NCBI GenBank assembly: GCA_048882045.1
Contig: JBHLRZ010000014.1
Span: 1 to 64,000, forward strand
From: Candidatus Thorarchaeota archaeon
GTDB taxonomy: Archaea; Asgardarchaeota; Thorarchaeia; Thorarchaeales; Thorarchaeaceae
Length of the DNA stretch: 64,000 nucleotides
Direction of reading: 5' to 3'
Of the stretch, positions 1 through 64,000 are shown in pieces (positions within the stretch are counted from its first letter, which is position 1; each line of letters opens with the position of its first letter). A program made the translations under genes and the position numbers. The notes beneath the pieces are model-generated. The model saw nothing but the letters and a program-made list of their open reading frames with translations, did not search any database and had not been told where the DNA came from.

Positions 1-640
1 CTGGGGGAGGTGGGATATGACCATGCATAGGGACAACATTTAGGCTAGGTTTATGACCATATACACCACAAAAGTGAGCAGGAATTCGGATTGACCCTCC
101 CCAATCACTCCCTATTGACAAATAACTTAACCCAGCAGCAAGTGCAGCTGCTCCACCGCCTGTTGAACCTCCTGGGGTAAGTTTGTGATCCCAAGGATTG
201 TTAGTTGTGCCAAAGATCTCGTTGTAGCTCTGCCAGTCACCAGCCATTGGTGGTACATTTGTATGACCAATGATGACTGCACCTGCTTCGCGAATCCGTT
301 TAACAACCTCTGCATCTCTTTTTGGAATATGAGTAGCTAATTTAGGTGAGCCAGCGGTTGTAAGAACATTAGCCATTTCGAGTGTGTCTTTGACTGAGCA
401 TGGGACACCATGCAGTGGTCCCCATAATTCACCTTTTGCCAGTGCTTCATCTGCAGCGCGAGCTCGATCTAGTGCATCATCCCTGATGAGTGTGATAACT
501 GCATTGAGACTTGGGTTATATATCTCAATTCGTTCTAAAATTCGATTAGTGAGCTCTAGAGAGGATACTTCGCCTCTCTGAATAGCCCTTGCCACTTCTA
601 TTGCGGAAGAAAACACAAAGGTAGAGGGTTCTGTCGACAA
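1..640 (-). CDS. Amidase signature family protein (5' part; runs off the window)
   Basis: Manual translation from TTG at 640 (GGAGG SD upstream): MSTEPSTFVFSSAIEVARAIQRGEVSSLEL...GPLHGVPCSVKD...GKTN...PGGSTGG; not in the ORF track because it has no stop in the window. Confidence 0.85.
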   Translation of the reverse strand, partial: MSTEPSTFVFSSAIEVARAIQRGEVSSLELTNRILERIEIYNPSLNAVITLIRDDALDRARAADEALAKGELWGPLHGVPCSVKDTLEMANVLTTAGSPKLATHIPKRDAEVVKRIREAGAVIIGHTNVPPMAGDWQSYNEIFGTTNNPWDHKLTPGGSTGGGAAALAAGLSYLSIGSDWGGSIRIPAHFCGVYGHKPSLNVVPMHGHIPPPP

Positions 641-788
641 AAACCAATTCCTCCTAAAATCCTAGTATAGTTTTACTAGTTTGCTAAAAACACTTTGGAG
701 CCTTCAACTGATCCTAGCAAGCGGCGTACACTGTTCATGACTAATTATTTATAAGATGAAATTAACAATCGTTAGTTGTGAGAAATCC

Positions 789-1034
789 ATGACGAATATG
801 GAGCCAGTAGAAACTCTGGACTGTGTGGGGCTGTTTTGTCCTCAGCCTCTATTCCAGACACGTGAAGCAATAGACGAATTAAAACCAGGAGAGATACTCG
901 AGATGTTTTCTGACGATCCAGCTGCAGAAGAGGACATTAAGAGGTTCGCGAAGAGGACTGGAAATACGTTGCTAGTCTTCGAACGTCTAGAAGATGGTAT
1001 ACAGAGATTTCTCATTAAAAAGAAGGAGGATTAA
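789..1034 (+). CDS. tusA: TusA/SirA-family sulfur carrier
   Basis: LDCVGLFCPQP motif, SDDPAAEEDI; ~80 aa. Confidence 0.9.
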   Translation: MTNMEPVETLDCVGLFCPQPLFQTREAIDELKPGEILEMFSDDPAAEEDIKRFAKRTGNTLLVFERLEDGIQRFLIKKKED

Positions 1035-1036
1035 AA

Positions 1037-1390
1037 GTGTCGAAGATACTTTATGTTCAGACGTCTGACGATCCTGAGAGACAGTATTCACCTTTTGTTC
1101 TTGCACAAGCTGCGAAGGCAATGGATATTGAACCAATGATTTACTTCCTAGGTCAGGGATTAAGAGTCTTGCAACCCGGTGCAGCGGAAAAAATCAAACT
1201 TGGTTCATTCCCAAGTCTTCAAGAGATGATAGATAAGACTGCAGAGATGGGAATTCCAATATATGTGTGTGAAGCATCCAAACAGATGCTGGGATGGGAC
1301 AAGGTGGAACTTGATCCACAATGCAAGATTGTCGGAGCCGCAACACTTAACGACCTTGTGCTGGAAGCAGACGCAACTCAATGGTTCTAG
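1037..1390 (+). CDS. DsrE/DsrF-like protein
   Basis: IYFLGQG, IYVCEAS, VGAATL; 117 aa; in a sulfur operon. Confidence 0.8.
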   Translation: MSKILYVQTSDDPERQYSPFVLAQAAKAMDIEPMIYFLGQGLRVLQPGAAEKIKLGSFPSLQEMIDKTAEMGIPIYVCEASKQMLGWDKVELDPQCKIVGAATLNDLVLEADATQWF

Positions 1391-1408
1391 ATTAGGTTTG
1401 ATGGAGAT

Positions 1409-2575
1409 ATGGCGAAAGGAATCTACCTAGACTACCAGAGTGCGAAACCAGTTGACCCTAGAGTAGTAGAAGGGATGAGTGAATACTTCTTCGAGGATTT
1501 TGGGAATCCCTCAGCTCTACACCATGTTGGTGATGTTGCAACAGATGCACTTGAAGAGAGTCGTAAGAAGATTGCAGAGTACATCAATGCTGATGAGGAT
1601 GAAATCATATTCACCTCAGGTGCAACTGAAGCGATCAATATGGGAATCATAGGATTCGCTCTCAGGAACAAGAAGAAGGGCAATCATATCATCATGTCCG
1701 AGATAGAACACATTTCTATCCACAATATTGCCAAACATCTGGAAAAGGAAGGCTTCGTGATCTCTAAGGTCCCAGTCGATCAGTATGGCAAAGTGAACCT
1801 TCGAAAGCTCGAGCGCAGGATTACAGAAGACACAATTCTCATCTCTGTGGGTATGGCAAGTAACGAGATTGGCACGGTACAACCCATTAATGAGATTGGA
1901 AAATTGGCTGCAGAGAAGGGAATTGCATTCCATACAGATGCAGTTGCAGCACAAGGGTTACTAGAAATCGATGTGAAAAGGGATAACATCAACCTCATGG
2001 CTCTATCCTCGAACGACTTCTATGGACCGAGAGGAGTAGGAGTCCTATACATGCAGAAGAAATACAGAGTCAATCCTCTCATAATAGGCGGTGGGCAGGA
2101 ACGAGGTCTACGCTCAGGAAGTGAAGACATTCCTGGAATAGTTGGAATGAGTTTGGCAGTCGATATTCTGAAGAAAGAGATGACGCCAGAGGTGAAGAGA
2201 TTCCTCGGTTATCGTGATAGGATGATCAAGCAGATACTCGAAGAGGTACCTGACAGTCACCTCAATGGCCATCCGACAGATAGACTGGCCAGTAATGCTC
2301 ATTTCAGATTTGAAGGAATTGAAGGCGAGTCTATTCTACTCTCTTTCAAAGACCTTGATATTGCAGTATCCACAGGTTCAGCATGTACATCAAAAACCCT
2401 GGAACCTTCACATACCCTAATAGCAACTGGACTTCTACATGAAGAAGCTCATGGATCACTACAGCTCACTACTGGAAGATTCAATACAGATGATGAAATA
2501 GATAGAGTGTTGGAAACCGTACCCAATGTGGTATCACGGCTACGTGACCTCTCTCCAATTTACAAAAAGAAGTGA
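1409..2575 (+). CDS. iscS: Cysteine desulfurase (IscS/NifS, class I)
   Basis: IYLDY, FGNPS, FTSGATEA, EHIS, HTDAVAA, GGGQERGLRSG, STGSACTS catalytic Cys. Confidence 0.93.
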   Translation: MAKGIYLDYQSAKPVDPRVVEGMSEYFFEDFGNPSALHHVGDVATDALEESRKKIAEYINADEDEIIFTSGATEAINMGIIGFALRNKKKGNHIIMSEIEHISIHNIAKHLEKEGFVISKVPVDQYGKVNLRKLERRITEDTILISVGMASNEIGTVQPINEIGKLAAEKGIAFHTDAVAAQGLLEIDVKRDNINLMALSSNDFYGPRGVGVLYMQKKYRVNPLIIGGGQERGLRSGSEDIPGIVGMSLAVDILKKEMTPEVKRFLGYRDRMIKQILEEVPDSHLNGHPTDRLASNAHFRFEGIEGESILLSFKDLDIAVSTGSACTSKTLEPSHTLIATGLLHEEAHGSLQLTTGRFNTDDEIDRVLETVPNVVSRLRDLSPIYKKK

Positions 2576-2582
2576 ATGAATA

Positions 2583-3362
2583 ATGAAATCAACAAAATAC
2601 AGCGAAAAGGTCCTTGATCATTTCCGCAACCCTCGAAATGTCGGTACACTTGAAGGCGATGATGTTGCCGTTGGAAAGGTGGGAAATCCGACCTGTGGAG
2701 ATATCATGGAGGTTTACATACGCATAGATGGAGACAAGATAACCGATGCCAAATTCAGAACCTTCGGATGTGGTTCAGCAATTGCAACTACAAGCATGAC
2801 AACAGAGATGGTCAAAGGAATGACTCTTGATGAGGCAATGGAACTCACTAGGCAGGATGTTGCAGAAGAATTGGATGGGCTCCCACCGATAAAGATGCAC
2901 TGTTCAAATCTCGCCGCTGATGCGCTTCATGAAGCAATCATTAACTTCAGAAAAGGAAGAGGAGAAACTGTGGAAAAGGTGGAGATGACATCAATACCTG
3001 AGCCAGGATGTGTTGTTGGACAAGACGAATTTCTAAACAAAGGGGTTTGGACGGGAGTTGACGACCCAACAGATTTCAAAGACCTTCGAACTTTAGTCCT
3101 TCATTCGGGAGATGAATCGGTTAGGGCGGCAATCGACCTTACTGAACAGACCGAACGAGTGATACTATTGACACCTGATAAGTCTGTGATGACGACTCCT
3201 GAGCTTGAAGAAGAACTTGAGAATTCAAGTGTCAAAATATTGACGGAGGCTCGACTACTTGAAATACGTGGCGAATTTGAAGTCGAGAAAGTCCTCATAT
3301 TCAATATTGACGAGGATGAGGAGTACGAGCTTTTCGTCGACGCAGTAGTGATAATTGAGTAG
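2583..3362 (+). CDS. iscU: IscU/NifU-N Fe-S scaffold fused to a degenerate thioredoxin-reductase NAD(P)H-binding domain
   Basis: YSEKVLDHFRNPRNVG, GNPTCGD, FGCGSAIA, LPPIKMHCS; C-terminal ~120 aa resembles the TrxB middle domain. Confidence 0.9.
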   Translation: MKSTKYSEKVLDHFRNPRNVGTLEGDDVAVGKVGNPTCGDIMEVYIRIDGDKITDAKFRTFGCGSAIATTSMTTEMVKGMTLDEAMELTRQDVAEELDGLPPIKMHCSNLAADALHEAIINFRKGRGETVEKVEMTSIPEPGCVVGQDEFLNKGVWTGVDDPTDFKDLRTLVLHSGDESVRAAIDLTEQTERVILLTPDKSVMTTPELEEELENSSVKILTEARLLEIRGEFEVEKVLIFNIDEDEEYELFVDAVVIIE

Positions 3363-3368
3363 TTCAGG

Positions 3369-3830
3369 ATGCTTGACATTAGAAATGCGACTCGAGAGGA
3401 CCACCAGCTTCTAAGAAAGATGTACCTTTCAGAAGTGGAGGATCACAAAGAACGCGCAAATGCTTTTGCAGACGACCTGATTCAACGTTTCAAGACCCTA
3501 CTTGCGTTTTGCGACGGTCATCTATGTGGAACCGCTTCATGGGACTCTCGAGGAGGACTGGATGACGGTGTCATTGAGATGACAAGTATCGGTGTAAACA
3601 CGTCCAAAAGGCGACAAGGCGTAGGGGCAAAATTGGTGGAGTCAATAATCGAAGACGCGACCACTTTCTTTACACAGAGGGGGTACTCTCTTAGAGTGAT
3701 CATTTTATTCATGGAACGTAACAATGAAGTGGCTAGGAAATTCTATTCGTCTCTTGGATTCAAAGAGAACGCCTCAATCGAAGCACTCTATCCATCCGAC
3801 GATGGATCAATTTGGACTCGTCACCTCTAG
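3369..3830 (+). CDS. GNAT N-acetyltransferase
   Basis: RRQGVGAKL acetyl-CoA motif, NEVARKFYSSLGF. Confidence 0.85.
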   Translation: MLDIRNATREDHQLLRKMYLSEVEDHKERANAFADDLIQRFKTLLAFCDGHLCGTASWDSRGGLDDGVIEMTSIGVNTSKRRQGVGAKLVESIIEDATTFFTQRGYSLRVIILFMERNNEVARKFYSSLGFKENASIEALYPSDDGSIWTRHL

Positions 3831-3885
3831 GTATCACAAGTACTGATATGATTCTTCAGGATTTGGCCCATTAGGAGAAATCTGA

Positions 3886-4563
3886 ATGGTTTCAGGCATC
3901 GGGACACTCCAGGAGCGGTCCCTTCATGCAAGTCTCAAGCAGCTCTATATGACAGGGGAAGCTGAAGCTGAGGTTGAAGTGGATGGGTATATCGTGGACA
4001 TCGTAAATAATGGAATGTTGATAGAGATCCAGACCTCTAACTTTGCCAAAATTAAGTCTAAACTACATGCCTTAATGATGCACCATCCTGTGAAACTTGT
4101 CTATCCAATTCCACGTGAAAAGATCGTTGTCCGTGAATCACTGGATGGTAGTAAAGAGATTGGAAGGAGACGGTCACCTAAACGATTGGGACATATAGAT
4201 ATCTTTGACGAGTTGATCCGATTTCCCAACTTCATGTCACACAGCAACTTTTCCCTTGAAGTCATACTGATTAGAGAAGAAGAGATTCGCAGAAAGGATG
4301 GAAAGGGAAGCTGGCGAAGGAGAGGATGGAGTATTGTTGACCGAAGGCTCGTTGAGGTGATAGATAGACGTCTCTATGAGAAACCATCCGATTTTCTCCA
4401 ATTCATTCCACTAGACTTGGAGAGACCCTTTACGAATTCAGACCTTGTTGAACTACTCGATATTCCAAGAAGGATAGCGCAGCGAATGACATTTTGTCTT
4501 CGGAAGATGAGTGCTATCAAGTCTGTTGGGAAGAATGGAAATGCGATTCTCTACGATATCTGA
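3886..4563 (+). CDS. Conserved hypothetical protein, PD-(D/E)XK-like nuclease fold with C-terminal wHTH
   Basis: E..LH..LK, YIVDIV..LIEIQT pattern; C-terminal helix-turn-helix-like segment. Confidence 0.55.
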   Translation: MVSGIGTLQERSLHASLKQLYMTGEAEAEVEVDGYIVDIVNNGMLIEIQTSNFAKIKSKLHALMMHHPVKLVYPIPREKIVVRESLDGSKEIGRRRSPKRLGHIDIFDELIRFPNFMSHSNFSLEVILIREEEIRRKDGKGSWRRRGWSIVDRRLVEVIDRRLYEKPSDFLQFIPLDLERPFTNSDLVELLDIPRRIAQRMTFCLRKMSAIKSVGKNGNAILYDI

Positions 4564-4574
4564 ACTCGAATTCA

Positions 4575-5696
4575 TTATGTTTTGTTCTTACTCCAATCCT
4601 TCTTCGCCATCTTGCCTGACATTACATCTCTGATATCCTGTAGGTATTCATCTCCAGGAGTAATCCATCCATGTGTTTCTGGACTGTATAGGTCATAAGG
4701 ATGGGAGTCCATACTCGATCTTGAACTATGGACTGTCTGGATGAAAGAAGTGTTCAAATACGGTTTCAGGAGGTCTAAGCCTCTTAGGAATGCTGACAGG
4801 CTCTTAGAAGAGAATGATGTAGTGATGGCATACCTTGTTTCTGATTCCAAAATTATTGTTGCAGGGAACGGTAAGTCATAGATACTAGGAAGAACTGGAC
4901 CTTTTGAGTCCTTGAGTTCAAGAAAACAGAATATGGGTAGTAAATCGCTTGAACCAGCGAGAGCTGAACTATATCCCTTGATGATGCCACTCTTCTCAAG
5001 ACGACGAATTCTCTTGTTGACCTGAGCTTCTGATAGTTGAAGGGTATTTGCGAGTTCCTTTTGCGTAATCTCTCCATTGTCAAACATTAGTTTTAGAATT
5101 GACACATCCTTATGGTCGTAATCGACAATAGTCTGAGCAGCACTCATTGGATTCTTGAACTTCTTTTTCGATTTGATGTTCTTCTCGATCTGGTCCTCCC
5201 ACTGACCGGCATCCCAGGTCCATCCACACTCAGGATCGAATTTTGAATAATCTGCACCTTTCGCATCATAGTCCGTTACATCAATGATAAAAAAGTCAGA
5301 GAGGAGCTCATGCTTTTGACACTCCTCCATTATCCTTCTGACAATTCTGGGAGTTGAGAGAGAGTAGAGAGAGTATCCAAGAAAACCGTTGAAATGGCCG
5401 TATGTTGGACTGTAGTGATAGATTGTATCTATTGCATAGAATACCTCAGGGAGAAGTTCATATCCCCTCTCCTTTGCCTCTACTATGAAGATACTTTCAC
5501 CGAGACCCATTCTTCGTTCGAGAGCCATGACTCTGGTCGGATTAAGAACACCGGCCTCTCGCATCTTCTTGATTCGATAGCGGACTGTGCGTGCGGGAAT
5601 TTCTACAATTTCCCCAACTTCTTCAGTGGACATCTTATGACCGAATCTAGATATCGCCCCAATGATGTCAATGTCCTTCTGGTCCAGTTTCTTCAG
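4575..5696 (-). CDS. Lrp/AsnC-type regulator with two wHTH domains (probable CTG start at 5696)
   Basis: LKKLDQKDIDII..STEEVG..ARTVRYRIKKMREAGV and YDHKDVSIL..ITQKELA..QVNKRIRRLEKSGII; ORF-track ATG at 5633 truncates the first HTH. Confidence 0.8.
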   Translation of the reverse strand: MKKLDQKDIDIIGAISRFGHKMSTEEVGEIVEIPARTVRYRIKKMREAGVLNPTRVMALERRMGLGESIFIVEAKERGYELLPEVFYAIDTIYHYSPTYGHFNGFLGYSLYSLSTPRIVRRIMEECQKHELLSDFFIIDVTDYDAKGADYSKFDPECGWTWDAGQWEDQIEKNIKSKKKFKNPMSAAQTIVDYDHKDVSILKLMFDNGEITQKELANTLQLSEAQVNKRIRRLEKSGIIKGYSSALAGSSDLLPIFCFLELKDSKGPVLPSIYDLPFPATIILESETRYAITTSFSSKSLSAFLRGLDLLKPYLNTSFIQTVHSSRSSMDSHPYDLYSPETHGWITPGDEYLQDIRDVMSGKMAKKDWSKNKT

Positions 5697-5771
5697 TTAT
5701 TTCACACTCGCGATATCTCTTTTTCAAGATACAATTAAACTTCGTTTCAAAGCAATTTCATATTACGCTAT

Positions 5772-5848
5772 TGGCAATATTTATATAAAATTTTGCCAGA
5801 AAATTCGCACGCGTGAATTAATGGCAAGATACTGGTAACATCCTGCCA
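5772..5848. promoter_or_regulatory. Divergent promoter with two TGGCAA-N15-(T/C)TGCCA inverted repeats; TATA box inside the first
   Basis: TGGCAA(5772)-N15-TTGCCA(5798) around TTTATATAAA; TGGCAA(5822)-N15-CTGCCA(5848). Confidence 0.6.
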
Positions 5849-5873
5849 ATAACACACGGATGGTGGAAAAGAA

Positions 5874-6158
5874 GTGAGCACCCCTGTCAACCTGACAAAA
5901 AGCACATTGCTCGTGTTGGACAAGCTGGACAGAGATGGACCTATGAGTCCTCAACAGTTGTCAGAAACATCAGGACTCGCAATGAGAACTGTGACTCTGG
6001 CTCTAAAGACTCTACTCACAGGGAAATTCTGCCGGAGAATTCCAAACCTGATGGACATGCGGAAACCTCTCTATCATGCAGATCCTAAAAAGGTCGAGGA
6101 ACTACGACGCAATGTAGAAATCTGGAGATCCATGGCACATTTGCATGTCATGAGGTAG
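5874..6158 (+). CDS. Small winged-helix (MarR-like) regulator
   Basis: GPMSPQQLSETSGLAMRTVTLALKTL HTH; PNLMDMRKPLY wing. Confidence 0.75.
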   Translation: MSTPVNLTKSTLLVLDKLDRDGPMSPQQLSETSGLAMRTVTLALKTLLTGKFCRRIPNLMDMRKPLYHADPKKVEELRRNVEIWRSMAHLHVMR

Positions 6159-6170
6159 TCTATCAAGGCT

Positions 6171-6204
6171 TGGCTGCAGTTACATGCAGCCAGTGTTTCA
6201 TTTT
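6171..6204 (+). terminator. Hairpin + T-rich terminator
   Basis: TGGCTGCA-gttaca-TGCAGCCA then GTGTTTCATTTT, just after the stop at 6158. Confidence 0.6.
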
Positions 6205-6270
6205 ACTATTTCCTAGTTATTGAAAACAAATCAAAATCATTTGTCAAAGAGTACATTGTCAGATGGACTT

Positions 6271-6642
6271 CTATGGACAGCCATCATGGAAACAACGTTT
6301 CAACACAGCACTCATGACTGCTCCTCTTGCTACGTCCATGTCTGGTATTCCGGAGATAAACTCGCTACACACACGCATTGCAGGGAGGCCTAAGGGTGCG
6401 GGAAATCCACAGCCATCATCTACACTAGATTCCACATCAACAGTACGGATCGTCTGAGGTGGAAGACCAAAATCAGAAATGACACTGTACATGGTTTCAT
6501 ACGCAGCATCACACAGCACACATTTCTTACTGGTGTAGAGGATAATACAGGCACATCTTCCACAGTCTGTTTTCATCGACTCGAAAGCCGATGTGAATTG
6601 CACTGACTCCTGTCTAAGCGTCATCGTATCTGTCGCACCCAA
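6271..6642 (-). CDS. Cys-rich thioredoxin-fold protein
   Basis: LYTSKKCVLC CxxC, GLPAM cis-Pro region, ISGIPD; start uncertain. Confidence 0.55.
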   Translation of the reverse strand: MGATDTMTLRQESVQFTSAFESMKTDCGRCACIILYTSKKCVLCDAAYETMYSVISDFGLPPQTIRTVDVESSVDDGCGFPAPLGLPAMRVCSEFISGIPDMDVARGAVMSAVLKRCFHDGCP

Positions 6643-6862
6643 TGAGAGGATGTGAAATATTAGATATAAAGTAACTAAGCAAAGACTCCAGTAAAAAAAT
6701 GGAAGTACAAGACGTCTAGAGCCATTCTGAAGGGGGATGTTCCATCGTAGGCTAAGTATCCTGGTTTGATGCCTACTATGGTAGTCGACTCATTTTCTCT
6801 TCCGGAATTCAATCTAAACATTTGGCCATATCACTCTAATATTACTAGGGCAATATGGACAA

Positions 6863-8050
6863 CTAGCATACCAGTTCAAGTGCTGATGTGAGATCCGTGA
6901 ATAGGTCTTCAACATCCTCAATTCCTACACTCAATCGAACCGTAGATTCCGAGATATTCATCTCAGCCAGTGCTTCTGGAGTAAGTCCGTAATGAGTTGT
7001 AAGAGCAGGGATACTCGCCAAACTCTCTACCCCACCAAGTGATACCGCATTGAGGAAGATTCCAAGAGAGTCAACAAATGTCTTTGCACCTTCGAGATCA
7101 CAGTCGATCTCAACAGACATCATGCCACCAAAGCCCCTCATCTGTTTCTTAGCAACATCATGATGAGGATGACTTGAGAGGCCTGGGTAGTGGACCCTTC
7201 TGATTCGAGAGTCCTGTTCGAGCTTTTCAGCAAGGTACATTGCATTGGAGTTATGTCGCTGCATCCTTACATCCAATGTCTTTATGCCACGATCAAGTAG
7301 AAATGCTGCGAAAGGATCCATTGTTCCACCCAAGAGCTTTGTTGCACTATGGACTTTAGTCATCAGCTCCTTGGAGCCTGAAACAGTACCAGCAATAATA
7401 TCACTGTGGCCACCGAGATACTTAGTAGCACTATGCATGACAAGGTCTATACCAAGCTTGTGTGGTGATTGATTGATAGGGGAGCCAAACGTACTGTCAA
7501 TCATACTTGTGGTCCCAGTTGATCTTGCTGCATCAGCAACCTTACTGATATCAACAATCTTGAGAGTTGGGTTGGTTGGAGTTTCAAAGAAAATCAACTT
7601 GTACTTGCCTTCTGAGTCAAAGATTCGATCCACCAACTCATCAGTGTCAACATAATCGACCTCAATCCCATTATTTGGAAGAATCTCATTGAAGAAATGA
7701 ACTGTTCCCCCATAGATGGAGTCACTTGAAAGGACTTTATCACCTCCCTTAACAAGACCCATCACAGCTGACGAAATTGCAGCCATTCCTGAAGATAGAA
7801 CCAAAGTTGCCTCAGTCCCTTCCAGAGCGCTTATTTTCTCCTCGACACTCTTGGTCGTGGGATTAGTCCAACGCGTGTAAACATGTCCACCTGACTTTCC
7901 TTGGACAGCATCAAGCATATCCTGCTGATTCTCAAACACAAATGTCGAAGTCTGTGTAATTGGCACTACTGCAGGCCCCGAGGTCTGAGTGTGTGTGCCT
8001 TGTACACAGAGTGTTGGTAGAGTTCTCTCCTTTTTCATCTTAGACAACAC
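6863..8050 (-). CDS. PLP-dependent Cys/Met metabolism enzyme (cystathionine gamma-synthase/lyase, methionine gamma-lyase family)
   Basis: YTRWTNPT, SSGMAAI, ETPTNP, HSATKYLGGHSD (PLP Lys), VSLGGVESL, RLSVGIED. Confidence 0.92.
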   Translation of the reverse strand: MLSKMKKERTLPTLCVQGTHTQTSGPAVVPITQTSTFVFENQQDMLDAVQGKSGGHVYTRWTNPTTKSVEEKISALEGTEATLVLSSGMAAISSAVMGLVKGGDKVLSSDSIYGGTVHFFNEILPNNGIEVDYVDTDELVDRIFDSEGKYKLIFFETPTNPTLKIVDISKVADAARSTGTTSMIDSTFGSPINQSPHKLGIDLVMHSATKYLGGHSDIIAGTVSGSKELMTKVHSATKLLGGTMDPFAAFLLDRGIKTLDVRMQRHNSNAMYLAEKLEQDSRIRRVHYPGLSSHPHHDVAKKQMRGFGGMMSVEIDCDLEGAKTFVDSLGIFLNAVSLGGVESLASIPALTTHYGLTPEALAEMNISESTVRLSVGIEDVEDLFTDLTSALELVC

Positions 8051-8126
8051 TCCAAATGACAGCCCGTTTCAAACATGAAAAGGCTGTTCTATTAACTATA
8101 TTAAATGTGATGAATGGGCAATAGAA

Positions 8127-8339
8127 CTAGGGCTCTTCTGGGACTATCAGAGCAATTACAAAATACCCGAGCAATCCAATCACTGTAAGTGTGAGAAGGA
8201 ACATTATAATCCGAACAAGTGTTGGATTCATATCGTAATATTTAGCAATCCCACCACAAACTCCCAGAATCATTCGGTCTGTTCTTGAGCGATAAAGACC
8301 ATCGCTTGGAGAAGGAGTTGGAGTTGGAATTTCAGCCAT
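8127..8339 (-). CDS. PspC domain membrane protein
   Basis: LYRSRTDRMILGVCGGIAKYY...LVRI. Confidence 0.88.
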   Translation of the reverse strand: MAEIPTPTPSPSDGLYRSRTDRMILGVCGGIAKYYDMNPTLVRIIMFLLTLTVIGLLGYFVIALIVPEEP

Positions 8340-8438
8340 TCTACCACAGTGCAAATCAGAGAATTGAAAGATATTAAGCGTTTGCAGAAGTAGTGCATCG
8401 CTAGGTACATATCAGGGCTAGGGACAGCGAAACAGAAC

Positions 8439-9452
8439 ATGAATATCATCGAAGCCATCAAGGTACTTCCCAAAGTCGAACTCCATGTTCACACCCTAGG
8501 CTCAATCCAGCCATCTACCCTTCTAAGAATAATCGAGGATGAGGGATTCGAAACTCCATACAAAACAGAAGAAGACATCATCAAGAGGTTCCAATACACG
8601 GATTTTATACATTTCATTAGTGTCTACAAAGAGATCATAGGCTACCTCTCAGAAGAGAAGCATTTCGAACACATCACCTACGATATGCTGAAACACTGTT
8701 CAGAGTGCAACACGCGCTATGTGGAGGCCAGCTTTTCTCCAATAGATCACCTACAACACAATTTGGATTTCTCAAAGATGGTCGACGCAATCAACAGAGG
8801 TATTGACAGGGCTAGACAATCATATGATATAGAAGCTAGCATCAGAGTTGATCTTGTTCGAGATTCGACACAGGAGGAAGCAATGGAGATTCTTGACTTC
8901 ATAGAGAAGAATCCAAAGAACATCGTTTCTATTGATATTGGTGGTGACGAAACCAGATTCCCTCCAAAACCGTTTGCTGAAACCTATCATCGTGCAGGTG
9001 AGATGGGACTACATCTTGTAGCACATGCTGGAGAGGCTGCAGGACCTCAATCCATTTGGGATGCAATCGAATATCTCAATGTTGAACGTATAGGTCACGG
9101 AGTTTCAGCTAGAGAAGACCAGAAACTTGTCGAGTATCTTCGTAAACACCAGATTGGCATAGAGATGAATCCAGTAAGCAATCTCAGGACCAGAGTAGTG
9201 GAGTCAATCAAGGACCACCCTATCCGAGATTTCTTCGACAAGGGTCTCTTGGTCACAGTGAGTAGCGATGATCCATCACTATTTCATACAGACTTGAACA
9301 ACGAGTATATCCAGATCCATCATCACCTTGGTTTCACTCTTGAAGAACTGTTTCAGATATCTTTGAATGGCATTAGAACAGCTTTCATTGATGAACCAAA
9401 GAAGGAGATATTGAGAACTACATTCAAGAAAGAATTCGATCAGATTGAATGA
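8439..9452 (+). CDS. add: Adenosine/adenine deaminase
   Basis: LPKVELHVH, AHAGE, ERIGHG, PVSN, SSDDP. Confidence 0.92.
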   Translation: MNIIEAIKVLPKVELHVHTLGSIQPSTLLRIIEDEGFETPYKTEEDIIKRFQYTDFIHFISVYKEIIGYLSEEKHFEHITYDMLKHCSECNTRYVEASFSPIDHLQHNLDFSKMVDAINRGIDRARQSYDIEASIRVDLVRDSTQEEAMEILDFIEKNPKNIVSIDIGGDETRFPPKPFAETYHRAGEMGLHLVAHAGEAAGPQSIWDAIEYLNVERIGHGVSAREDQKLVEYLRKHQIGIEMNPVSNLRTRVVESIKDHPIRDFFDKGLLVTVSSDDPSLFHTDLNNEYIQIHHHLGFTLEELFQISLNGIRTAFIDEPKKEILRTTFKKEFDQIE

Positions 9453-9456
9453 AGAC

Positions 9457-10077
9457 TCACTCTTCGTCAAGTACACGCCAAGCCAAGAATGTGCCTACAG
9501 TTTCCAGGGGGTGCCACTTCTTGGCAATCTCTACGACCTGTTTCTGAGAGGGCAACTCAGTGAGATCATACATCTTTTGGATCCCCTTTCTGACTCCGAG
9601 ATCTCCAGCTGACAGAACATCCAACCGACCAAGTGAGAAGATCAGATACATTTGAACAGTCCATTCGCCTACACCCTTTATCTTGGCAAATAGCTCAAGT
9701 ATCTCTTGACTGGAAAGCGCCTTCATAGAATCTATAGTCCGATATTTCCAAAGAAACCCTCCACGATTGAAAGCTTCTGCAACATTGTGGATGTAGGACG
9801 CCTTCTGTCTAGATAAGCCAACACTGCGAAGGTCCTCCTGTGTCTTAGCCAACACCTTACTTGGAGTGAGTTTGCCGACAAGAGCAAGGAATCGGTCATG
9901 TATAGTTCGTGCAGCTTTGTACGCAAGTTGTTGATAGATGATTGACCGCGTCAACATCTCGAACGGTGACTGCAGAGTCGGTTCATAGTTCATCTTAGCC
10001 TTACTCAAGTATCCACTTAGTTCAGGAACCTGTTCGCTAAATTTGCCAAGTACTCTCTTTGAGAAGATGTTCGCCAT
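9457..10077 (-). CDS. alkA: DNA-3-methyladenine glycosylase (AlkA/HhH-GPD)
   Basis: SIIYQQL, GLSRQKASY, IKGVGEWT HhH, DLGVRK. Confidence 0.88.
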   Translation of the reverse strand: MANIFSKRVLGKFSEQVPELSGYLSKAKMNYEPTLQSPFEMLTRSIIYQQLAYKAARTIHDRFLALVGKLTPSKVLAKTQEDLRSVGLSRQKASYIHNVAEAFNRGGFLWKYRTIDSMKALSSQEILELFAKIKGVGEWTVQMYLIFSLGRLDVLSAGDLGVRKGIQKMYDLTELPSQKQVVEIAKKWHPLETVGTFLAWRVLDEE

Positions 10078-10181
10078 GGTAATCAGTTCAGTAGTATAGA
10101 CCTGAAAAAACTACGCATAATTGATATGGCTTGATTGCACAATTGATATTGGTGGAAGAAACGAGGTGGAGCTGAACGAGA

Positions 10182-10568
10182 CTGAAACTGAAAATAGTTG
10201 ATACAGTCCTAGTCATGATAGTCGCATTCTTTGGGTGTCTTCAACTTTATCTCATCCAGGTCAACAGCACTGGTGAACTATTCTGGTCTTAGAACATTCT
10301 TGCTATCGCTGGATTTCTAATGGGTGTTATTAGATTCGTAATATTCGAGCACTCTCCAGAGGATGAAAAGAGATTGAGAGTTCTCAGCGGTATCTTAGTG
10401 CTGGTAAATCTTCTGTGGTTCCTGATGATGTGGTTGTTAAGTGGAGGGATCACAGATTGGGAAGGAGTATTAACAGGTGTTTTTTTCGTGATAATTATGA
10501 ACTTTCAGGAAACTGCCTGGTTTATGCTCTACACGTTTGGTGGAAATGAATCATCAGAAGCAGTCTGA
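10182..10568 (+). pseudogene. Small multi-pass membrane protein interrupted by an in-frame TAG at 10290
   Basis: Hydrophobic frame LKLKIVDTVLVMIVAFFGCLQLYLIQVNSTGELFWS*NILAIAGFLMGVIRF continues into ORF 10320..10568. Confidence 0.5.
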
Positions 10569-10637
10569 AGTTGAGGATTGCGTTGACCTCAATTATATTG
10601 CCTAATAATGTAGCATATTTCCGAGGAGAGAATCTGT

Positions 10638-12182
10638 ATGAGAAAGTACATGGCGATCATTCTTGTGGGTGTATTATTGTTTCTGATATCCACGCCAAGT
10701 AGGAACAGTTTCAATATGCAAGACAATTCTAACGACAGTTCAGGTCGCTTTAGTAATGCATCGAAAATTGAATACTTTGTAAAAGACAAACTTCTCTCCA
10801 TCAATGACATCTTTTATAATCATCATGTTGAACCTACCCTAGCAATTAGTGAGAATGGTACGATTTTTGCAGGATGGAAGAACTCCGAAACCCATAATGG
10901 TGGAGGAGCACAAGTAAGCTATGCCAAATCGGGGGACGGTGGGAATACATGGAGTTTTCCAGTAGATATGCGAAATTTTGAGGGGATTCAAACAAGAAAA
11001 TCCGATCCTTGGCTAGTATGGCATGATGGGAGTATATACTATGCATACCTTGAGTTTTCTGTGAATGACAACTCACTCAGTCAAATAACCGTAGCCAAAA
11101 GTTCAGACTATGGAGAAACATGGAATCAGGCTGCGGCTAGTAATGGAATGTATTTTGCGGACAAAGAAACAATGGTGATTTCAGACAATGGAACAATTTT
11201 CGTTGCATACGATGATATAGATACGGATTCAGGAGGTCTGGCGACCGTTCGGCTGACTCGGTCAGTTGATGGAGGTAGCAGCTTTAATGAAGTATCGGTG
11301 ATTAGCCCACCTGCCGATGGACATGTGGGACCATATCTCACTCTAGATCAAGAGAGTAATGTCTTTGTGGCGTGGGCCTATTTTTACGATACGGGGGGAA
11401 ATCTTCTCATTGATAATAGTACTAATTTTGGTTTATCCTTTGGAGAAGACAGGATAATCAATTCGGATGGAAATTATTCATCTTTTACTGATGCAGATGG
11501 AAGACCCGCGAAGACAACTCTTCCTGTCATCCGATTTGATTCGCATAATAGACTCTACTGCCTCTGGGCAGACACCTACGATCCTACTGCAGGTTCATTT
11601 GATGTCTACCTTCGATATTCAGAAGACTTTGGGTTTACATGGAGTGATAGACTTCTTATCAATCATCTGACTGAGGGAGACCAATGGCTACCCGATATGG
11701 ACATAGACTCGAATGACAGATTACATATCGTCTACTACAGTGAACAATTCAGCTATTACAAACCATATTATCGAATGTTAAGTTTCACAGGGCCAACAAG
11801 AGATGTGGCTGTACTTAGTGATGCAATTAGCATCACGAGTTCTCTAACATCATCAGAGTTTACGCGTCCTGGTGACTATTGTACAATTAGACTTGATTCT
11901 AATGATATTCCTCATGTGGTCTGGACTGATGGAAGATATAGTGAGATGGATATCTTCTATTCTCACGGGATTGAATCTGAACCCACATCAACTGAAACAC
12001 AAACAACCACGACTATAGACACCAGTACACAAACGGGAACTATTGACACGAGAAGTACGGAACAAACAACTATAGGAATATCACTTACTAGCCAACTCTC
12101 ACTGGTTCTAGGTGCAGGGATTGGACTTTCAGTTGTTCTTATCGTCGGAATAGTTGCTATGAAAAAGAGAGAAGTGATGTAG
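10638..12182 (+). CDS. Surface-anchored BNR/Asp-box beta-propeller (sialidase-like) protein
   Basis: Signal peptide; repeated S.D.G.TW Asp-boxes; Thr-rich linker; C-terminal TM + KKR. Confidence 0.82.
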   Translation: MRKYMAIILVGVLLFLISTPSRNSFNMQDNSNDSSGRFSNASKIEYFVKDKLLSINDIFYNHHVEPTLAISENGTIFAGWKNSETHNGGGAQVSYAKSGDGGNTWSFPVDMRNFEGIQTRKSDPWLVWHDGSIYYAYLEFSVNDNSLSQITVAKSSDYGETWNQAAASNGMYFADKETMVISDNGTIFVAYDDIDTDSGGLATVRLTRSVDGGSSFNEVSVISPPADGHVGPYLTLDQESNVFVAWAYFYDTGGNLLIDNSTNFGLSFGEDRIINSDGNYSSFTDADGRPAKTTLPVIRFDSHNRLYCLWADTYDPTAGSFDVYLRYSEDFGFTWSDRLLINHLTEGDQWLPDMDIDSNDRLHIVYYSEQFSYYKPYYRMLSFTGPTRDVAVLSDAISITSSLTSSEFTRPGDYCTIRLDSNDIPHVVWTDGRYSEMDIFYSHGIESEPTSTETQTTTTIDTSTQTGTIDTRSTEQTTIGISLTSQLSLVLGAGIGLSVVLIVGIVAMKKREVM

Positions 12183-12192
12183 GAATTTGCAG

Positions 12193-12549
12193 TCAAAACT
12201 CTGCGGGTTGTGCCTCGACAGTTGTCCGACAAAAAGGGCATTTAGCTTGAAGTGGTCCAACCCAGTCAACCTCTTCATTACTCAGACTTGCCCCACACTC
12301 GGGACACTGTTTTGGAACCTGATAGATGACTCGTCGGTCCACTGTAACAATACTTGAGGAGCCACCTATTCTTGTCTTGGTATCGCCTGATCCCTGGTCA
12401 GCTTTCTTCTTTTCGTTATTGACAAAAACAAGAACTGCGAAGATAATGAAAAGAAAACCAATAGGACCCATCATTAAAGCGATAAAGGAGAATATCGTTA
12501 GGAAGCAAACACCAATTACAACATCAAGATTAAGCTGCTCTCTGGGCAT
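12193..12549 (-). CDS. Membrane protein with C-terminal zinc ribbon
   Basis: Two hydrophobic segments, then CPECG...CPFC. Confidence 0.65.
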   Translation of the reverse strand: MPREQLNLDVVIGVCFLTIFSFIALMMGPIGFLFIIFAVLVFVNNEKKKADQGSGDTKTRIGGSSSIVTVDRRVIYQVPKQCPECGASLSNEEVDWVGPLQAKCPFCRTTVEAQPAEF

Positions 12550-12773
12550 AAGGACAACAAATCCCCAAGTCGCTTTCAACTTGAACTGACTTATAGTTTC
12601 TCTCTGAACTTGATATATTTGCAATGAACATCGATGTCAATCGAGGGACTCTTGCTTCTTCGTGGGATTAAAGCTCGACAAACTTTGTACCTAATCTCAG
12701 AAAGAACACACTCAGAAAAGTCGAGTGAATATAATATTACTAGATTACTCGGTTCATCCATTTGTGTACTACA

Positions 12774-13589
12774 ATGAAATATGGAGTCTATATCTCTAAC
12801 TTCGCGCTTCAAGGAAACCCCAATAAATTCCTTGAATTGGCAGTTGCTGCGGAAGATGCAGGGTGGGATGGTTTCTTCATGTGGGATCACAATTATGCAG
12901 GGAAGGATGAATTGATTGCAGATCCGTGGATTACACTTGCAGCCATAGCAGCACGCACTGAAAAGATTCGAATCGGCACAACAGTGACGCCTTTACCAAG
13001 AAGACGCCCACAGATGGTAGCAAGGGAGGTCGCTACTTTAGATGTTCTTTCTAAGGGAAGGTTCATTCTTGGAGTTGGATTGGGGGGCTCTTCTGATGAT
13101 GATTATAGAAAGTTCGGAGAAGATACTACTATCAAAGAAAGAGCTGAGAAACTAGACGAGTCTTTAGTCATTCTTGAGGGGCTTTGGTCTGGCAAACCAT
13201 TTTCATTTTCTGGAAAGCACTATCAAATTGAGGCGGTCACATTCAATCCTCGCCCAATTCAGAAACCACGTGTACCGATATGGTGTGCAGGAACGTGGCC
13301 AATAAAAGCTCCATTCCGAAGAGCGGCAAGATACGATGGTGTGTTTCCATTATCGATGAGTGAAGACATGTCTCTGGAGGAATATTCCGATGTAACAAAC
13401 TACGTCAAAAGGCATCGAGGATCTATGAAGAACTTTGACATTGTAATTATGGGAATGTCCAGTGGTGATCCGGAAAAAGACTCATGGATTAGGGAATCCG
13501 AAACTCTTGGTATGACTTGGTATGTAGAAGTCATGATGGGAGATGATTTCGAAAAGCACTTGGAGAAAATTGCTAAGGGGCCCCCTTGA
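12774..13589 (+). CDS. LLM-class flavin-dependent oxidoreductase (luciferase-like)
   Basis: AEDAGWDGFFMWDH, DPWITLAAIA, RRP..AREVATLD.LS.GR, PIQKPRVPIW. Confidence 0.9.
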   Translation: MKYGVYISNFALQGNPNKFLELAVAAEDAGWDGFFMWDHNYAGKDELIADPWITLAAIAARTEKIRIGTTVTPLPRRRPQMVAREVATLDVLSKGRFILGVGLGGSSDDDYRKFGEDTTIKERAEKLDESLVILEGLWSGKPFSFSGKHYQIEAVTFNPRPIQKPRVPIWCAGTWPIKAPFRRAARYDGVFPLSMSEDMSLEEYSDVTNYVKRHRGSMKNFDIVIMGMSSGDPEKDSWIRESETLGMTWYVEVMMGDDFEKHLEKIAKGPP

Positions 13590-13754
13590 AGAAACTCTAC
13601 AATGTGTACCTGTGTATGTCAAGGAACTCCTGCTTCTTTGCAGGATTAGAGAAAGAAAGTGACTGGAGATAGTCATACAGAAAATCTGACAAGATTTACC
13701 CGATTTCTGTTGGTAGACTTGTTCATGCTCTTCAAAAATGTGTAGTTGCAGATA

Positions 13755-14495
13755 CTATCTAATATACACAAGGGCAACGTCATTAGTCTTGTATACATGA
13801 ACTTCTCTTCTATTCGAGGCTCTCAAAACAGTTTCACCGCCATTCTGCCATTTCTTCATTGCTTTCAGTGTGGGCTTGCCTTCGTCACTGTTCAGCCAGT
13901 CTGTGACCTCGTGCACATCAGGATCATCAATGGCTGCTATTGCCTTGGTCACCTTCACACCTCTTCCGATTGTTTCAAAGAGGCTCTCCTGTAACCAGCG
14001 CTTACGCTCACTGCCATCTTCTTCAACTGGGACAAGCCAACAACCAAGGCCATAGAACCTGTCAATCACGAATGATGTATAGAACTTCTCGAGCCTTTGG
14101 AGATAGTGAACGACGATTTGATAGGGTTCTCTGCCTTCTATCTCGATGCTCACTTCATGGGTCTGCTTTATCTCGTACAATATCATCGAAACTATGGGAG
14201 CTACTGATCTACACTTCTCTTTATACTCCTCGCTGGAGGGGTCACACTCATCATCACAGAAAAAACGCCGGACAATCTCACTCTCAATCGCCACCATATA
14301 GTTACCGTCTATGTTATAGGGATACCATTTCTTATACTCAAGCTCCTTCTGACCACTCTGCGCCTCGTGAATCTGTTTCTCAATAGAACGCACTGTGTCA
14401 TGTATCATCTCCACTGCAACAGTAACTGTATCATCTAAGGAAACTCCTCTCTCTTGGATGTACCTTAGAGCAGCACGCTGATGCTCCTTTCGCAT
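13755..14495 (-). CDS. Hypothetical protein
   Basis: 246-aa ORF with protein-like composition; no motif recognised. Confidence 0.55.
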   Translation of the reverse strand: MRKEHQRAALRYIQERGVSLDDTVTVAVEMIHDTVRSIEKQIHEAQSGQKELEYKKWYPYNIDGNYMVAIESEIVRRFFCDDECDPSSEEYKEKCRSVAPIVSMILYEIKQTHEVSIEIEGREPYQIVVHYLQRLEKFYTSFVIDRFYGLGCWLVPVEEDGSERKRWLQESLFETIGRGVKVTKAIAAIDDPDVHEVTDWLNSDEGKPTLKAMKKWQNGGETVLRASNRREVHVYKTNDVALVYIR

Positions 14496-14719
14496 AGTCC
14501 CGATTGAATCGGAAAGTGCTATTACTGTTTCGTATATTTTTCCTTTGAGTGAGTGGAAGCTATAGAGTGTATCGATGCCTATCTAGGAACTCCTGTTTCT
14601 TGGCTAGATTCCCAAAAAAAAGAATCTAGAGATACAGCTAAAATGTAAGAATGAATAATTGATTAAATCTCGTGATGCTCTCAAATTAGACTGAAAGGAT
14701 TGGAAGGAGTTCCGAAAGG

Positions 14720-16042
14720 ATGAAGTGGAGCAAGGAGATCTGCTCAGTATTGATTCTCACCTTGCTTCTTGTAATGACGTCTGTTTATGAATCAATATCA
14801 GAAACAAACGAATTCGATGACTGTACAGACCAGGTGATTATGAGGGACACAGGTTTCGAAAGTTATGTTCAAAGTAGCGATAATGAAACTATAGCTTGGG
14901 GTCCATTTTTTTCTATTGATGTTTATTGGGGATGGGTAGGCAATCTTTCATTCACATATTGGGATGTGTTAGAGGAAGAGGGGATTTCTGGAGCGAATGT
15001 ATCTTGTCGTTTAGGTCCCTTTTGGCTGAACTACTATGATCTGAACAATGGTTCATACTATGTTGAATTGGATACAACTATTCTCTGGGCCCAATATTAT
15101 CCCTATTTTCTCACGGTCCACTTTGACAAGTCTGGATTTAATCCTGCAAACGTTGTAATCTCAGTTTTAGTAGATCCTGTTCATACTCACCTTGAAGTCT
15201 TCTCACCTGAAGTTAGCCAATTGAATGGTCATCCTTTGGAACTAGAGGTCCCCCTAGGTGATTCCATTGAGATTATGTTCTTCTACAATGATATTGAAAG
15301 TTCACATGCTAGTGGTTTAGAAGGCGCACAAGCCTATGCTTACATAGTTGGCCCAACTCTCGTTGAACATTATATAGAAGTCGTAGATCAGGGGAATGGA
15401 AACTATAGTTTGACCTTTGACACAACAGAAGAATGGCTCTATGAGTCTGTAGGAGGAGAATCCACCTCACATGAGTTGCCATACTTAATTCGCATGGAGT
15501 TTGCACTTGAGAATAGAGAACCTTGGGAGTGTTTGCTGAATATCACGATTATAGATATTCCAACTGAATTCAATCTAACATATTCCATGGAGAAGTTTGT
15601 GTTTGATGAGGGTGAGGACTTGTATCTAGATGAGGGGTATCACTCCATGTTTGTTTCATTAAGAGATATTTGGCCAACACATGGTGGTGTGCTCGTCCAA
15701 GGACTCAATGTCACGGTGGAGAGTTCTGATCCCACTCTATTGGAGGTTGTATCAATCACTGAGAATTCATCAGAGCCAGGAGTGTACAACATCACAATGC
15801 TTCACAAAGTTCCAGCATGGGCACCTGGTGGATGCAGTCCAGGAACATATGCCTATGTTGAATTGAGTGTCGAACTGAAGAAAGAAGGCTATGAGGGTGT
15901 GAAGGAACTCTTAACTATAGGTCTTTGGGGCGGGGGTGGTCATCCTACCCCTCCAGTATATAGTTATGGTCTACCAAGTTTAATTTTCGTGATTGTAGCA
16001 ATAGTAGTTTGTGTAAGAAGGGAGAACCGGAAGGCTCAATGA
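14720..16042 (+). CDS. Acidic cell-surface protein with Ig-like repeats and a C-terminal anchor
   Basis: Signal peptide; repeated DxxNGxYxxxxDT-like segments; several N-x-S/T sequons; C-terminal TM + RR. Confidence 0.7.
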   Translation: MKWSKEICSVLILTLLLVMTSVYESISETNEFDDCTDQVIMRDTGFESYVQSSDNETIAWGPFFSIDVYWGWVGNLSFTYWDVLEEEGISGANVSCRLGPFWLNYYDLNNGSYYVELDTTILWAQYYPYFLTVHFDKSGFNPANVVISVLVDPVHTHLEVFSPEVSQLNGHPLELEVPLGDSIEIMFFYNDIESSHASGLEGAQAYAYIVGPTLVEHYIEVVDQGNGNYSLTFDTTEEWLYESVGGESTSHELPYLIRMEFALENREPWECLLNITIIDIPTEFNLTYSMEKFVFDEGEDLYLDEGYHSMFVSLRDIWPTHGGVLVQGLNVTVESSDPTLLEVVSITENSSEPGVYNITMLHKVPAWAPGGCSPGTYAYVELSVELKKEGYEGVKELLTIGLWGGGGHPTPPVYSYGLPSLIFVIVAIVVCVRRENRKAQ

Positions 16043-16044
16043 TA

Positions 16045-18186
16045 TCAGAGACTGTACCTATGTCTATCAAGAAACTCCTGCTTCTTGGCAGAGTTGAATG
16101 TTGACAAGCTCTGGAGATACCCGGTGATCCGGCTAAATATCTCCACTCCCACATGTCCACATTTGGGACAGGGAACTTGATTGAGATCGTTAATAGATGC
16201 GAATCTTGCGCTCCTCCAGTCAATACCAGCCTGATAGCTACAAACTGGACATAGTAAGACATCTTTGGTGAAGCTCCAGTAGGAGTTGAGGGTTTCAGTA
16301 GCTATCCTCTTTGTCAGCTCCCAGAGTGCATCTGGGTCAGGATTGGCTTCTCCTAGATAGATGTGTGTCAGCGCACCTCCATCCATGAACGGGTGAAACA
16401 TACCTTCCTTCTTGATACGCTGGGTGAGTGGGAGGTCAGCATTGACATCCAGAGTTGTACTGTTTGTATAGTAGACGTTGGGTGCCTCGCCCTTGAGGTA
16501 CTTCCTCATTCCTGGATAAGCCTTGTAATCCTTCATGGCAAGGCGACCTGCTGCACTCTCAGCAGGAGTCCGTGTAACACCAAAGTGGAGTCCGGTTTCC
16601 TCCTGAAATTCAGCAGCCTTCTTTTTCAAATGTTTTAGGACCTTGATACCAAACCGAGTTCCCTCAGCTTCGTGAAGTTGATGACCAGTAATCACCATAG
16701 CCATCTCATCAAAACCTACAGTTCCCAGTAAGAACTCTCGCTTGCTCATGTCAATCAATGGTTCGCCATTGGGTTTTGGTTGAGTATAGAATGGAACACT
16801 GCCACTGGCAATGAGCTTGTCCATGAGGCGTTTCTTCTCGAGGATGACCTCCTTGGACAACTCGACGTAACTGTCTATCTTCTCGAAGAAGTGGTCCTCA
16901 TCAGTGCGACCCAGCCATGCCGCACGGCCAAAGTTGGGCGTTACCATCTGGGATGCTCCAAAGACCATGTTACCACTGAGGAATTCCTCCAGCTCCTCAT
17001 CACTACTTGCAGTCCAGAGGTGAGAGCAGCAACTGCTACACCCAGCTTCTATTGAGGATCTCCAGTTGAGATAGTTCTCAAAGTAGGGAGAACCATGTTT
17101 TGCGGTGAGCTCCGCAACAAGTCGCCAAGACTCATCGAACTCAGAACCCATGAACTCCTTTCTCAGCACAATGTTTGGTTTCGGGAATCCAAATCCCTTG
17201 CCTTTGGCATCACCTTTCAGCATGACTTCCATGAAAGCGTTGAAGAACAGACGGGCTTCATCCTCAAAGTCACCATATGTGACCTCAGTCTCCTTTCCGC
17301 CGGGTAGGACAGCTGGAACATCTTTCATTATGTTCGGGATACCAGGAGTGAGGTCGACACTTGAGAAAATAACCTGGCCTCCTCGAGCCACGTATTGCTG
17401 TGTGAGTGTGAATACAAGCTGTTGTGCAGACTGCTTGATTTGTCGGTATGAAAGCCCCCTCATGAAGGGGGCTAAGAATGTGTTGAAGTAGAAATAACCC
17501 TGTCCACCTGCGAAGGAGCTCTGGGCGGCTGCCAACCAGATTGCAGCATGGTTCATCGCTACCGAGAGGTGTTGAGCAGGACCAGCTGCACTAGAGTGCA
17601 TGCCACCAAGACCATCAGGTGCAATACCAAGTTTGAGGACCTGGCGCATGTCCCATGTAGCACAGTAGTCACGAGTACTGAAGTACTCGCGATCTTTGAT
17701 GTATATGTCACCCCTAAGATGAGCATCTGCAAGATGCGGGGGAATTGACAAGTAGGTGTGTTGTTCCATGACCTGATCGTGAACCAGTTTAGCGATTGTT
17801 TCAGGATTTCGCATGAGGTTTGCATTGGATGTGTGTTCGCCAGGATTGTTAATGAGTAGACCGAGGTCATGCATCGGGATTCCTACACGAGTATAGAGGA
17901 TCCGTTCCTTCTCAAAACCCATCTCAGCCAAGATGCTGTTACACATCTCACGGATGAGAGGGCCTGACAGGAACTTAATCCCAGAGGCAACGATTCTGTC
18001 CATGACCTTCATAGCTACAAGTTGGGCATCAGCCTGGAGAAGATTGGCTTCAAGAACAAGACTGTCGACAATCTTGATGGCATCAAAGGCTTCCATAGTA
18101 CTGCTAGTAGTTCTAACCTTTGGCATCTTTTGTTCTCTGTTACGGAGATTTTCAAGTGAGGATATTGAACTACCAATGTCAGTCAT
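16045..18186 (-). CDS. nrdD: Anaerobic (class III) ribonucleoside-triphosphate reductase with ATP cone
   Basis: N-terminal ATP cone, AHLRGDIYIKD, FAGGQG, FPKP, SCCS finger loop, TPAES, YYTNS, CPVC/CPKCG Zn site, SRITGYL glycyl-radical motif. Confidence 0.95.
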   Translation of the reverse strand: MTDIGSSISSLENLRNREQKMPKVRTTSSTMEAFDAIKIVDSLVLEANLLQADAQLVAMKVMDRIVASGIKFLSGPLIREMCNSILAEMGFEKERILYTRVGIPMHDLGLLINNPGEHTSNANLMRNPETIAKLVHDQVMEQHTYLSIPPHLADAHLRGDIYIKDREYFSTRDYCATWDMRQVLKLGIAPDGLGGMHSSAAGPAQHLSVAMNHAAIWLAAAQSSFAGGQGYFYFNTFLAPFMRGLSYRQIKQSAQQLVFTLTQQYVARGGQVIFSSVDLTPGIPNIMKDVPAVLPGGKETEVTYGDFEDEARLFFNAFMEVMLKGDAKGKGFGFPKPNIVLRKEFMGSEFDESWRLVAELTAKHGSPYFENYLNWRSSIEAGCSSCCSHLWTASSDEELEEFLSGNMVFGASQMVTPNFGRAAWLGRTDEDHFFEKIDSYVELSKEVILEKKRLMDKLIASGSVPFYTQPKPNGEPLIDMSKREFLLGTVGFDEMAMVITGHQLHEAEGTRFGIKVLKHLKKKAAEFQEETGLHFGVTRTPAESAAGRLAMKDYKAYPGMRKYLKGEAPNVYYTNSTTLDVNADLPLTQRIKKEGMFHPFMDGGALTHIYLGEANPDPDALWELTKRIATETLNSYWSFTKDVLLCPVCSYQAGIDWRSARFASINDLNQVPCPKCGHVGVEIFSRITGYLQSLSTFNSAKKQEFLDRHRYSL

Positions 18187-18467
18187 GCGTACCTCTGAAC
18201 CTCCTCTCTAATCGCCTCGACACTCGGGACCTCTCCACTGTAGAGAAGCCGCAACTTACCCCCATTCTCGATCATGATGGATGGTGTGCTTGCAATAAAC
18301 ACCTGATGCTCCAAGAGTTTGAACTCGAAGTCAGGGTCCATCTTTTGAAGATTCACTGTTTCAATCTTCACAATATCGGTTCCGTCAAAAGCCTCGTTGA
18401 TTACTGCTTTAGCTGCAGGACAATTGGCACAGTTGTCTTGCGTGAACAGGTATAATATTGGCTGAAT
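18183..18467 (-). CDS. NrdH/glutaredoxin-like redoxin (probable ATT start)
   Basis: LFTQDNCANCPAAK, ASTPSI; 4-nt overlap with nrdD start; GGGAGG 7 nt before ATT at 18467. Confidence 0.78.
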   Translation of the reverse strand: MQPILYLFTQDNCANCPAAKAVINEAFDGTDIVKIETVNLQKMDPDFEFKLLEHQVFIASTPSIMIENGGKLRLLYSGEVPSVEAIREEVQRYA

Positions 18468-18856
18468 AGCTAATCCTCCCGGCGTATGAACCACCCTCCC
18501 GGCAAGAAGGTGCAAAACAAGGATTGGTATACGATAAATAAAAGCATAACGCCGCTTCGAGTAGGCTTGTAGCCTTGCTCTAACGCATCCGGGGGTATCC
18601 GCGATTCACACATCTTGTCGTACATTGTTCTCTTTGCCTACCTCTTAAGGTCATACAGGTTCAAAACATTGAGAAGCATGGCAGAAATAGTCCAGAGATG
18701 GAAGTTAAGAAAGTTTGAGCAAAGACGGTTGTAGGTCGATGAAATAGTGACGAATTATGGTTTCGCGCGTTTCACCGAGTTCACATGAATGACCAGAAAG
18801 TTGGAGAAAAACTAGATTAAGTGGTCAGAGTCCTGCACTAGTAAGGAGATTGCAAA

Positions 18857-19480
18857 ATGCCAACATATCTCAGAGCGAGAACCCCTCTTGATGGCTGGAC
18901 TCGAATTGTCAGGAAGATCATGCAGGCAGGGATGACACGAGTCGATGAGAGAGAGAGTGAAACTCGTTGGCTAGAGAACGTTATGATTCACATCTCAAAT
19001 CCATACAGTGATAGGGTCAGTGACAAGTATCCATTCAGTGAGGAAGTGCTCCGTGACAAATATGCCACTCAGTTACTCAATCCAGATAGAATGGATTTTG
19101 ATTACACGTACGGAGAGAGACTTAATGCCTGGGGAGAAGAAACGCTTAATCAGATCGACTATGTGATTAAAAAGTTAGTAGAGAGTCCGCATTCAAGAAG
19201 GGCAGTTGCTACAACCTGGGATCCAAGAAAGGACACGATTGTCGATGAGGTCCCTTGCCTTAACCACTTCGTATTCATGATGCGAGAGGGGTTTCTCGAC
19301 ATCTCTGTGATGATTCGCTCAAATGACATGTATGGGGCATGGCCTGCCAACGTGTATGCACTTGGTGAGTTACTGACGTACGTTTCTGACAAGACGCGAC
19401 TCAAACCAGGAACCATCACCACCTTGTCAGTCAATGCCCATATCTATCGACATGATTGGGAAAAGGCCCATAAAGTTTAA
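18857..19480 (+). CDS. thyA: Thymidylate synthase (archaeal ThyA)
   Basis: FDYTYGERL, SRRAVATTW, VPCL, RSNDMYGAWPAN, NAHIY. Confidence 0.92.
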   Translation: MPTYLRARTPLDGWTRIVRKIMQAGMTRVDERESETRWLENVMIHISNPYSDRVSDKYPFSEEVLRDKYATQLLNPDRMDFDYTYGERLNAWGEETLNQIDYVIKKLVESPHSRRAVATTWDPRKDTIVDEVPCLNHFVFMMREGFLDISVMIRSNDMYGAWPANVYALGELLTYVSDKTRLKPGTITTLSVNAHIYRHDWEKAHKV

Positions 19481-19573
19481 TCCGGTTCATTCATATAGAC
19501 CTTTAACTCGGAAGGCATCAAATGGTTTCATTTAGTATCTTTAGGCACAACGAATGCAGCGGAGTGAAACTAT

Positions 19574-29522: not shown

Positions 29523-30743
29523 GTGAGTGATAAAGACGACGAATCAAAGTCCTCCGCTCAAGAGAGTAGTGGGACTGGTCGACGTCTAAGGAGGGGCAAG
29601 AAGGATGCTAAGAAGGAACCCTCATTCGTAGACAAAATGTTGAAATCCTTGTCTAGTATTCAGGCTTGCAAAGATGCAGCGATGACTGGGACCGACGACT
29701 TTCGTCTACTCGCTGTCTGTCGTCTTGGGGAGTATGGTGCAGAAGCATTTGAGGCACTGGACATTGCATTAATTGATGACAACCCTACTGTGCGCACCGT
29801 GGCTGCAGGTATGTTGGCATCATCTGAAGACAAGGATGCAATTGATATTCTGGAACCCTATCTCTCAGATGAGGATGAATCTGTTCGTGAAGCAATCGAA
29901 TATTCTTTGAGCTGGCTAAAAGGTCGTGCAACCGAAAGGGATCACGGAACTCAGATTCCATCAGACTGGGAAAATCCTGTACAGATGCTTCTCGAATCGG
30001 AAGCGGTTCCCTTGAGGACATCCGATGATGTAGAGATTGTAAGTACATTCTCTGCCATTCCTGAGAGTCTAGAGTTTGGAATGATGATGCAGAATTTTGG
30101 CGATGAACCCATTCATGACATCACCGTCAAGATCTTGCTCTACCCCTATGAGAGTCTAGAACCTGCAGAATCTCTGATGCAGGTAATTGACATCATTGAA
30201 CCAGACGGAATTGAAGCACTGATATTTGGTTTCAATGTAATAAAGGAATGTGTAGAAGGAGAGTTTGTAACATCAGTCCAATTCGTTGATGAACAAGGTG
30301 AACATATTGCTGCAAAATCCGGTAACATCTTTGTAAGATCACTCTTCGAGCAGTTTTCACCATTAGAAATAACACCTGAGGACTTCCTGAGTCTGAAGTC
30401 AGAGCTTAAAGAATGGAATAGAGAACACTCTCTAGAGGTCGAAGCTGAAGCCCTCTTTGAAACAGTAAAGGAACTTTTCGAGGATTGGAATCTCGGATCT
30501 TTTCAGTCAGAGCGCACAGAGAGAGATGACATGTACATGGGAGTCATCTCAGGTATGGCGAAAGGACGAATAACCGGGATACAGTTAGCTGTCACCCTGA
30601 CAGTTGTTGGTAAACTAAAAGACGCCTTGGCAAAACTAAGGATTGATGTTCTCTGTGAAGACCCTGAGGTGTTGCATACAATAGCCAGTGTGATATTTGA
30701 AACAATTCAGCGAAAGCTTGGAGTCTTTGAAACGGAGGACTAA
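29523..30743 (+). CDS. HEAT-repeat protein with adaptin/coatomer appendage (Ig sandwich + platform)
   Basis: HEAT repeats (L.DDNPTVR..AA..L; L.DEDESVR..), Ig-like MQNFGDEPIHDITV, platform-like FSPLEITPEDFLSL...LRIDVLCEDPEVL. Confidence 0.72.
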   Translation: MSDKDDESKSSAQESSGTGRRLRRGKKDAKKEPSFVDKMLKSLSSIQACKDAAMTGTDDFRLLAVCRLGEYGAEAFEALDIALIDDNPTVRTVAAGMLASSEDKDAIDILEPYLSDEDESVREAIEYSLSWLKGRATERDHGTQIPSDWENPVQMLLESEAVPLRTSDDVEIVSTFSAIPESLEFGMMMQNFGDEPIHDITVKILLYPYESLEPAESLMQVIDIIEPDGIEALIFGFNVIKECVEGEFVTSVQFVDEQGEHIAAKSGNIFVRSLFEQFSPLEITPEDFLSLKSELKEWNREHSLEVEAEALFETVKELFEDWNLGSFQSERTERDDMYMGVISGMAKGRITGIQLAVTLTVVGKLKDALAKLRIDVLCEDPEVLHTIASVIFETIQRKLGVFETED

Positions 30744-30751
30744 CGAGAATC

Positions 30752-31318
30752 CTATGCCAGACCGCCAGCTTCAAGGATTTTGATTGCTAGTTCTAGGAAT
30801 GCAGCCTCGACATTGAGTCCAGTCTTTGCTGAGGTCTCGAGGAACGAGGTATGTACACCTTTGTTTGCAATCTCAGTTGCCAACTTCTGGCCCTCTTCTG
30901 TTGTGACAATGGTCTGTTGCATGACCGGATTGTCCTTGAATTGGTCCCGAAGGTCAGTCTTGTTCCCAATCACCACGATTGGAATCTTCTTGCCTGCGTT
31001 TGTCCAACACTCATCCACCCAGTTCATGAGGTTGTCAAAGGACTTCCTCTCAACAGTGGAATAGACACCCAGGGCACCCTGAGCACCTTTATAGAAAGTA
31101 GAACGAACACTCTTGAAGTGTTCCTGTCCAGCCAAGTCCCAGATCTGTATACTGACGTCATGGCCACCTTCGAGGGACATCTTCTTGACAGCGAAGTCAG
31201 CTCCGATTGTGATCATATAGTTGGCTCGAAAACCTTCTCCCATGTACGTCTTTCTGAGGCTGGTCTTCCCGACTGAGCCATCTCCCATGAGTACAACCTT
31301 GAACAATGCAGTGACCAT
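30752..31318 (-). CDS. Rab-like small GTPase
   Basis: FKVVLMGDGSVGKT, TIGADF, WDLAGQEHF, FYKGA, NKTD, ETSAKTG. Confidence 0.93.
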   Translation of the reverse strand: MVTALFKVVLMGDGSVGKTSLRKTYMGEGFRANYMITIGADFAVKKMSLEGGHDVSIQIWDLAGQEHFKSVRSTFYKGAQGALGVYSTVERKSFDNLMNWVDECWTNAGKKIPIVVIGNKTDLRDQFKDNPVMQQTIVTTEEGQKLATEIANKGVHTSFLETSAKTGLNVEAAFLELAIKILEAGGLA

Positions 31319-31424
31319 AGTATGCCACCTGAAACATGGAATGTCCACTGGACACTAGGCCGTTATTTGATATTTCCGCTATTTGAGTCTATGCCGATTG
31401 AATAGAGCGCAGGCTATAGAAAAA

Positions 31425-31907
31425 CTACTCATGAATCTTGAAAGATTTCCCACAATTCTGGCATGTAACCAATCCATCTGTACTGATTTTGTCATCATGA
31501 TAGACATAGGAAGCATGGCAAGTGGGACACTCACTTCCACGGGACTTTATCTTAGCCTCTGTGACGTCTATAAGCCAACCTCGGTCCTCTGCCAGGCGAG
31601 TCAAATCTGCAATCGGCTCAGCTCCAGGGTCACCAATCTCTGCGGCTGAAATCAGACTTTGCATGCCGCCCCCTGCACCAATGATGGTCACCTCACACTC
31701 CTGTGACGATCTGTCATAATCAAGGGTAATCAAATTGACATACCCAGAAGAAGTAAGGGGTCCGCTCCTCTCGAATGAAAACACTCCTATTGTTCGTCCA
31801 TCAATATTCCATATCCTAGAATAGTCAGCCCCATGTTTTTGCTTCAGGAGATTGATTACCTCTTCCACATCTGGACTCTGTATCATCACTTTGTATACCA
31901 ATCTCAT
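31425..31907 (-). CDS. Hypothetical protein with C-terminal zinc ribbon
   Basis: CPTC...CQNCGKSF. Confidence 0.65.
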   Translation of the reverse strand: MRLVYKVMIQSPDVEEVINLLKQKHGADYSRIWNIDGRTIGVFSFERSGPLTSSGYVNLITLDYDRSSQECEVTIIGAGGGMQSLISAAEIGDPGAEPIADLTRLAEDRGWLIDVTEAKIKSRGSECPTCHASYVYHDDKISTDGLVTCQNCGKSFKIHE

Positions 31908-32107
31908 CCCTCGAGCTAACCTAGTAATCAAGAAGGATAAAGCTTCGCACGTTTACTTTCGGAAATCTGTCCCCCTCGGCAACATTCGTTTGGAAGAACA
32001 TAGAAACTCCACAAAATCCTCAATCAGGAGGGACATAACATACTAGCCTGAGCAGCTCGGAGACCGTTTCTGGGTTGTGGGGTAACGCCAGCAAGGGATG
32101 AAGACTA

Positions 32108-32413
32108 GTGGGACGAACTGTCCGCACCTATAGAGATGCGATTAGGATTGAAGAAGCGCGCTGGAAAGAGTTCAGGCGCACTTTGAGACAGTCCCAGCGA
32201 GAAAGGTTCGACCGCATATTCGACTATGCGAGAGGGTTTGCGGATGCGGGCACCATGATGGTGACACCTCGAATCATCGAGGTGATCATACTTTCTGCGA
32301 TTCTTGAGATGCTGGGGGAGATTGACGAAATCAAAGAGAGGGTACAGCTTCTGGAGGAGAAGACTGAGGAGACAGCCCCTGATGAGCAGAACTGGATGGC
32401 TCCTGGACTGTAG
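32108..32413 (+). CDS. Small helical PolB2-associated protein
   Basis: MGRT..TYR...E..RW..FRR.L....R..FD.IF pattern, typical of the gene upstream of PolB2; overlaps the polB start. Confidence 0.78.
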   Translation: MGRTVRTYRDAIRIEEARWKEFRRTLRQSQRERFDRIFDYARGFADAGTMMVTPRIIEVIILSAILEMLGEIDEIKERVQLLEEKTEETAPDEQNWMAPGL

Positions 32414-34664
32414 TGTCAACTGGGAGAAACAGGCACTGACCCTCTGGATCAAAGAGGATGGGAAGACCAGGGGCTACACCTATAGAGGCTTCAACCCCTC
32501 TGTCTTTGTCAGCACGGACCTCATGGAGAGCGATGAGTGGAACAGGACAGGAATTCTGCGAGCAGTCCGTGAGCATCCAAAAGTTACAGACTCAGAGGTG
32601 GTGGAGAAGTTTGCAAGTGTCTATGACAAAGAGAAGACTCCCGTGTTGAGGGTTTCCACCACACCAGATGCATTGCAGGAAGTGGCCAAAGACCTAGAGA
32701 AACTGCCAGGGGCTGTGGTCTATCACGCAGACATTGATCCGGTACAGCAGTTCTTCATTGACAGGACACTGTTTGCCTTTGGACGCGTCGAGTTCAAAAC
32801 GAAAGGGGACGAGGTCACCGAGATCTGGGGCATTGACGAACGGGAAGACCCCGAGTATGAGATTCCAGACCTGGAGGAACTAGGCTTTGAGGTGTTTGTT
32901 GACACAGATCAGATATTTCCCAAACTAGAGGACAGGATACATCACATCGAGGTCTACCACGGGGATGATACGATCTGCATTGAAGACAGTCATGAACGGT
33001 CAATCTTGGTCCGTTTTCAGAGTCTGATTGACAGGATAGATCCTGATGTCATTGTCACAGGGAGGGGCGATGAGAGCCTATTCAGATATCTCAGTCTGCG
33101 TGCAAAGGTCAATGGGATGGAGCTCAGACTCTCTAGGGACAGATCACCACTGAAGGTCGTTCACAGAGAGGCGCAGTCATTTTGGCAGTACAATCGGATT
33201 GTGTTCAGGTCAGGAACACAGGTCACACTGAACGGACGAATCCACATTGACAGAGGAAAGACCGGCATGCACATGTATGCCCCAACAGGGCTAGAGGGGG
33301 TCGTAGAGAGCTGTAGACTTGCACTGGGCCGTCCGCAGAGAGTTTCACAGATGACGATTGGCGGGGTGAACGCTGCCGTTCAGTTCTACAGGGCATACAA
33401 GATGGACATCCTGATACCGCCGGTCAAACGGAACCCTGAGTTTCTCAAGACAGTCACCGAACTGGCAGCCATTGACAGGGGCGGCCTCATCCTTCAACCA
33501 CGACCAGACATCTATGAGGACATTGCTGAGTGTGACTTCTCGTCTATGTATCCCACTCTCATGGTCAAGCAGAACATCAGTCCAGAAACCATCTGCACGC
33601 TGAAGGACGAGCATTGTCCATACAACAACGAACATTGTATCAGAATCCCGCAACAGAGCTTCAGAATCTGCACCAAGAGGAGGGGAATAGTTGCAGAGTC
33701 GCTGAAACTATTGGTCGACCGTCGAATGGCCTTCAAGAATCTGATAGAGGAGGGTCAAGACGCCAAGAGGTACGAGTACATACAGAACACTCTGAAGGGG
33801 GTCTTGGTGTCCTGTTTCGGTTACTTGGGGTTCAAGAACGCGAAGTTCGGGAGGGTCGAGGCGCATACTGCTGTCACAGCGCTGTCCAGAGAGGTCATGC
33901 TCAAGACCAAGGACATCGGGGAGGAGATGGGTCTAGAGATGGTTCATGGTATAGTGGACTCCGTCTGGCTGAAGTCAAAGCGAGAAATCGACTATGAAAA
34001 CGTCGAGAAGTTCTGCAAGCGGGTGTCAGAGGAGGTGGACATCAAGATGTCGCCCAAGGGAGTCTATAGATGGATGGTCATCCCGTCCTCACGACTGCAT
34101 CCCTCGGTCGCACCATTGAACCGATACTATGGAGTCTATAAGAACGGAGGGATCAAGACTCGAGGAATCGAAACTAGACGACGTGATACATGCCTCTATG
34201 TCGGAGACTGCCAGAAGGAGATGATCAAAACCCTAGCAATGGGACAGGACAAGGACGGTTTCTTGAGGCAGATACCGGAAGCGCATGCAGTGTGTCAGGA
34301 ATTCATAGGTAGACTCCATGATGACGACGTAGACCTCAGAGACCTCATTCTCAACTCCACTCTCACAAGAAACCCGCATGAATATCGTGCTACTTCACGA
34401 GCCGCAGTGGTCGCTCAACAACTGGTCAAGGCAGGGAGAAACCTGCATGCGGGGCAGAAGGTCCGCTATATCATGACTAGTGCGGACTCTGAAAATCCAT
34501 TGCGGAGAGTACGCGCTCTGGAACTCTTTGACGAGTCAACAAGATATGACCCTGAGGCATATGCGATTCTGTGCGAGCGAGCCTTTGAGAACCTTATTCC
34601 AGCACAGTATCTGGATTCATCAGAGAGAGATTCAGAACAGACCCTTCTTATTCCGAAGGCATAG
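32382..34664 (+). CDS. polB2: Family B DNA polymerase, PolB2 (G2) group
   Basis: DFSSMYP motif A, LKGVLVSCFGY motif B, HGIVDS variant of motif C, K.RGIE.RRRD; exonuclease motifs degenerate. Confidence 0.88.
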   Translation: MSRTGWLLDCSVNWEKQALTLWIKEDGKTRGYTYRGFNPSVFVSTDLMESDEWNRTGILRAVREHPKVTDSEVVEKFASVYDKEKTPVLRVSTTPDALQEVAKDLEKLPGAVVYHADIDPVQQFFIDRTLFAFGRVEFKTKGDEVTEIWGIDEREDPEYEIPDLEELGFEVFVDTDQIFPKLEDRIHHIEVYHGDDTICIEDSHERSILVRFQSLIDRIDPDVIVTGRGDESLFRYLSLRAKVNGMELRLSRDRSPLKVVHREAQSFWQYNRIVFRSGTQVTLNGRIHIDRGKTGMHMYAPTGLEGVVESCRLALGRPQRVSQMTIGGVNAAVQFYRAYKMDILIPPVKRNPEFLKTVTELAAIDRGGLILQPRPDIYEDIAECDFSSMYPTLMVKQNISPETICTLKDEHCPYNNEHCIRIPQQSFRICTKRRGIVAESLKLLVDRRMAFKNLIEEGQDAKRYEYIQNTLKGVLVSCFGYLGFKNAKFGRVEAHTAVTALSREVMLKTKDIGEEMGLEMVHGIVDSVWLKSKREIDYENVEKFCKRVSEEVDIKMSPKGVYRWMVIPSSRLHPSVAPLNRYYGVYKNGGIKTRGIETRRRDTCLYVGDCQKEMIKTLAMGQDKDGFLRQIPEAHAVCQEFIGRLHDDDVDLRDLILNSTLTRNPHEYRATSRAAVVAQQLVKAGRNLHAGQKVRYIMTSADSENPLRRVRALELFDESTRYDPEAYAILCERAFENLIPAQYLDSSERDSEQTLLIPKA

Positions 34665-35990
34665 CTATTCAGTAACAGCATGTGCTTGAAGAGCGATGCG
34701 GGGTTTCAGCTCCCTGACTGGGATTCCGGTTTCCTTGGAAACTCGAAATACATCTTCAGCCTCGGGTTTGATGTTCAAAATACTTCCATCAGCACTACGG
34801 GAAACCTTCACTCTTACCATGTAGTCCTGTCCATCAATCTCAAGACTACACACGATGGTTTCTCGGACAGCTTTGAGTCGTTTCCAGGTTGTATAGCGTA
34901 TTCCTGTGGTTCCAAGACTCTTAATCATGACATCTGCGATGCCTTTCAGTCCAGTCTTGGCAGCTATCACCTCGACTACATGACAAGGACGGTTCTTCTT
35001 TCCAATGGCAGGGATGATCGTGACATCATACGCCAACCCCTCTGAGAGAAGCGTGTCGAATAGGGCACCTAATGTTTCGCCATCAACATCATCGACGTTG
35101 GTCTCAATCACTATGACTTCATCCTCATTCCAAGTATCGATTAGATCTGGTTTCTCCTTTGTTTCAGCCGGTTCTTTGGCTGGTTTCTCCTTTTTCTTTT
35201 CAACGGGCTGAACCGGAGCTACCTCCTCTGATAGAACTGTTTCTCCGATAACGATTGATAGCATGTTTGGAATCTTGCCTAGACTTCGAGTACCAAAACC
35301 AAAACCCTGATTCTGTGCAACGAAATTATCATGCGAGTCAACGAATTTGTCAACTATAGCTATTAGTATGGCCGCACCTGTTGGTGTCAGAACCTCTGTC
35401 TTTGCTTCGCCATTGTGATGAGGGACCTTATGTGCTGCTAGCATCTCAGCCACTGCTGGAACTGGTACTTCAAGCTCCCCATGCTCAGTCTTGATTTTTC
35501 CATTACCAACCGCAACCTTTGTCGAAAGAATCTCGGTATCATCAAACAGTCCCAATCGGTCAAGCAAGTATGCAGTACCAACTAGATCGAGGACTGTGTC
35601 CACAGAACCTGTTTCATGAAGATGAAGCTCATCGATGGGTATGTTATGGGCTTTGCTTTCAGCCTCCAATATCACATCAAGACCGTTCAAAGCGACTTCT
35701 CTTCCCTTCGAAGATAGTTCAACCTCTTCAGCAACGGATTGGATGACCTCCCTAAGTTCGAAAGGACTTAGTGAAATCTCAGCATTTCTTGTTACCTGCA
35801 GTTGACGTCCTGTAATCCCAGAGAAAGAGTGAGACACTACATTCATGCGAAACGAAGGGTCATGAATAAGGAGGCTAGCAGCGACAGGAAGAAGAACATT
35901 ATCTTCACCGACGAGGTCAGTGAGTGCTGCAAGGAACATGTCTCCTGCTGCTCCAGCAGTTGATACATCTATGAGTATGGTCTTCTTCAG
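34665..35990 (-). CDS. larC: Nickel-pincer cofactor nickel insertase LarC (probable CTG start)
   Basis: ILIDVSTAGAAGDMFLAAL, HLHETGSVD, HG.L.VPVPA, TPTGAA, IETNVDD, GKKNRP, TTGIR. Confidence 0.88.
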   Translation of the reverse strand: MKKTILIDVSTAGAAGDMFLAALTDLVGEDNVLLPVAASLLIHDPSFRMNVVSHSFSGITGRQLQVTRNAEISLSPFELREVIQSVAEEVELSSKGREVALNGLDVILEAESKAHNIPIDELHLHETGSVDTVLDLVGTAYLLDRLGLFDDTEILSTKVAVGNGKIKTEHGELEVPVPAVAEMLAAHKVPHHNGEAKTEVLTPTGAAILIAIVDKFVDSHDNFVAQNQGFGFGTRSLGKIPNMLSIVIGETVLSEEVAPVQPVEKKKEKPAKEPAETKEKPDLIDTWNEDEVIVIETNVDDVDGETLGALFDTLLSEGLAYDVTIIPAIGKKNRPCHVVEVIAAKTGLKGIADVMIKSLGTTGIRYTTWKRLKAVRETIVCSLEIDGQDYMVRVKVSRSADGSILNIKPEAEDVFRVSKETGIPVRELKPRIALQAHAVTE

Positions 35991-36098
35991 TTGATTCGCC
36001 TCCTATCATGTGAATGAGTACAACAATAGTTCTTCATTCTTTCTTGACTGTCTTAAATTCATGCTGCAAATCTATTAAGTCAGCTCTGTAGGAATCCA

Positions 36099-36878
36099 TC
36101 ATATTGTAACTCGATTTCGCCACTGTTCGAAGATGGCCATATACATGCATTCCTGAGGTGGGATCCACATCTCAGAAGAATCAAAGGACTGATCCACAAA
36201 CTCGACAGGCGCATCTCTGATTAGTGCAGCTGGAATCGACTCATCTGACTCGCCCATCACAGCTGTGCATGCTGATGCAAGATTGTCAGCGATGGCTCGT
36301 CTAGTAATCCTCAGTACGTTACCAAACAGGTCTGTCCTACCTCTATCATCTGCAACCGGTCGAAAGCCAGCATTTCCAAGAGCCATACCAACATTTCCCA
36401 GTCTCAGAGGTTGAGTGCGACTGTCAATGACAAGAACTCCGATAGTCTTTCCAAGTCTGTTCTTGACCTCATTCCTAATTCTCTCCGCACTCTCTCTAGG
36501 GTTGGCTGGCAGGAGAGAGGCATACCCTGGAGGGACATTGGACTTGTCGACTCCAGCATTTGCCATCAGGGTGTTACTCTTGATTGTCAAGACAACGTGA
36601 GGAATACCTCCCAGGATTTCATCTGCTTCGTTCAATACGAGTTCTGCAACCTCAGGAATCATTTCGTATTTCCTCGCAAGATCTCGCGCTTTTTCTGAAG
36701 CGACAACATTCGAGAGCTTGACTACTTGGCCTTCAGTTGTACCCAGGGGAGTTTCAGCCACACCGAGGATGTCATTGTCCTGAATCTCGATTCCCTTATT
36801 GGTGAGACCTTCGAGAAGTACATCTAGGAGATTGTCTTCTTCAGTAATGATTCGAGTCTTGATTGGAAAAACCTGCAT
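36099..36878 (-). CDS. cofE: Coenzyme F420-0:L-glutamate ligase
   Basis: ANAGVDKSN, IDSRTQPLRLG, D.RG..DLFG..L..T..AIAD, MGES.E. Confidence 0.88.
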   Translation of the reverse strand: MQVFPIKTRIITEEDNLLDVLLEGLTNKGIEIQDNDILGVAETPLGTTEGQVVKLSNVVASEKARDLARKYEMIPEVAELVLNEADEILGGIPHVVLTIKSNTLMANAGVDKSNVPPGYASLLPANPRESAERIRNEVKNRLGKTIGVLVIDSRTQPLRLGNVGMALGNAGFRPVADDRGRTDLFGNVLRITRRAIADNLASACTAVMGESDESIPAALIRDAPVEFVDQSFDSSEMWIPPQECMYMAIFEQWRNRVTI

Positions 36879-36920
36879 TGCGCTGACCCAACTTGAGAGT
36901 CTCGAAGTACGAAGATAAAT

Positions 36921-38333
36921 TCATCCACCGCGAGATTTTTGGAGCTTCATCCTTTCGGACATGATGCACTTGTCACCCTTCCGACCCCCCATTGGACATC
37001 TCTTTGTGCCCATGGAGTTCATGCATCTTGCAGCAACCGCAGCTCCCATTGCTAGACCATCTTCCACGAAGAGGATATCGTGCATATCAGTCCAAAGAGA
37101 TCCATCATTAAGATGTAGATTTTCTGTGATGAGTTTGGGTTTCTGTCCAGTAATGATTGCACGCCCCGTAAGTCCCAAAGATGTATCTTTTAGAATTAGC
37201 CCCTCTGATTCGATAATCGATATCAAGCGTTGAACGATTCCAGCCTGGATCACATCGATCACTGTAAGCAGTGTATTGGTGTCACTAGCATACACAATCG
37301 ATTTCCCAAGTTTAGTAAGGTCATCTAGCCCAGATCCGTTGGTTCCTGCATCAACGCCAACTAACGTAGTTCCTGACTCTTCAGCAGCGCTTGCGTCTAC
37401 AGGAACAGTACCGAACCGTTCGACTGATTTTGAAACCTTCTCAACCCTGATGATGCTATGGGCTTTCTCTTCCCATTTTGAATCAATCTGCAATTGCTGC
37501 GACTTGTTAGATTGTGGGATGTCTAGAACACTACCAGTCTTTGCATCTATCAGTCCAGTGCCCTTTGCCAATGCATCCGGTATTGCCCCTGCAAGCCCAG
37601 CAAAGGAGCCAATTGTTCTGGCATAGGGGAACCCGTCGTCTGTCACACGTCCTGCAAGAGTGGTCCCAAAATCAAGTGTAAAAACAGGATTTCGAAAATC
37701 AATGTCAGTGCTCTTTGCTGCACCCTTCAGTCCGGCACTGACAAGCTCTCCCTCCATCTCGTTTGCAACAATCTCAGTATTTGAAGGAGGAAGTGAACTC
37801 GCTACAGCCCCATCAAAGTACACCTTCTTTAACCAAGTATAGTCACGAATATCCGGAGGAAGATTCTCTGCTGAGATTGATGCAGTCATTTTCCTTGGAG
37901 GAATTCCTGCATTAAGACATCCATCAGCCAGAGCCTGCACAATAGTTCCTACTTCACTAGGACTAGCAAAACTTGCAGTCACTCCAGTTGAGCGGACCAC
38001 AAAGTGGAGGTCACGCTCAATGTCAAGTCGCGCTTTCTTGAGAGTAGTTCTGAGAATGTCTGACACCAGTTCCGATACTGACTCTCTAGTAAGCTCCACA
38101 CCAAAGACAGTTCTTCCAAACACTTCTTCCTCTTCTTTGGGATGACGGACATCTCGAGTCATACGAACCTCTTTTTCGATTTCATAGATTTCAGCGGTTT
38201 CTAGATTTGTAGTCACAAGGACACACTTTGTGGTCGTGTTACCCAATTCAACAGATGCAACTGTGTAGAAAGGACCTTTCCGAAGTGATGATACTCCTAT
38301 AGAACGAGGTCGTACTACTCGATCTTTTTTCAC
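36921..38333 (-). CDS. Methanogenesis marker 14-like ASKHA ATPase (diol-dehydratase reactivase-like)
   Basis: VASVELGNTTTKC, FVVRSTGV, ANEMEGEL, DFRNP..LDFGTTLAG, DGLA.GAAV.ARCMNS. Confidence 0.85.
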   Translation of the reverse strand: MKKDRVVRPRSIGVSSLRKGPFYTVASVELGNTTTKCVLVTTNLETAEIYEIEKEVRMTRDVRHPKEEEEVFGRTVFGVELTRESVSELVSDILRTTLKKARLDIERDLHFVVRSTGVTASFASPSEVGTIVQALADGCLNAGIPPRKMTASISAENLPPDIRDYTWLKKVYFDGAVASSLPPSNTEIVANEMEGELVSAGLKGAAKSTDIDFRNPVFTLDFGTTLAGRVTDDGFPYARTIGSFAGLAGAIPDALAKGTGLIDAKTGSVLDIPQSNKSQQLQIDSKWEEKAHSIIRVEKVSKSVERFGTVPVDASAAEESGTTLVGVDAGTNGSGLDDLTKLGKSIVYASDTNTLLTVIDVIQAGIVQRLISIIESEGLILKDTSLGLTGRAIITGQKPKLITENLHLNDGSLWTDMHDILFVEDGLAMGAAVAARCMNSMGTKRCPMGGRKGDKCIMSERMKLQKSRGG

Positions 38334-38350
38334 AATCTGTCACTTCCATA

Positions 38351-39286
38351 TTAGACTAGTTTCTTGAACGGATGGTCATCAGAGGGCTCAATACCAAATT
38401 CGAGACTATAAGACTCTGCAGCAAACACATCACACATGGCAACAACTGGAAACACTCGTTCTGCATTAGCTATTGGGCCATAGAGCACAAAGTCAGCACC
38501 CATCATCTGTACAATAAGATTTGAAGCAACATCTGCAGTCCGATATCCTTCTGGATTCGCCTTCTTGTGTTTTCTCAACCAGGACCACGATGAGGGAGCA
38601 TTGTGTACTCCGGATCCTGTTGGAAGTCCATAGACAGTCTTTGACACAAATGTGAATGCCGCAGCTGTACCAGCACCTGCACCCATTGCAGTCACTGCAG
38701 TATCTATCAGGGGTTTGGTGATTCCAAGTTCCTTACTCAATGGTAGTAGTCCCTTGTCTAGTTCAAGTGCACCGGTGTCCAACACAGTTCTTCGCCCCCC
38801 GATAGATGGGTCTTGGGGATTGAATGCAAGGATGATTGCACATTCATGTTGGATACTCTTGAGAGCCTCAATCTCCTCCTTAGTTGCAGAAACGTTGAGA
38901 GAGTTATAGATGGCTCTGTCTAGAAGACCTATCTCCTCAGCATGAGTCAAACCAGCGATCCGAACTAGAGGTTCTGTCGAATCAATGAGGAACGGAGCAT
39001 CAGTAATGTCAGTCACGAAATCGATGTACTTCTTCAGTGCATCCTCGGTTTCCGAAAATATTTGGATTAAAGCAGGATTGCCAGTGAGTTGTGACATCTC
39101 ATCCTGTTTCTCAATCAGAGCGGTTGCTGCCTTCTTATCGAAGACTCCCTTCTTGGTGTCCGTAACGATCTTGTGCCCTCCATAGAAGATAGTACCAGCA
39201 AGAACCGTAGCAGTTTCACCCGGGTTTCCACCTATCTTCACTCCACCTACATTATGGATGACCTGTTCTTTCTCAAAGACAAACAT
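38351..39286 (-). CDS. mtrH: Methyl-H4MPT:corrinoid methyltransferase MtrH
   Basis: MF.FEKEQ...GGVKIGG.PGE..TVLAGTIFY.GH, PFLIDST, IYNS, GSGVHNAPSSW, GADFVLYGPI. Confidence 0.9.
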   Translation of the reverse strand: MFVFEKEQVIHNVGGVKIGGNPGETATVLAGTIFYGGHKIVTDTKKGVFDKKAATALIEKQDEMSQLTGNPALIQIFSETEDALKKYIDFVTDITDAPFLIDSTEPLVRIAGLTHAEEIGLLDRAIYNSLNVSATKEEIEALKSIQHECAIILAFNPQDPSIGGRRTVLDTGALELDKGLLPLSKELGITKPLIDTAVTAMGAGAGTAAAFTFVSKTVYGLPTGSGVHNAPSSWSWLRKHKKANPEGYRTADVASNLIVQMMGADFVLYGPIANAERVFPVVAMCDVFAAESYSLEFGIEPSDDHPFKKLV

Positions 39287-39290
39287 TGCA

Positions 39291-39977
39291 TCAACCCTCT
39301 CTCGCGTATAGAATGGTCCCTGTGTCTTCTTCCTGAACTTCAATAATAGTGGAAGAGGGGTTCTCTGACACTATAGCATGTTTCATCTGACTCATGATCA
39401 TTGAGGATGTGGAATCGAGAATGACACCATACTCGGGCAACACTATCACATCACCGGTAATCGATGGTGTTCTGGTTGATTTCACTGGAGCCCTGAACTC
39501 AACCCACATAGCTCCCCCTGGAAACTCACCTGGGTCTTTGGTCAATAACTCTCCTGCTTTGGATGCGATTTCGGTAGGATTGATCTTGTTGATCATATCG
39601 ATGAGTTCAATCTGCTCGCGGAATTGATCAATTCCTTCAAGGGGAACGTTCTCAATATACGGAATTGCTCCTTCAGCATCGATGATCTTTCGGGTTTCTC
39701 TGTCAACTCCGTTATGATAGAGTGCACGCAATGACCTGCCAGTAAGATGTCCAGGAACCTCTGGACCAGTGAGAATCAGAAATCGAATATTCGGATTGGA
39801 GATGACATTGATGATGACACGTTCAATTCCAATATTCTCAGTCTTGCAGGTACCGATGATTGCGCACTCAGTATCAACATCAATCTTCTTACCCAGTGTA
39901 CAAATGGCTACACATTTGGAGGGGTCTCTAACTTCGAAATCTCCTTGGACCGGAGGCCATTCGGGTTCAGGATTCAT
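39291..39977 (-). CDS. mtrA: MtrA corrinoid protein, soluble (no TM anchor), with C-terminal extension
   Basis: WPPVQGDF, GTCKTENIGIE, NPNIRF, EVPGHLTG (cobamide His ligand), GAIPYIEN. Confidence 0.9.
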   Translation of the reverse strand: MNPEPEWPPVQGDFEVRDPSKCVAICTLGKKIDVDTECAIIGTCKTENIGIERVIINVISNPNIRFLILTGPEVPGHLTGRSLRALYHNGVDRETRKIIDAEGAIPYIENVPLEGIDQFREQIELIDMINKINPTEIASKAGELLTKDPGEFPGGAMWVEFRAPVKSTRTPSITGDVIVLPEYGVILDSTSSMIMSQMKHAIVSENPSSTIIEVQEEDTGTILYAREG

Positions 39978-39992
39978 TTTATTGCATCCCTC

Positions 39993-40910
39993 CTATTCAA
40001 ACGATGGGGGTTCAAAGAGTTCTCTGTCAATGTCCAATACACTGTTTGCTTCGGCTATGGTTGCGGCTATGGCATTCGAAATCAGAGCTGCTGATGTGAA
40101 TATCTCTTTGGCATGAGATAATGAGCCAAACATTATGGCATCAGTTGCAAAGAGTTGTGCAGCCACAGTCGCTGCAACCACCGTCGAGATTCTTGTCGTG
40201 TCATCATCCAATCCGGGTTGTCGGATGAATCGCCAAGCGGAAGGTGCATTGTGAGGAGCTAGACATGTTGGAAGTCCCAATTCTGATTTCACAGCAATGG
40301 TGGTCCTATGCTCCAGTCCATAGCCAGAACCTACGGGCATCGTAGCCGGATCGACGATGGTTTTCTTTATACCCAATGACTCGGAGAATGTTAGTACATC
40401 ACGTATTGTATCCATTCTATCTGGGAGCGTAGTGGCCTTTGGTGACCACCCAAGGATGACTGCCATGTCCAATGCACTAGCTTTGAGTTTGTCCTTCTCA
40501 TCATCCTTCATTGACAGATTGATGGAGTTGAAGACCGCTCGGTCAGTGAGTCCAGTTTCTTCGCAGTATTCAATTGCACGAATGCGAGCGTTTGCATTTA
40601 TTGACTCGAACATGAAGGGTCCTTCAAGATTCTCTGCTAGCCAAGAGAGATGATTCTCCATTGCCCGAGGAGTTCTACCAAATGCTTGAATCATCAATGG
40701 GAGTCCAGTTTTGTCAGACATTAATTGTGCAGTGTCAATCCATGACTTCGCGACTTCTTTGTCGAATATACCCTCTCGAGTGTCCTCCATTATTGACTGA
40801 CCCTTGAAGAAGAGACCCCCAATCAGAACTGTGGGATTCTCACCAGGATTACCACCAATAGGAATACCTCCAAAGTCAAACACTTGTTGCTCTTTCTTGA
40901 AGACAAACAC
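39993..40910 (-). CDS. Divergent MtrH paralogue
   Basis: F.FKKEQ...GGNPGENPTVLIG, VFNS, APHNAPSAW; PFMFES in place of PFLIDS. Confidence 0.82.
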   Translation of the reverse strand: MFVFKKEQQVFDFGGIPIGGNPGENPTVLIGGLFFKGQSIMEDTREGIFDKEVAKSWIDTAQLMSDKTGLPLMIQAFGRTPRAMENHLSWLAENLEGPFMFESINANARIRAIEYCEETGLTDRAVFNSINLSMKDDEKDKLKASALDMAVILGWSPKATTLPDRMDTIRDVLTFSESLGIKKTIVDPATMPVGSGYGLEHRTTIAVKSELGLPTCLAPHNAPSAWRFIRQPGLDDDTTRISTVVAATVAAQLFATDAIMFGSLSHAKEIFTSAALISNAIAATIAEANSVLDIDRELFEPPSFE

Positions 40911-40914
40911 GATA

Positions 40915-41865
40915 TCACCTCTCAACCTTCCGTCTAGGATACAAATTAGCACGTTTGACAAGCTCAACAATACTCTCTGGCCAACCTATGCCCATCAAGT
41001 GTAGTCCATTGACGCCATCGATCTCACGTATCACCTCTATGGTTTCAAGGGCGATTTGAATACCTTCCGCTTTCATTGCCTGAATCTTGGCCTGCTCCTC
41101 TTCTTGACCTTTTGCAGAATCATCAAGTCGTCGAATGAACTCATCAGGAACCTGAATATCTGGAACATAGTCATTCATGAAGTGCGCCATCTCTGAGTCA
41201 CGAAGCGGGATTATACCCACCAAAATGTTCAGTTTGTTGTCAGTTTGTCCCATGAATCTCTGTAAGAGAACAGGATCAAAGATCGCTTGAGTCTGAAAGA
41301 ACTGTGCTCCCGCTTCGAATTTCGCTTTCATTCGACGTTGTTGATTTTCTAGTGATGCATCATTTGGATTGATGGTTGCTCCGAGATAGAACTCTGGTGT
41401 TCCCTCCAACTCATCACCCACAGAGTCAACTCCAGTGGAGAGATGTTTCGCCAGAGCAAGAGCCTCAAGAGTATCTAGATCGTTGACCATCTTTACATGA
41501 GGATGCGTTCCGAACCGAGTAGGGTCACCAGCCATGATGAGAAGATTACGCACACCAAGTGCGTATGCGCCATAGAGCTCGCTCTGAAATGCGATCTGGT
41601 TTCGGTCCCTTGTTGTCAGATGGAGGATAGGTTCAGCGCCTGCCTGAAGTACAAATGTGGAACATACACTGCTGCTCATGGTTGGAACTCCACGGGCATT
41701 GTCAGGTACATTAATGGCATCACAGAAATCACGTATCATTTCAACACGATTTATTACTATTGATGAATCCGCCCCATGAGGTGCTCCAATCTCTCCCGTA
41801 ACTACGAAATCACCTCTATCTAGTAATTGCTTGAGTCGTGTTTCGAGCAGTTTGCAGACCTCCAC
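40915..41865 (-). CDS. metF: Methylenetetrahydrofolate reductase (MetF family); start at GTG 41865 or CTG 41850
   Basis: FVVTGE, DAINVPDN, PILHLTTRDRN, GDP, K.EAGAQFFQTQ, GIIP, GLHLM. Confidence 0.88.
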   Translation of the reverse strand: MEVCKLLETRLKQLLDRGDFVVTGEIGAPHGADSSIVINRVEMIRDFCDAINVPDNARGVPTMSSSVCSTFVLQAGAEPILHLTTRDRNQIAFQSELYGAYALGVRNLLIMAGDPTRFGTHPHVKMVNDLDTLEALALAKHLSTGVDSVGDELEGTPEFYLGATINPNDASLENQQRRMKAKFEAGAQFFQTQAIFDPVLLQRFMGQTDNKLNILVGIIPLRDSEMAHFMNDYVPDIQVPDEFIRRLDDSAKGQEEEQAKIQAMKAEGIQIALETIEVIREIDGVNGLHLMGIGWPESIVELVKRANLYPRRKVER

Positions 41866-41896
41866 AAATTCCTTCTCTGACTGACATGTGTTCCCC

Positions 41897-43714
41897 TTAA
41901 TTGGTTTTGTTAGAAATCCAGCCCTTCTTTATCGCAATACTAAATGCAACTAATGACATGGATGATACTGTGGCAATCATTATTGGGATGGATACAATCA
42001 GTGGAGGAGAGGACATGGTTGTATGAGGACTGGAACCTATCTTGAAATCGGGGTAGTAATGATAGTCTGGATTGGCAGTAAGATTGTAGATGTCACCAAC
42101 ATCATATCCTGTAAGAATGAAAGGCCCACAAGTAACATGAGGTGATTCAGCGTCAAATATTGGGTTCCATCTATCCCAGCTAGAAAATCCAATTCCTGAG
42201 AAGATATGTTTTGGAATTATGAATTCATAGACAATGTTGTAGAAGTGCCAATACGACTCACTACTGAACTCCATCACTACTTTATACATGGAGGGAGCAT
42301 ATACAGACATTAGATCGATGAAGGAGTCTGCAGCGAGATTTCCATAGGTCCTGCTCTCCAGTAGATAGATGAAAGTATATGCAACGTCTACTGCAGTTAA
42401 CGGAGTACCATCTGACCACGTTGCATTACGTAGTATGTTAAAAGTAAAACGCATGTTACCTTCAGGAACTGTTGGATTATCACGATTGGTTTCGACAAGC
42501 ACAGACTCAGCAAGGTCAGGAATTGGGTTCATGTCAGGACCACGAGAATATAGAGAGGAATATAGGTTTTCAAGAATCATTCTTGAGTATATCGAGTATG
42601 GTAATGAAAAGTTGAGGGCATAGAAATTGAAGGTATCAGGTTCTAAGCTAAGGGCAATACCTACGGTACCCCCTTGAGTATCGTTAATCTTAAGCATCTT
42701 TCTCAAAGTCCACGGACCTGAGATGTATCGATAGATATCAGCAACATGACCTTTGAACTTGTCAGTTCTATATCCTTGGTAGATATTTGATTGACATATC
42801 ACCAATTGCGGAACGTTGTAATGCAGAATCCTTTGAATTTCAACAGAAGCTTCAAGGACTTCTTCGTAGGTTCTCCCTGTTCGGAATTTTTCCATCCAGA
42901 AATCATAAGTTTCGTTTTTAAAGTTCGAAAAGTCAAAATTAAGATTCAAACCGAAATCATCATAGTAATAAAAACTCTTGAAAGCGTAAGTCATATCCCA
43001 AGAGGGGGGAAATTCCCACCCAGGCAATATCCAGCTCTCTATGTAGATCCAGTTTGTATCGATATGTAGAGAGTGAAGGGCTTCGATAGATAGATCAGCG
43101 ATTTCGAGACCGTGATATGCATAATATCCTTCAATAGTAAATGGTTCACCATTCGGTGCATTTCTAAAACCTGTTGTACTGTTCATTGTAAAGCCAAGTT
43201 CATCGAGGAGTGCATTACCCCTCTCTATGTCAGCTCCATAGTAATGATTTTCAAGGAGTTCTTCTGCGCACCACCTGTTTACAGAAGGAAGTAGAGAATC
43301 ATGCGGTGATGCATGACCTCGGTAAATATCATCTACAGCTTTTATCTTATTGAATGCAAAAGCAAATGCTCTTCGAAAACCAGAGATGTTCAGTGGGTAA
43401 TGTTCGCAATTGAGAAGGATAGAAGTGTAGCCATTTCTTGGATACTCGAATATCTCGACATTTGGATCAGCATCGAGTAAATTGAAGCTTGAGAAACCAA
43501 CATCCCCGATGTCGATTACTCCACTTTGAAGGGCAATGGTTCTTTGGTTATTTCCAACAATTACTTTGTAGACTACTTTGTCGATGAATGGTCCGATTCG
43601 GATGTCCTCTGGAATATCTATTGAAGCAACGAGGGGGAATTGAAGAGAGAGAAACAGAATGGTGCAACAGAAAGACAGCACACTCAGTGACCTCCTCAAC
43701 ACAAACCACCACAT
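41897..43714 (-). CDS. ABC peptide/nickel substrate-binding protein (family 5), C-terminally anchored
   Basis: FRRAFAFAFNK, PDLAES, WSDG.PLTA.DV.YTF, GPF; C-terminal TM. Confidence 0.85.
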   Translation of the reverse strand: MWWFVLRRSLSVLSFCCTILFLSLQFPLVASIDIPEDIRIGPFIDKVVYKVIVGNNQRTIALQSGVIDIGDVGFSSFNLLDADPNVEIFEYPRNGYTSILLNCEHYPLNISGFRRAFAFAFNKIKAVDDIYRGHASPHDSLLPSVNRWCAEELLENHYYGADIERGNALLDELGFTMNSTTGFRNAPNGEPFTIEGYYAYHGLEIADLSIEALHSLHIDTNWIYIESWILPGWEFPPSWDMTYAFKSFYYYDDFGLNLNFDFSNFKNETYDFWMEKFRTGRTYEEVLEASVEIQRILHYNVPQLVICQSNIYQGYRTDKFKGHVADIYRYISGPWTLRKMLKINDTQGGTVGIALSLEPDTFNFYALNFSLPYSIYSRMILENLYSSLYSRGPDMNPIPDLAESVLVETNRDNPTVPEGNMRFTFNILRNATWSDGTPLTAVDVAYTFIYLLESRTYGNLAADSFIDLMSVYAPSMYKVVMEFSSESYWHFYNIVYEFIIPKHIFSGIGFSSWDRWNPIFDAESPHVTCGPFILTGYDVGDIYNLTANPDYHYYPDFKIGSSPHTTMSSPPLIVSIPIMIATVSSMSLVAFSIAIKKGWISNKTN

Positions 43715-43789
43715 TGTCCTTGGCTGATGATTGATATTATGATTTTTATACGAGCAATCTGGGACTATGCTCCCCGAAATTGCATATGT

Positions 43790-45598
43790 CTACTCAGAGC
43801 GTTTTCTGTCCATTATCAAAAGCACTATGATACCAGCAGTGACAACTACATAAGTTGTGGAAAGAGTCATTGCTACAATTTGAAATATGGGATCAGATGT
43901 TACAGGCGGAAAAGTGTTGATGATGTCAGGTGTTATAGGTTGTCTTTGTGGGAGCCAATGATATAAGGGATTTACCGTCAATTCATAGAACTCACCAAGT
44001 TCGAAATCTGTCAATACAAAGGGTCCACTTGTCACATGCGGTTCTTCCGGATCAAAGACAGGGTTCCAAGTATTCCAGCCCTCGTAGCCAATTGCTGTAA
44101 AGATGTGTTTTGGAATAATATAGTCATACGCAATCTTGCTGAAATGCCAATATGACTCAGAACTGAATTCAAAGACCACGCGATATGTAGATGGTGCGTA
44201 TACAGCAACAAGATCATTCAACGAACTTCCAGCTGGATTCCCGTAAGCTCTGCTTTCTAGTTGGTACAGGAATGTGAACGATATGTCTTCGGCTGTGAGC
44301 GACTGACCGTCTGACCATGAGGCATTTTGTAGAATGTCAAATGTATAGCGCATGTGACCATCAGGAATCATAGAATTGTTGCTATGGGTTTCAGTAAGCA
44401 TAGATATTGCCAAGTCTGGTAGAGGATTCATATTTGGATCCCGTGAGTAGAGTGATGAATAGAGGTTCTCAAGAATTAAGTGAGAGTACATCAAGTTAGT
44501 GACGTAGATGTTGAAACTGTATGGCTCCTGACCAAGGCCAATATTAAACAAGCCACCGTATGTACCATCGACTCTGTGAATTCGTCTCAAAGTCCATGGA
44601 CCGGAGAAATATCGAAAATGGTCTTCAATATGACCTTGGAACTGGTCAGTTCTAATAGCTTCGAGATAGTTTGGCTGACATACTACAATGCGAGGAACAT
44701 TGTAATGCAGAATTTTCTGAATCTCGGTTGAAGCTTCATAGACCTCTTCGTATGTCTTTCCATTGTAATATTTTTCAGTCCAATATGTAAAGGTATCATT
44801 TCTATAGTTGGAAAGACTATCTTCCCAAATCATAGTATCATATCCAAAAGTCCAGCTTATAACGACCATATCATATGAGGGAGGAAGAATCCATGGCCAC
44901 CACCATGAATAGTACACATAACAATCAACATTCAGTGCGGAAAGAGCTTCACAAGCGAGTTGGGCAATCGTCCCAGATATGAAAGAACTTGAGGGAGAGT
45001 AGTACACTATGACAGTAAATGGTTCGCCATTCGGTGCGTCCCTGAATCCTGTCGTGGAATTCAATGTGAAACCAAGTTCATCAAGGATTGCATTGCCTCT
45101 CTCTATGTCAGCCTCATAGTAATGATATTCAAGAAGATCTTCTGCGCACAACCTATTGGTCAATGGAACCACTGAATCATGCAGTGTTGCATGACCTTCG
45201 TAAACGTAGTTTAACGCCTTCGTCTTGTTGAAAGCAAAAGCGAAAGCCCGTCTAAAGCCAGTGATGTTTAGTGGATACTTGTTACAATTGATAGAAATTG
45301 AGTTATACCCATTTCTTGGACATTCTAGGATGTCAATATCAGGATTCTCAAGTAATTCCGAAGTTTGTGTGTAATAATTCTCAGAGATTCTCCCAATATC
45401 GAGTACTCCTGATTGGAGAGCGAGTAGAGTGCCAGATCCAATGATTACTTTGTAGACTACACTGTCGATAAATGGGCCATAACGAATGTCTTCAGGAATA
45501 TCAATTGACACCACAAGTGGGAGCTGAAGAAATAGGACTAGGAAGATGCAACACAATGATAGTGCACTCCGTGACCTCCTCAACACGTTCCACCTCAT
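43790..45598 (-). CDS. ABC peptide substrate-binding protein (family 5), tandem paralogue
   Basis: Same motifs; closely similar to 41897..43714. Confidence 0.85.
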   Translation of the reverse strand: MRWNVLRRSRSALSLCCIFLVLFLQLPLVVSIDIPEDIRYGPFIDSVVYKVIIGSGTLLALQSGVLDIGRISENYYTQTSELLENPDIDILECPRNGYNSISINCNKYPLNITGFRRAFAFAFNKTKALNYVYEGHATLHDSVVPLTNRLCAEDLLEYHYYEADIERGNAILDELGFTLNSTTGFRDAPNGEPFTVIVYYSPSSSFISGTIAQLACEALSALNVDCYVYYSWWWPWILPPSYDMVVISWTFGYDTMIWEDSLSNYRNDTFTYWTEKYYNGKTYEEVYEASTEIQKILHYNVPRIVVCQPNYLEAIRTDQFQGHIEDHFRYFSGPWTLRRIHRVDGTYGGLFNIGLGQEPYSFNIYVTNLMYSHLILENLYSSLYSRDPNMNPLPDLAISMLTETHSNNSMIPDGHMRYTFDILQNASWSDGQSLTAEDISFTFLYQLESRAYGNPAGSSLNDLVAVYAPSTYRVVFEFSSESYWHFSKIAYDYIIPKHIFTAIGYEGWNTWNPVFDPEEPHVTSGPFVLTDFELGEFYELTVNPLYHWLPQRQPITPDIINTFPPVTSDPIFQIVAMTLSTTYVVVTAGIIVLLIMDRKRSE

Positions 45599-45643
45599 AA
45601 TAATCTTAGAGGTTTGACTTTATCTTTTTGGTCTATCATTTCA

Positions 45644-46978
45644 TTAGGAAACCAGTCTTCGTAAGTTTCCAGCTGGTAAATCTCTATCCAACTTCTGGGC
45701 CACCTCAATGTTGAGGTTGGCAACGACCTCGATGTGTTCTCCAGTGTAGTTCTCACTAACGATGTCGCCTTCCTCATGCAGCCAAGAAAGCAGTGACATC
45801 CCAGCATTTCCATATGGGAGTATGATCTCGTATCTCTGCAAACGGGGCAGATGTTCCTTTACTGATTCTATCAATAGATCGAGATTCGTCCCGTCATGTG
45901 CGGATATTGGCACTATTTTAGAAAGCGTGTCAGGAAGAGCATTGATTCTTACCTCGATATCTTTCTCATCGAGTAGGTCAATCTTGTTGAGTGCAGTCAC
46001 AATCGAGATACCATTTGCTCCAATCTCGTTGAAGGTCTCTAGACACGCTTCGACCTTTCGGTCCATCTCTTCGACTGGATCTGATGCATCAACAACGAGA
46101 ATGATGACATCTGCATCTGCAACTTCCATGAGGGTGGTGTTGAAAGCTTGAAGGAGTGGTCCAGGAAGGTCGCTGATGAACCCGACAGAATCTGAGAGAA
46201 CTACCCGCCTACCGGGCATGTCAACTTCACTAGCCTTTGTTGAGAGTGTCGTGAAGAGCTCGTCAGCCACATCTACATCGGACCCTGTAAGTGCTCTGTG
46301 AAGTGTACTCTTGCCAGCATTGGTATATCCAGCAATAGTCAACTCGATGAACCCTTCATGGACACGTTTCTTCTTCTTGGTCTCTTGCTCCTTTGATATT
46401 TTTTCGAGTTTCTCATTGATCTTTGAGAGTCGTCTGCGAATGTCCTTTATTCGCAGGTTTAGCAGATCTTCACCTGCGCCTATCTGTTCTGCAATTGGAC
46501 GGTCTCCAGTATGTTCCTTCTGAAGTCGCATCCGAATCTGATGACGTTCAAACGGAAGTTCATATCGCAGTCGAGCCTGCTCAATCTGGAGTCGGGCTTG
46601 CTGTGTCTTTGCATGCTTGTCAAAAATCTCCAGAATAACCTGAGTTCTATCACGGACCTCAGTCTCCCAGAGCTCCATGAGTCTGAACACTTGACCAGAT
46701 GTGAGTCGAGGAGAGAAGAGTACAAACTCAGGCTCATTGACCTCAATCCATGTCTGAATTTCTTGAGCCTTTCCAGAGCGTATTCCATACTTTGCAGCAG
46801 GTGCACTGATAATGTCGAATGAACCAACAACTGTGTATTCAGCGGTGGTCGCCAATGCCTCAAACTCACTAAGGAGGTCTGGTTCTGAATGACGCCGCCG
46901 TTGAACTAGTAATGCTGTTGCTTCGACCATTGACCCAACCTCAATCGATTTCGTCTTAAACGATTTGATTTCAGACAC
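45644..46978 (-). CDS. hflX: Ribosome-splitting GTPase HflX
   Basis: DRTQVILEIF..HA, GYTNAGKSTL, LFTTL, DSVGFI, NKID. Confidence 0.93.
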   Translation of the reverse strand: MSEIKSFKTKSIEVGSMVEATALLVQRRRHSEPDLLSEFEALATTAEYTVVGSFDIISAPAAKYGIRSGKAQEIQTWIEVNEPEFVLFSPRLTSGQVFRLMELWETEVRDRTQVILEIFDKHAKTQQARLQIEQARLRYELPFERHQIRMRLQKEHTGDRPIAEQIGAGEDLLNLRIKDIRRRLSKINEKLEKISKEQETKKKKRVHEGFIELTIAGYTNAGKSTLHRALTGSDVDVADELFTTLSTKASEVDMPGRRVVLSDSVGFISDLPGPLLQAFNTTLMEVADADVIILVVDASDPVEEMDRKVEACLETFNEIGANGISIVTALNKIDLLDEKDIEVRINALPDTLSKIVPISAHDGTNLDLLIESVKEHLPRLQRYEIILPYGNAGMSLLSWLHEEGDIVSENYTGEHIEVVANLNIEVAQKLDRDLPAGNLRRLVS

Positions 46979-47024
46979 ACGGAAAGATTCTTGGCTCTAT
47001 TCGAACTCTCGGATTTGAGCTCTG

Positions 47025-49061
47025 ATGGAACATTTTGAAATACGAGCAAAGGATGGTCTCGCACGACTTGGACGGTTTACAACCAAACACGGCACTGTAA
47101 AGACTCCACTTCTTATGCCTGTGGTTCATCCAGGAAAGTCTGTGATTAAACCTCAAGAGCTTGTAGACCACTTTGGATTTCAAATGGTAATCACCAACTC
47201 CTACATCATTCGGTCACATGACAAGTTCAAAGATATAGCAGTTGAGAAAGGAGTTCATAAACTTCTAAGTTTCAAGGGGCCAATCATGACTGATTCAGGC
47301 ACCTTTCAGATGTATTTCCATTCTTTGCCAGAGGAGGAGATTGATCCTCTCGAGATTGTTGAGTTTCAGAAGTCTATCGGAGCAGACATCGGTACCATTC
47401 TGGACGTTTTCTCTGATCCAAAGGTCGGAAAGTCAAAAGTCGAAGAAGACATGCGGGTTTCTCTTGAGAGGGCGGAGATGTCTGTTGACAAGAAAGGAGA
47501 GATGATGCTTGCAGGGACCGTCCAGGGAGGAATCTATCCTGACCTTCGTGAAGCTTCAGCGAAGGTTTTAGCAACTCTTGACTTTGACGTTCATCCTATA
47601 GGTGGCGTTGTTCCTCTAATGGAACAGTACCGGTATGCGGATATGGTGAGGGCTACTCTTGCAGCCAAGAAGCATCTACCGCTTGACAGACCAGTACATC
47701 TATTCGGTTGTGGCCATCCTATGCTTTTTGCTCAAGCTGCACTGCTTGGATGTGATTTGTTTGATTCGGCCTCTTACGCTAAATTCGCTGAAGCTGGGCG
47801 GATGATGCTTATCACTGGTACAGTTCATTTGGACCAATTAAACGAATTACCATGTGAGTGTCCAGTATGCAGTAATACAACTGCTCAGGAATTGAAAGGC
47901 CTAGAGAGAACAGAGCGGGATCTACAATTGATGAAACATAATCTGTACATATCTGCTGCAGAAATGCGACGAGTGAGACAGGCCATCTCGGATGGGAAAC
48001 TGTTCGAACTCGCAGCTACACGTGCTCAAGCTCATCCAACACTCCTAGAAGCGTTCAGTACAATGATGGACCACAGTAACATGTTGGTGGACTCGGACCC
48101 CATTGGGAAGACATCCTCAATATTCTATACTGGTCCTGAAACAATCAATCGACCAGAATTGGTAAGTTTCCATCGCCGCACTTTCGAAACGTATCCATAC
48201 AGAAACACGAAAACAATAATCATCGTTCCAGATGACGCTAACCGACCGTACACGGAAAGTGCAGGTACGATAATCAGCGAGGTCAGAAAAAGAAGCGATA
48301 AGGAAATCATTCTCTTGTTTCTAACCCCCTTGGGTGTTGTTCCTTGGGAACTTGAACATGTTCATCCAGCCCAACAGGGAGTCTTTCCAGAAACCATCGA
48401 TGAAACAACGATTAACATCGTTCAACAGAAACTCCACAAGTTCCTTGAAAGCATCACCTACAAAGATTTGATCTGGTTCGAGCGACCAGCAGCGACGAAC
48501 ACAATCATTGAATCAATCAAGTCCAGAGGAAACGTGGACATCCTAGACTCGGCTTCAGCTGTGATTGACAGACTTGGGGATTCGCCTGATGATCCACAAG
48601 ACTGGACCCGAAGGAAGCTCAGAGCCATACTTTCGTACCAGTGGGGCTCAAAAGTTTCAGGACTAGCTGACCACCAGGACTTGAAAGTAGAAATCTCGAG
48701 AAGTACTGGAAAGATACGACAGATCAAGTTGGGAGATGAAATCATCTTGACCCTTGTGCCGACAACTGGGCTCTTTACAGCAACCTATGAGGGTGGTCGC
48801 CAACTCATAGAACATGGACTGGATTCAAAGTATAAGGTCAGGCTTGACGACGAGGTCCGCCAGTTTGTCATAGATGGAAAGTCAGCCCTAGCAAAGTTCA
48901 TTGTACATGCCAGTCCTGAGCTCCGTGCAGGCGAGGAGATTGCTGTAGTGGACAGTTCCAACATTCTACTAGGTGTAGGAAAAGCACTACTATCTGGAAG
49001 AGAGATGATGACATTCCAGCGAGGAGTCGCTGTAAACATCCGGCATTCTCTGAAGAACTAA
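47025..49061 (+). CDS. tgtA: tRNA-guanine(15) transglycosylase (archaeosine) with PUA domain
   Basis: TPLLMPV, ITNSYII, MTDSG, HLFGCGHP, FDSASY, CECPVC, C-terminal PUA. Confidence 0.92.
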   Translation: MEHFEIRAKDGLARLGRFTTKHGTVKTPLLMPVVHPGKSVIKPQELVDHFGFQMVITNSYIIRSHDKFKDIAVEKGVHKLLSFKGPIMTDSGTFQMYFHSLPEEEIDPLEIVEFQKSIGADIGTILDVFSDPKVGKSKVEEDMRVSLERAEMSVDKKGEMMLAGTVQGGIYPDLREASAKVLATLDFDVHPIGGVVPLMEQYRYADMVRATLAAKKHLPLDRPVHLFGCGHPMLFAQAALLGCDLFDSASYAKFAEAGRMMLITGTVHLDQLNELPCECPVCSNTTAQELKGLERTERDLQLMKHNLYISAAEMRRVRQAISDGKLFELAATRAQAHPTLLEAFSTMMDHSNMLVDSDPIGKTSSIFYTGPETINRPELVSFHRRTFETYPYRNTKTIIIVPDDANRPYTESAGTIISEVRKRSDKEIILLFLTPLGVVPWELEHVHPAQQGVFPETIDETTINIVQQKLHKFLESITYKDLIWFERPAATNTIIESIKSRGNVDILDSASAVIDRLGDSPDDPQDWTRRKLRAILSYQWGSKVSGLADHQDLKVEISRSTGKIRQIKLGDEIILTLVPTTGLFTATYEGGRQLIEHGLDSKYKVRLDDEVRQFVIDGKSALAKFIVHASPELRAGEEIAVVDSSNILLGVGKALLSGREMMTFQRGVAVNIRHSLKN

Positions 49062-50206
49062 TTCGTCGGTTCTTCAGCTACTGCATAGAGAGGATGACCA
49101 GGTATCTTCCTAAGCGCATCAACTCCGCCCATAGGTAGGACCATCATCTGTGATGTTGGTGAATATAAACGAATAGGGGCACCTCGCTGCACATCAGCCT
49201 CTGGTGGGAGGAGTGAAACTGCGGAAATGTTGCCCACATTAAAATGGACTTCAACATTACTACCCACAAATATTACTTGGCTGATTTCACCAGCTATTTC
49301 ATTGTCGCTATTACTTGTTGGTTGGACATGAAGATCCTCTGGCCGAACAGCACATCGGACATGCTCACCGACCTCAAAGGGATAGTTCTCAACCGGAGAT
49401 AATCCTCTCACAGTTTGACCATCAGGCAGGTTGACTGTAAGCTCGGTCCCAATAGTGGATATCTCGCCATCAAGGAACGTACACTTACCGATGAAATCTG
49501 CAACAAACAGGGTTTGTGGTTTGTCATAGATCTCTCGAGGTGGATCATACTGCTGGACATATCCAAGGTCCATTACTGCGACCATGTCAGAGATACTGAG
49601 AGCCTCAATCTGGTCGTGAGTGACATACACAGTTGTGATGCCCAACTCTCCTTGAATTCGAAGAATCTCCTCACGCATCTCGTTCCTCAACTTCGCGTCA
49701 AGGTTAGAGAGTGGTTCGTCAAGGAGAAGCACATCCGGTTCGATAACTAATGCTCTTGCAAGAGCAACACGTTGCTGTTGTCCTCCTGAGAGTTGGTGAG
49801 GTGTCCTATCACCGAGACCTCCCATCCGTACAAGTTCGAGAGCGTTATCCACACGTGACTTGACAGCAGCTTTTGTAAATTTCAATCCCTGAACACGTTT
49901 CAGCTTGAGTCCGTACGCAATGTTGTCAAATACTGTCATGTGTGGCCAGAGCGCATAATTTTGGAAACACATACCAGTATTCCTCTTGTTCGGAGGAACT
50001 TCGGTCATCTCTCGGTCATCGAAAAAGATCTGACCTCTATCGGGAACATAGAATCCTGCTATCAGACGTAGAAGAGTTGTCTTTCCACAACCCGATGGAC
50101 CTAGGAGAGTGGAGAGTCTTCCATCCTGTAGAACCATATTCACATCATCAGTGGCTACAACTTCACCAAACGTCTTTCGTAAGTTCTTTAGTGTGATTTC
50201 AACCAT
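49058..50206 (-). CDS. ABC transporter ATPase (PotA/FbpC/MalK type)
   Basis: [27 protein letters not shown]. Confidence 0.93.
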
Positions 50207-50216
50207 TATATTCACC

Positions 50217-52268
50217 TCAGATTCCTGTCATGGCAGATGCTCTGGTCTTCAGGATAGCATTGGTAACTGCTATCACAACCATTTGCATAACCATCATGAG
50301 AACACCGAGAGCTGCCGCGGGTCCGATTCCATATGTTGGCGGTAGTCCCGCGTACGTTTCATTAATCCAATATGTTAACGGTGCCTGATAGTAATTGGCA
50401 CCACCGAGTAACAGACTCGTACTGACTTCACTCACGCAATATACGAATGAGAGAAGTGCTCCAGCAAGTACACTGACTCCAATTAATGGGACAACAATGC
50501 TCGTGAAAGTCTTATTTCTACTAGCCCCAACATTTTGCGCCGCTTCTTCTAACACCACAGGCGTCTGTTGCATCCCTGCATACGCTGCACGTACTGTGAA
50601 TGGAAACTTCCTCACCAAGAATGACATGATGATTAAGAACATTGGCCCATCGATTGGGAAGAATGGAGTATTGTAGAACAAGGTGAAGTATCCAGTAGCA
50701 ATAACAATACCTGGCAGAGCAATTGGAGATGTTACCAGCATGTCCAATGCCGTGCGACCCGGAATCTTCCGCCGAGATATGATGTATGCAGCAGATACTC
50801 CAAGCAGTACAATACCAAACGTTGCCACTGCAGCATAGCCTACTGTCCGAGTAAACGCCCCTTGTATGTCACCATTCCCTAATATCGCGTAGTTATTCCA
50901 TGTTAGTGGTGGAAACAGCTCACTCGACCGATACTGAGAGAACGACAACAGTATAACACTAATCTGCGGTATTAGAGCGAAGAACAGAACTGGGATAATT
51001 ACTAGAAACATCAAAATCCAGGTCCTAGTTGAGAGGTGCCTAGTGCGTGGATTCCACTGACCACCTTTGCTCGCTGAAGCATAACTTCGCAAAGATGCGT
51101 ATTTTCTGATGGCTAAGAAGCCCGACAACGCAAATACAAGCAAGATCATTCCTATCGCAGGACCCAATGGGTTGATATCCCCCGATTCGGCAATGATGCT
51201 GTCAAACACTTGGAACGCTAAGGTCTTCTGTGCTTGCAAATCCTCAGCATACACAATGGGAGTTCCTAGGTCCTCAATGCTAAGAATGAATGTGAGAATT
51301 GCTCCAGCTTGAATGCCTGGCATCGCCAATGGAAGAGTGACAGATCTAAAAAGTTTGAAGCCAGTTGCTCCCAAGTTTTCTGCTTGTTCCTCTAATGATG
51401 GATCAATTCCCATGAACGATGAATAGGCATTGAGGTAAACTAGTGAAAAGAGCGAGAATCCTTGTACTATTATGATCGCCGCCAATCCATGGAATTCGAA
51501 TCGAGTCCACTCCAAACCAAACAAATCAAAGAATGCAGCCGCCAAGTTGTTCAAGAAACCATTGGCACCCAAAAACCACTTGATTCCCATGGCGCCGATG
51601 AATGGAGTCGAGAGCATTGGAAACAGCAGGAGAGTCCTGAGAACACCCTTACCCGGAAATTCATAGCGTGCAATGATGAAAGCAAATCCAGTTCCTAATA
51701 CAACCGAGATGATAGTGACGAAGACTGCAGAATACACAGAGTTAAGAATAACTCCAAGATCAATACCCCAGATCTCAATGTATCCAGCACCCGTTGGACG
51801 AATCCAGTTGAAGTCTGTAGGTTGCCATTGGGGAACATAAAATGCATTATTGAAGAGTTGAGTTATCAGATTCAATGAAACGCCAGTATCAGTCACAAAT
51901 GAACCCCAAACCACACTGAGTAAAGGTGCAATCAAGAAGAGTCCGAACACAAAGATGATTCCAACTAGTTGAACCCAACTTAGAGTGTCCATCTCTCTTC
52001 CCATCTCTTCTGCATAAACACCCATCCTTTTTGAGAATCGGCGGATACTCTGTCCTGGATCAAGGAAGAACCGATACAGACGTATAATTCCGCGATAGAT
52101 CCATTTGAAGAACGCTAGGATTCGATTACCAAGGCCGACAAAGAAACCTATGATAAAATAGCCTATTGAATGGAGGTCGATGGGAGCAGAGGACTCCATA
52201 TCTTCAGGAATAACTTCAGATCCCATTTCAGTATCGAATTCACTCAGCCCCACATCTTCCACATCCAT
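50217..52268 (-). CDS. ABC transporter permease, fused double domain (FbpB/ThiP/AfuB type)
   Basis: Two EAA loops (LEEQAENLGA, LEEAAQNVGA); many TM segments. Confidence 0.9.
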   Translation of the reverse strand: MDVEDVGLSEFDTEMGSEVIPEDMESSAPIDLHSIGYFIIGFFVGLGNRILAFFKWIYRGIIRLYRFFLDPGQSIRRFSKRMGVYAEEMGREMDTLSWVQLVGIIFVFGLFLIAPLLSVVWGSFVTDTGVSLNLITQLFNNAFYVPQWQPTDFNWIRPTGAGYIEIWGIDLGVILNSVYSAVFVTIISVVLGTGFAFIIARYEFPGKGVLRTLLLFPMLSTPFIGAMGIKWFLGANGFLNNLAAAFFDLFGLEWTRFEFHGLAAIIIVQGFSLFSLVYLNAYSSFMGIDPSLEEQAENLGATGFKLFRSVTLPLAMPGIQAGAILTFILSIEDLGTPIVYAEDLQAQKTLAFQVFDSIIAESGDINPLGPAIGMILLVFALSGFLAIRKYASLRSYASASKGGQWNPRTRHLSTRTWILMFLVIIPVLFFALIPQISVILLSFSQYRSSELFPPLTWNNYAILGNGDIQGAFTRTVGYAAVATFGIVLLGVSAAYIISRRKIPGRTALDMLVTSPIALPGIVIATGYFTLFYNTPFFPIDGPMFLIIMSFLVRKFPFTVRAAYAGMQQTPVVLEEAAQNVGASRNKTFTSIVVPLIGVSVLAGALLSFVYCVSEVSTSLLLGGANYYQAPLTYWINETYAGLPPTYGIGPAAALGVLMMVMQMVVIAVTNAILKTRASAMTGI

Positions 52269-52292
52269 GGTGTTGTTAGATTATACGAGTCA

Positions 52293-53720
52293 TCACGGAG
52301 TGAGGTATGCGTTCAAATCTGCGAGCGTGTCCAAATACTGTTGATTGGCTGCTGCAGTCCATACTGTCTGCATGTTATAATAGAATGTGCTATCAGAGAT
52401 CATCTGGTCGTTGATTTGCTTAGCAAATGCTATTGTAAAGTTGGTAGGTGTGCTCTCATAATCGATTGTCACAGGACGACCCATCATGACTGCCCAATCA
52501 TCGAGTTGTTCAATTGTGATGTCTGAGGCCAAATAAGCACTGACCAGCGCATCCCAACAAAGGACTAGGTTGTCATGCGCATCATTGAACACAGCCTCAA
52601 AGTAGGAAATGAAGGCTGTATTGATTTCCACAGACAGAGTATCATTGAATTCGATACCAGATGTTGCAATAGTCTGATTATAGGTTTCGTACAGATCCTG
52701 GAAACCCTGACCGTATGGAGTCAGGAAGGCTGATCCAAGTACAGGCATCCTACTGACACCAGGTGTGAGCCAGACTGCTTGCCCTTCAGGAGACAAGACA
52801 AAGTCAACAAAACCTTCAGCCAAGTCCATCTTTGGTGTGTCCTTCACAATAGCAATAGGGTCACCATTGACGATTGTTTCACCCTCAGGAATGATGTACT
52901 CACAGTCTGGATTGTTTGCCTGCGTGTTGTAACCATAAAAGTCAATTGACATTGCAACACCGACTTCTTGGTTCTCAACTGCTGCCTGGGTCTGAACAGA
53001 TCCAGGATACAGACGAGCACTTCCAGCCATTCTGGCCATTGTGACCCAGCCCGCATCCCAACCCATTCCTTGAGTAATGATCTCATAGATACGGGTATTG
53101 GATGTTGTTGCAGGTGCGTTACCCATAGCTATTGTGGCAGTAGGCAACAGCGAACCCCAAATGGGCTGAGCAAGATGTGTCCAGTTGTTTGGTGTGGGAA
53201 GACTGTTTGCGTCAAGGAATGCATGATTCACTGTGAAGCCAAATGTCGAGATAGCAGCGGCAACCCACACAACATCACTATTTGTATCGCGACGCTTCAT
53301 ATCGGTGTTGGCAATCTCATCAGGAACCCTATCAACGACTGCCTCAATTGAGGCCCAGTTTAAGGGCTCAAGATTACCATCTCGTTGCATTTGGTCAAAT
53401 AGAGTGGGTCCGCCACCCCATAAGACATCAACTCCTCCGGCAGCGATAACATCATCCCAGAAACCACCATCTTGCGTCTTCCAAACAACATCTGTAATTC
53501 CATTATCAACAGCAAAATCTGATGCTAAGAATGCTGTTTCATATGCTGCGTGAATGGCAACGTCGTGACGAGTAAGAACAGTAATGCTCTGTCCAGGACC
53601 TGCTGGTCCACCCAAGTTAAGAACAACTATGGCACCACCAGTAACGACGACACCAATTACTACGACAGCAATAACTATCGTTTTCATATTTCGTGTACTT
53701 TCGAACTCTCCGGCCATCAA
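52293..53720 (-). CDS. ABC substrate-binding protein (AfuA/FbpA-like)
   Basis: N-terminal TM; DVLWGGG, P.NW..L, A..TTS, SIDFYG, NGDPIAI, FVDFVLS.EGQ. Confidence 0.85.
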   Translation of the reverse strand: MMAGEFESTRNMKTIVIAVVVIGVVVTGGAIVVLNLGGPAGPGQSITVLTRHDVAIHAAYETAFLASDFAVDNGITDVVWKTQDGGFWDDVIAAGGVDVLWGGGPTLFDQMQRDGNLEPLNWASIEAVVDRVPDEIANTDMKRRDTNSDVVWVAAAISTFGFTVNHAFLDANSLPTPNNWTHLAQPIWGSLLPTATIAMGNAPATTSNTRIYEIITQGMGWDAGWVTMARMAGSARLYPGSVQTQAAVENQEVGVAMSIDFYGYNTQANNPDCEYIIPEGETIVNGDPIAIVKDTPKMDLAEGFVDFVLSPEGQAVWLTPGVSRMPVLGSAFLTPYGQGFQDLYETYNQTIATSGIEFNDTLSVEINTAFISYFEAVFNDAHDNLVLCWDALVSAYLASDITIEQLDDWAVMMGRPVTIDYESTPTNFTIAFAKQINDQMISDSTFYYNMQTVWTAAANQQYLDTLADLNAYLTP

Positions 53721-54027
53721 GTATCACCTTTTTGAGATAAACTTCTATTGATGTAATCTCACCGTCCCTTTTCAAAGCTCCTCTCAAATCTGCTAAGACT
53801 CGACACAACTAAGTGTAGTATTAAAGCTTTGTCACCAATGCTCATGTGTTTATGGGCACACGTCCATTCATGAGGATTTGTTCGACATTTTGCTATTTGT
53901 TCAACAATCGATGTTAGCTTCGACACAAAACGTAGAAGAGCCTAAAAGCCTAAATACTCATCACCTTTGTAACTGCTTACGTTTCGAGTACTCTTTTCAA
54001 GAAGATTCGAAGGAGGACAAACACGCG

Positions 54028-55059
54028 TTGAATACATACTTGAGGACGCGAAAGATTGCAGCAGTATTTCTACTCGCAGCACTTTTTGCTCCATATTTTA
54101 TTAGCGTCGGTGTTGTCCCACCAAAAGTTGTAGGTCAAGAAGATCCACTAATTGTGATTGACATGACCCACGGTCAGTACTCTTCATACGTATTTGGAGA
54201 GGAAGACACTTGGTTGGAAAACAACCTGACTGCTATGGGATACGACGTGGTGTTCGCGTATGGTGGTCTTAACGACACCATTCTAGCGGATGCTGACGGT
54301 CTACTAGTCGGTGCTATCTATGGTACCAGCAACGGATTTACTAATCAGGAAGTCACTGATGTAGCTGATTGGTTTAATGCAGGTGGTAAGTTCATGTGGG
54401 TCGGATCTGACTCTGACTACGCAGGCTATGCCTACATCAACGCCAACTCATCACTCATTCTCGATGCTGTTGGTTCACATGTCTACCCTGAAGCCATTTC
54501 GATCAGTGATGCTATTTCCAACTGCAACGCTTCATACAGAGTCGTTGCGAACAAAACAAGCACTAATGCATTCGTTGCTAACATTGTTGACGGTGTCGAT
54601 GCAGTACTGATGCACGGTCCAACCTCACTCTACGGAAGCACTTCCGGAGCTGAGGGTACTGATGTTGTTGCACTTGAAACCACAACAATTGCCAACGTCT
54701 ATCCAGTTCTCTATTACGGAGCTTCTGCAACCATTGGAGACTCTGACCTTGTTCCACCACTCGCAAACGATGATGGTGATTCAGGTGAGTTTGTCGCAAT
54801 GACAATAGAGATGAATGCTGGAGAAGCAGGAACAGGTGTGATCATTGTTTCAGGTGCATCACCATACGGTGACTACCAGCCAATGTTCACAACTGAGTAC
54901 TATGATGTACCACTAAATGGCGACGCACTTGTCAAACAGGCAATCGAGTTTGGCATGAATCCACCCACTGGGTTTGCAATTGATCCATTGCTTCTGATGG
55001 GTATTGCTGGCGCTGTAATTGTAGTCATCATCGTTGTAGTCGTATTGAAGAGAAGGTAG
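54028..55059 (+). CDS. Surface protein with GIFT/GldG-like (class I GATase-like) domain
   Basis: Signal peptide; VIDMTHG, L...GY.V, E...V..WF..GG; C-terminal DP-TM-KRR; GGAGG before TTG at 54028. Confidence 0.7.
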   Translation: MNTYLRTRKIAAVFLLAALFAPYFISVGVVPPKVVGQEDPLIVIDMTHGQYSSYVFGEEDTWLENNLTAMGYDVVFAYGGLNDTILADADGLLVGAIYGTSNGFTNQEVTDVADWFNAGGKFMWVGSDSDYAGYAYINANSSLILDAVGSHVYPEAISISDAISNCNASYRVVANKTSTNAFVANIVDGVDAVLMHGPTSLYGSTSGAEGTDVVALETTTIANVYPVLYYGASATIGDSDLVPPLANDDGDSGEFVAMTIEMNAGEAGTGVIIVSGASPYGDYQPMFTTEYYDVPLNGDALVKQAIEFGMNPPTGFAIDPLLLMGIAGAVIVVIIVVVVLKRR

Positions 55060-55073
55060 ATACCTATCTCAAT

Positions 55074-55110
55074 GAGGTAGAGAAATCTACCTCTTCCCCT
55101 TTCTTTTTCT
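55074..55110 (+). terminator. Hairpin + pyrimidine-tract terminator
   Basis: GAGGTAGA-gaaa-TCTACCTC followed by TTCCCCTTTCTTTTT. Confidence 0.65.
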
Positions 55111-55220
55111 TAATCCCGTTAAGTACCCACTGAATTACAAGATGAAACATAACTATGTTATGGGACACATTTAATTGTGATATCCTCTGGAAGAATAATC
55201 AGAGGTCTGCGATATTGAAG

Positions 55221-57677
55221 ATGCACTCAAGGATTCTGATTGTTGCTCTCTGTATAGTGTTATTCACAATACCTGTATTGTTTTCAAATTCTAGTATGAT
55301 CACGCACCTAGATAGTACACCAGAAGCCAAAGCTGTTGTAAGTCAGGCGGGTCAAATGGTTCTTTTTGATGAAGCTCATTGCGCTTATGGAAGCGCGGCA
55401 TTCACGCCTGGGAATGCTTCGCTTTTTGCTTGGATTCTTGAGGAACACGGATATGACACAGATATGAACTTCGACCAACCTCTCGACTCAGGAATACTCA
55501 GTGGGGTTGACGTTCTCATCCTAGTCTTCCCAATGGTTGCATTAACTGCAAGTGAGATTACAGCTGTTGAGAATTTCGTTCAGGCGGGTGGGGGGCTTCT
55601 CCTTGTTGGTACTGATAATAATCCAGTATGGGGATTCACACCATTCAATCTCAATGCTCTTTCGCAGACATTTGGTATCACTTTCAGTACAGATGTAGCT
55701 GATTCGTGGTTGGACAAAACTACCGAATTGGATACTCATCACCTGACATATGATGTAAGTTCAATTCATTCTAACATAGACTTCAAATTGAGAGGGACTA
55801 TACTCACGGTTGAAAGTCCAGCTTCCACGATTGTTGAACACGATGGAGATCCAGTTGCTGCGGTTTCTGAATATGGAACTGGCAGAGTTGTAGGTGTTGG
55901 CTCTCTCGCGCCTTTCTTGGAGTACCGTGAAGGAACTATAATGCAGAATGAGAAGGACGACCTATTCCAATTCTCACTTAATACTGTAGACTGGTTGGCT
56001 GGTAATTCACCCAGAAAAGTTACTGTCCCAGAGATAGCTGTGATTCCGGTGGGCTCGGGACCGTCTCTCTCAACAGCAGAGGTTGAGGGATACAGAGCAT
56101 ATACTGGAACCATCCATGACCACACAGTTCATAGTGATGGTGCTGATACACCTGGAGATATGCTGTGGGCGGCTGTAACAAGAGGGCAGGACTACTTCAT
56201 CATGACAGACCATAGCTATGAATCTCCCAATCCTCTAGGACTGGGTGGTGTGACGGGAGGATTTGCCATGAGGGCAATTGCTGAAGCCAGCGGGTTAGAC
56301 ATAGAGATATTCGCTGGAGCAGAGCTTTCAAGAGGGCATCATTCATTGGCGTTTCCATTGACAGAGAACATCTACACAGATACTCAAGAAGGGATGATCG
56401 CAGGTGCTCGAGCACAAGGTGCGTTCATCTCTCTATGTCATCCAACAATTGCAGAAGGTTATCTGGTTTCTTACGAAAACTTTGAAACATTGGGTTATGA
56501 CGCCCTAGAAGTGACAGATGACAGCTATTCGCACGGTCTTTGGGACGAGGGGTATACAAAGAACTTCTACGGTGGCAATGATGGACACCAGTACGAGGAT
56601 GTCGGAAATGTCCTCAATGTTGTGTTTGTCGACAATCCTACAGGACCTGATGGGAGACTCTCCGCAACGGATATCATCGATGCCATTATGAACAAGAGAA
56701 TTGTGGTAATAGACAAGTATCAAGATATAATCTATGGACAGCAAGTCTGGTTGGATCGATATTTTGACCTTATGGAAACAGCAGAAACTGATATTGCAGC
56801 CGCATCCGCTTTGGTAGAATCTGCAGGTGGAAATGGAACATCTCTCGCAGAACTCTATCTGAGAGATGCACAAAGGGCATACAGTCAGGGGAGTCCCCAA
56901 CGAGCAATCTTTGCTGCTGCAAATGCAACATCTGATGAGGCTTTGAACATATCAATTGAAGTCATTGAGCCACCAGAACCCCGATACATATACCCTGAAA
57001 CGAATCACGACCTCACATTGAATGTTTCAAGTTCTATTGGCAATTCGGTTCAATTCAATATAACACCATATAGAGTAGTAGGATTTTCGTCTGGTGTGAT
57101 TAACGAAGAAGTCATTATACCTGCAAGTGGTCATACAAGTTGGACAACTTCAGTTACGACACCTCTAGAGGGTTATTGTGCATTGATATTCAATCTTCAT
57201 GAGTTTAATACAACTACGAAGCTATCGCCTGTAGTTTATGGTGTAGGTGAACTTACGAATGTAGGTGTACATTATGAGATTGAAAGAGATGTGGACGGAA
57301 CATATGTGACCGCACAGTTTGCAATTGTGCGAGGTAATCATCGGTTGCTCAGTGGTGCAATAGGGTTCTATAATGATGGTTCCGGTGAGCAAAACATCAC
57401 TCTCGCTATAAGAACGAACGTTATTGAGGGGACCATTGGCCCATATCTTAAGGGAACAATAATCACACTCCATGCAGTCATATACGACGTGTTTGGAGGA
57501 GTGTTCGAATCACCTGACGTTCAATATACTGTCACAACTGATCCTCTTGAACCAACAACCACAGCAACTGGCCCACCTCCAATTGTGATTGATCCATTGC
57601 TGTTGGGTGCCATTGCTGTTGGTGTTGTTGTTGTCATCGTGATAGTGGTAATGTTGATGAAAAGGAAGGGAACCTAG
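55221..57677 (+). CDS. Surface PHP-family (CehA/McbA-like) metallophosphoesterase with N-terminal GIFT-like domain
   Basis: VLFDEAH domain; HDHTVHSDG, TDH, GAE, CHP, GNDGH PHP motifs; C-terminal DP-TM-KRK. Confidence 0.8.
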   Translation: MHSRILIVALCIVLFTIPVLFSNSSMITHLDSTPEAKAVVSQAGQMVLFDEAHCAYGSAAFTPGNASLFAWILEEHGYDTDMNFDQPLDSGILSGVDVLILVFPMVALTASEITAVENFVQAGGGLLLVGTDNNPVWGFTPFNLNALSQTFGITFSTDVADSWLDKTTELDTHHLTYDVSSIHSNIDFKLRGTILTVESPASTIVEHDGDPVAAVSEYGTGRVVGVGSLAPFLEYREGTIMQNEKDDLFQFSLNTVDWLAGNSPRKVTVPEIAVIPVGSGPSLSTAEVEGYRAYTGTIHDHTVHSDGADTPGDMLWAAVTRGQDYFIMTDHSYESPNPLGLGGVTGGFAMRAIAEASGLDIEIFAGAELSRGHHSLAFPLTENIYTDTQEGMIAGARAQGAFISLCHPTIAEGYLVSYENFETLGYDALEVTDDSYSHGLWDEGYTKNFYGGNDGHQYEDVGNVLNVVFVDNPTGPDGRLSATDIIDAIMNKRIVVIDKYQDIIYGQQVWLDRYFDLMETAETDIAAASALVESAGGNGTSLAELYLRDAQRAYSQGSPQRAIFAAANATSDEALNISIEVIEPPEPRYIYPETNHDLTLNVSSSIGNSVQFNITPYRVVGFSSGVINEEVIIPASGHTSWTTSVTTPLEGYCALIFNLHEFNTTTKLSPVVYGVGELTNVGVHYEIERDVDGTYVTAQFAIVRGNHRLLSGAIGFYNDGSGEQNITLAIRTNVIEGTIGPYLKGTIITLHAVIYDVFGGVFESPDVQYTVTTDPLEPTTTATGPPPIVIDPLLLGAIAVGVVVVIVIVVMLMKRKGT

Positions 57678-57741
57678 TACTGTGAGATGGATATCAGTTG
57701 GGCATACCACTTAATAGCCAAAAGCTTCCTCTTAAGAATTC

Positions 57742-59652
57742 ATGAGGAAGCAATGGCTTATCATGGCACTCTTGCTAGTGCCATTAGTATCAGTAGCTGT
57801 GGTTTTTCCCAATGCCAAACCTGTAGACGCATGGGGATTGACAACCCATCAGTTCCTAGTTACGGAGGCGTCTAGTGGTATAACAAATGCTAGCTGGGCA
57901 GCAGCATTTCAATACTACTCGCCAGAGCTCTTGTCTGGTTCTACAGCTCCCGACCAAGCTTGGCAAGACTGGGACAACCATCTCTACTATCCTGAAACAG
58001 GAGAACATGATGCACCATATGCAGCTCAAAGATGGTTTGATTTCGCAGTTGCTAATTTCACTGCTGAAACCTGGGAAGATGGTTTCTTTGCGATAGGTGT
58101 TGCATCACACTATATGGTGGATCCAGCAATATTGCTGCATACTGATGCTGCGGGAGATCCTGCGGTGTTTGATGGTCATTCAGCATACGAAGGTGATATC
58201 AATGCTAACTTGGGAAGTCTTACACTTGATACTCCTGGAGAATTTGAGATTGCAAATGTGACAGATAGGGTCGTTCAACACGCTATTTTTTCACATCAGT
58301 TCCTTGATTATGTCTTAGACGAATACCTGACAAATGAAACAGAAGCAATTGCTACAAACGCGACAATCAAAGCATTCACAGAGGATTGCTTATCCATGGC
58401 TCTGAATAGCACACTCAGTCTATTCTATACGGCAACACTCGGACTAAATGCTCCGGATGTTACAGTCACATACGAGTACGTAGCACTTGTTGACTACGCT
58501 CATACTAATGACTATATTGACTACAGTGGAGAGTCCCGATTGGTAGGTATCAACCAGACTCTGGGAAGAGCTGGATTTCAGATGATAAACCATGATACTG
58601 CTATCACATCTGGAGCACTTACTGGAGTCGACCTCTTCATAGCGACTTGTGGATTAGACGAATACACGACAGATGAGTTAACTGCGATATCCACCTGGGC
58701 GGCATCAGGCAACAAGACAATCCTTCTCACTGGAAGGGGAGACTTCTCTGAGTATGTAGACACTGCCAGACCAAATCAGATTCTCGAAGCAGTTGGGGCT
58801 CACATCCGTGTCAATGATGACAACGTCTACATGCTAGACACATACAATCTTTGGTACAATGACCTCAACTACATACCTCCATTACCAGACACAGCAGGTT
58901 TGATGAATGGCGTGAGTACAATTACATTCTATTCGCCAACAAGTCTGTACTTCACTGATGATGGCCCGGTTCTTCCCATCCTCTATGCCAACGTAACTGG
59001 TTATCAGACAGACCAGATACCACCAGCTCCAGTTGTGATCTATGACAACACTGATGATGGCGAGAATGGTGAACAGATACCACTGGCTGCAATAGAAGAG
59101 ATTGGCAACCTGAGGCTCCTTGTCGCAGGTACGACATTCTTCAGTGACTTCGACTATGGTAAGACTTCCATTTTTGACAATATCATTCTCCTAGAGAACT
59201 TCTTGGAATGGGCAACGAATCGAACGATTGGCGAAGTATCTGACGTGGATGAGGTCGGACCACGGATTGGAGACGTAGGTTTCACGCCGAGTATGCCCAG
59301 CAACACACAGGACGTGACATTCACTGCAACAGTTACCGATCCAGGTGGTGTGGACACTGTATCTCTTCAATACGAAGGTGATTCAGGTACGGTTACAGTC
59401 GACATGACTGCATCTGGTGATGACTACTCTGGTGTGATAACAGGGCTCTCGGATGAATCAATCTTGGTGAAAATAGTAGCAACTGACACAGATGGTAACA
59501 CTGCAGTAAGAGGATATTTCACAGTGACATGGGGCGGCGGTGATACAACTCCTCCTCCACCCACACCATTCGATCCAACTCTATTTCTAATGATTGGAGG
59601 AGTCGGTTTGGTCGTGGTAGTGATTGTCGTTGGTATTATGAGACGAAGATGA
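57742..59652 (+). CDS. Surface zinc-dependent phospholipase C/P1-nuclease family protein + GIFT-like domain
   Basis: A|WGLTTH, GSTAPD, NHLY, SHYMVD...H, HSAYE Zn ligands; VDYAHTN domain; C-terminal DP-TM-RRR. Confidence 0.82.
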   Translation: MRKQWLIMALLLVPLVSVAVVFPNAKPVDAWGLTTHQFLVTEASSGITNASWAAAFQYYSPELLSGSTAPDQAWQDWDNHLYYPETGEHDAPYAAQRWFDFAVANFTAETWEDGFFAIGVASHYMVDPAILLHTDAAGDPAVFDGHSAYEGDINANLGSLTLDTPGEFEIANVTDRVVQHAIFSHQFLDYVLDEYLTNETEAIATNATIKAFTEDCLSMALNSTLSLFYTATLGLNAPDVTVTYEYVALVDYAHTNDYIDYSGESRLVGINQTLGRAGFQMINHDTAITSGALTGVDLFIATCGLDEYTTDELTAISTWAASGNKTILLTGRGDFSEYVDTARPNQILEAVGAHIRVNDDNVYMLDTYNLWYNDLNYIPPLPDTAGLMNGVSTITFYSPTSLYFTDDGPVLPILYANVTGYQTDQIPPAPVVIYDNTDDGENGEQIPLAAIEEIGNLRLLVAGTTFFSDFDYGKTSIFDNIILLENFLEWATNRTIGEVSDVDEVGPRIGDVGFTPSMPSNTQDVTFTATVTDPGGVDTVSLQYEGDSGTVTVDMTASGDDYSGVITGLSDESILVKIVATDTDGNTAVRGYFTVTWGGGDTTPPPPTPFDPTLFLMIGGVGLVVVVIVVGIMRRR

Positions 59653-59662
59653 ATTTCAGAGT

Positions 59663-59702
59663 TGGTCTGATCAATGTCGGACCATCTCTCCTTCTTTTTC
59701 TT
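59663..59702 (+). terminator. Hairpin + pyrimidine-tract terminator
   Basis: TGGTCTGA-tcaatg-TCGGACCA then TCTCTCCTTCTTTTT. Confidence 0.6.
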
Positions 59703-59841
59703 ATGCTGTCGGATTGAGTGAGAAAAAACATCAGTCCTCTCGATTTCAGAATAGGGCTTTTCGAAAATCGGAGAGGCTTACCTTCATAAGCTTAGGTTGA
59801 GTACTGTTTCACGATAATAAAGAGAGAAGAGGGGTTGCAGG

Positions 59842-60486
59842 ATGTCGCACGCTTATGACTCCGGTGACCTTGAACGCGAGATAGAGATCGGTATTGTTAG
59901 CGCTTTTGGCTGGTCTGTAATCGAGTTCGAGGCGGTATTGTTTCAGAAGTTTCTAGTTATGTCAGGATCTAAATCTTTGACTACAGAAGATATGTTTCGC
60001 AACTATCTTCGAAATATGGAGGCTAAGGGATATGTGTCGCCTTTGGAATTCCATGGTCGGAGAGCATGGAAACGCCTCGTGATAGAATCTGAAATTGAAG
60101 AACCAGCCATGACACCAGAAGAGGTCAAAGAGTTCATAGCAAAGGCACAGGAAGCAAACAAGCAAGCTAGCAAGAAGAAGAAAGTGGTTGGTAAACAGAG
60201 AGTCAACGAATTACACGTCCTTGCAGACAATATAATTCGAACCTTGGACCAAGTCATGCCAAGTCTAAAGAAACAGAAGAAGCCTTGGGAGAGGTCATTG
60301 ATTGATCACATAGAAAGAATGCACAAGGCCCTCACTGAATCCAAGGATGAGTTTCTCAAATATGTCAAGAAGAATCTACCACCCGCCTACGAACCAATGA
60401 ATAAACTCCTCAATTCGAAGGGAGAAGAAATGTTCCTTCTAAGTCTTCGAGTCATAGAATCGGGACAGAGAGCCTATCCATCCTGA
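59842..60486 (+). CDS. Hypothetical protein, possible N-terminal wHTH
   Basis: 214-aa ORF; FRNYLRNMEAKGYV...GRRAWK wing-like segment. Confidence 0.55.
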   Translation: MSHAYDSGDLEREIEIGIVSAFGWSVIEFEAVLFQKFLVMSGSKSLTTEDMFRNYLRNMEAKGYVSPLEFHGRRAWKRLVIESEIEEPAMTPEEVKEFIAKAQEANKQASKKKKVVGKQRVNELHVLADNIIRTLDQVMPSLKKQKKPWERSLIDHIERMHKALTESKDEFLKYVKKNLPPAYEPMNKLLNSKGEEMFLLSLRVIESGQRAYPS

Positions 60487-60494
60487 TGAGTCAA

Positions 60495-61409
60495 CTAGAA
60501 GTATAAATTCCCTTTGAGAACCGTAACTGCAGTTCCCGACACTTTTACCTGATCAATCGATTCTTGGTCACCCTTAACCTCGACAAAGATTTTTCCAGGT
60601 CTTTCCAAATAATGACCTTGTTCAATAACGATGCTTGTAACTGGAAAGGGTGTATCCATAAAGCCATACTTGATGAGATAGCTCCCAAGGCTACCAGCAG
60701 CAGAACCTGACACTGGATCTTCGTAAACTCCCAATGCAGGTCCAAAATGACGAACCTGAGCATCGGACGTCGGTTCTCGTGTATCTCGTGTGAACACACT
60801 CAAAGAAACATAGTCCGACTCTGCTTGGAGGGCTTTTAATCGGTCCCAGTTAGGTTTGATTCTGTCAAGAGACCTCTGAGTTGACACTGGTATCATCAAG
60901 TGTGGAGTACCTGTGCTGACTGTCTGGAGAGGATTTGGTGAGTGGATGTCAGCTAGAGATAGCCCGAGAGCCTCTGCATGGTCTTTCGGATCGTAGGTTT
61001 CCATGAACTGCGGCTTTTTGTGAGTGATCTGAATCTCGTGATGTCCAGTGGCCTCATTCTTTACTATCTCTATGTCAAGCACACCTGAATTGGTTTCTAG
61101 CCTGGAATTGGTGATGTCCTGAACAAGGTCGATATAGCCAGCTTCAACGAGTGCATGATAAGCTGCTATTGTTGGGTGTCCAGAGAAATCTATCTCGCTC
61201 TTAGGCGTCATGTAACGAAACCTGAAATCGGCGCTACGAGACTTTGAAACAAAGACGGTTTCTCTCACATTCATCTCGCGTGCTATCTTATGCATGGTCT
61301 TTTCACTGACATGATCAGCTCCTAGTACAACTGTTGCAGGGTTTCCACCAAACGGTGTGTCAGTGAATGCATCGACCTGAATAACTTCGAGTTTGTGTGT
61401 ATCGTGCAA
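60495..61409 (-). CDS. PhzF-family isomerase/epimerase
   Basis: QVDAFT..PFGGNPA, ETVFV, EIDFSGH, STGTPH, EDPVSGSA, EQG. Confidence 0.92.
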   Translation of the reverse strand: MHDTHKLEVIQVDAFTDTPFGGNPATVVLGADHVSEKTMHKIAREMNVRETVFVSKSRSADFRFRYMTPKSEIDFSGHPTIAAYHALVEAGYIDLVQDITNSRLETNSGVLDIEIVKNEATGHHEIQITHKKPQFMETYDPKDHAEALGLSLADIHSPNPLQTVSTGTPHLMIPVSTQRSLDRIKPNWDRLKALQAESDYVSLSVFTRDTREPTSDAQVRHFGPALGVYEDPVSGSAAGSLGSYLIKYGFMDTPFPVTSIVIEQGHYLERPGKIFVEVKGDQESIDQVKVSGTAVTVLKGNLYF

Positions 61410-61472
61410 GGGATATCAACACCATGACACTGCTCTCTCTGACTAATTAAGAGTTCCATGATATTCTGGATT

Positions 61473-61739
61473 CTACTTATTTTCCATGTGTTTTGAAAAG
61501 TTCTCTTTATGCTCAGCATGGCTCAAAACCTGTCCTGCTGGAATAACCTTTGCTGGACCGAATCTGGCTTTGGCAGGTTCATAGTGACAATCAAGTAGAG
61601 TTGCGACCCACATATCACGACCTGACTTAGATGAGTTTACGCTTGTACCTCTTTCTCTCCGATGTGTAAGGTTCCCACTATAGACATAGAACGCCAAAGA
61701 TAGGAACAAACCGAAACCTGTCAGGTACAGAATCAACAT
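61473..61739 (-). CDS. Small membrane-anchored hypothetical protein
   Basis: N-terminal hydrophobic helix; TATA-like CTTAAA upstream. Confidence 0.5.
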   Translation of the reverse strand: MLILYLTGFGLFLSLAFYVYSGNLTHRRERGTSVNSSKSGRDMWVATLLDCHYEPAKARFGPAKVIPAGQVLSHAEHKENFSKHMENK

Positions 61740-61859
61740 AATTGTTAACTATTGTGAATATATTCGATTTAAGGTTTCTGCTGGAACAGTTCCTTCTCTA
61801 ATCATCTTAATTAGAAAGGATTCCCTTCTCAATCCTAGGAATGAGAAGGTGAGTCTGAT

Positions 61860-62513
61860 ATGTCACACCAAGAGCTTCGTGACAGATTGCGAGTGAATCT
61901 GATAGAGTTCACGAGAGATGCATTCAAGATGCTTCCAACTATGGATAATCCGTCAATCTTGGACATTGGATGTGGAACAGGAGTACATACAATTGAGCTA
62001 GCCAAGATGTGCAATGGACATATCACCGCTATTGACATCGATATCCCCTCACTCGTTTCACTTCGAAAAAGAGTAGTGGACTTGGAACTCTCACATAGAA
62101 TTTCTGTAAAACAGGCATCTATACGCGATCTCAACCGCGTCGAAGAAACCTACAACATAATTTGGGCAGAAGGTTCGATCTACGTAGTGGGCTTTGAGAA
62201 TGGAATTCGAGATTGGAAAAGGCTTCTCTCAAAAGATGGTTTTCTTGTAGTGCATGATGAGGATGCAGGTCTTGAACAAAAGATACAGATCATAAAGAAA
62301 CATGAGTATCGACTACGAGGACAGATCAGGATACCTCACGAGGACTGGGAGGAGAGATATTACAAACCCCTTCTAAGTGTTCTAAGCAGGAAGAAGCTTG
62401 TTCCAGCAGAAGAAAACAAGCTAAGAAAGGAAATTGACACATTCAAGAGAACCAGAATGGGATCGGTATTCTTCATATTGCAGAACAAGTCGAAACCATT
62501 TTGGAAGAGATAG
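61860..62513 (+). CDS. Class I SAM-dependent methyltransferase
   Basis: ILDIGCGTG, AIDID, IIWAEGS. Confidence 0.88.
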   Translation: MSHQELRDRLRVNLIEFTRDAFKMLPTMDNPSILDIGCGTGVHTIELAKMCNGHITAIDIDIPSLVSLRKRVVDLELSHRISVKQASIRDLNRVEETYNIIWAEGSIYVVGFENGIRDWKRLLSKDGFLVVHDEDAGLEQKIQIIKKHEYRLRGQIRIPHEDWEERYYKPLLSVLSRKKLVPAEENKLRKEIDTFKRTRMGSVFFILQNKSKPFWKR

Positions 62514-62520
62514 AAGAAGG

Positions 62521-62604
62521 TGGCGAGCATATGGGAATCGTGGTAGGAGGGGGGAGTTTCGTAATTGAGGGCATGTAACGAAAAACTAGCCCACACGCTC
62601 GCCA
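62521..62604 (-). ncRNA. Candidate structured small RNA
   Basis: 15-bp closing stem that pairs fully (2 G-U) only on the minus strand; internal hairpin; C-rich loop. Confidence 0.35.
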
Positions 62605-62837
62605 TGTTTTCTAGTTTAATAGTGTTTATGCCCGAGGAGTCCTACTTAGACTGATATTAATCCATTGTTCTACCTATTAAAGTTTGTTTTGGTAATGTGT
62701 TATTTCACAAAATTAGACGCCGGTAGACTTGAAAATAATAGACCTATTTCATATGGGGTTTTACAACCCTCTGAATCAATTAACACGGTTAATTTTTTCT
62801 TAAAGTGAGATAGTTCACTATTGATAACAACTTAGAA

Positions 62838-62878
62838 TGAAAAAGAGAGTGGAGTGCGCGCTAAAGAAAGGCACGCAC
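62838..62878 (-). terminator. Terminator after the tes gene
   Basis: Minus strand GTGCGTGC-loop-GCGCGCAC then TCCACTCTCTTTTT. Confidence 0.6.
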
Positions 62879-62892
62879 ACATTTCTTGAAGA

Positions 62893-64000
62893 TCAATCAC
62901 CAGAATATGGTTTGGAAATACTTTCTTCTTCAACCTGGGTTGGTTTGTGACCTTTACGCCACTCCTCAATGGGTTTTGAGAACTTCTCCTCGACCCTGGA
63001 CCTATGAATGGTGTTCATGGTGCAGAAGGGAATGATTCTACCATCCGGAACGGAGTAGTTGATGTCACAGTGCTGTATACGCTCAAGGTCAAAGTTGTAG
63101 GGATCTTGGAAGTGCATCATCCCGAGCATGATGATTCGTCGCATCAGTTTAGCGAGTGACTCATAGTCCCCACGATTCAAGAAAGCTCCCAGCAGGTCCT
63201 TGATGAGCCCCTTCTTCTTTATGTGTCTGATACCTGCAGCAAGTTTGGCCTTGGCACGCTTACTTGCTCCTCTTGCTTCATCAGCATAGAGGTTGGCAAT
63301 CTCCTCAAGTAGGACCAAGAACTTGTCAACATCAATCAGGTCAGTGATTGGCCTGTAGTTTCCATCATCATCAATGTAGATGAAAGTAGCCATTCCGCAC
63401 GCAAAGTGTGAGCTGAGCTCAAGATCCGGACCACCCTTGATCAGACCTAGTGCACGACCAACTGGCATCATTGATGGTACAGGGTACCACTCGGTTGCAG
63501 GGATCTTGCCACCTGATTGTTCCTCTATGAGATGAATTGCATCAGGAATTGTTATTCGCATATCCTTGCGAGCTGCGTGATCGATTCGACCAGTTATGCT
63601 CACAGGCTGGAAGTTGACACATCTGACAACATCACGATTCTCAACTGCAAAATTGATTATGCCCCCGAGTTGGTCATCATTGACTCCACGGACAACGGTT
63701 GGGACCAACACAAGTGACTCCATTCCGACTTCACGAGCATTCTGTATAGCCTGCTTCTTCAGAGGAAGAAGATTAGTTCCACGAGCTGCGAGATAAGGAT
63801 CAGGAGTGACACCATCAAACTGCATATAGATGGTTGAGAGACCAGCATCGCGCAATTCCTGTAGATACTCCTTGCTTTTTCCTATTCGGATAACGTTACT
63901 TGCAATCTGAACATGCTTGAATCCAAGCTCCTTAGCCCACTTGATATACTGCGGGAGGTGCTTACTGACAGTTGGCTCACCTCCTGCGAACTGAAGTGCA
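62893..64000 (-). CDS. tes: Radical SAM tetraether lipid synthase (Tes/GDGT-MAS, MJ0619 family), 3' part
   Basis: FAGGEPT, YMQFDG, LVPTVVRGVND, NFQPVS.TGR, RITIPD, H..CG, MHFQDPYNFDLER, PDGRIIPFC. Confidence 0.82.
   Translation of the reverse strand, partial: ALQFAGGEPTVSKHLPQYIKWAKELGFKHVQIASNVIRIGKSKEYLQELRDAGLSTIYMQFDGVTPDPYLAARGTNLLPLKKQAIQNAREVGMESLVLVPTVVRGVNDDQLGGIINFAVENRDVVRCVNFQPVSITGRIDHAARKDMRITIPDAIHLIEEQSGGKIPATEWYPVPSMMPVGRALGLIKGGPDLELSSHFACGMATFIYIDDDGNYRPITDLIDVDKFLVLLEEIANLYADEARGASKRAKAKLAAGIRHIKKKGLIKDLLGAFLNRGDYESLAKLMRRIIMLGMMHFQDPYNFDLERIQHCDINYSVPDGRIIPFCTMNTIHRSRVEEKFSKPIEEWRKGHKPTQVEEESISKPYSGD

What the first reader, a model, noticed from the sequence alone, without database searches (positions are those of the whole stretch)
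36099..41865. Membrane-free Mtr module: metF-mtrH'-mtrA-mtrH-marker14-cofE, a possible folate/methanopterin methyl shuttle
Seen: six co-oriented genes with gaps of about 4-42 nt. They encode MetF, two different MtrH proteins flanking an MtrA that keeps the cobamide His (EVPGHLTG) but has no hydrophobic C-terminal anchor, a marker-14 ATPase and CofE. No mtrCDEFG or mcr is present in the window. Known: MtrH methylates the MtrA corrinoid from methyl-H4MPT, and MetF makes methyl-H4folate. Inference: a soluble corrinoid relay in a non-methanogen in which the two MtrH paralogues recognise different pterins or substrates, moving methyl groups between the H4F and H4MPT pools (or from a methyl donor into them) without Na+ pumping.
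Basis: partly seen in the sequence, partly recalled or inferred. Interest (0 to 1): 0.88.

Follow-up and report, generated by a model that had tools for sequence, protein, structure and literature searches.

The report
Soluble Mtr-derived methyl relay, Thorarchaeota
An uncultured Asgard (Thorarchaeota) archaeon keeps a membrane-free piece of the methanogens' vitamin-B12 methyl-transfer machine, with one cobalt carrier between two unlike methyltransferases next to its only methylene-pterin reductase. The gene set is real, class-wide and partly published, but the proposed folate-to-methanopterin shuttle is only one possible job and cannot be the conserved one.

Summary
Observation confirmed. Six co-oriented minus-strand genes with 4-42 nt gaps encode an MTHFR-family MetF, a divergent MtrH (MtrH'), a 228-aa MtrA with the cobamide His but no membrane helix, a canonical MtrH, marker 14 (DUF2114) and a CofE-family ligase.

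The 93%-complete genome has no MtrB-G and no McrA. The order metF-mtrH'-mtrA-mtrH-mm14-cofE holds in nearly all of 68 Thorarchaeota loci.

Thorarchaeial "canonical MtrAH" plus marker m26 (DUF2114) is already published (Adam et al. 2022). I found no paper describing these points:
- MtrH' is a Thorarchaeota-only paralogue.
- The sole MTHFR of the class always sits in this cluster.
- The MtrA tail carries an MtrB-N-terminus-like motif.
- The "cofE" is a third, divergent paralogue.

The shuttle reading is possible in this genome, which has Fhs, FolD, MetF, Mch, Mer and archaeal Cdh. It fails as the conserved function. Among 41 genomes at least 90% complete, Mer and CdhC each occur in only 18, and 12 have neither. 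Two genomes keep the mtr genes with no MTHFR.

No known methionine synthase family was found in the class, so an unknown non-pterin acceptor is a live rival.

This scan met the same operon before in at least six other Thorarchaeota genomes.

The parts
40915..41865 (-). metF: MTHFR-family methylene-pterin reductase. It is the only MTHFR in the genome, and no MetV is present here.
   Evidence: PF02219 scores 115.6 bits. It is the sole PF02219 match in the genome. In 71 of 81 class genomes there is exactly one MTHFR, always beside MtrA. Four Thorarchaeota MetV sequences give no tblastn hit in this genome.
39993..40910 (-). mtrH': divergent, Thorarchaeota-specific MtrH-family TIM-barrel methyltransferase (305 aa, GTG start 4 nt after the metF stop)
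   Evidence: PF02007 scores 240 bits and TIGR01114 scores 238, below its cut-off of 271. It forms one 50%-identity cluster, and the next relatives are at most 36% identical. The clade is monophyletic on a long stem. N129, D196, H229 and N230 are kept; D103E and T32G are fixed; the K242/K243 patch is lost.
39291..39977 (-). mtrA: soluble corrinoid carrier. The core domain is residues 1-162 with His77, followed by a 66-residue tail in place of the membrane helix.
   Evidence: PF04208 scores 195 bits. It scores 164 bits against M. marburgensis MtrA 8Q3V over residues 2-161, with the His aligned. There is no hydrophobic segment. The full 228-aa form is conserved across Thorarchaeota.
39390..39449 (-). 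MtrB-N-terminus-like motif in the MtrA tail (residues 177-196, VIVLPEYGVILDSTSSMIMS)
   Evidence: P181 and E182 are invariant in 33 sequences. hhalign of the tail profile against the MtrB profile aligns 20 columns to MtrB residues 4-23, with P = 0.0067. This is the MtrB segment that docks the MtrH dimer in the M. mazei structure (PMC12774963). The tail is disordered in a monomer model.
38351..39286 (-). mtrH: canonical MtrH (311 aa, ATG start 4 nt after the mtrA stop)
   Evidence: TIGR01114 scores 404.8 bits, above its cut-off of 271.4. It scores 278.6 bits against M. mazei MtrH 9QTP. The clade groups with methanogen MtrH. The pterin residues and the basic patch are kept.
36921..38333 (-). Methanogenesis marker 14 (DUF2114, m26): an ASKHA-fold protein and likely nucleotide-dependent helper of MtrA
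   Evidence: TIGR03285 scores 622 bits. The AF2 model has pLDDT 89.6. Foldseek hits are all ASKHA proteins, with RACo at rank 19. It lies directly after mtrH in 53 of 53 loci. Its link to Mtr is published.
36099..36878 (-). cofE-like: third, divergent paralogue of the F420-0:gamma-glutamyl ligase family
   Evidence: TIGR01916 scores 191.5 bits (cut-off 180.65) and TIGR04132 scores 112.7. Two better CofE genes lie on C3 and C5, at 263 and 247 bits. It is adjacent in 49 of 51 loci and is the most conserved gene of the cluster, at 70-82% identity.

Best explanation
This is a soluble corrinoid methyl relay built from parts of the methanogen Mtr complex, and it is conserved across the class Thorarchaeia.

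The parts:
- MtrA carries a cobamide, with His77 as ligand. Its membrane helix is replaced by a flexible linker and a tail. The tail probably docks the MtrH-type subunits, as the N-terminus of MtrB does in methanogens.
- Two different pterin-type TIM-barrel methyltransferases, canonical MtrH and the Thorarchaeota-only MtrH', act on this one carrier.
- Marker 14, an ASKHA-fold protein, probably keeps or returns the cobalt to the active Co(I) state.
- MetF, the only methylene-pterin reductase family member that is universal in the class, ties the relay to the methylene level of C1 metabolism.

Methyl groups would pass from methylene-pterin (MetF) to methyl-pterin, then through one MtrH to methyl-Co(III)-MtrA, then through the other MtrH to a second carrier. 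No sodium pumping or methane formation is involved.

Shown: the gene content, the solubility, the conservation and the active-site residues.
Inferred: the docking, the reactivase role, the direction of flow and the identity of both methyl carriers.

In this genome a transfer between methyl-H4F and methyl-H4MPT is feasible. The class-wide function must involve a further, still unknown donor or acceptor.
For: - Family matches and tight spacing of the six genes.
- No MtrB-G, MtrE or McrA in this genome, and no MtrE in 41 class genomes.
- Synteny: mtrH' is adjacent in 60 of 61 loci, metF in 56-57 of 59, mtrH in 61 of 61, mm14 in 53 of 53 and cofE in 49 of 51.
- MtrA occurs in 73 of 81 class genomes.
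- MtrH and MtrH' are equally constrained, each at 76% mean column identity.
- MtrH' keeps N129, D196, H229 and N230. It has fixed changes at D103E and T32G and has lost the K242/K243 patch that MtrH keeps (numbering from PMC12774963).
- The MtrA His is aligned to solved MtrA.
- The tail motif aligns to the MtrH-docking segment of MtrB.
- Marker 14 has an ASKHA fold and a published link to Mtr.
- MetF is the sole MTHFR and always lies in the cluster.
Against: - No biochemical data exist for any of these proteins.
- The substrates of MtrH and MtrH' cannot be read from sequence.
- The tail-to-MtrB likeness is weak statistically: 20 columns, and an hhalign probability of 5.7% on a database scale.
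- Marker 14 matches ASKHA proteins in general, with TM-scores of 0.3-0.45. It shows no special likeness to RACo and no demonstrated Fe-S site.
- cofE, larC and polB are also syntenic. Part of the conserved order may therefore be frozen neighbourhood rather than shared function.
Confidence: 0.6

Rival explanations
1. MtrH' takes the methyl group of methyl-H4F made by MetF, and MtrA carries it. Canonical MtrH then passes it to H4MPT, or the reverse. The module would bridge the folate and methanopterin C1 pools and feed archaeal CODH/ACS or Mer.
For: - This genome has Fhs and FolD side by side, MetF, Mch, a true Mer at 439 bits, and an archaeal cdhABCDE cluster without AcsE.
- Its only Pterin_bind protein is DHPS. 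MtrH-family proteins are therefore the only candidate users of methyl-H4F.
- metF and mtrH' are 4 nt apart.
- MtrH' has lost the basic patch proposed to hold the H4MPT tail, while MtrH keeps it.
- Eleven of 41 genomes have Cdh but no Mer and would need such a bridge.
- The cofE-like gene scores best of the three paralogues on the folate gamma-glutamate ligase model, although it is below the cut-off.
Against: - Twelve of 41 near-complete genomes have neither Mer nor CdhC but keep the cluster. There the bridge would end in a dead end in either direction.
- Two genomes, one of them a closed chromosome, keep mtrH'-mtrA-mtrH-mm14 without any MTHFR.
- At the pterin-lining positions Q75 and H229, MtrH' looks like MtrH and not like the MtgA-type majority, which has D75.
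- In this genome Mer already makes methyl-H4MPT.
Confidence: 0.3
2. MetF makes the methyl-pterin, one MtrH loads MtrA, and the methyl group leaves to a non-pterin acceptor. The leading candidate is homocysteine, which would make the module a split, MetH-like methionine synthase. The transfer would be done by MtrH' or by an unlinked, unrecognised enzyme.
For: - No MetE or core-MetE (PF01717) was found in 41 genomes at E 1e-10, nor in 19 genomes at E 0.001. No MetH/BHMT homocysteine domain (PF02574) was found in 41 genomes.
- The own genome has no MetH folate domain.
- The cluster is conserved whether or not Mer and Cdh are present, as expected for a housekeeping role.
- Linkage of metF to methionine synthesis is classical.
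- Price et al. 2021 predict that MtrA donates methyl groups to the methanogen core synthase MesA (PMC7857596).
- The four roles (pterin barrel, B12 carrier, second barrel, reactivation protein) mirror the modules of MetH.
Against: - MtrH' keeps the pterin-binding residues.
- Its clade-specific Cys and His residues (H87, C116, C216) map away from the barrel mouth by homology, so no thiol-activating zinc site is evident.
- Thorarchaeia may simply be methionine auxotrophs.
- Two genomes lack MetF, and one of them (G007) also lacks Mer. They have no known methyl-pterin source, yet they keep the relay.
Confidence: 0.18
3. MtrH and MtrH' form an obligate heterodimer in place of the methanogen MtrH homodimer. 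Only canonical MtrH is catalytic, and MtrH' is mainly a structural partner that holds the MtrA tail.
For: - Methanogen MtrH is a dimer whose interface binds the MtrB N-terminus, and only one of its active sites is thought to serve MtrA (PMC12774963).
- The two MtrB-contact residues are split between the paralogues. The acidic residue 5 is kept in Thorarchaeota MtrH (E/D in 14 of 15) but is K/R in MtrH'. R211 is lost in MtrH (A/S/G) but is R in 15 of 15 MtrH'.
Against: Four of the four core pterin residues are invariant in MtrH', with 76% mean column identity. That is hard to explain for a pure scaffold. No interaction data exist.
Confidence: 0.1
4. The cluster is a decaying remnant of ancestral methanogenesis with no coherent present function, and its order is kept only by chance neighbourhood.
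For: Adam et al. 2022 describe Thorarchaeial MtrAH and m26 as remnants of methanogenesis. cofE, larC and polB are also syntenic.
Against: - All genes are intact.
- The proteins are 50-86% identical across 68 loci, with invariant catalytic residues.
- The gaps are 4-17 nt.
- The MtrA tail and the MtrH' clade are new, conserved features.
Confidence: 0.02

Closest known systems
Thorarchaeial 'canonical MtrAH' plus marker m26 (DUF2114), reported as methanogenesis remnants (Adam et al. 2022, Sci Adv, PMC9635834)
   Same: These are the same genes in the same class. The paper reports MtrA and MtrH without the other subunits, and marker 14 tied to Mtr by synteny.
   Different: In the text and supplement held, the paper has no occurrence of 'MetF' or 'CofE' and does not describe a second MtrH paralogue or the changed MtrA C-terminus. 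It suggests only a generic methyltransferase role.
Na+-translocating methyl-H4MPT:coenzyme M methyltransferase MtrABCDEFGH of methanogens (structures 8Q3V, 9QTP-9QTS)
   Same: The MtrA cobamide domain with its His ligand scores 164 bits against 8Q3V. MtrH scores 279 bits against 9QTP. Marker 14 lies nearby in methanogen and Archaeoglobi loci.
   Different: There is no MtrB-G, no membrane anchor on MtrA, no MtrE (the CoM-methylating, Na+-binding subunit) and no Mcr. A second MtrH-type enzyme stands where the second half-reaction would be needed.
Three-component corrinoid methyltransferase systems with an activase, such as the glycine betaine system of Desulfitobacterium hafniense. Its MtgA (6SJ8, 6SK4) is an MtrH-family methylcorrinoid:tetrahydrofolate methyltransferase. 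RACo/RamA are the reductive activators.
   Same: The logic matches: methyltransferase 1, corrinoid protein, methyltransferase 2, plus an ASKHA-type helper. MtgA is a solved relative of both MtrHs, at 141 and 194 bits.
   Different: Here both methyltransferases are of the pterin (MtrH) type, and no substrate-specific MT1 of the MtaB/MttB/MtgB kind is linked. The carrier is MtrA and not a B12-binding Rossmann protein. The helper is DUF2114 and not RamA/RACo.
Soluble MtrAH of other non-methanogens and of Methanomassiliicoccales MALP: Speth and Orphan 2018 (PMC6147122); Bathyarchaeia (PMC8407382); Sifarchaeia/Jordarchaeia (PMC9723677); Atabeyarchaeia/Freyarchaeia MtrAH fusions (PMC11291895)
   Same: MtrA and MtrH occur without membrane subunits, and proposed roles include a methyl-H4F-using variant.
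   Different: None of the passages I read from those papers mentions two MtrHs around one MtrA or linkage to metF. The proposals there centre on CoM or unknown methylated compounds.
MetH (modular cobalamin-dependent methionine synthase), and the predicted MtrA-to-MesA route in methanogens (Price et al. 2021, PMC7857596)
   Same: A pterin-binding barrel, a B12 carrier and a reactivation component sit beside MetF. MtrA has been proposed as a methyl donor for methionine synthesis.
   Different: No homocysteine-binding domain of any known family was found in the class. This likeness concerns how the module might work. It is not homology.

Membership tests
Mtr complex (Na+-translocating methyl-H4MPT:CoM methyltransferase) | MtrA cobamide domain with His ligand | tested here: met
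   PF04208 scores 195 bits. His77 in GPEVPGHLTG aligns to the His of 8Q3V MtrA and is invariant in 33 sequences.
Mtr complex (Na+-translocating methyl-H4MPT:CoM methyltransferase) | C-terminal membrane helix of MtrA | tested here: not met
   The highest 19-residue hydropathy is 1.27. TIGR01111 scores 189, below its cut-off of 249, and matches only residues 2-162.
Mtr complex (Na+-translocating methyl-H4MPT:CoM methyltransferase) | Membrane subunits MtrB-G, including MtrE | tested here: not met
   PF04206 gives 0 matches in the own genome and 0 of 41 in class genomes. tblastn with MtrB-G of three methanogen/Archaeoglobi loci finds nothing significant.
Mtr complex (Na+-translocating methyl-H4MPT:CoM methyltransferase) | Co-occurrence with methyl-CoM reductase | tested here: not met
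   PF02249 gives 0 matches in the own genome.
MtrH (TIGR01114 equivalog) | Score above the curated cut-off, for the canonical copy 38351-39286 | tested here: met
   It scores 404.8 bits against a cut-off of 271.4. The clade groups with methanogen MtrH.
MtrH (TIGR01114 equivalog) | Score above the curated cut-off, for MtrH' 39993-40910 | tested here: not met
   It scores 238.4 bits against a cut-off of 271.4. It belongs to Pfam MtrH (240 bits) but forms a separate long-branch clade.
MtrH/MtgA pterin methyltransferases | Pterin-site residues D103, N129, D196 and N230 (M. mazei numbering) | tested here: met
   MtrH has all four. MtrH' has N, D and N invariant, with D103 replaced by E in 15 of 15.
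Three-component corrinoid methyltransferase system with activase | A substrate-specific MT1 (MtaB/MttB/MtgB type) next to the corrinoid protein | tested here: not met
   The neighbours are MetF, two MtrH-family proteins, DUF2114 and a CofE-like protein.
Three-component corrinoid methyltransferase system with activase | Reductive activase of the RamA/RACo type (ASKHA domain plus Fe-S) | tested here: inconclusive
   The marker 14 model has an ASKHA fold. RACo 3ZYY appears at rank 19 among generic ASKHA hits. No Fe-S domain was shown, though C437 and C456 are invariant.
MTHFR (MetF) | Family model above cut-off and catalytic motifs | tested here: met
   PF02219 scores 115.6 bits against a cut-off of 24. 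It is below the equivalog cut-offs: TIGR00676 gives 52.8 against 293.7. The HLT and AGD motifs align with human MTHFR. Substrate specificity (H4F or H4MPT) is not testable here.
MetFV-type MTHFR | MetV (PF12225) partner gene | tested here: not met
   There is no MetV in this genome by tblastn. MetV precedes metF in 13 related loci.
CofE (F420-0:gamma-glutamyl ligase) | Equivalog score, and being the genome's CofE | tested here: inconclusive
   TIGR01916 scores 191.5 bits, just above its cut-off of 180.65. Two paralogues elsewhere score 263 and 247.
Methanogenesis marker 14 (TIGR03285, DUF2114) | Score above the curated cut-off | tested here: met
   It scores 622 bits against a cut-off of 274.

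The most novel reading that the evidence does not exclude
MtrH and MtrH' sit as a heterodimer on the MtrB-like tail of a soluble MtrA. The tethered cobamide domain swings between their two opposed active sites. The enzyme thereby moves methyl groups directly between two different pterin carriers, H4F and H4MPT. No such pterin-to-pterin methyl transfer is known, and it would join the bacterial-type and archaeal-type C1 branches in an Asgard archaeon.
Probability: 0.3. Interest if true: 0.8.

Novelty: new variant of a known kind. Interest (0 to 1): 0.52.

Why it matters
The role of MtrA and MtrH outside methanogens is an open question that recurs in papers on Asgard archaea, Bathyarchaeia and Methanomassiliicoccales. 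Thorarchaeia offer the cleanest case. They have one soluble MtrA, two unlike MtrH-type enzymes, a likely reactivase and the class's only MTHFR, all in one tight, class-wide operon.

That gives a small set of proteins on which the question can be settled in vitro. The comparative data narrow the answers. A pure folate/methanopterin bridge cannot be the conserved job. The class also lacks every known methionine synthase family, which points to an unrecognised methyl acceptor.

Either outcome bears on how the closest archaeal relatives of eukaryotes handle one-carbon units.

Tried and rejected
- **Complex prediction** on MtrH + MtrH' + MtrA tail 160-228 gave no verdict (score 0.12, mark 0.32). 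It counts neither for nor against binding.
The gene contexts of the nearest non-Thorarchaeota relatives of MtrH' (P0245, P0273 and others) could not be read.
- **Names of those relatives** are uninformative: Euryarchaeota, Thermoplasmatota and Nanoarchaeota MAGs.
- **Origin of MtrH'** stays undecided. The free tree puts it apart from Thorarchaeota MtrH (supports 85-91), but the AU test does not reject one Thorarchaeota clade (p = 0.117). The same test on the 129-row set did not finish.
- **Monomer model of MtrA**. The tail is disordered (pLDDT below 50), so it says nothing about docking.
- **Sequence search of marker 14 against the PDB** found nothing.
- **MetF as a replacement for Mer** was considered and not adopted as the main reading. 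MetF is near-universal while Mer is patchy with no complementarity, and the H4F branch (Fhs) is universal. This does not exclude MetF acting on H4MPT.
- **The upstream SBP genes** were considered as part of the operon and rejected. The upstream neighbour varies among SBP, HflX and MetV.
- **The third MtrH** on contig C5 has no corrinoid-related neighbours.
- **Liu et al. 2018** on Thorarchaeota could not be read. A statement there on these genes cannot be excluded.

Full report
**What is there.** The minus strand of the window carries six consecutive ORFs between 41865 and 36099. Pfam and NCBIfam name them as follows.
- An MTHFR-family protein: PF02219, 115.6 bits.
- An MtrH-family protein, here MtrH': PF02007 scores 240 bits, and TIGR01114 scores 238, below its cut-off of 271.
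- MtrA: PF04208, 195 bits.
- A canonical MtrH: TIGR01114 scores 405 bits, above its cut-off.
- Methanogenesis marker 14, DUF2114: TIGR03285, 622 bits.
- A CofE-family ligase: TIGR01916 scores 191.5 bits, just above its cut-off of 180.65.

With starts that have a ribosome-binding site and match the homologues (GTG 40910 for mtrH', ATG 39286 for mtrH), the gaps are 4, 15, 4, 17 and 42 nt. MtrA is 228 residues long and holds GPEVPGHLTG with His77. That His aligns to the cobalt-ligand His of solved MtrA. None of the six proteins has a hydrophobic helix.

**The organism and the rest of its genome.** The nearest homologues are all Thorarchaeota MAG proteins. The genome holds 3.63 Mb in 93 contigs and is 93.4% complete. 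It has:
- no MtrE and no McrA, and no MtrB-G by tblastn with methanogen and Archaeoglobi proteins;
- one MtrA;
- three MtrH-family genes, two here and a solitary third on contig C5 among unrelated genes.

It encodes both C1 branches. Fhs and FolD lie side by side on C15. It also has Mch, a true Mer at 439 bits and an archaeal cdhABCDE cluster with CooC genes and no AcsE. The cluster's MetF is the only MTHFR. The only Pterin_bind protein is DHPS, so the genome has no AcsE-type or MetH-type methyl-folate enzyme.

**Conservation.** Of 80 loci fetched with MtrA, 68 are of the Thorarchaeota type, with the whole 228-residue protein matched. Counting only loci with enough flanking DNA:

| Gene | Position | Loci |
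|---|---|---|
| mtrH' | directly before mtrA | 60 of 61 |
| metF | before mtrH' | 56 of 59 (57 counting a frameshifted copy) |
| mtrH | after mtrA | 61 of 61 |
| marker 14 | after mtrH | 53 of 53 |
| cofE-like | after marker 14 | 49 of 51 |

larC and a convergent polB follow in most loci, so the far end of the block may be mere conserved neighbourhood. The gene before metF varies among a solute-binding protein (as here), HflX and MetV. PF12225 MetV is present in 13 loci, and this genome has no MetV. In a sample of 81 class genomes, MtrA is present in 73 and a single MTHFR in 71, always beside MtrA.

**What is already known.** Adam et al. [quoted passage not shown] They also tie marker m26, which their table equates with DUF2114, to Mtr by distribution, phylogeny and synteny, including in Thorarchaeia. 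Soluble MtrAH in other non-methanogens has been discussed repeatedly. My full-text searches found no paper that describes a second MtrH paralogue, the metF linkage or a pterin-to-pterin transfer. Liu et al. 2018 could not be read.

**The two MtrHs.**
- MtrH' forms a single 50%-identity cluster. Its next relatives are canonical methanogen MtrH at 35-36% identity.
- In trees, MtrH' is monophyletic on a long stem. Thorarchaeota MtrH is monophyletic and groups with methanogen MtrH. Both lie inside one well-supported clade, and the third MtrH falls elsewhere with a Bathyarchaeota-type protein.
- A duplication within Thorarchaeota is not rejected (AU p = 0.117).
- Both paralogues show 76% mean column identity within the class, so MtrH' is not decaying.

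I mapped the residues onto M. mazei MtrH (PMC12774963), with these results:
- MtrH' keeps N129, D196, H229, N230 and Q75.
- It has Glu for D103 and Gly for T32 in all 15 sequences.
- It has lost K242/K243 of the basic patch proposed to hold the H4MPT tail. Thorarchaeota MtrH keeps that patch.
- The two residues that contact MtrB in the methanogen complex are split. The acidic residue 5 is kept only in MtrH, and R211 is kept only in MtrH'.

This fits an MtrH-MtrH' heterodimer, but it is only a hint.

**The MtrA tail.** After residue 162 comes a poorly conserved linker and then a conserved segment. In this window that segment reads VIVLPEYGVILDSTSSMIMS, and its Pro-Glu is invariant. A profile comparison aligns the segment to residues 4-23 of MtrB (P = 0.0067 over 20 columns). 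This is the very piece of MtrB that binds the MtrH dimer in the M. mazei structure. The likeness is short and statistically weak. An AF2 monomer model leaves the tail disordered. I treat docking by the tail as inferred.

**Marker 14 and the CofE-like gene.** A confident model of marker 14 (pLDDT 89.6) matches only ASKHA-fold proteins. These include Kae1/Qri7, sugar kinases, pantothenate kinase, the corrinoid activator RACo at rank 19, and HgdC. "ATPase-like" is therefore supported, while "corrinoid reactivase" remains an inference from its tie to Mtr.

The genome has two better CofE genes, at 263 and 247 bits on TIGR01916. The cluster copy scores lowest on that model and highest of the three on the model for a putative folate gamma-glutamate ligase (112.7 bits, far below its cut-off). 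It is also the most conserved gene of the block. It may add glutamates to something other than F420, possibly a pterin. This is speculation.

**Testing the shuttle idea by distribution.** Among 41 class genomes at least 90% complete:

| Family | Genomes with a match |
|---|---|
| Fhs | 40 |
| Mch | 40 |
| True Mer | 18 |
| CdhC | 18 |
| MtrE | 0 |

Combining the tables gives 7 genomes with both Mer and Cdh, 11 with Cdh only, 11 with Mer only and 12 with neither. Mer and Cdh are the only known enzymes that make or use methyl-H4MPT. In the 12 genomes with neither, a methyl-level bridge between H4F and H4MPT would be a dead end in either direction, yet the cluster is kept.

Two genomes keep mtrH'-mtrA-mtrH-marker 14 with no MTHFR at all. 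One of them is a closed chromosome. The other also lacks Mer and Cdh.

Caveats:
- These are MAGs.
- Divergent Mer-like paralogues below my threshold were not examined.

The bridge is therefore feasible in this genome and would be useful in the 11 Cdh-only genomes. It cannot be the conserved function.

**A lead from absences.** No MetE or core-MetE domain was found in 41 genomes, nor in 19 genomes at E 0.001. No MetH/BHMT homocysteine domain was found in 41 genomes. Price et al. 2021 predicted that MtrA gives methyl groups to the methanogen core methionine synthase. A relay of MetF, a pterin barrel, a B12 carrier and a reactivation protein resembles a split MetH. However, MtrH' shows no sign of a thiol-activating metal site, and Thorarchaeia may be auxotrophs.

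**Verdict.** The best-supported description is a soluble, Mtr-derived corrinoid methyl relay with two unlike pterin-type methyltransferases, a probable reactivase and MetF. It is conserved across Thorarchaeia, and its second methyl carrier is unknown. It is a new variant of a known kind, it is partly published, and this scan has already met it in several other Thorarchaeota genomes.

Noticed in passing
whole genome G000 and 41 Thorarchaeia genomes: No known methionine synthase family was found. PF01717 (MetE and core MetE) gave 0 of 41, PF02574 (MetH/BHMT homocysteine domain) gave 0 of 41, and the only Pterin_bind protein of this genome is DHPS, next to gcvT.
   Followed up: partly
41 Thorarchaeia genomes at least 90% complete: The Wood-Ljungdahl endpoints are patchy. 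True Mer occurs in 18 genomes and CdhC in 18, in all four combinations, while Fhs and Mch each occur in 40.
   Followed up: partly
window 36099-36878; G000:C3:81660-82400 and G000:C5:132349-133104: The genome has three CofE-family genes. The cluster copy is the weakest match to CofE, the best match to a folate gamma-glutamate ligase model, and the most conserved gene of the block.
   Followed up: partly
G000:C5:65876-66790 (L096:9877-10791): A third, solitary MtrH-family gene is nearest to a Bathyarchaeota-type clade. It lies among DNA-repair and peptidase genes with no corrinoid protein nearby.
   Followed up: partly
L021:5358-6053, L059:5367-6050 and 11 other loci: A Cys-rich MetV (PF12225) precedes metF in 13 related loci. 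Other lineages have HflX or a solute-binding protein there, and this genome has no MetV.
   Followed up: yes
window 34665-35939 and 32304-34664: larC (nickel-pincer cofactor insertion) and a convergent family-B DNA polymerase follow the cluster in almost every Thorarchaeota locus. Another reader noted that larC may start at a CTG.
   Followed up: no
window 41897-45598: Two tandem family-5 solute-binding proteins sit 31 nt upstream of metF on the same strand, each matching only the middle part of the Pfam model. They are present upstream in only some related loci.
   Followed up: no
G000:C9:75979-79783: An 813-aa HdrA-like flavoprotein fused to an MvhD (FlpD) domain, together with a polyferredoxin, lies between Mer and the cdh cluster.
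   Followed up: no
L057 (CP070761.1) and L064: Two Thorarchaeota genomes keep mtrH'-mtrA-mtrH-marker 14 but have no MTHFR anywhere. In L064, cofE-larC-polB is inverted upstream.
   Followed up: partly

What the first reader, a model, noticed from the sequence alone, without database searches (positions are those of the whole stretch)
36921..38333. Methanogenesis marker 14 kept with only MtrA/MtrH suggests it is a corrinoid chaperone or reactivase
Seen: ASKHA phosphate loops (ELGNTTTK, DFGTT), 17 nt downstream of mtrH. Known: marker 14 has no settled function and resembles the diol-dehydratase reactivase ATPase that exchanges damaged B12. Inference: its retention in a minimal operon lacking Mcr and membrane Mtr points to ATP-dependent cobamide loading or repair on MtrA.
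Basis: partly seen in the sequence, partly recalled or inferred. Interest (0 to 1): 0.7.

Follow-up and report, generated by a model that had tools for sequence, protein, structure and literature searches.

The report
Marker 14, candidate MtrA cobamide activase
A non-methanogenic Asgard (Thorarchaeota) archaeon keeps "methanogenesis marker 14", an ATP-binding actin-fold protein, directly behind a membrane-free vitamin-B12 methyl-transfer module. That gene link is already published, but modelling places the protein on the B12-bearing face of MtrA, which suggests, and makes testable, that it keeps that cofactor active.

Summary
Window 36921-38333 (-) encodes a full-length marker 14 protein (DUF2114/TIGR03285) with intact ASKHA ATP-binding motifs, starting 17 nt after mtrH. 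It sits in a seven-gene run, metF-mtrH'-mtrA-mtrH-marker14-cofE-larC, that is conserved in 21 Thorarchaeota loci.

The genome (93% complete) has no McrA or MtrE, and its MtrA has lost the membrane anchor.

Marker 14 follows canonical MtrA rather than Mcr in 602 sampled genomes. This link was already published (Borrel 2014; Adam 2022), and this scan has met the same operon in at least eight other Thorarchaeota genomes.

New here:
- A confident model (pLDDT 93.7) shows a generic ASKHA fold with no special likeness to the diol-dehydratase reactivase (Z 13.1, rank 35).
- A co-fold with MtrA passes its controls (0.70 against 0.00). It puts marker 14 on the corrinoid face of MtrA, touching the cobalt-ligand His77 loop.
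- Three Mtr-bearing methanogen genomes and M. jannaschii lack RACo/RamA-type activases.

Best reading (about 0.45): an MtrA-dedicated ATPase that reactivates the cobamide, more likely by reduction than by exchange. No biochemistry exists. The three conserved cysteines are unplaced in 3D, and three Mtr-positive genomes lack the gene.

The parts
36921..38333 (-). Marker 14 gene (DUF2114 / TIGR03285 / arCOG04866 / 'm26'), 470 aa, ASKHA-fold putative ATPase
   Evidence: PF09887 639.6 bits and TIGR03285 622 bits. AF2 model with pLDDT 93.7 and pTM 0.92. ASKHA structural matches at Z 15-18.
38226..38252 (-). Phosphate-1 loop VELGNTTTK (residues 28-36)
   Evidence: Seen in the translation. E29, G31, N32, T34 and K36 are invariant or at least 90% conserved in 22 sequences. 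The loop sits in the beta1-beta2 hairpin of the model.
37659..37676 (-). Phosphate-2 loop LDFGTT (residues 220-225)
   Evidence: Seen in the translation. D221, G223, T224 and T225 are conserved.
37863..37961 (-). Helix 125-141 and loop 146-157, the predicted MtrA-docking surface. It holds near-invariant Cys139 (codon 37917-37919).
   Evidence: Interface residues of the co-fold. Cys139 is 95% conserved. The interface as a whole is no more conserved than the rest of the protein (0.549 against 0.531).
36966..37025 (-). C-terminal segment holding invariant Cys437 and near-invariant Cys456
   Evidence: Alignment A1. Their spatial relation to Cys139 could not be measured because no coordinates were available.
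38351..39343 (-). mtrH (canonical type). The likely true start is the ATG at 39286, 4 nt after the mtrA stop.
   Evidence: TIGR01114 404.8 bits, above its 271.4 cut-off. The family model aligns from residue 20 of the long ORF.
39291..39977 (-). mtrA, a soluble form of 228 aa. It keeps the cobalt-ligand His77 and the CKTEN and GAIPYIEN motifs. It has no C-terminal membrane helix.
   Evidence: PF04208 195 bits. Alignment A3 shows the invariant residues, a soluble tail in Thorarchaeota and a hydrophobic helix in methanogens. Residues were mapped to His84, Glu54 and 109-GAIP of methanogen MtrA.
39993..40970 (-). Second, divergent MtrH-family methyltransferase (mtrH')
   Evidence: PF02007 240 bits. 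TIGR01114 238 bits, below its cut-off.
40915..41865 (-). MetF-like methylene-pterin reductase
   Evidence: PF02219 115.6 bits.
36099..36878 (-). CofE-like gamma-glutamyl ligase, 42 nt downstream of marker 14
   Evidence: PF01996 235 bits and TIGR01916 191.5 bits. Conserved at this position in Thorarchaeota loci.
34665..35939 (-). LarC-like nickel-insertion protein, the last conserved gene of the run
   Evidence: PF01969 295.5 bits. Conserved at this position in Thorarchaeota loci.

Best explanation
Marker 14 is a soluble ASKHA-fold ATPase dedicated to the corrinoid protein MtrA. It docks, through helix 125-141 and loop 146-157, onto the face of MtrA that carries the exposed corrin ring. That face comprises the cobalt-ligand His77 loop, the CKTEN loop and the GAIPYxEN 'meander'.

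Proposed action: it uses ATP to return cobamide that has been oxidised to Co(II) to the active Co(I) state. In this role it would be a functional analogue of RACo/RamA from a different ASKHA family.

In this Thorarchaeon it would be the activating enzyme of a four-part soluble methyltransferase system: MtrH', MtrA, MtrH and the activase, coupled to MetF. In methanogens it would do the same for membrane-bound Mtr.

Shown here: family membership, fold, intact ATP-binding motifs, synteny, co-occurrence, and a co-fold that passes its controls.

Inferred: ATP hydrolysis, that the act is a reduction, and where the electron comes from. Possible sources are a metal centre on Cys139/Cys437/Cys456 or an external ferredoxin.
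For: (1) Synteny. The order metF-mtrH'-mtrA-mtrH-marker14-cofE-larC is identical in all 21 Thorarchaeota loci that have enough flanking DNA. In Methanobacteriales, marker 14 lies just downstream of mtrH, the last gene of the mtr operon.

(2) Co-occurrence in Asgard. In 301 genomes, marker 14 is in 73 of 76 genomes of the window's family and in 1 of 224 others. That one genome also has a high-scoring MtrA.

(3) Co-occurrence in Halobacteriota. In 301 genomes, marker 14 and MtrA agree in 287. Where MtrA and McrA disagree (43 genomes), marker 14 follows MtrA in 39. Six McrA+ MtrA- genomes lack it.

(4) Literature. Methanomassiliicoccales, which have Mcr but no Mtr, lack marker 14, and it was proposed to be involved in Mtr function (PMC4153887). 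Marker m26 is described as 'tied to Mtr' (PMC9635834).

(5) Co-fold with MtrA residues 1-172. The score is ipSAE 0.70 (three runs: 0.70, 0.66, 0.72) against a best control of 0.00. That mark was reached by 58 of 80 solved complexes and 2 of 110 mismatched pairs. The runs agree in at least 84% of contacts, and the partner's pLDDT is at least 86. No homologue of marker 14 has a solved structure, so recall of a known complex is unlikely.

(6) Position of the interface. The MtrA residues involved are 10-13, 46, 48-49, 75-77, 103-105 and 109-110. These correspond to the cobalamin-contacting Asp17, Thr53, Asn55, His84 and 109-GAIP segment of solved MtrA.

(7) An open gap. [quoted passage not shown] The RACo/RamA ASKHA domain (PF14574) is not found in the Methanothrix, Methanothermococcus and Methanobacterium genomes searched, nor in the M. 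jannaschii control. All of these have Mtr and marker 14.

(8) Fold. All ASKHA nucleotide motifs are conserved. ATP-coupled electron-transfer ATPases are among the tied top structural matches: 9gai_C (Z 17.3, rmsd 3.3, 251 aligned) and 4ehu_B (Z 16.4).
Against: - There is no recognisable Fe-S or flavin domain. Only three conserved cysteines exist, and their positions in 3D were not measured.
- The predicted docking surface on marker 14 is no more conserved than the rest of the protein (0.549 against 0.531, permutation p 0.36).
- The MtrA surface involved is conserved for its own reasons, and co-folding may favour an empty cofactor cleft.
- Three Halobacteriota genomes have MtrA, MtrE and McrA but no marker 14, even with a profile search. 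So the gene is not strictly required wherever Mtr exists. The completeness of those genomes is unknown.
- The window's genome has its own RACo-type protein, which could serve MtrA instead.
- 22 other Asgard genomes carry MtrA-domain proteins without marker 14.
- The structural neighbours are a broad tie that includes small-molecule kinases such as AnmK (Z 18.2) and MK0840 (Z 18.1).
- No experimental data on any family member were found.
Confidence: 0.45

Rival explanations
1. Marker 14 is an ATP-driven cobamide loading or exchange chaperone for MtrA, the first reader's DdrA/EutA-like idea. It would open or hold apo- or damaged-holo-MtrA so that a cobamide can be inserted or swapped, with no electron transfer.
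For: The synteny, co-occurrence and co-fold evidence is the same as for the best explanation. Recombinant MtrA was obtained cobalamin-free and had to be unfolded and refolded with cobalamin to load it (PMC4915002). This hints that loading may need help in vivo. The absence of any Fe-S domain fits a purely mechanical chaperone. EutJ (Z 15.8) and DdrA (Z 13.1) appear among the ASKHA structural matches.
Against: DdrA is not a close match (rank 35), and Pfam finds no DDR or EutA signal at E <= 10. Known exchange reactivases serve adenosylcobalamin radical enzymes whose cofactor is chemically destroyed. Methyl-transfer corrinoids are normally repaired by reduction (established knowledge, not tested here). 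The solved MtrA site is described as 'largely preformed' and took up cobalamin without a helper. No DdrB-like small-subunit gene is seen among the conserved genes of the cluster.
Confidence: 0.2
2. Marker 14 works with Mtr but not on the cofactor's redox or loading state. It could be an assembly or regulatory factor gating MtrA between its methyltransferase partners, or a kinase acting on a small molecule or protein of the pathway.
For: The closest structural matches by Z are kinases and non-redox ASKHA proteins: AnmK 18.2, MK0840 18.1, FtsA 17.3, CoaX 17.2, Kae1/TsaD about 16.5. Small proteins that regulate Mtr by binding at the MtrA site are known, namely MtrI and MtrR (PMC12774963; PMC13370731 in the list). 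The cluster also holds the cofactor-related genes cofE and larC.
Against: The predicted contact lies right on the His-ligand loop and the corrin face. The protein keeps about 50% identity between Thorarchaeota without membrane Mtr and methanogens with it. That argues for a role independent of MtrCDE, sodium pumping or CoM. No substrate-binding signature of any kinase family was detected.
Confidence: 0.2
3. Marker 14 has no functional tie to MtrA. The neighbourhood in Thorarchaeota and Methanobacteriales is inherited gene order from a methanogenic ancestor, and the co-fold is a false pass.
For: In Methanosarcinales, Methanococcales and Methanothrix loci, the gene is not within 8 kb of mtr and its neighbours vary. 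Kin share gene content, so co-occurrence counts overstate the independence of the genomes. Two of 110 mismatched pairs reached the co-fold mark. Three Mtr-positive genomes lack the gene.
Against: Thorarchaeota lost Mcr and MtrB-G yet kept marker 14 in 73 of 76 sampled family genomes, always beside mtrA and mtrH. Lineages that have Mcr without Mtr lack it. Retention at about 50% identity to methanogen proteins, with all motifs intact, implies selection.
Confidence: 0.1

Closest known systems
Methanogenesis marker 14 / DUF2114 / arCOG04866 / 'm26' of methanogens (e.g. MMP1223), described as Mtr-associated by Borrel et al. 2014 (PMC4153887) and Adam et al. 2022 (PMC9635834)
   Same: Same family: 622-640 bits to the family models and about 50% identity to methanogen representatives, with all conserved motifs and cysteines present. 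Same position after mtrH as in Methanobacteriales. The Thorarchaeia case itself is already mentioned by Adam et al..
   Different: The host has no Mcr and no membrane Mtr subunit E, and its MtrA is soluble. So the label 'methanogenesis marker' no longer applies. No function has been published. The MtrA-docking model and the activase reading are added here.
RACE-type reductive activases of corrinoid enzymes (RACo of CoFeSP, PDB 3zyy/4c1n; RamA of Methanosarcina)
   Same: An ASKHA ATPase that would partner a corrinoid methyl-carrier protein and bind its corrin face. The gene is clustered with the methyltransferases it would serve. RACo appears among the Foldseek matches (3zyy_X, E 2.2e-6, rank 17).
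   Different: No PF14574/PF17651 signal. No N-terminal Fe-S domain or RACo middle domain. RACo is not among the top 50 by Z. This is a separate ASKHA family with its own insertions. Marker 14 occurs in methanogens that lack RACE proteins.
Diol/glycerol dehydratase reactivase DdrAB/GdrAB (PDB 2d0o) and EutA
   Same: ASKHA-type ATPase core. The proposed job is rescuing a B12 enzyme.
   Different: Only generic fold similarity: 2d0o_A has Z 13.1, rmsd 4.2, 271 aligned, rank 35. No sequence-family match. No DdrB-like partner seen. The client is a methyl-transfer corrinoid protein, not an adenosylcobalamin radical enzyme.
HgdC/BcrAD-type 'archerase' ATPases (activators of 2-hydroxyacyl-CoA dehydratases; ATPase subunits of class I benzoyl-CoA reductases)
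   Same: A compact ASKHA ATPase that couples ATP hydrolysis to low-potential electron transfer. These are among the tied best structural matches: 9gai_C (Z 17.3, rmsd 3.3, 251 of 264 aligned), 4ehu_B (Z 16.4), 1hux_A (Z 15.6).
   Different: Marker 14 is nearly twice as long, with two large insertions (about residues 142-216 and 258-384). From my recollection of the 1hux structure, the helix equivalent to the HgdC cluster helix begins GLAGAIPDA, with no cysteine. The conserved cysteines (139, 437, 456) lie elsewhere. Dimerisation and cluster binding were not tested.

Membership tests
DUF2114 / TIGR03285 methanogenesis marker 14 | Full-length match to the family models above their curated cut-offs | tested here: met
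   PF09887 639.6 bits (cut-off 25), profile 1-449 of 449. TIGR03285 622.1 bits (cut-off 274), profile 1-445 of 446.
DUF2114 / TIGR03285 methanogenesis marker 14 | Conserved family residues: phosphate-1 ELGNTTTK, NEMEGEL, phosphate-2 DFGTT, GLAGAIxD, GxTGR...K, EDGLAxGA, and Cys139/437/456 | tested here: met
   All are present in the window protein and invariant or at least 90% conserved in alignment A1 of 22 sequences.
DUF2114 / TIGR03285 methanogenesis marker 14 | Restriction to methanogens, the reason for the name 'marker' | tested here: not met
   The host genome has no McrA or MtrE. Its closest relatives are named Thorarchaeota. This affects the name only, not the homology.
DUF2114 / TIGR03285 methanogenesis marker 14 | Association with mtr genes (Borrel 2014; Adam 2022) | tested here: met
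   17 nt after mtrH here. Same order in 21 Thorarchaeota loci and after mtrH in Methanobacteriales. Co-occurrence is given.
ASKHA (actin / Hsp70 / sugar kinase) ATPase superfamily | Two RNase-H-like domains with phosphate-1, phosphate-2 and adenosine motifs | tested here: met
   AF2 model with pLDDT 93.7. 150 chains at Z >= 8, with the top at Z 17-18 over 250-314 residues. Foldseek probability 1.00. The motifs are seen.
RACE reductive activases (RACo/RamA, COG3894) | RACo-type ASKHA domain (PF14574) together with the RACo middle domain (PF17651) | tested here: not met
   Pfam scan at E <= 10 returns only DUF2114. The genome's genuine RACo-type protein scores 219.8 and 130.6 bits on these models.
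RACE reductive activases (RACo/RamA, COG3894) | Fe-S domain that delivers the electron ([2Fe-2S] in RACo, two [4Fe-4S] in RamA) | tested here: not met
   No ferredoxin-like domain by Pfam. Only three scattered conserved cysteines. Whether they bind a metal cannot be tested here.
Diol dehydratase reactivase DdrA / EutA | Sequence-family match (DDR or EutA domains) or a distinctly closest structure | tested here: inconclusive
   No Pfam match at E <= 10. 2d0o_A scores Z 13.1 at rank 35, which is generic ASKHA similarity.
HgdC/BcrAD archerases | Homodimer bridged by a [4Fe-4S] cluster on two cysteines per subunit | not testable with these tools
   Structural similarity is Z 15.6-17.3.
Canonical MtrA (the proposed client) | Cobalt-ligand His in GxEVxGH, the CKTEN loop with the Glu partner, and the GAIP(F/Y)xEN meander | tested here: met
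   H77, E47 and G103-N110 are invariant in alignment A3 of 24 sequences. They were mapped to His84, Glu54 and residues 109-116 of solved MtrA.
Canonical MtrA (the proposed client) | C-terminal transmembrane anchor | tested here: not met
   The window's MtrA and the 11 other Thorarchaeota MtrA sequences examined all end in a polar, conserved soluble tail. Methanobacteriales MtrA end in a hydrophobic helix.

The most novel reading that the evidence does not exclude
Marker 14 founds a second class of ATP-driven corrinoid reductive activases, independent of the RACE family. It would carry its own cysteine-bound metal centre (Cys139/437/456) next to the MtrA docking surface. It would be the long-missing activase of the Mtr complex in methanogens. 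The Thorarchaeial MtrA/MtrH/marker 14 set would then be a natural, fully soluble minimal system in which to show this.
Probability: 0.3. Interest if true: 0.8.

Novelty: new variant of a known kind. Interest (0 to 1): 0.55.

Why it matters
Mtr is the only energy-conserving step of hydrogenotrophic methanogenesis. Its cobamide must be kept in the super-reduced Co(I) state, and how oxidised Mtr is repaired is still stated as unknown in the 2025 structural work.

Marker 14 is one of the last near-universal methanogen genes with no function. If it is the MtrA activase, several things follow:
- It would explain why lineages without RACo/RamA can run Mtr.
- It would add a new ASKHA family to the ATP-coupled electron-transfer or cofactor-repair enzymes.
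- It would offer a possible target for methane mitigation.

The Thorarchaeial operon matters practically. Its MtrA has no membrane anchor, so the client, its two methyltransferases and the candidate activase should all be expressible as soluble proteins.

If the hypothesis fails, the finding reduces to a known gene in a known remnant operon.

Tried and rejected
- AF2 from the single sequence gave an unusable model (pLDDT 32.7). A 48-row alignment solved this.
- A sequence search of the PDB at E <= 10 found nothing.
- A Pfam scan at E <= 10 found no second family.
- Specific kinship to DdrA is rejected (Z 13.1, rank 35). RACo is not in the top 50 by Z in either VIA search, which does not exclude distant kinship.
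- I tested whether the predicted docking surface of marker 14 is unusually conserved. It is not (p 0.36).
- I looked for informative conserved neighbours where marker 14 is not next to mtr. Neighbours vary: FrhB-like protein, thioredoxin, PTH2, HhH-GPD glycosylase, radical SAM protein, primase. Only the thioredoxin in two Methanolobus loci recurs.
- I used the short DUF2114-like family (about 400 aa) as an independent context test. Contigs are short. Two related contigs show split-MetE-like neighbours, and one MSBL1 contig shows none. This is too thin to use.
- The sigma-70 promoter and terminator scan gave no more sites than shuffled sequence, and it is not suited to archaea.
- The context of the genome's RACo-type gene is uninformative: a Usp gene upstream and no corrinoid protein nearby.
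For these I rely on PMC4153887.
- Literature searches for any functional study of the family (DUF2114, marker 14, MMP1223, arCOG04866, ASKHA+MtrA) found none.
Full report
**1. What is there**

The minus-strand ORF 36921-38333 (GTG start, 470 aa) matches Pfam DUF2114 end to end (639.6 bits). It also matches NCBIfam TIGR03285 'methanogenesis marker 14' (622 bits, cut-off 274).

The gap to the mtrH stop codon is exactly 17 nt.

The genes on the same strand, in order, are:
- a MetF-like reductase (40915-41865)
- a divergent MtrH-family gene (39993-40970)
- mtrA (39291-39977)
- canonical mtrH (38351-39343, probably starting at 39286)
- marker 14
- a CofE-like ligase (36099-36878)
- a LarC-like gene (34665-35939)

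Spacers from mtrH' to cofE are 4-42 nt; the listed metF and mtrH' ORFs overlap, and the larC gap is larger.

The closest homologues are named Thorarchaeota. The genome is 3.63 Mb and 93.4% complete. It has one MtrA, three MtrH-family genes, and no McrA or MtrE.

**2. The client protein**

The window's MtrA keeps every residue that defines a cobamide-binding MtrA: His77 in GPEVPGH, the CKTEN loop with Glu47, and GAIPYIEN. These columns are invariant in 24 sequences. They correspond to His84, Glu54 and the 109-GAIP meander of the solved methanogen proteins (PMC4915002).

Methanobacteriales MtrA ends in a hydrophobic helix. The window's MtrA and the 11 other Thorarchaeota MtrA sequences examined instead end in a conserved polar tail. 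The module is therefore fully soluble.

**3. Conservation of the neighbourhood**

A genome-collection scan returned 80 loci. All 21 Thorarchaeota or Promethearchaeota loci show the same gene order as far as their contigs reach. In Methanobacterium and Methanobrevibacter loci, marker 14 follows mtrH of the mtr operon. In Methanosarcinales, Methanococcales and Methanothrix it is not within 8 kb of mtr, and its neighbours vary.

**4.

*Asgard, 301 genomes*:
- Marker 14 is in 73 of 76 genomes of the window's family, and MtrA is in 71 of 76. Both are present in 69. The mismatches are fragmentary bins.
- Among the other 224 genomes, marker 14 occurs once (G009). That genome also has a high-scoring MtrA and no MtrE.
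- Twenty-two further Asgard genomes carry weaker MtrA-domain hits (84-162 bits), mostly inside ORFs of about 500 aa, and have no marker 14. So the protein goes with canonical MtrA, not with every MtrA-like domain.

*Halobacteriota, 301 genomes*:

| marker 14 | MtrA | McrA | genomes |
|---|---|---|---|
| + | + | + | 151 |
| + | + | - | 33 |
| + | - | + | 3 |
| + | - | - | 4 |
| - | + | + | 6 |
| - | + | - | 1 |
| - | - | + | 6 |
| - | - | - | 97 |

Where MtrA and McrA disagree (43 genomes), marker 14 follows MtrA in 39.

Caveats apply. Kin are not independent, and bin completeness in this sample is unknown. Three genomes with MtrA, MtrE and McrA lack marker 14 even in a profile search.

None of this is new in principle. 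Borrel et al. 2014 reported that the Mtr-less Methanomassiliicoccales lack marker 14 and that the gene lies near mtr in several orders, and they proposed a role in Mtr function. Adam et al. [quoted passage not shown] This scan has also met the operon in at least eight other Thorarchaeota genomes.

**5. Fold**

With a 48-row alignment, AF2 gives pLDDT 93.7 and pTM 0.92. The model is a two-domain ASKHA fold with two large insertions (about 142-216 and 258-384) and a C-terminal tail.

Structural neighbours form a broad tie:

| match | Z |
|---|---|
| AnmK | 18.2 |
| MK0840 | 18.1 |
| FtsA | 17.3 |
| benzoyl-CoA-reductase ATPase subunit 9gai_C (rmsd 3.3, 251 aligned) | 17.3 |
| CoaX | 17.2 |
| Kae1/TsaD | about 16.5 |
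| HgdC-type activators | 15.6-16.4 |
| EutJ | 15.8 |

The diol-dehydratase reactivase scores Z 13.1 at rank 35. RACo appears only in the Foldseek list (rank 17, E 2e-6). No PDB or second Pfam family is detectable by sequence. So 'resembles DdrA' holds only in the sense that both are ASKHA proteins.

All nucleotide-binding motifs are conserved, as are Cys139, Cys437 and Cys456. I could not measure their spatial relation. From ASKHA topology I infer, but have not shown, that Cys139 (end of helix 125-141) and Cys456 (just before the last helix) lie close together.

**6. Does it touch MtrA?**

- The score was ipSAE 0.70 (three runs: 0.70, 0.66, 0.72), and the best of three controls was 0.00.
- That mark was reached by 58 of 80 solved complexes and 2 of 110 mismatched pairs.
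- The runs agree in at least 84% of contacts, and the partner's pLDDT is at least 86.
- These counts hold only roughly, because my own alignments were used.
- No related complex is solved, so recall from memory is unlikely.

The MtrA side of the interface is the corrin-bearing face: residues 10-13, 46, 48-49, 52-53, 56, 75-77 (including His77), 103-105, 107 and 109-110. The marker 14 side is helix 125-141, loop 146-157, residues 171-174 and residue 465.

Two things temper this. The marker 14 surface is no more conserved than the rest of the protein (0.549 against 0.531, p 0.36). The MtrA surface is conserved (0.78 against 0.67, p 0.017), but it would be conserved anyway. The model supports binding; it does not show it.

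**7. Which mechanism?**

Corrinoid methyl carriers that cycle through Co(I) are occasionally oxidised to Co(II). In the known systems, an ASKHA ATPase (RACo, RamA) repairs them by making an uphill reduction possible. This is established knowledge.

For Mtr, no such enzyme is assigned. [quoted passage not shown] Yet the RACo/RamA domain is not found in the Methanothrix, Methanothermococcus or Methanobacterium genomes searched, nor in the M. jannaschii control. All of these carry Mtr and marker 14. I also recall, but could not verify in the library, reports from around 1990 (Kengen and colleagues) of ATP-dependent reductive activation of this methyltransferase in extracts (searches gave only the citation).

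In the window, the cluster has the canonical layout of a corrinoid methyltransferase system: two methyltransferases, one corrinoid protein and one ASKHA ATPase.

I therefore rank the readings as follows:

| reading | confidence |
|---|---|
| reductive activation | 0.45 |
| ATP-driven cobamide loading or exchange | 0.2 |
| another Mtr-linked role (regulation, assembly, kinase) | 0.2 |
| no functional tie | 0.1 |

The main weaknesses of the top reading are the lack of an evident electron-carrying domain, the presence of a separate RACo-type protein in this genome, and the three Mtr-positive genomes without marker 14.

**8. Verdict**

The sequence observation is right. The co-occurrence argument is right but already published. 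The DdrA analogy is weak. The functional idea is plausible and now has one more leg: a controlled co-fold onto the cofactor face, plus the RACE-gap argument.

The protein is a known family in a known remnant operon. What may be new is the kind of enzyme it is, namely a non-RACE ASKHA activase for MtrA. This Thorarchaeial soluble system is a convenient place to test that.

Noticed in passing
window 39291-39470 (MtrA residues about 170-228); loci L007-L027: The window's MtrA and the 11 other Thorarchaeota MtrA sequences examined replace the methanogen C-terminal membrane helix with a conserved polar tail of about 55 residues (…HPS..IEV…GT.L.G.E). I confirmed only the loss of the helix.
   Followed up: partly
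Asgard sample, e.g. G006:C2:24108-24626, G017:C12:34869-35366, G038:C1:1763237-1763731: Twenty-two Asgard genomes outside the window's family carry MtrA-domain hits (84-162 bits), mostly inside ORFs of about 500 aa, and have no marker 14. These look like a distinct, fused MtrA-like corrinoid protein family, apparently served by some other activase.
   Followed up: no
G009:C91:8958-10274 and G009:C86:1976-2458: One genome of a different Asgard family (80% complete) has marker 14 (592 bits) and an MtrA scoring higher than any Thorarchaeial one (221 bits). It has no MtrE. This is either a second Asgard lineage with the soluble system or a binning artefact.
   Followed up: partly
G419, G427, G430 (Halobacteriota sample): Three genomes have MtrA, MtrE and McrA but no marker 14, even with a profile search at E <= 1. 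G430 has contigs longer than 650 kb. These are possible natural knockouts and are worth identifying.
   Followed up: partly
L088:2551-4836 and L089:1708-4976: A short, divergent DUF2114-like family (about 390-410 aa, 20-30% identity, aligning only to residues about 181-430) is transcribed divergently from split-MetE or core-methionine-synthase-like genes in two related contigs. Adam et al. 2022 mention these as twilight-zone m26 homologues.
   Followed up: partly
L056:7518-7919 and L036:7557-7988: In two Methanolobus genomes, a thioredoxin gene ends 4-10 nt before marker 14 on the same strand. Given the three conserved cysteines, this hints at redox control or thiol chemistry.
   Followed up: no
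G000:C25:31509-32801 (L090:7510-8802): The genome's RACo-type protein (430 aa) has the RACo middle and ASKHA domains but no N-terminal Fe-S domain. It is overlapped upstream by a universal stress protein gene, and no corrinoid protein gene lies nearby.
   Followed up: partly
G000:C5:65877-66791 (L091:7877-8791): A third, stand-alone MtrH-family gene (225 bits) lies away from any MtrA, between a peptidase M24 gene and an unannotated ORF.
   Followed up: no
window 41897-45598: Two tandem family-5 solute-binding-protein genes (605 and 602 aa) sit directly upstream of metF on the same strand, 31 nt away. Pfam matches only the middle part of the family model at their N-termini.
   Followed up: no
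window 39524-39538 (MtrA residues 147-151): The KDPGA motif of methanogen MtrA reads KDPGE here and RNPGP in other Thorarchaeota. From memory of Fuchs et al. 2021, this motif is the Connectase recognition site. I did not search whether Thorarchaeota keep a Connectase.
   Followed up: no

What the first reader, a model, noticed from the sequence alone, without database searches (positions are those of the whole stretch)
39291..39470. MtrA C-terminus looks like a grafted MtrB N-terminal segment in place of the membrane anchor
Seen: after the corrinoid domain comes VIVLPEYGVILDSTSSMI...EEDTGTILY, with no TM helix. From memory this resembles the soluble N-terminus of methanogen MtrB (V.IAPE..LVMD..SG.V), part of the stalk where MtrH docks. 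Inference: an MtrA::MtrB-N fusion that keeps the MtrH docking site after loss of the membrane subunits, possibly with two sites for the two MtrH paralogues.
Basis: inference. Interest (0 to 1): 0.72.

Follow-up and report, generated by a model that had tools for sequence, protein, structure and literature searches.

The report
MtrB-like docking arm on MtrA
In this Thorarchaeota genome the vitamin-B12 methyl-carrier MtrA has lost its membrane anchor and carries instead a conserved tail whose first half matches the arm that methanogens' MtrB uses to hold the methyltransferase MtrH, so a membrane-free MtrA/MtrH enzyme probably keeps itself together with a borrowed piece of the old membrane complex.

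Summary
The gene at 39291-39977 (-) encodes a 228-aa MtrA: a cobamide domain (residues 2-162), a flexible linker, then a 55-aa beta-rich tail with no transmembrane helix.

**Distribution.** The tail is conserved in 70 of 76 sampled genomes of the same family. It also occurs in Ca. Sifarchaeum, and in 0 of 224 other Asgard genomes sampled.

**Resemblance to MtrB.** The recalled similarity to the MtrB N-terminus is real for residues 172-198.
- Profile-profile P is 2e-6 to 3e-5, against 0 of 150 shuffles and 11 real-profile controls at P >= 0.012.
- MtrB sequences are the top non-self hits of the tail HMM among 39,000 decoy ORFs.
- The Sifarchaeum tail alone hits MtrB at 47-54% identity over 24-30 residues.
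- The invariant Glu182 aligns with MtrB Glu9, which salt-bridges MtrH Arg211 in the M. mazei cryo-EM structure. That Arg is invariant in the upstream paralogue MtrH' and absent from the downstream MtrH.

**Limits.**
- Docking is inferred. An AlphaFold2 single-chain read-through model was inconclusive.
- The "two sites" idea is not supported: there is no internal repeat, and the second half does not match MtrB, MtrF or MtrG.
- The direction of evolution (graft or ancestral) is open.

I found no published description. I class it as a new variant of a known kind.

The parts
39291..39977 (-). mtrA: 228-aa soluble MtrA, stop TGA at 39291-39293
   Evidence: ORF. PF04208 at 195 bits over residues 2-162. 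51-53% identical to the solved MtrA chains 8q3v_A and 5laa. Model against 5laa_B: Z 26.1, rmsd 1.0 over 150 residues.
39492..39974 (-). Cobamide-binding domain, residues 2-162, including the His ligand motif with invariant H77
   Evidence: AF2 pLDDT is mostly above 90.
39459..39491 (-). Flexible linker, residues 163-173
   Evidence: The sequence is variable. AF2 pLDDT is below 50 for residues 164-173.
39384..39464 (-). MtrB-N-arm-like segment, residues 172-198, with the invariant Pro181-Glu182
   Evidence: hhalign against the MtrB profile: P 2.6e-5 for the whole tail and 1.9e-6 for the first half. The tool's own hhalign gave P 9.5e-6. Shuffles reached at most 17.8 against a real score of 30.3. 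E182 aligns with MtrB Glu9. Predicted strands are 177-180, 185-187 and 194-196.
39294..39383 (-). Second half of the tail, residues 199-228: three further predicted beta strands with conserved P207, E213, G220, T221, L223 and E227. No known relative.
   Evidence: Conservation. Strands 200-204, 210-217 and 220-227 at pLDDT 68-81. No similarity to MtrB, MtrF, MtrG or the first half of the tail.
38351..39286 (-). mtrH: canonical-type MtrH of 311 aa. The likely start is ATG 39286, 4 nt after the mtrA stop.
   Evidence: PF02007 at 390 bits. 52% identical to Methanobacteriaceae MtrH. The start was inferred from orthologues. It has Ala210 where M. mazei MtrH has Arg211, and Glu5 where M. mazei has Asp5.
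39993..40910 (-). mtrH': divergent MtrH paralogue of 305 aa. The likely start is GTG 40910. It lies in the same frame as mtrA, 15 nt upstream of it.
   Evidence: PF02007 at 240 bits. Read-through translation. Arg202 aligns with M. mazei MtrH Arg211 and is invariant in 53 of 53 Asgard MtrH' sequences.
40305..40307 (-). Codon of MtrH' Arg202, the candidate partner of tail Glu182
   Evidence: The pairing itself is an inference.
36921..38333 (-). Methanogenesis marker 14 (DUF2114) gene downstream of mtrH. Same operon context.
   Evidence: PF09887 at 640 bits and TIGR03285. The same gene follows mtrH in Methanobacteriaceae loci.
40915..41865 (-). MTHFR-like (MetF) gene, first gene of the co-oriented cluster
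   Evidence: PF02219 at 116 bits.

Best explanation
The C-terminal tail of this Thorarchaeal MtrA is a tether that acts in cis. Residues 172-198 are a homologue of the N-terminal arm of methanogen MtrB. In the membrane-bound Mtr complex that arm forms a small three-stranded beta sheet and docks the MtrH dimer at its dimer interface. Here the membrane subunits, MtrB included, are gone and the arm sits on MtrA itself, behind a disordered linker of about 10 residues. Three extra strands (199-228) probably complete the small sheet, a job that the N-termini of MtrF and MtrG do in methanogens. The arm most likely binds a dimer of MtrH-family proteins encoded on either side of mtrA. Tail Glu182 would pair with the invariant Arg202 of MtrH', as MtrB Glu9 pairs with MtrH Arg211. 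That would keep the cobamide domain on a short leash, able to swing between the two TIM-barrel active sites of a soluble MtrH'/MtrA/MtrH methyltransferase. Shown here: the tail and its conservation, the lack of an anchor, the specific sequence similarity to the MtrB arm, the failure to find MtrB, D, E or G in the genome, and the residue pattern in the two paralogues. Inferred: physical docking, an H'/H heterodimer, the role of the second half, and whether the arm was moved from MtrB or is ancestral.
For: 1) Profile-profile similarity restricted to the MtrB N-arm: hhalign P 2.6e-5 (score 30.3, 27 columns), P 1.9e-6 for the first half alone, and P 9.5e-6 over 37 columns with the tool's own hhalign. 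2) Nulls: 150 column shuffles had mean 10.1, sd 2.1 and max 17.8, and the reversed profile scored 9.9. Eleven real-profile controls (MtrF, MtrG, MtrA linker plus anchor, MtrA core, three MtrH groups) gave P 0.012-0.39. 3) Database-style test: the tail HMM was run against 38,951 six-frame ORFs of the own genome plus 46 MtrB sequences. After the self hit, 22 of the next 24 hits are MtrB. 4) Bridging sequence: the tail of the Ca. Sifarchaeum MtrA (same H'-A-H gene order), as a single sequence, hits MtrB at BLASTP E 0.002 and phmmer E 4.5e-4 in that database. Identity is 47-54% over 24-30 residues, and all top 30 hits are MtrB. 5) The aligned residues are the functional ones. M. mazei MtrB residues 1-23 form the sheet that docks MtrH, with Glu9-Arg211 and Arg5-Asp5 salt bridges (PMC12774963). 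Glu9 is the Glu of the Pro-Glu motif and aligns with the invariant Glu182. 6) The Arg211 column is Arg in 53/53 Asgard MtrH' and 13/13 Methanobacteriaceae MtrH, but never Arg in 62 Asgard MtrH. 7) AF2 of MtrA alone predicts a disordered linker, then six strands. The first three fall where the MtrB sheet aligns. 8) MtrB, MtrD, MtrE and MtrG gave no match in the 93%-complete genome. 9) The tail is family-wide: 70 of 76 genomes.
Against: No direct evidence of binding. In an AF2 single-chain read-through model of H'-A-H (locus L052, 34 paired rows), the tail had pLDDT 27-41 and was not confidently docked. That set-up is shallow and geometrically forced, and no coordinates or PAE were available. 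The reverse search failed: an MtrB N-arm HMM run against the genome's ORFs does not pick out the tail. HMMER also finds no MtrB chain in the PDB from the tail, and Pfam MtrB does not match. The window's own sequence therefore supports the link only at profile level. The MtrB profile came from Methanobacteriota only (Neff about 3). The residue aligned to MtrB Arg5 is hydrophobic in Thorarchaeota, so one of the two salt bridges is not kept in the same form. Conservation of Arg in MtrH' could have another structural reason.
Confidence: 0.62

Rival explanations
1. The tail is a small beta domain that resembles the MtrB arm by convergence or chance. It serves another purpose, for example MtrA self-association, or binding of the neighbouring marker-14 ATPase (a candidate cobamide activase) or another partner.
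For: The similarity spans only 27-37 columns and is invisible to profile-versus-sequence searches for the window's own protein. The tail was not docked on MtrH/H' in the read-through model. The second half has no relative at all. AF2 gives the isolated tail moderate confidence as a fold of its own.
Against: The match is specific to MtrB among all the controls. It is in register with the known interface residue Glu9. The independent Sifarchaeum sequence strengthens it. MtrB is a subunit of the very complex that MtrA and MtrH come from, so chance convergence on exactly this partner's docking arm is unlikely.
Confidence: 0.22
2. One reading: the tail carries two MtrH docking sites, one for each MtrH paralogue.
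For: Two MtrH paralogues flank mtrA. The tail is about twice as long as the MtrB arm and has six predicted strands.
Against: hhalign of the first half against the second half gave P 0.13 with one aligned column. The second half against MtrB gave P 0.22. In M. mazei a single MtrB arm binds one MtrH dimer at its interface (PMC12774963), so one arm is enough for two subunits.
Confidence: 0.07
3. The tail is a decaying remnant of the MtrA linker and anchor, with no function.
For: It occupies the place of the linker and anchor.
Against: There is no similarity to the methanogen MtrA linker plus anchor (P 0.27). Length and motifs are strongly conserved down to 50% overall identity and across two Asgard classes.
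Confidence: 0.03

Closest known systems
N-terminal arm of MtrB (Pfam PF05440) in the Mtr(ABCDEFGH) complex; M. mazei cryo-EM 9QTP/9QTQ/9QTS (PMC12774963); AlphaFold MtrB-H2 models in PMC10998594
   Same: A motif of about 27-37 residues around an invariant Pro-Glu followed by a conserved Asp and a Ser/Thr-Gly/Ser turn. It is predicted to be three short strands. The Glu aligns with the one that salt-bridges MtrH Arg211. Gene partners are the same (MtrA, MtrH).
   Different: It sits at the C-terminus of MtrA, not at the N-terminus of a separate membrane protein. The MtrB stalk helix and TM helix are missing. Pfam MtrB does not match. The basic residue equivalent to MtrB Arg5 is missing. Thirty further residues of unknown origin follow.
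Membrane-anchored MtrA of methanogens (TIGR01111; 8Q3V chain A, 9QTQ chain A)
   Same: The cobamide domain is 51% identical with the His ligand motif conserved. The fold is confirmed against 5LAA (Z 26.1, rmsd 1.0 over 150 residues). A flexible linker follows the domain.
   Different: There is no Glu/Gly-rich linker and no C-terminal stalk or TM helix. The score is below the equivalog cut-off.
Soluble MtrA homologues: M. fervidus homologue (5LAA), roughly 190-aa second copies in Methanobacteria, MtxA-type NF010654
   Same: They are MtrA-type cobamide proteins without an anchor.
   Different: The Methanobacteria copies end in short Lys/Glu-rich tails without the motif and are not next to mtrH. 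The window protein is below the NF010654 cut-off (168 vs 279 bits).
Natural MtrA-MtrH fusion proteins of Atabeyarchaeia/Freyarchaeia and others (PMC11291895; P0134, 446 aa)
   Same: They are another membrane-free way to keep MtrA next to an MtrH barrel.
   Different: The link is covalent through a charged linker, with no MtrB-like motif.

Membership tests
MtrA family (PF04208) | MtrA-type cobamide-binding domain | tested here: met
   195 bits against a 25-bit cut-off, residues 2-162. Model against 5laa_B: Z 26.1, rmsd 1.0, 150 residues aligned.
MtrA family (PF04208) | Histidine lower ligand of the cobamide (His84 in M. marburgensis) | tested here: met
   H77 aligns with the His of the solved chains and is invariant in 133 sequences.
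Membrane-anchored MtrA equivalog (TIGR01111) | C-terminal stalk/transmembrane helix and a full-length match above the cut-off | tested here: not met
   189 bits against a 249-bit cut-off, and the match ends at residue 162. Maximum hydropathy window 1.27 against 2.1-2.2. No similarity to the linker plus anchor (P 0.27).
MtrB (PF05440) | Match to the family profile | tested here: not met
   No Pfam hit for the tail at E <= 10. The MtrB HMM does not retrieve the tail from the genome's ORFs.
MtrB (PF05440) | N-terminal MtrH-docking arm (three strands, Pro-Glu motif) | tested here: met
   Profile-profile P 1.9e-6 to 2.6e-5, in register with Glu9. Sifarchaeum bridge sequence. This concerns sequence only; binding was not tested.
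MtrB (PF05440) | Cytoplasmic stalk helix plus transmembrane helix | tested here: not met
   The alignment stops after the arm. The second half of the tail against MtrB gives P 0.22. No hydrophobic helix is present.
MtrB (PF05440) | Physical binding to the MtrH dimer interface | tested here: inconclusive
   In the AF2 read-through H'-A-H chain the tail had pLDDT 27-41. No multimer prediction and no coordinates were available.
MtxA-type methyltransferase (NF010654) | Score above the curated cut-off | tested here: not met
   167.6 bits against 279.

The most novel reading that the evidence does not exclude
The tail is a molecular fossil of MtrB. On this reading, Thorarchaeia and Sifarchaeia descend from an ancestor with a complete membrane-bound Mtr complex. 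When the membrane subunits were lost, the MtrH-docking arm of MtrB was transplanted onto MtrA. The result is a self-contained soluble H'/A/H methyltransferase in which one arm addresses an asymmetric heterodimer, with the Arg kept only in H' and the acidic residue 5 kept only in H.
Probability: 0.35. Interest if true: 0.8.

Novelty: new variant of a known kind. Interest (0 to 1): 0.62.

Why it matters
MtrA and MtrH without the membrane subunits are widespread outside methanogens, and their role is openly described as unclear (PMC9635834, PMC11291895).

A docking arm in cis gives a concrete, testable picture of how such a module holds together, and of which of the two MtrH paralogues it addresses.

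A piece of MtrB embedded in an Asgard MtrA would also be independent sequence evidence on a debated question: whether these modules are remnants of a full Mtr complex, that is, of ancestral methanogenesis in the lineage leading to Asgard archaea. So far that question rests on weakly supported single-gene trees.

I found no mention of this tail or of an MtrB-like segment in the papers I could search. That is not proof that it is unpublished.

Tried and rejected
- **Pfam on the tail alone** (E <= 10): nothing.
- **HMMER of the tail, or of the full-length profile, against PDB sequences:** no MtrB chain.
- **MtrB N-arm and full MtrB HMMs against all six-frame ORFs of the genome:** the tail is not among the top hits. 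The link needs a profile on the Asgard side.
- **Tail against MtrF, MtrG and the MtrA linker/anchor:** no similarity.
- **Internal repeat in the tail:** none.
- **Tail profile against 1.84 billion representatives:** only 10 hits, which are Thorarchaeota fragments plus the Sifarchaeum protein. MtrB-level scores cannot be significant at that database size.
- **Sifarchaeum tail against 5.8 billion proteins:** only itself.
- **NF010654 (MtxA-type) in 61 Methanobacteriota genomes:** no true member. Their roughly 190-aa soluble MtrA copies lack the motif.
- **Widening the MtrB profile beyond Methanobacteriota** with the search for related loci: it returned Methanobacteria again.
- **AF2 of a natural in-frame read-through H'-A-H chain** (L052, NCBI table 6): tail pLDDT below 50, inconclusive.
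- **VIA-align wide search with the MtrA model:** only the cobamide domain is matched, and the tail was not tested by it.
- **A mixed alignment of single and fused rows** misaligned in MAFFT and was dropped.

Full report
**What is there**

On the minus strand the window carries a tight, co-oriented cluster:
- an MTHFR-like gene (40915-41865);
- a divergent MtrH paralogue, here called MtrH' (39993-40910);
- MtrA (39291-39977);
- a canonical-type MtrH (38351-39286);
- methanogenesis marker 14 / DUF2114 (36921-38333);
- a CofE-like ligase (36099-36878).

Two start codons listed mechanically are probably wrong. By comparison with orthologues, MtrH starts at ATG 39286, 4 nt after the mtrA stop. MtrH' starts at GTG 40910, 4 nt after the MTHFR stop.

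The best homologues are named Candidatus Thorarchaeota.

The finding's coordinates are residues 170-228 of MtrA plus the stop codon.

**The observation**

Pfam MtrA covers residues 2-162 at 195 bits. The solved MtrA chains (8q3v_A, 5laa, 5l8x, 9qtq_A) also align only up to about residue 160.

The membrane-anchored MtrA equivalog TIGR01111 stays below its cut-off.

The tail contains no transmembrane helix. Its best 19-residue hydropathy window scores 1.27, against 2.1-2.2 for Methanobacteriaceae MtrA anchors.

The tail is strongly conserved:
- All 120 best database homologues cover 100% of the query, and nearly all are 228 aa long.
- In alignments of 23, 29 and 133 sequences, Pro181 and Glu182 are invariant. 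Leu180, Ser192, Pro207, Glu213, Gly220, Thr221, Leu223 and Glu227 are invariant or nearly so.
- A profile of the tail finds it in 70 of 76 sampled genomes of the window's own family. It also finds it in the single sampled genome of one other family, and in none of 224 other Asgard genomes sampled.
- That other lineage is Candidatus Sifarchaeum subterraneum, which has the same H'-A-H gene order.

**Is the tail like the MtrB N-terminus?**

I took real MtrB sequences from mtr operons of Methanobacteriota. Loci L068-L128 gave 46 distinct sequences.

Profile-profile results:
- The Thorarchaeal tail (169 sequences) against MtrB gives Prob 74.9%, P 2.6e-5, score 30.3. It aligns window residues 172-198 with MtrB residues 3-29.
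- The first half of the tail alone gives Prob 89.6%, P 1.9e-6.
- The tool's own hhalign on independently built alignments (A2 against A5) gives Prob 82.7%, P 9.5e-6 over 37 columns.

Controls:
- 150 column shuffles of the tail have mean 10.1, sd 2.1 and maximum 17.8. The reversed profile scores 9.9.
- The tail against MtrF, MtrG and the methanogen MtrA linker plus anchor gives P 0.39, 0.33 and 0.27.
- Eight further comparisons of the tail or of MtrB with real profiles (MtrA core, three MtrH groups) give P 0.012-0.33.

In a database-style test, the tail HMM was run against 38,951 six-frame ORFs of the window's own genome plus the 46 MtrB sequences. After the self hit, 22 of the next 24 hits are MtrB, with a best E of 0.012. 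The MtrB sequences are related to each other, so this counts as roughly one family beating about 39,000 decoys. That agrees with the hhalign P-value.

The Sifarchaeum tail is much closer to MtrB. As a single sequence in the same database it hits MtrB at BLASTP E 0.002 (47-54% identity over 24-30 residues) and phmmer E 4.5e-4. All top 30 hits are MtrB and none are decoys. Some divergent Thorarchaeota tails are also more MtrB-like than the window's.

The reverse direction fails. MtrB HMMs do not pick the window's tail out of the genome. Pfam and PDB sequence searches are also blind to it. The similarity of the window's own protein therefore rests on profiles and on the bridging sequences.

**Why this segment matters**

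In the M. marburgensis cryo-EM structure the first 30 residues of MtrB are disordered. AlphaFold models placed them on MtrH (PMC10998594).

In the M. mazei structure with MtrH bound (PMC12774963):
- MtrB residues 1-23 form a three-stranded sheet that docks the MtrH homodimer at its dimerisation interface.
- The contacts are mainly small hydrophobic residues, plus the salt bridges Arg5(B)-Asp5(H) and Glu9(B)-Arg211(H).

The PDB sequence of M. mazei MtrB shows that Glu9 is the Glu of the Pro-Glu motif. In my alignments it corresponds to the invariant Glu182 of the tail.

I then looked at the partner residues:

| Column (M. mazei MtrH numbering) | Asgard MtrH' | Methanobacteriaceae MtrH | Asgard MtrH (downstream gene) |
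|---|---|---|---|
| Arg211 | Arg in 53 of 53 (window Arg202) | Arg in 13 of 13 | never Arg in 62 (Ala, Ser, Gly, Leu; window Ala210) |
| Asp5 | Lys in 53 of 53 | Asp in 13 of 13 | Glu or Asp in 54 of 62 |

So the two interface residues known from methanogens are split between the two Asgard paralogues. This fits one arm addressing an H'/H heterodimer. The paper does not say which protomer supplies which residue, so this remains a hypothesis.

The residue aligned to MtrB Arg5 is hydrophobic in Thorarchaeota.

**Structure predictions**

*MtrA alone.* With 133 sequences the prediction has mean pLDDT 86:
- The core scores above 90.
- Residues 164-173 score below 50.
- The tail scores 62-81 and forms six strands: 177-180, 185-187, 194-196, 200-204, 210-217 and 220-227.
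- The first three strands fall exactly where the MtrB sheet aligns.
- The core matches 5laa_B at Z 26.1.

However, in locus L052 (a Thorarchaeote) H', A and H happen to lie in one reading frame. NCBI table 6 therefore reads them as one 850-residue chain. I supplied 34 rows of such natural read-through H'-A or A-H chains. The model folded the three domains (pTM 0.58) but left the tail at pLDDT 27-41. The alignment is shallow, the joints are forced to be short, and neither coordinates nor PAE were returned. I treat this as inconclusive, and as the main gap in the case.

**What the tail is not**

- It does not contain two copies of the motif. First half against second half gives P 0.13, and second half against MtrB gives P 0.22.
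- The second half (199-228) has no detectable relative. In methanogens the MtrB sheet is extended by the N-termini of MtrF and MtrG (PMC12774963). My guess is that these extra strands complete the sheet in their absence. This is inference only.

**Context**

- The genome (93% complete, 2.8% contamination) gave no match to MtrB, MtrD, MtrE or MtrG. It has one MtrA and three MtrH-family genes. MtrC and MtrF were not searched for.
- The third MtrH-family gene is an orphan on another contig. It is 24-33% identical to the other two and does not have the Arg.
- Other Asgard lineages have covalent MtrA-MtrH fusions (PMC11291895). One such protein, P0134, has a charged linker and no MtrB-like motif.
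- The soluble second MtrA copies of Methanobacteria have short Lys/Glu-rich tails without the motif.

**Verdict**

- The first half of the tail is, with about 80% confidence, homologous to the MtrH-docking arm of MtrB.
- That it docks MtrH-family proteins in this soluble module is the most likely function (about 60%) but is untested.
- The direction of the transfer is open: a graft from MtrB after loss of the membrane part, or an older arrangement.
- I found no description of this in the searchable literature.
- It is a new variant of a known kind of interaction module.

Earlier scan notes on the same stretch and cluster agree with this reading but are not independent evidence.

Noticed in passing
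window 39978-39995 and 39287-39293: mtrH' and mtrA lie in the same reading frame, separated by a TAG stop and 15 nt. mtrA and mtrH are 4 nt apart in different frames. In other Thorarchaeota loci either junction can be in frame, and in L052 both are, so stop read-through would give a single H'-A-H chain.
   Followed up: partly
window 40910 and 39286: The mechanical ORF starts (TTG 40970 for mtrH', TTG 39343 for mtrH) overlap the upstream genes. Orthologues indicate GTG 40910 and ATG 39286, each 4 nt after the preceding stop.
   Followed up: partly
G000:C5:65933-66763 (locus L146:1444-2358, minus strand): A third MtrH-family gene (PF02007, 225 bits), only 24-33% identical to the two in the window. 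No corrinoid-protein gene sits next to it; the neighbours are a DNA-alkylation-repair-like protein and an M24 peptidase.
   Followed up: partly
L068, L071, L080 (Methanobacteriaceae mtr operons), about 6330-7890: A marker-14 (DUF2114-like) gene follows mtrH directly in several Methanobacteriaceae mtr operons. The MtrA-MtrH-marker-14 order of the window is therefore shared with methanogens.
   Followed up: no
L113-L121 (Methanobacteriota genomes G029, G034, G039, G040, G064, G078, G086, G108, G115): A divergent MtrB group has Asp-Asp or Asp-Glu in place of the Pro-Glu of the docking arm and lacks the first few residues of the Pfam profile. I did not check whether their MtrH keeps the Arg211 partner.
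   Followed up: no
L132, L134, L135, L141, L142: Methanobacteria carry second, anchor-less MtrA homologues of about 185-200 aa with Lys/Glu-rich C-termini. They are not next to mtrH.
   Followed up: partly
P0135 (418 aa, metagenome): An MtrA-domain protein fused to an N-terminal PF14251 domain, with a long Arg/Pro-rich C-terminus. Its origin is unknown.
   Followed up: no
PDB 9s9i_A against the MtrB profile: The helical middle of the MtrB profile weakly matches the archaeal cell-division protein CdvA (E 0.0046). This is probably coiled-coil composition.
   Followed up: no
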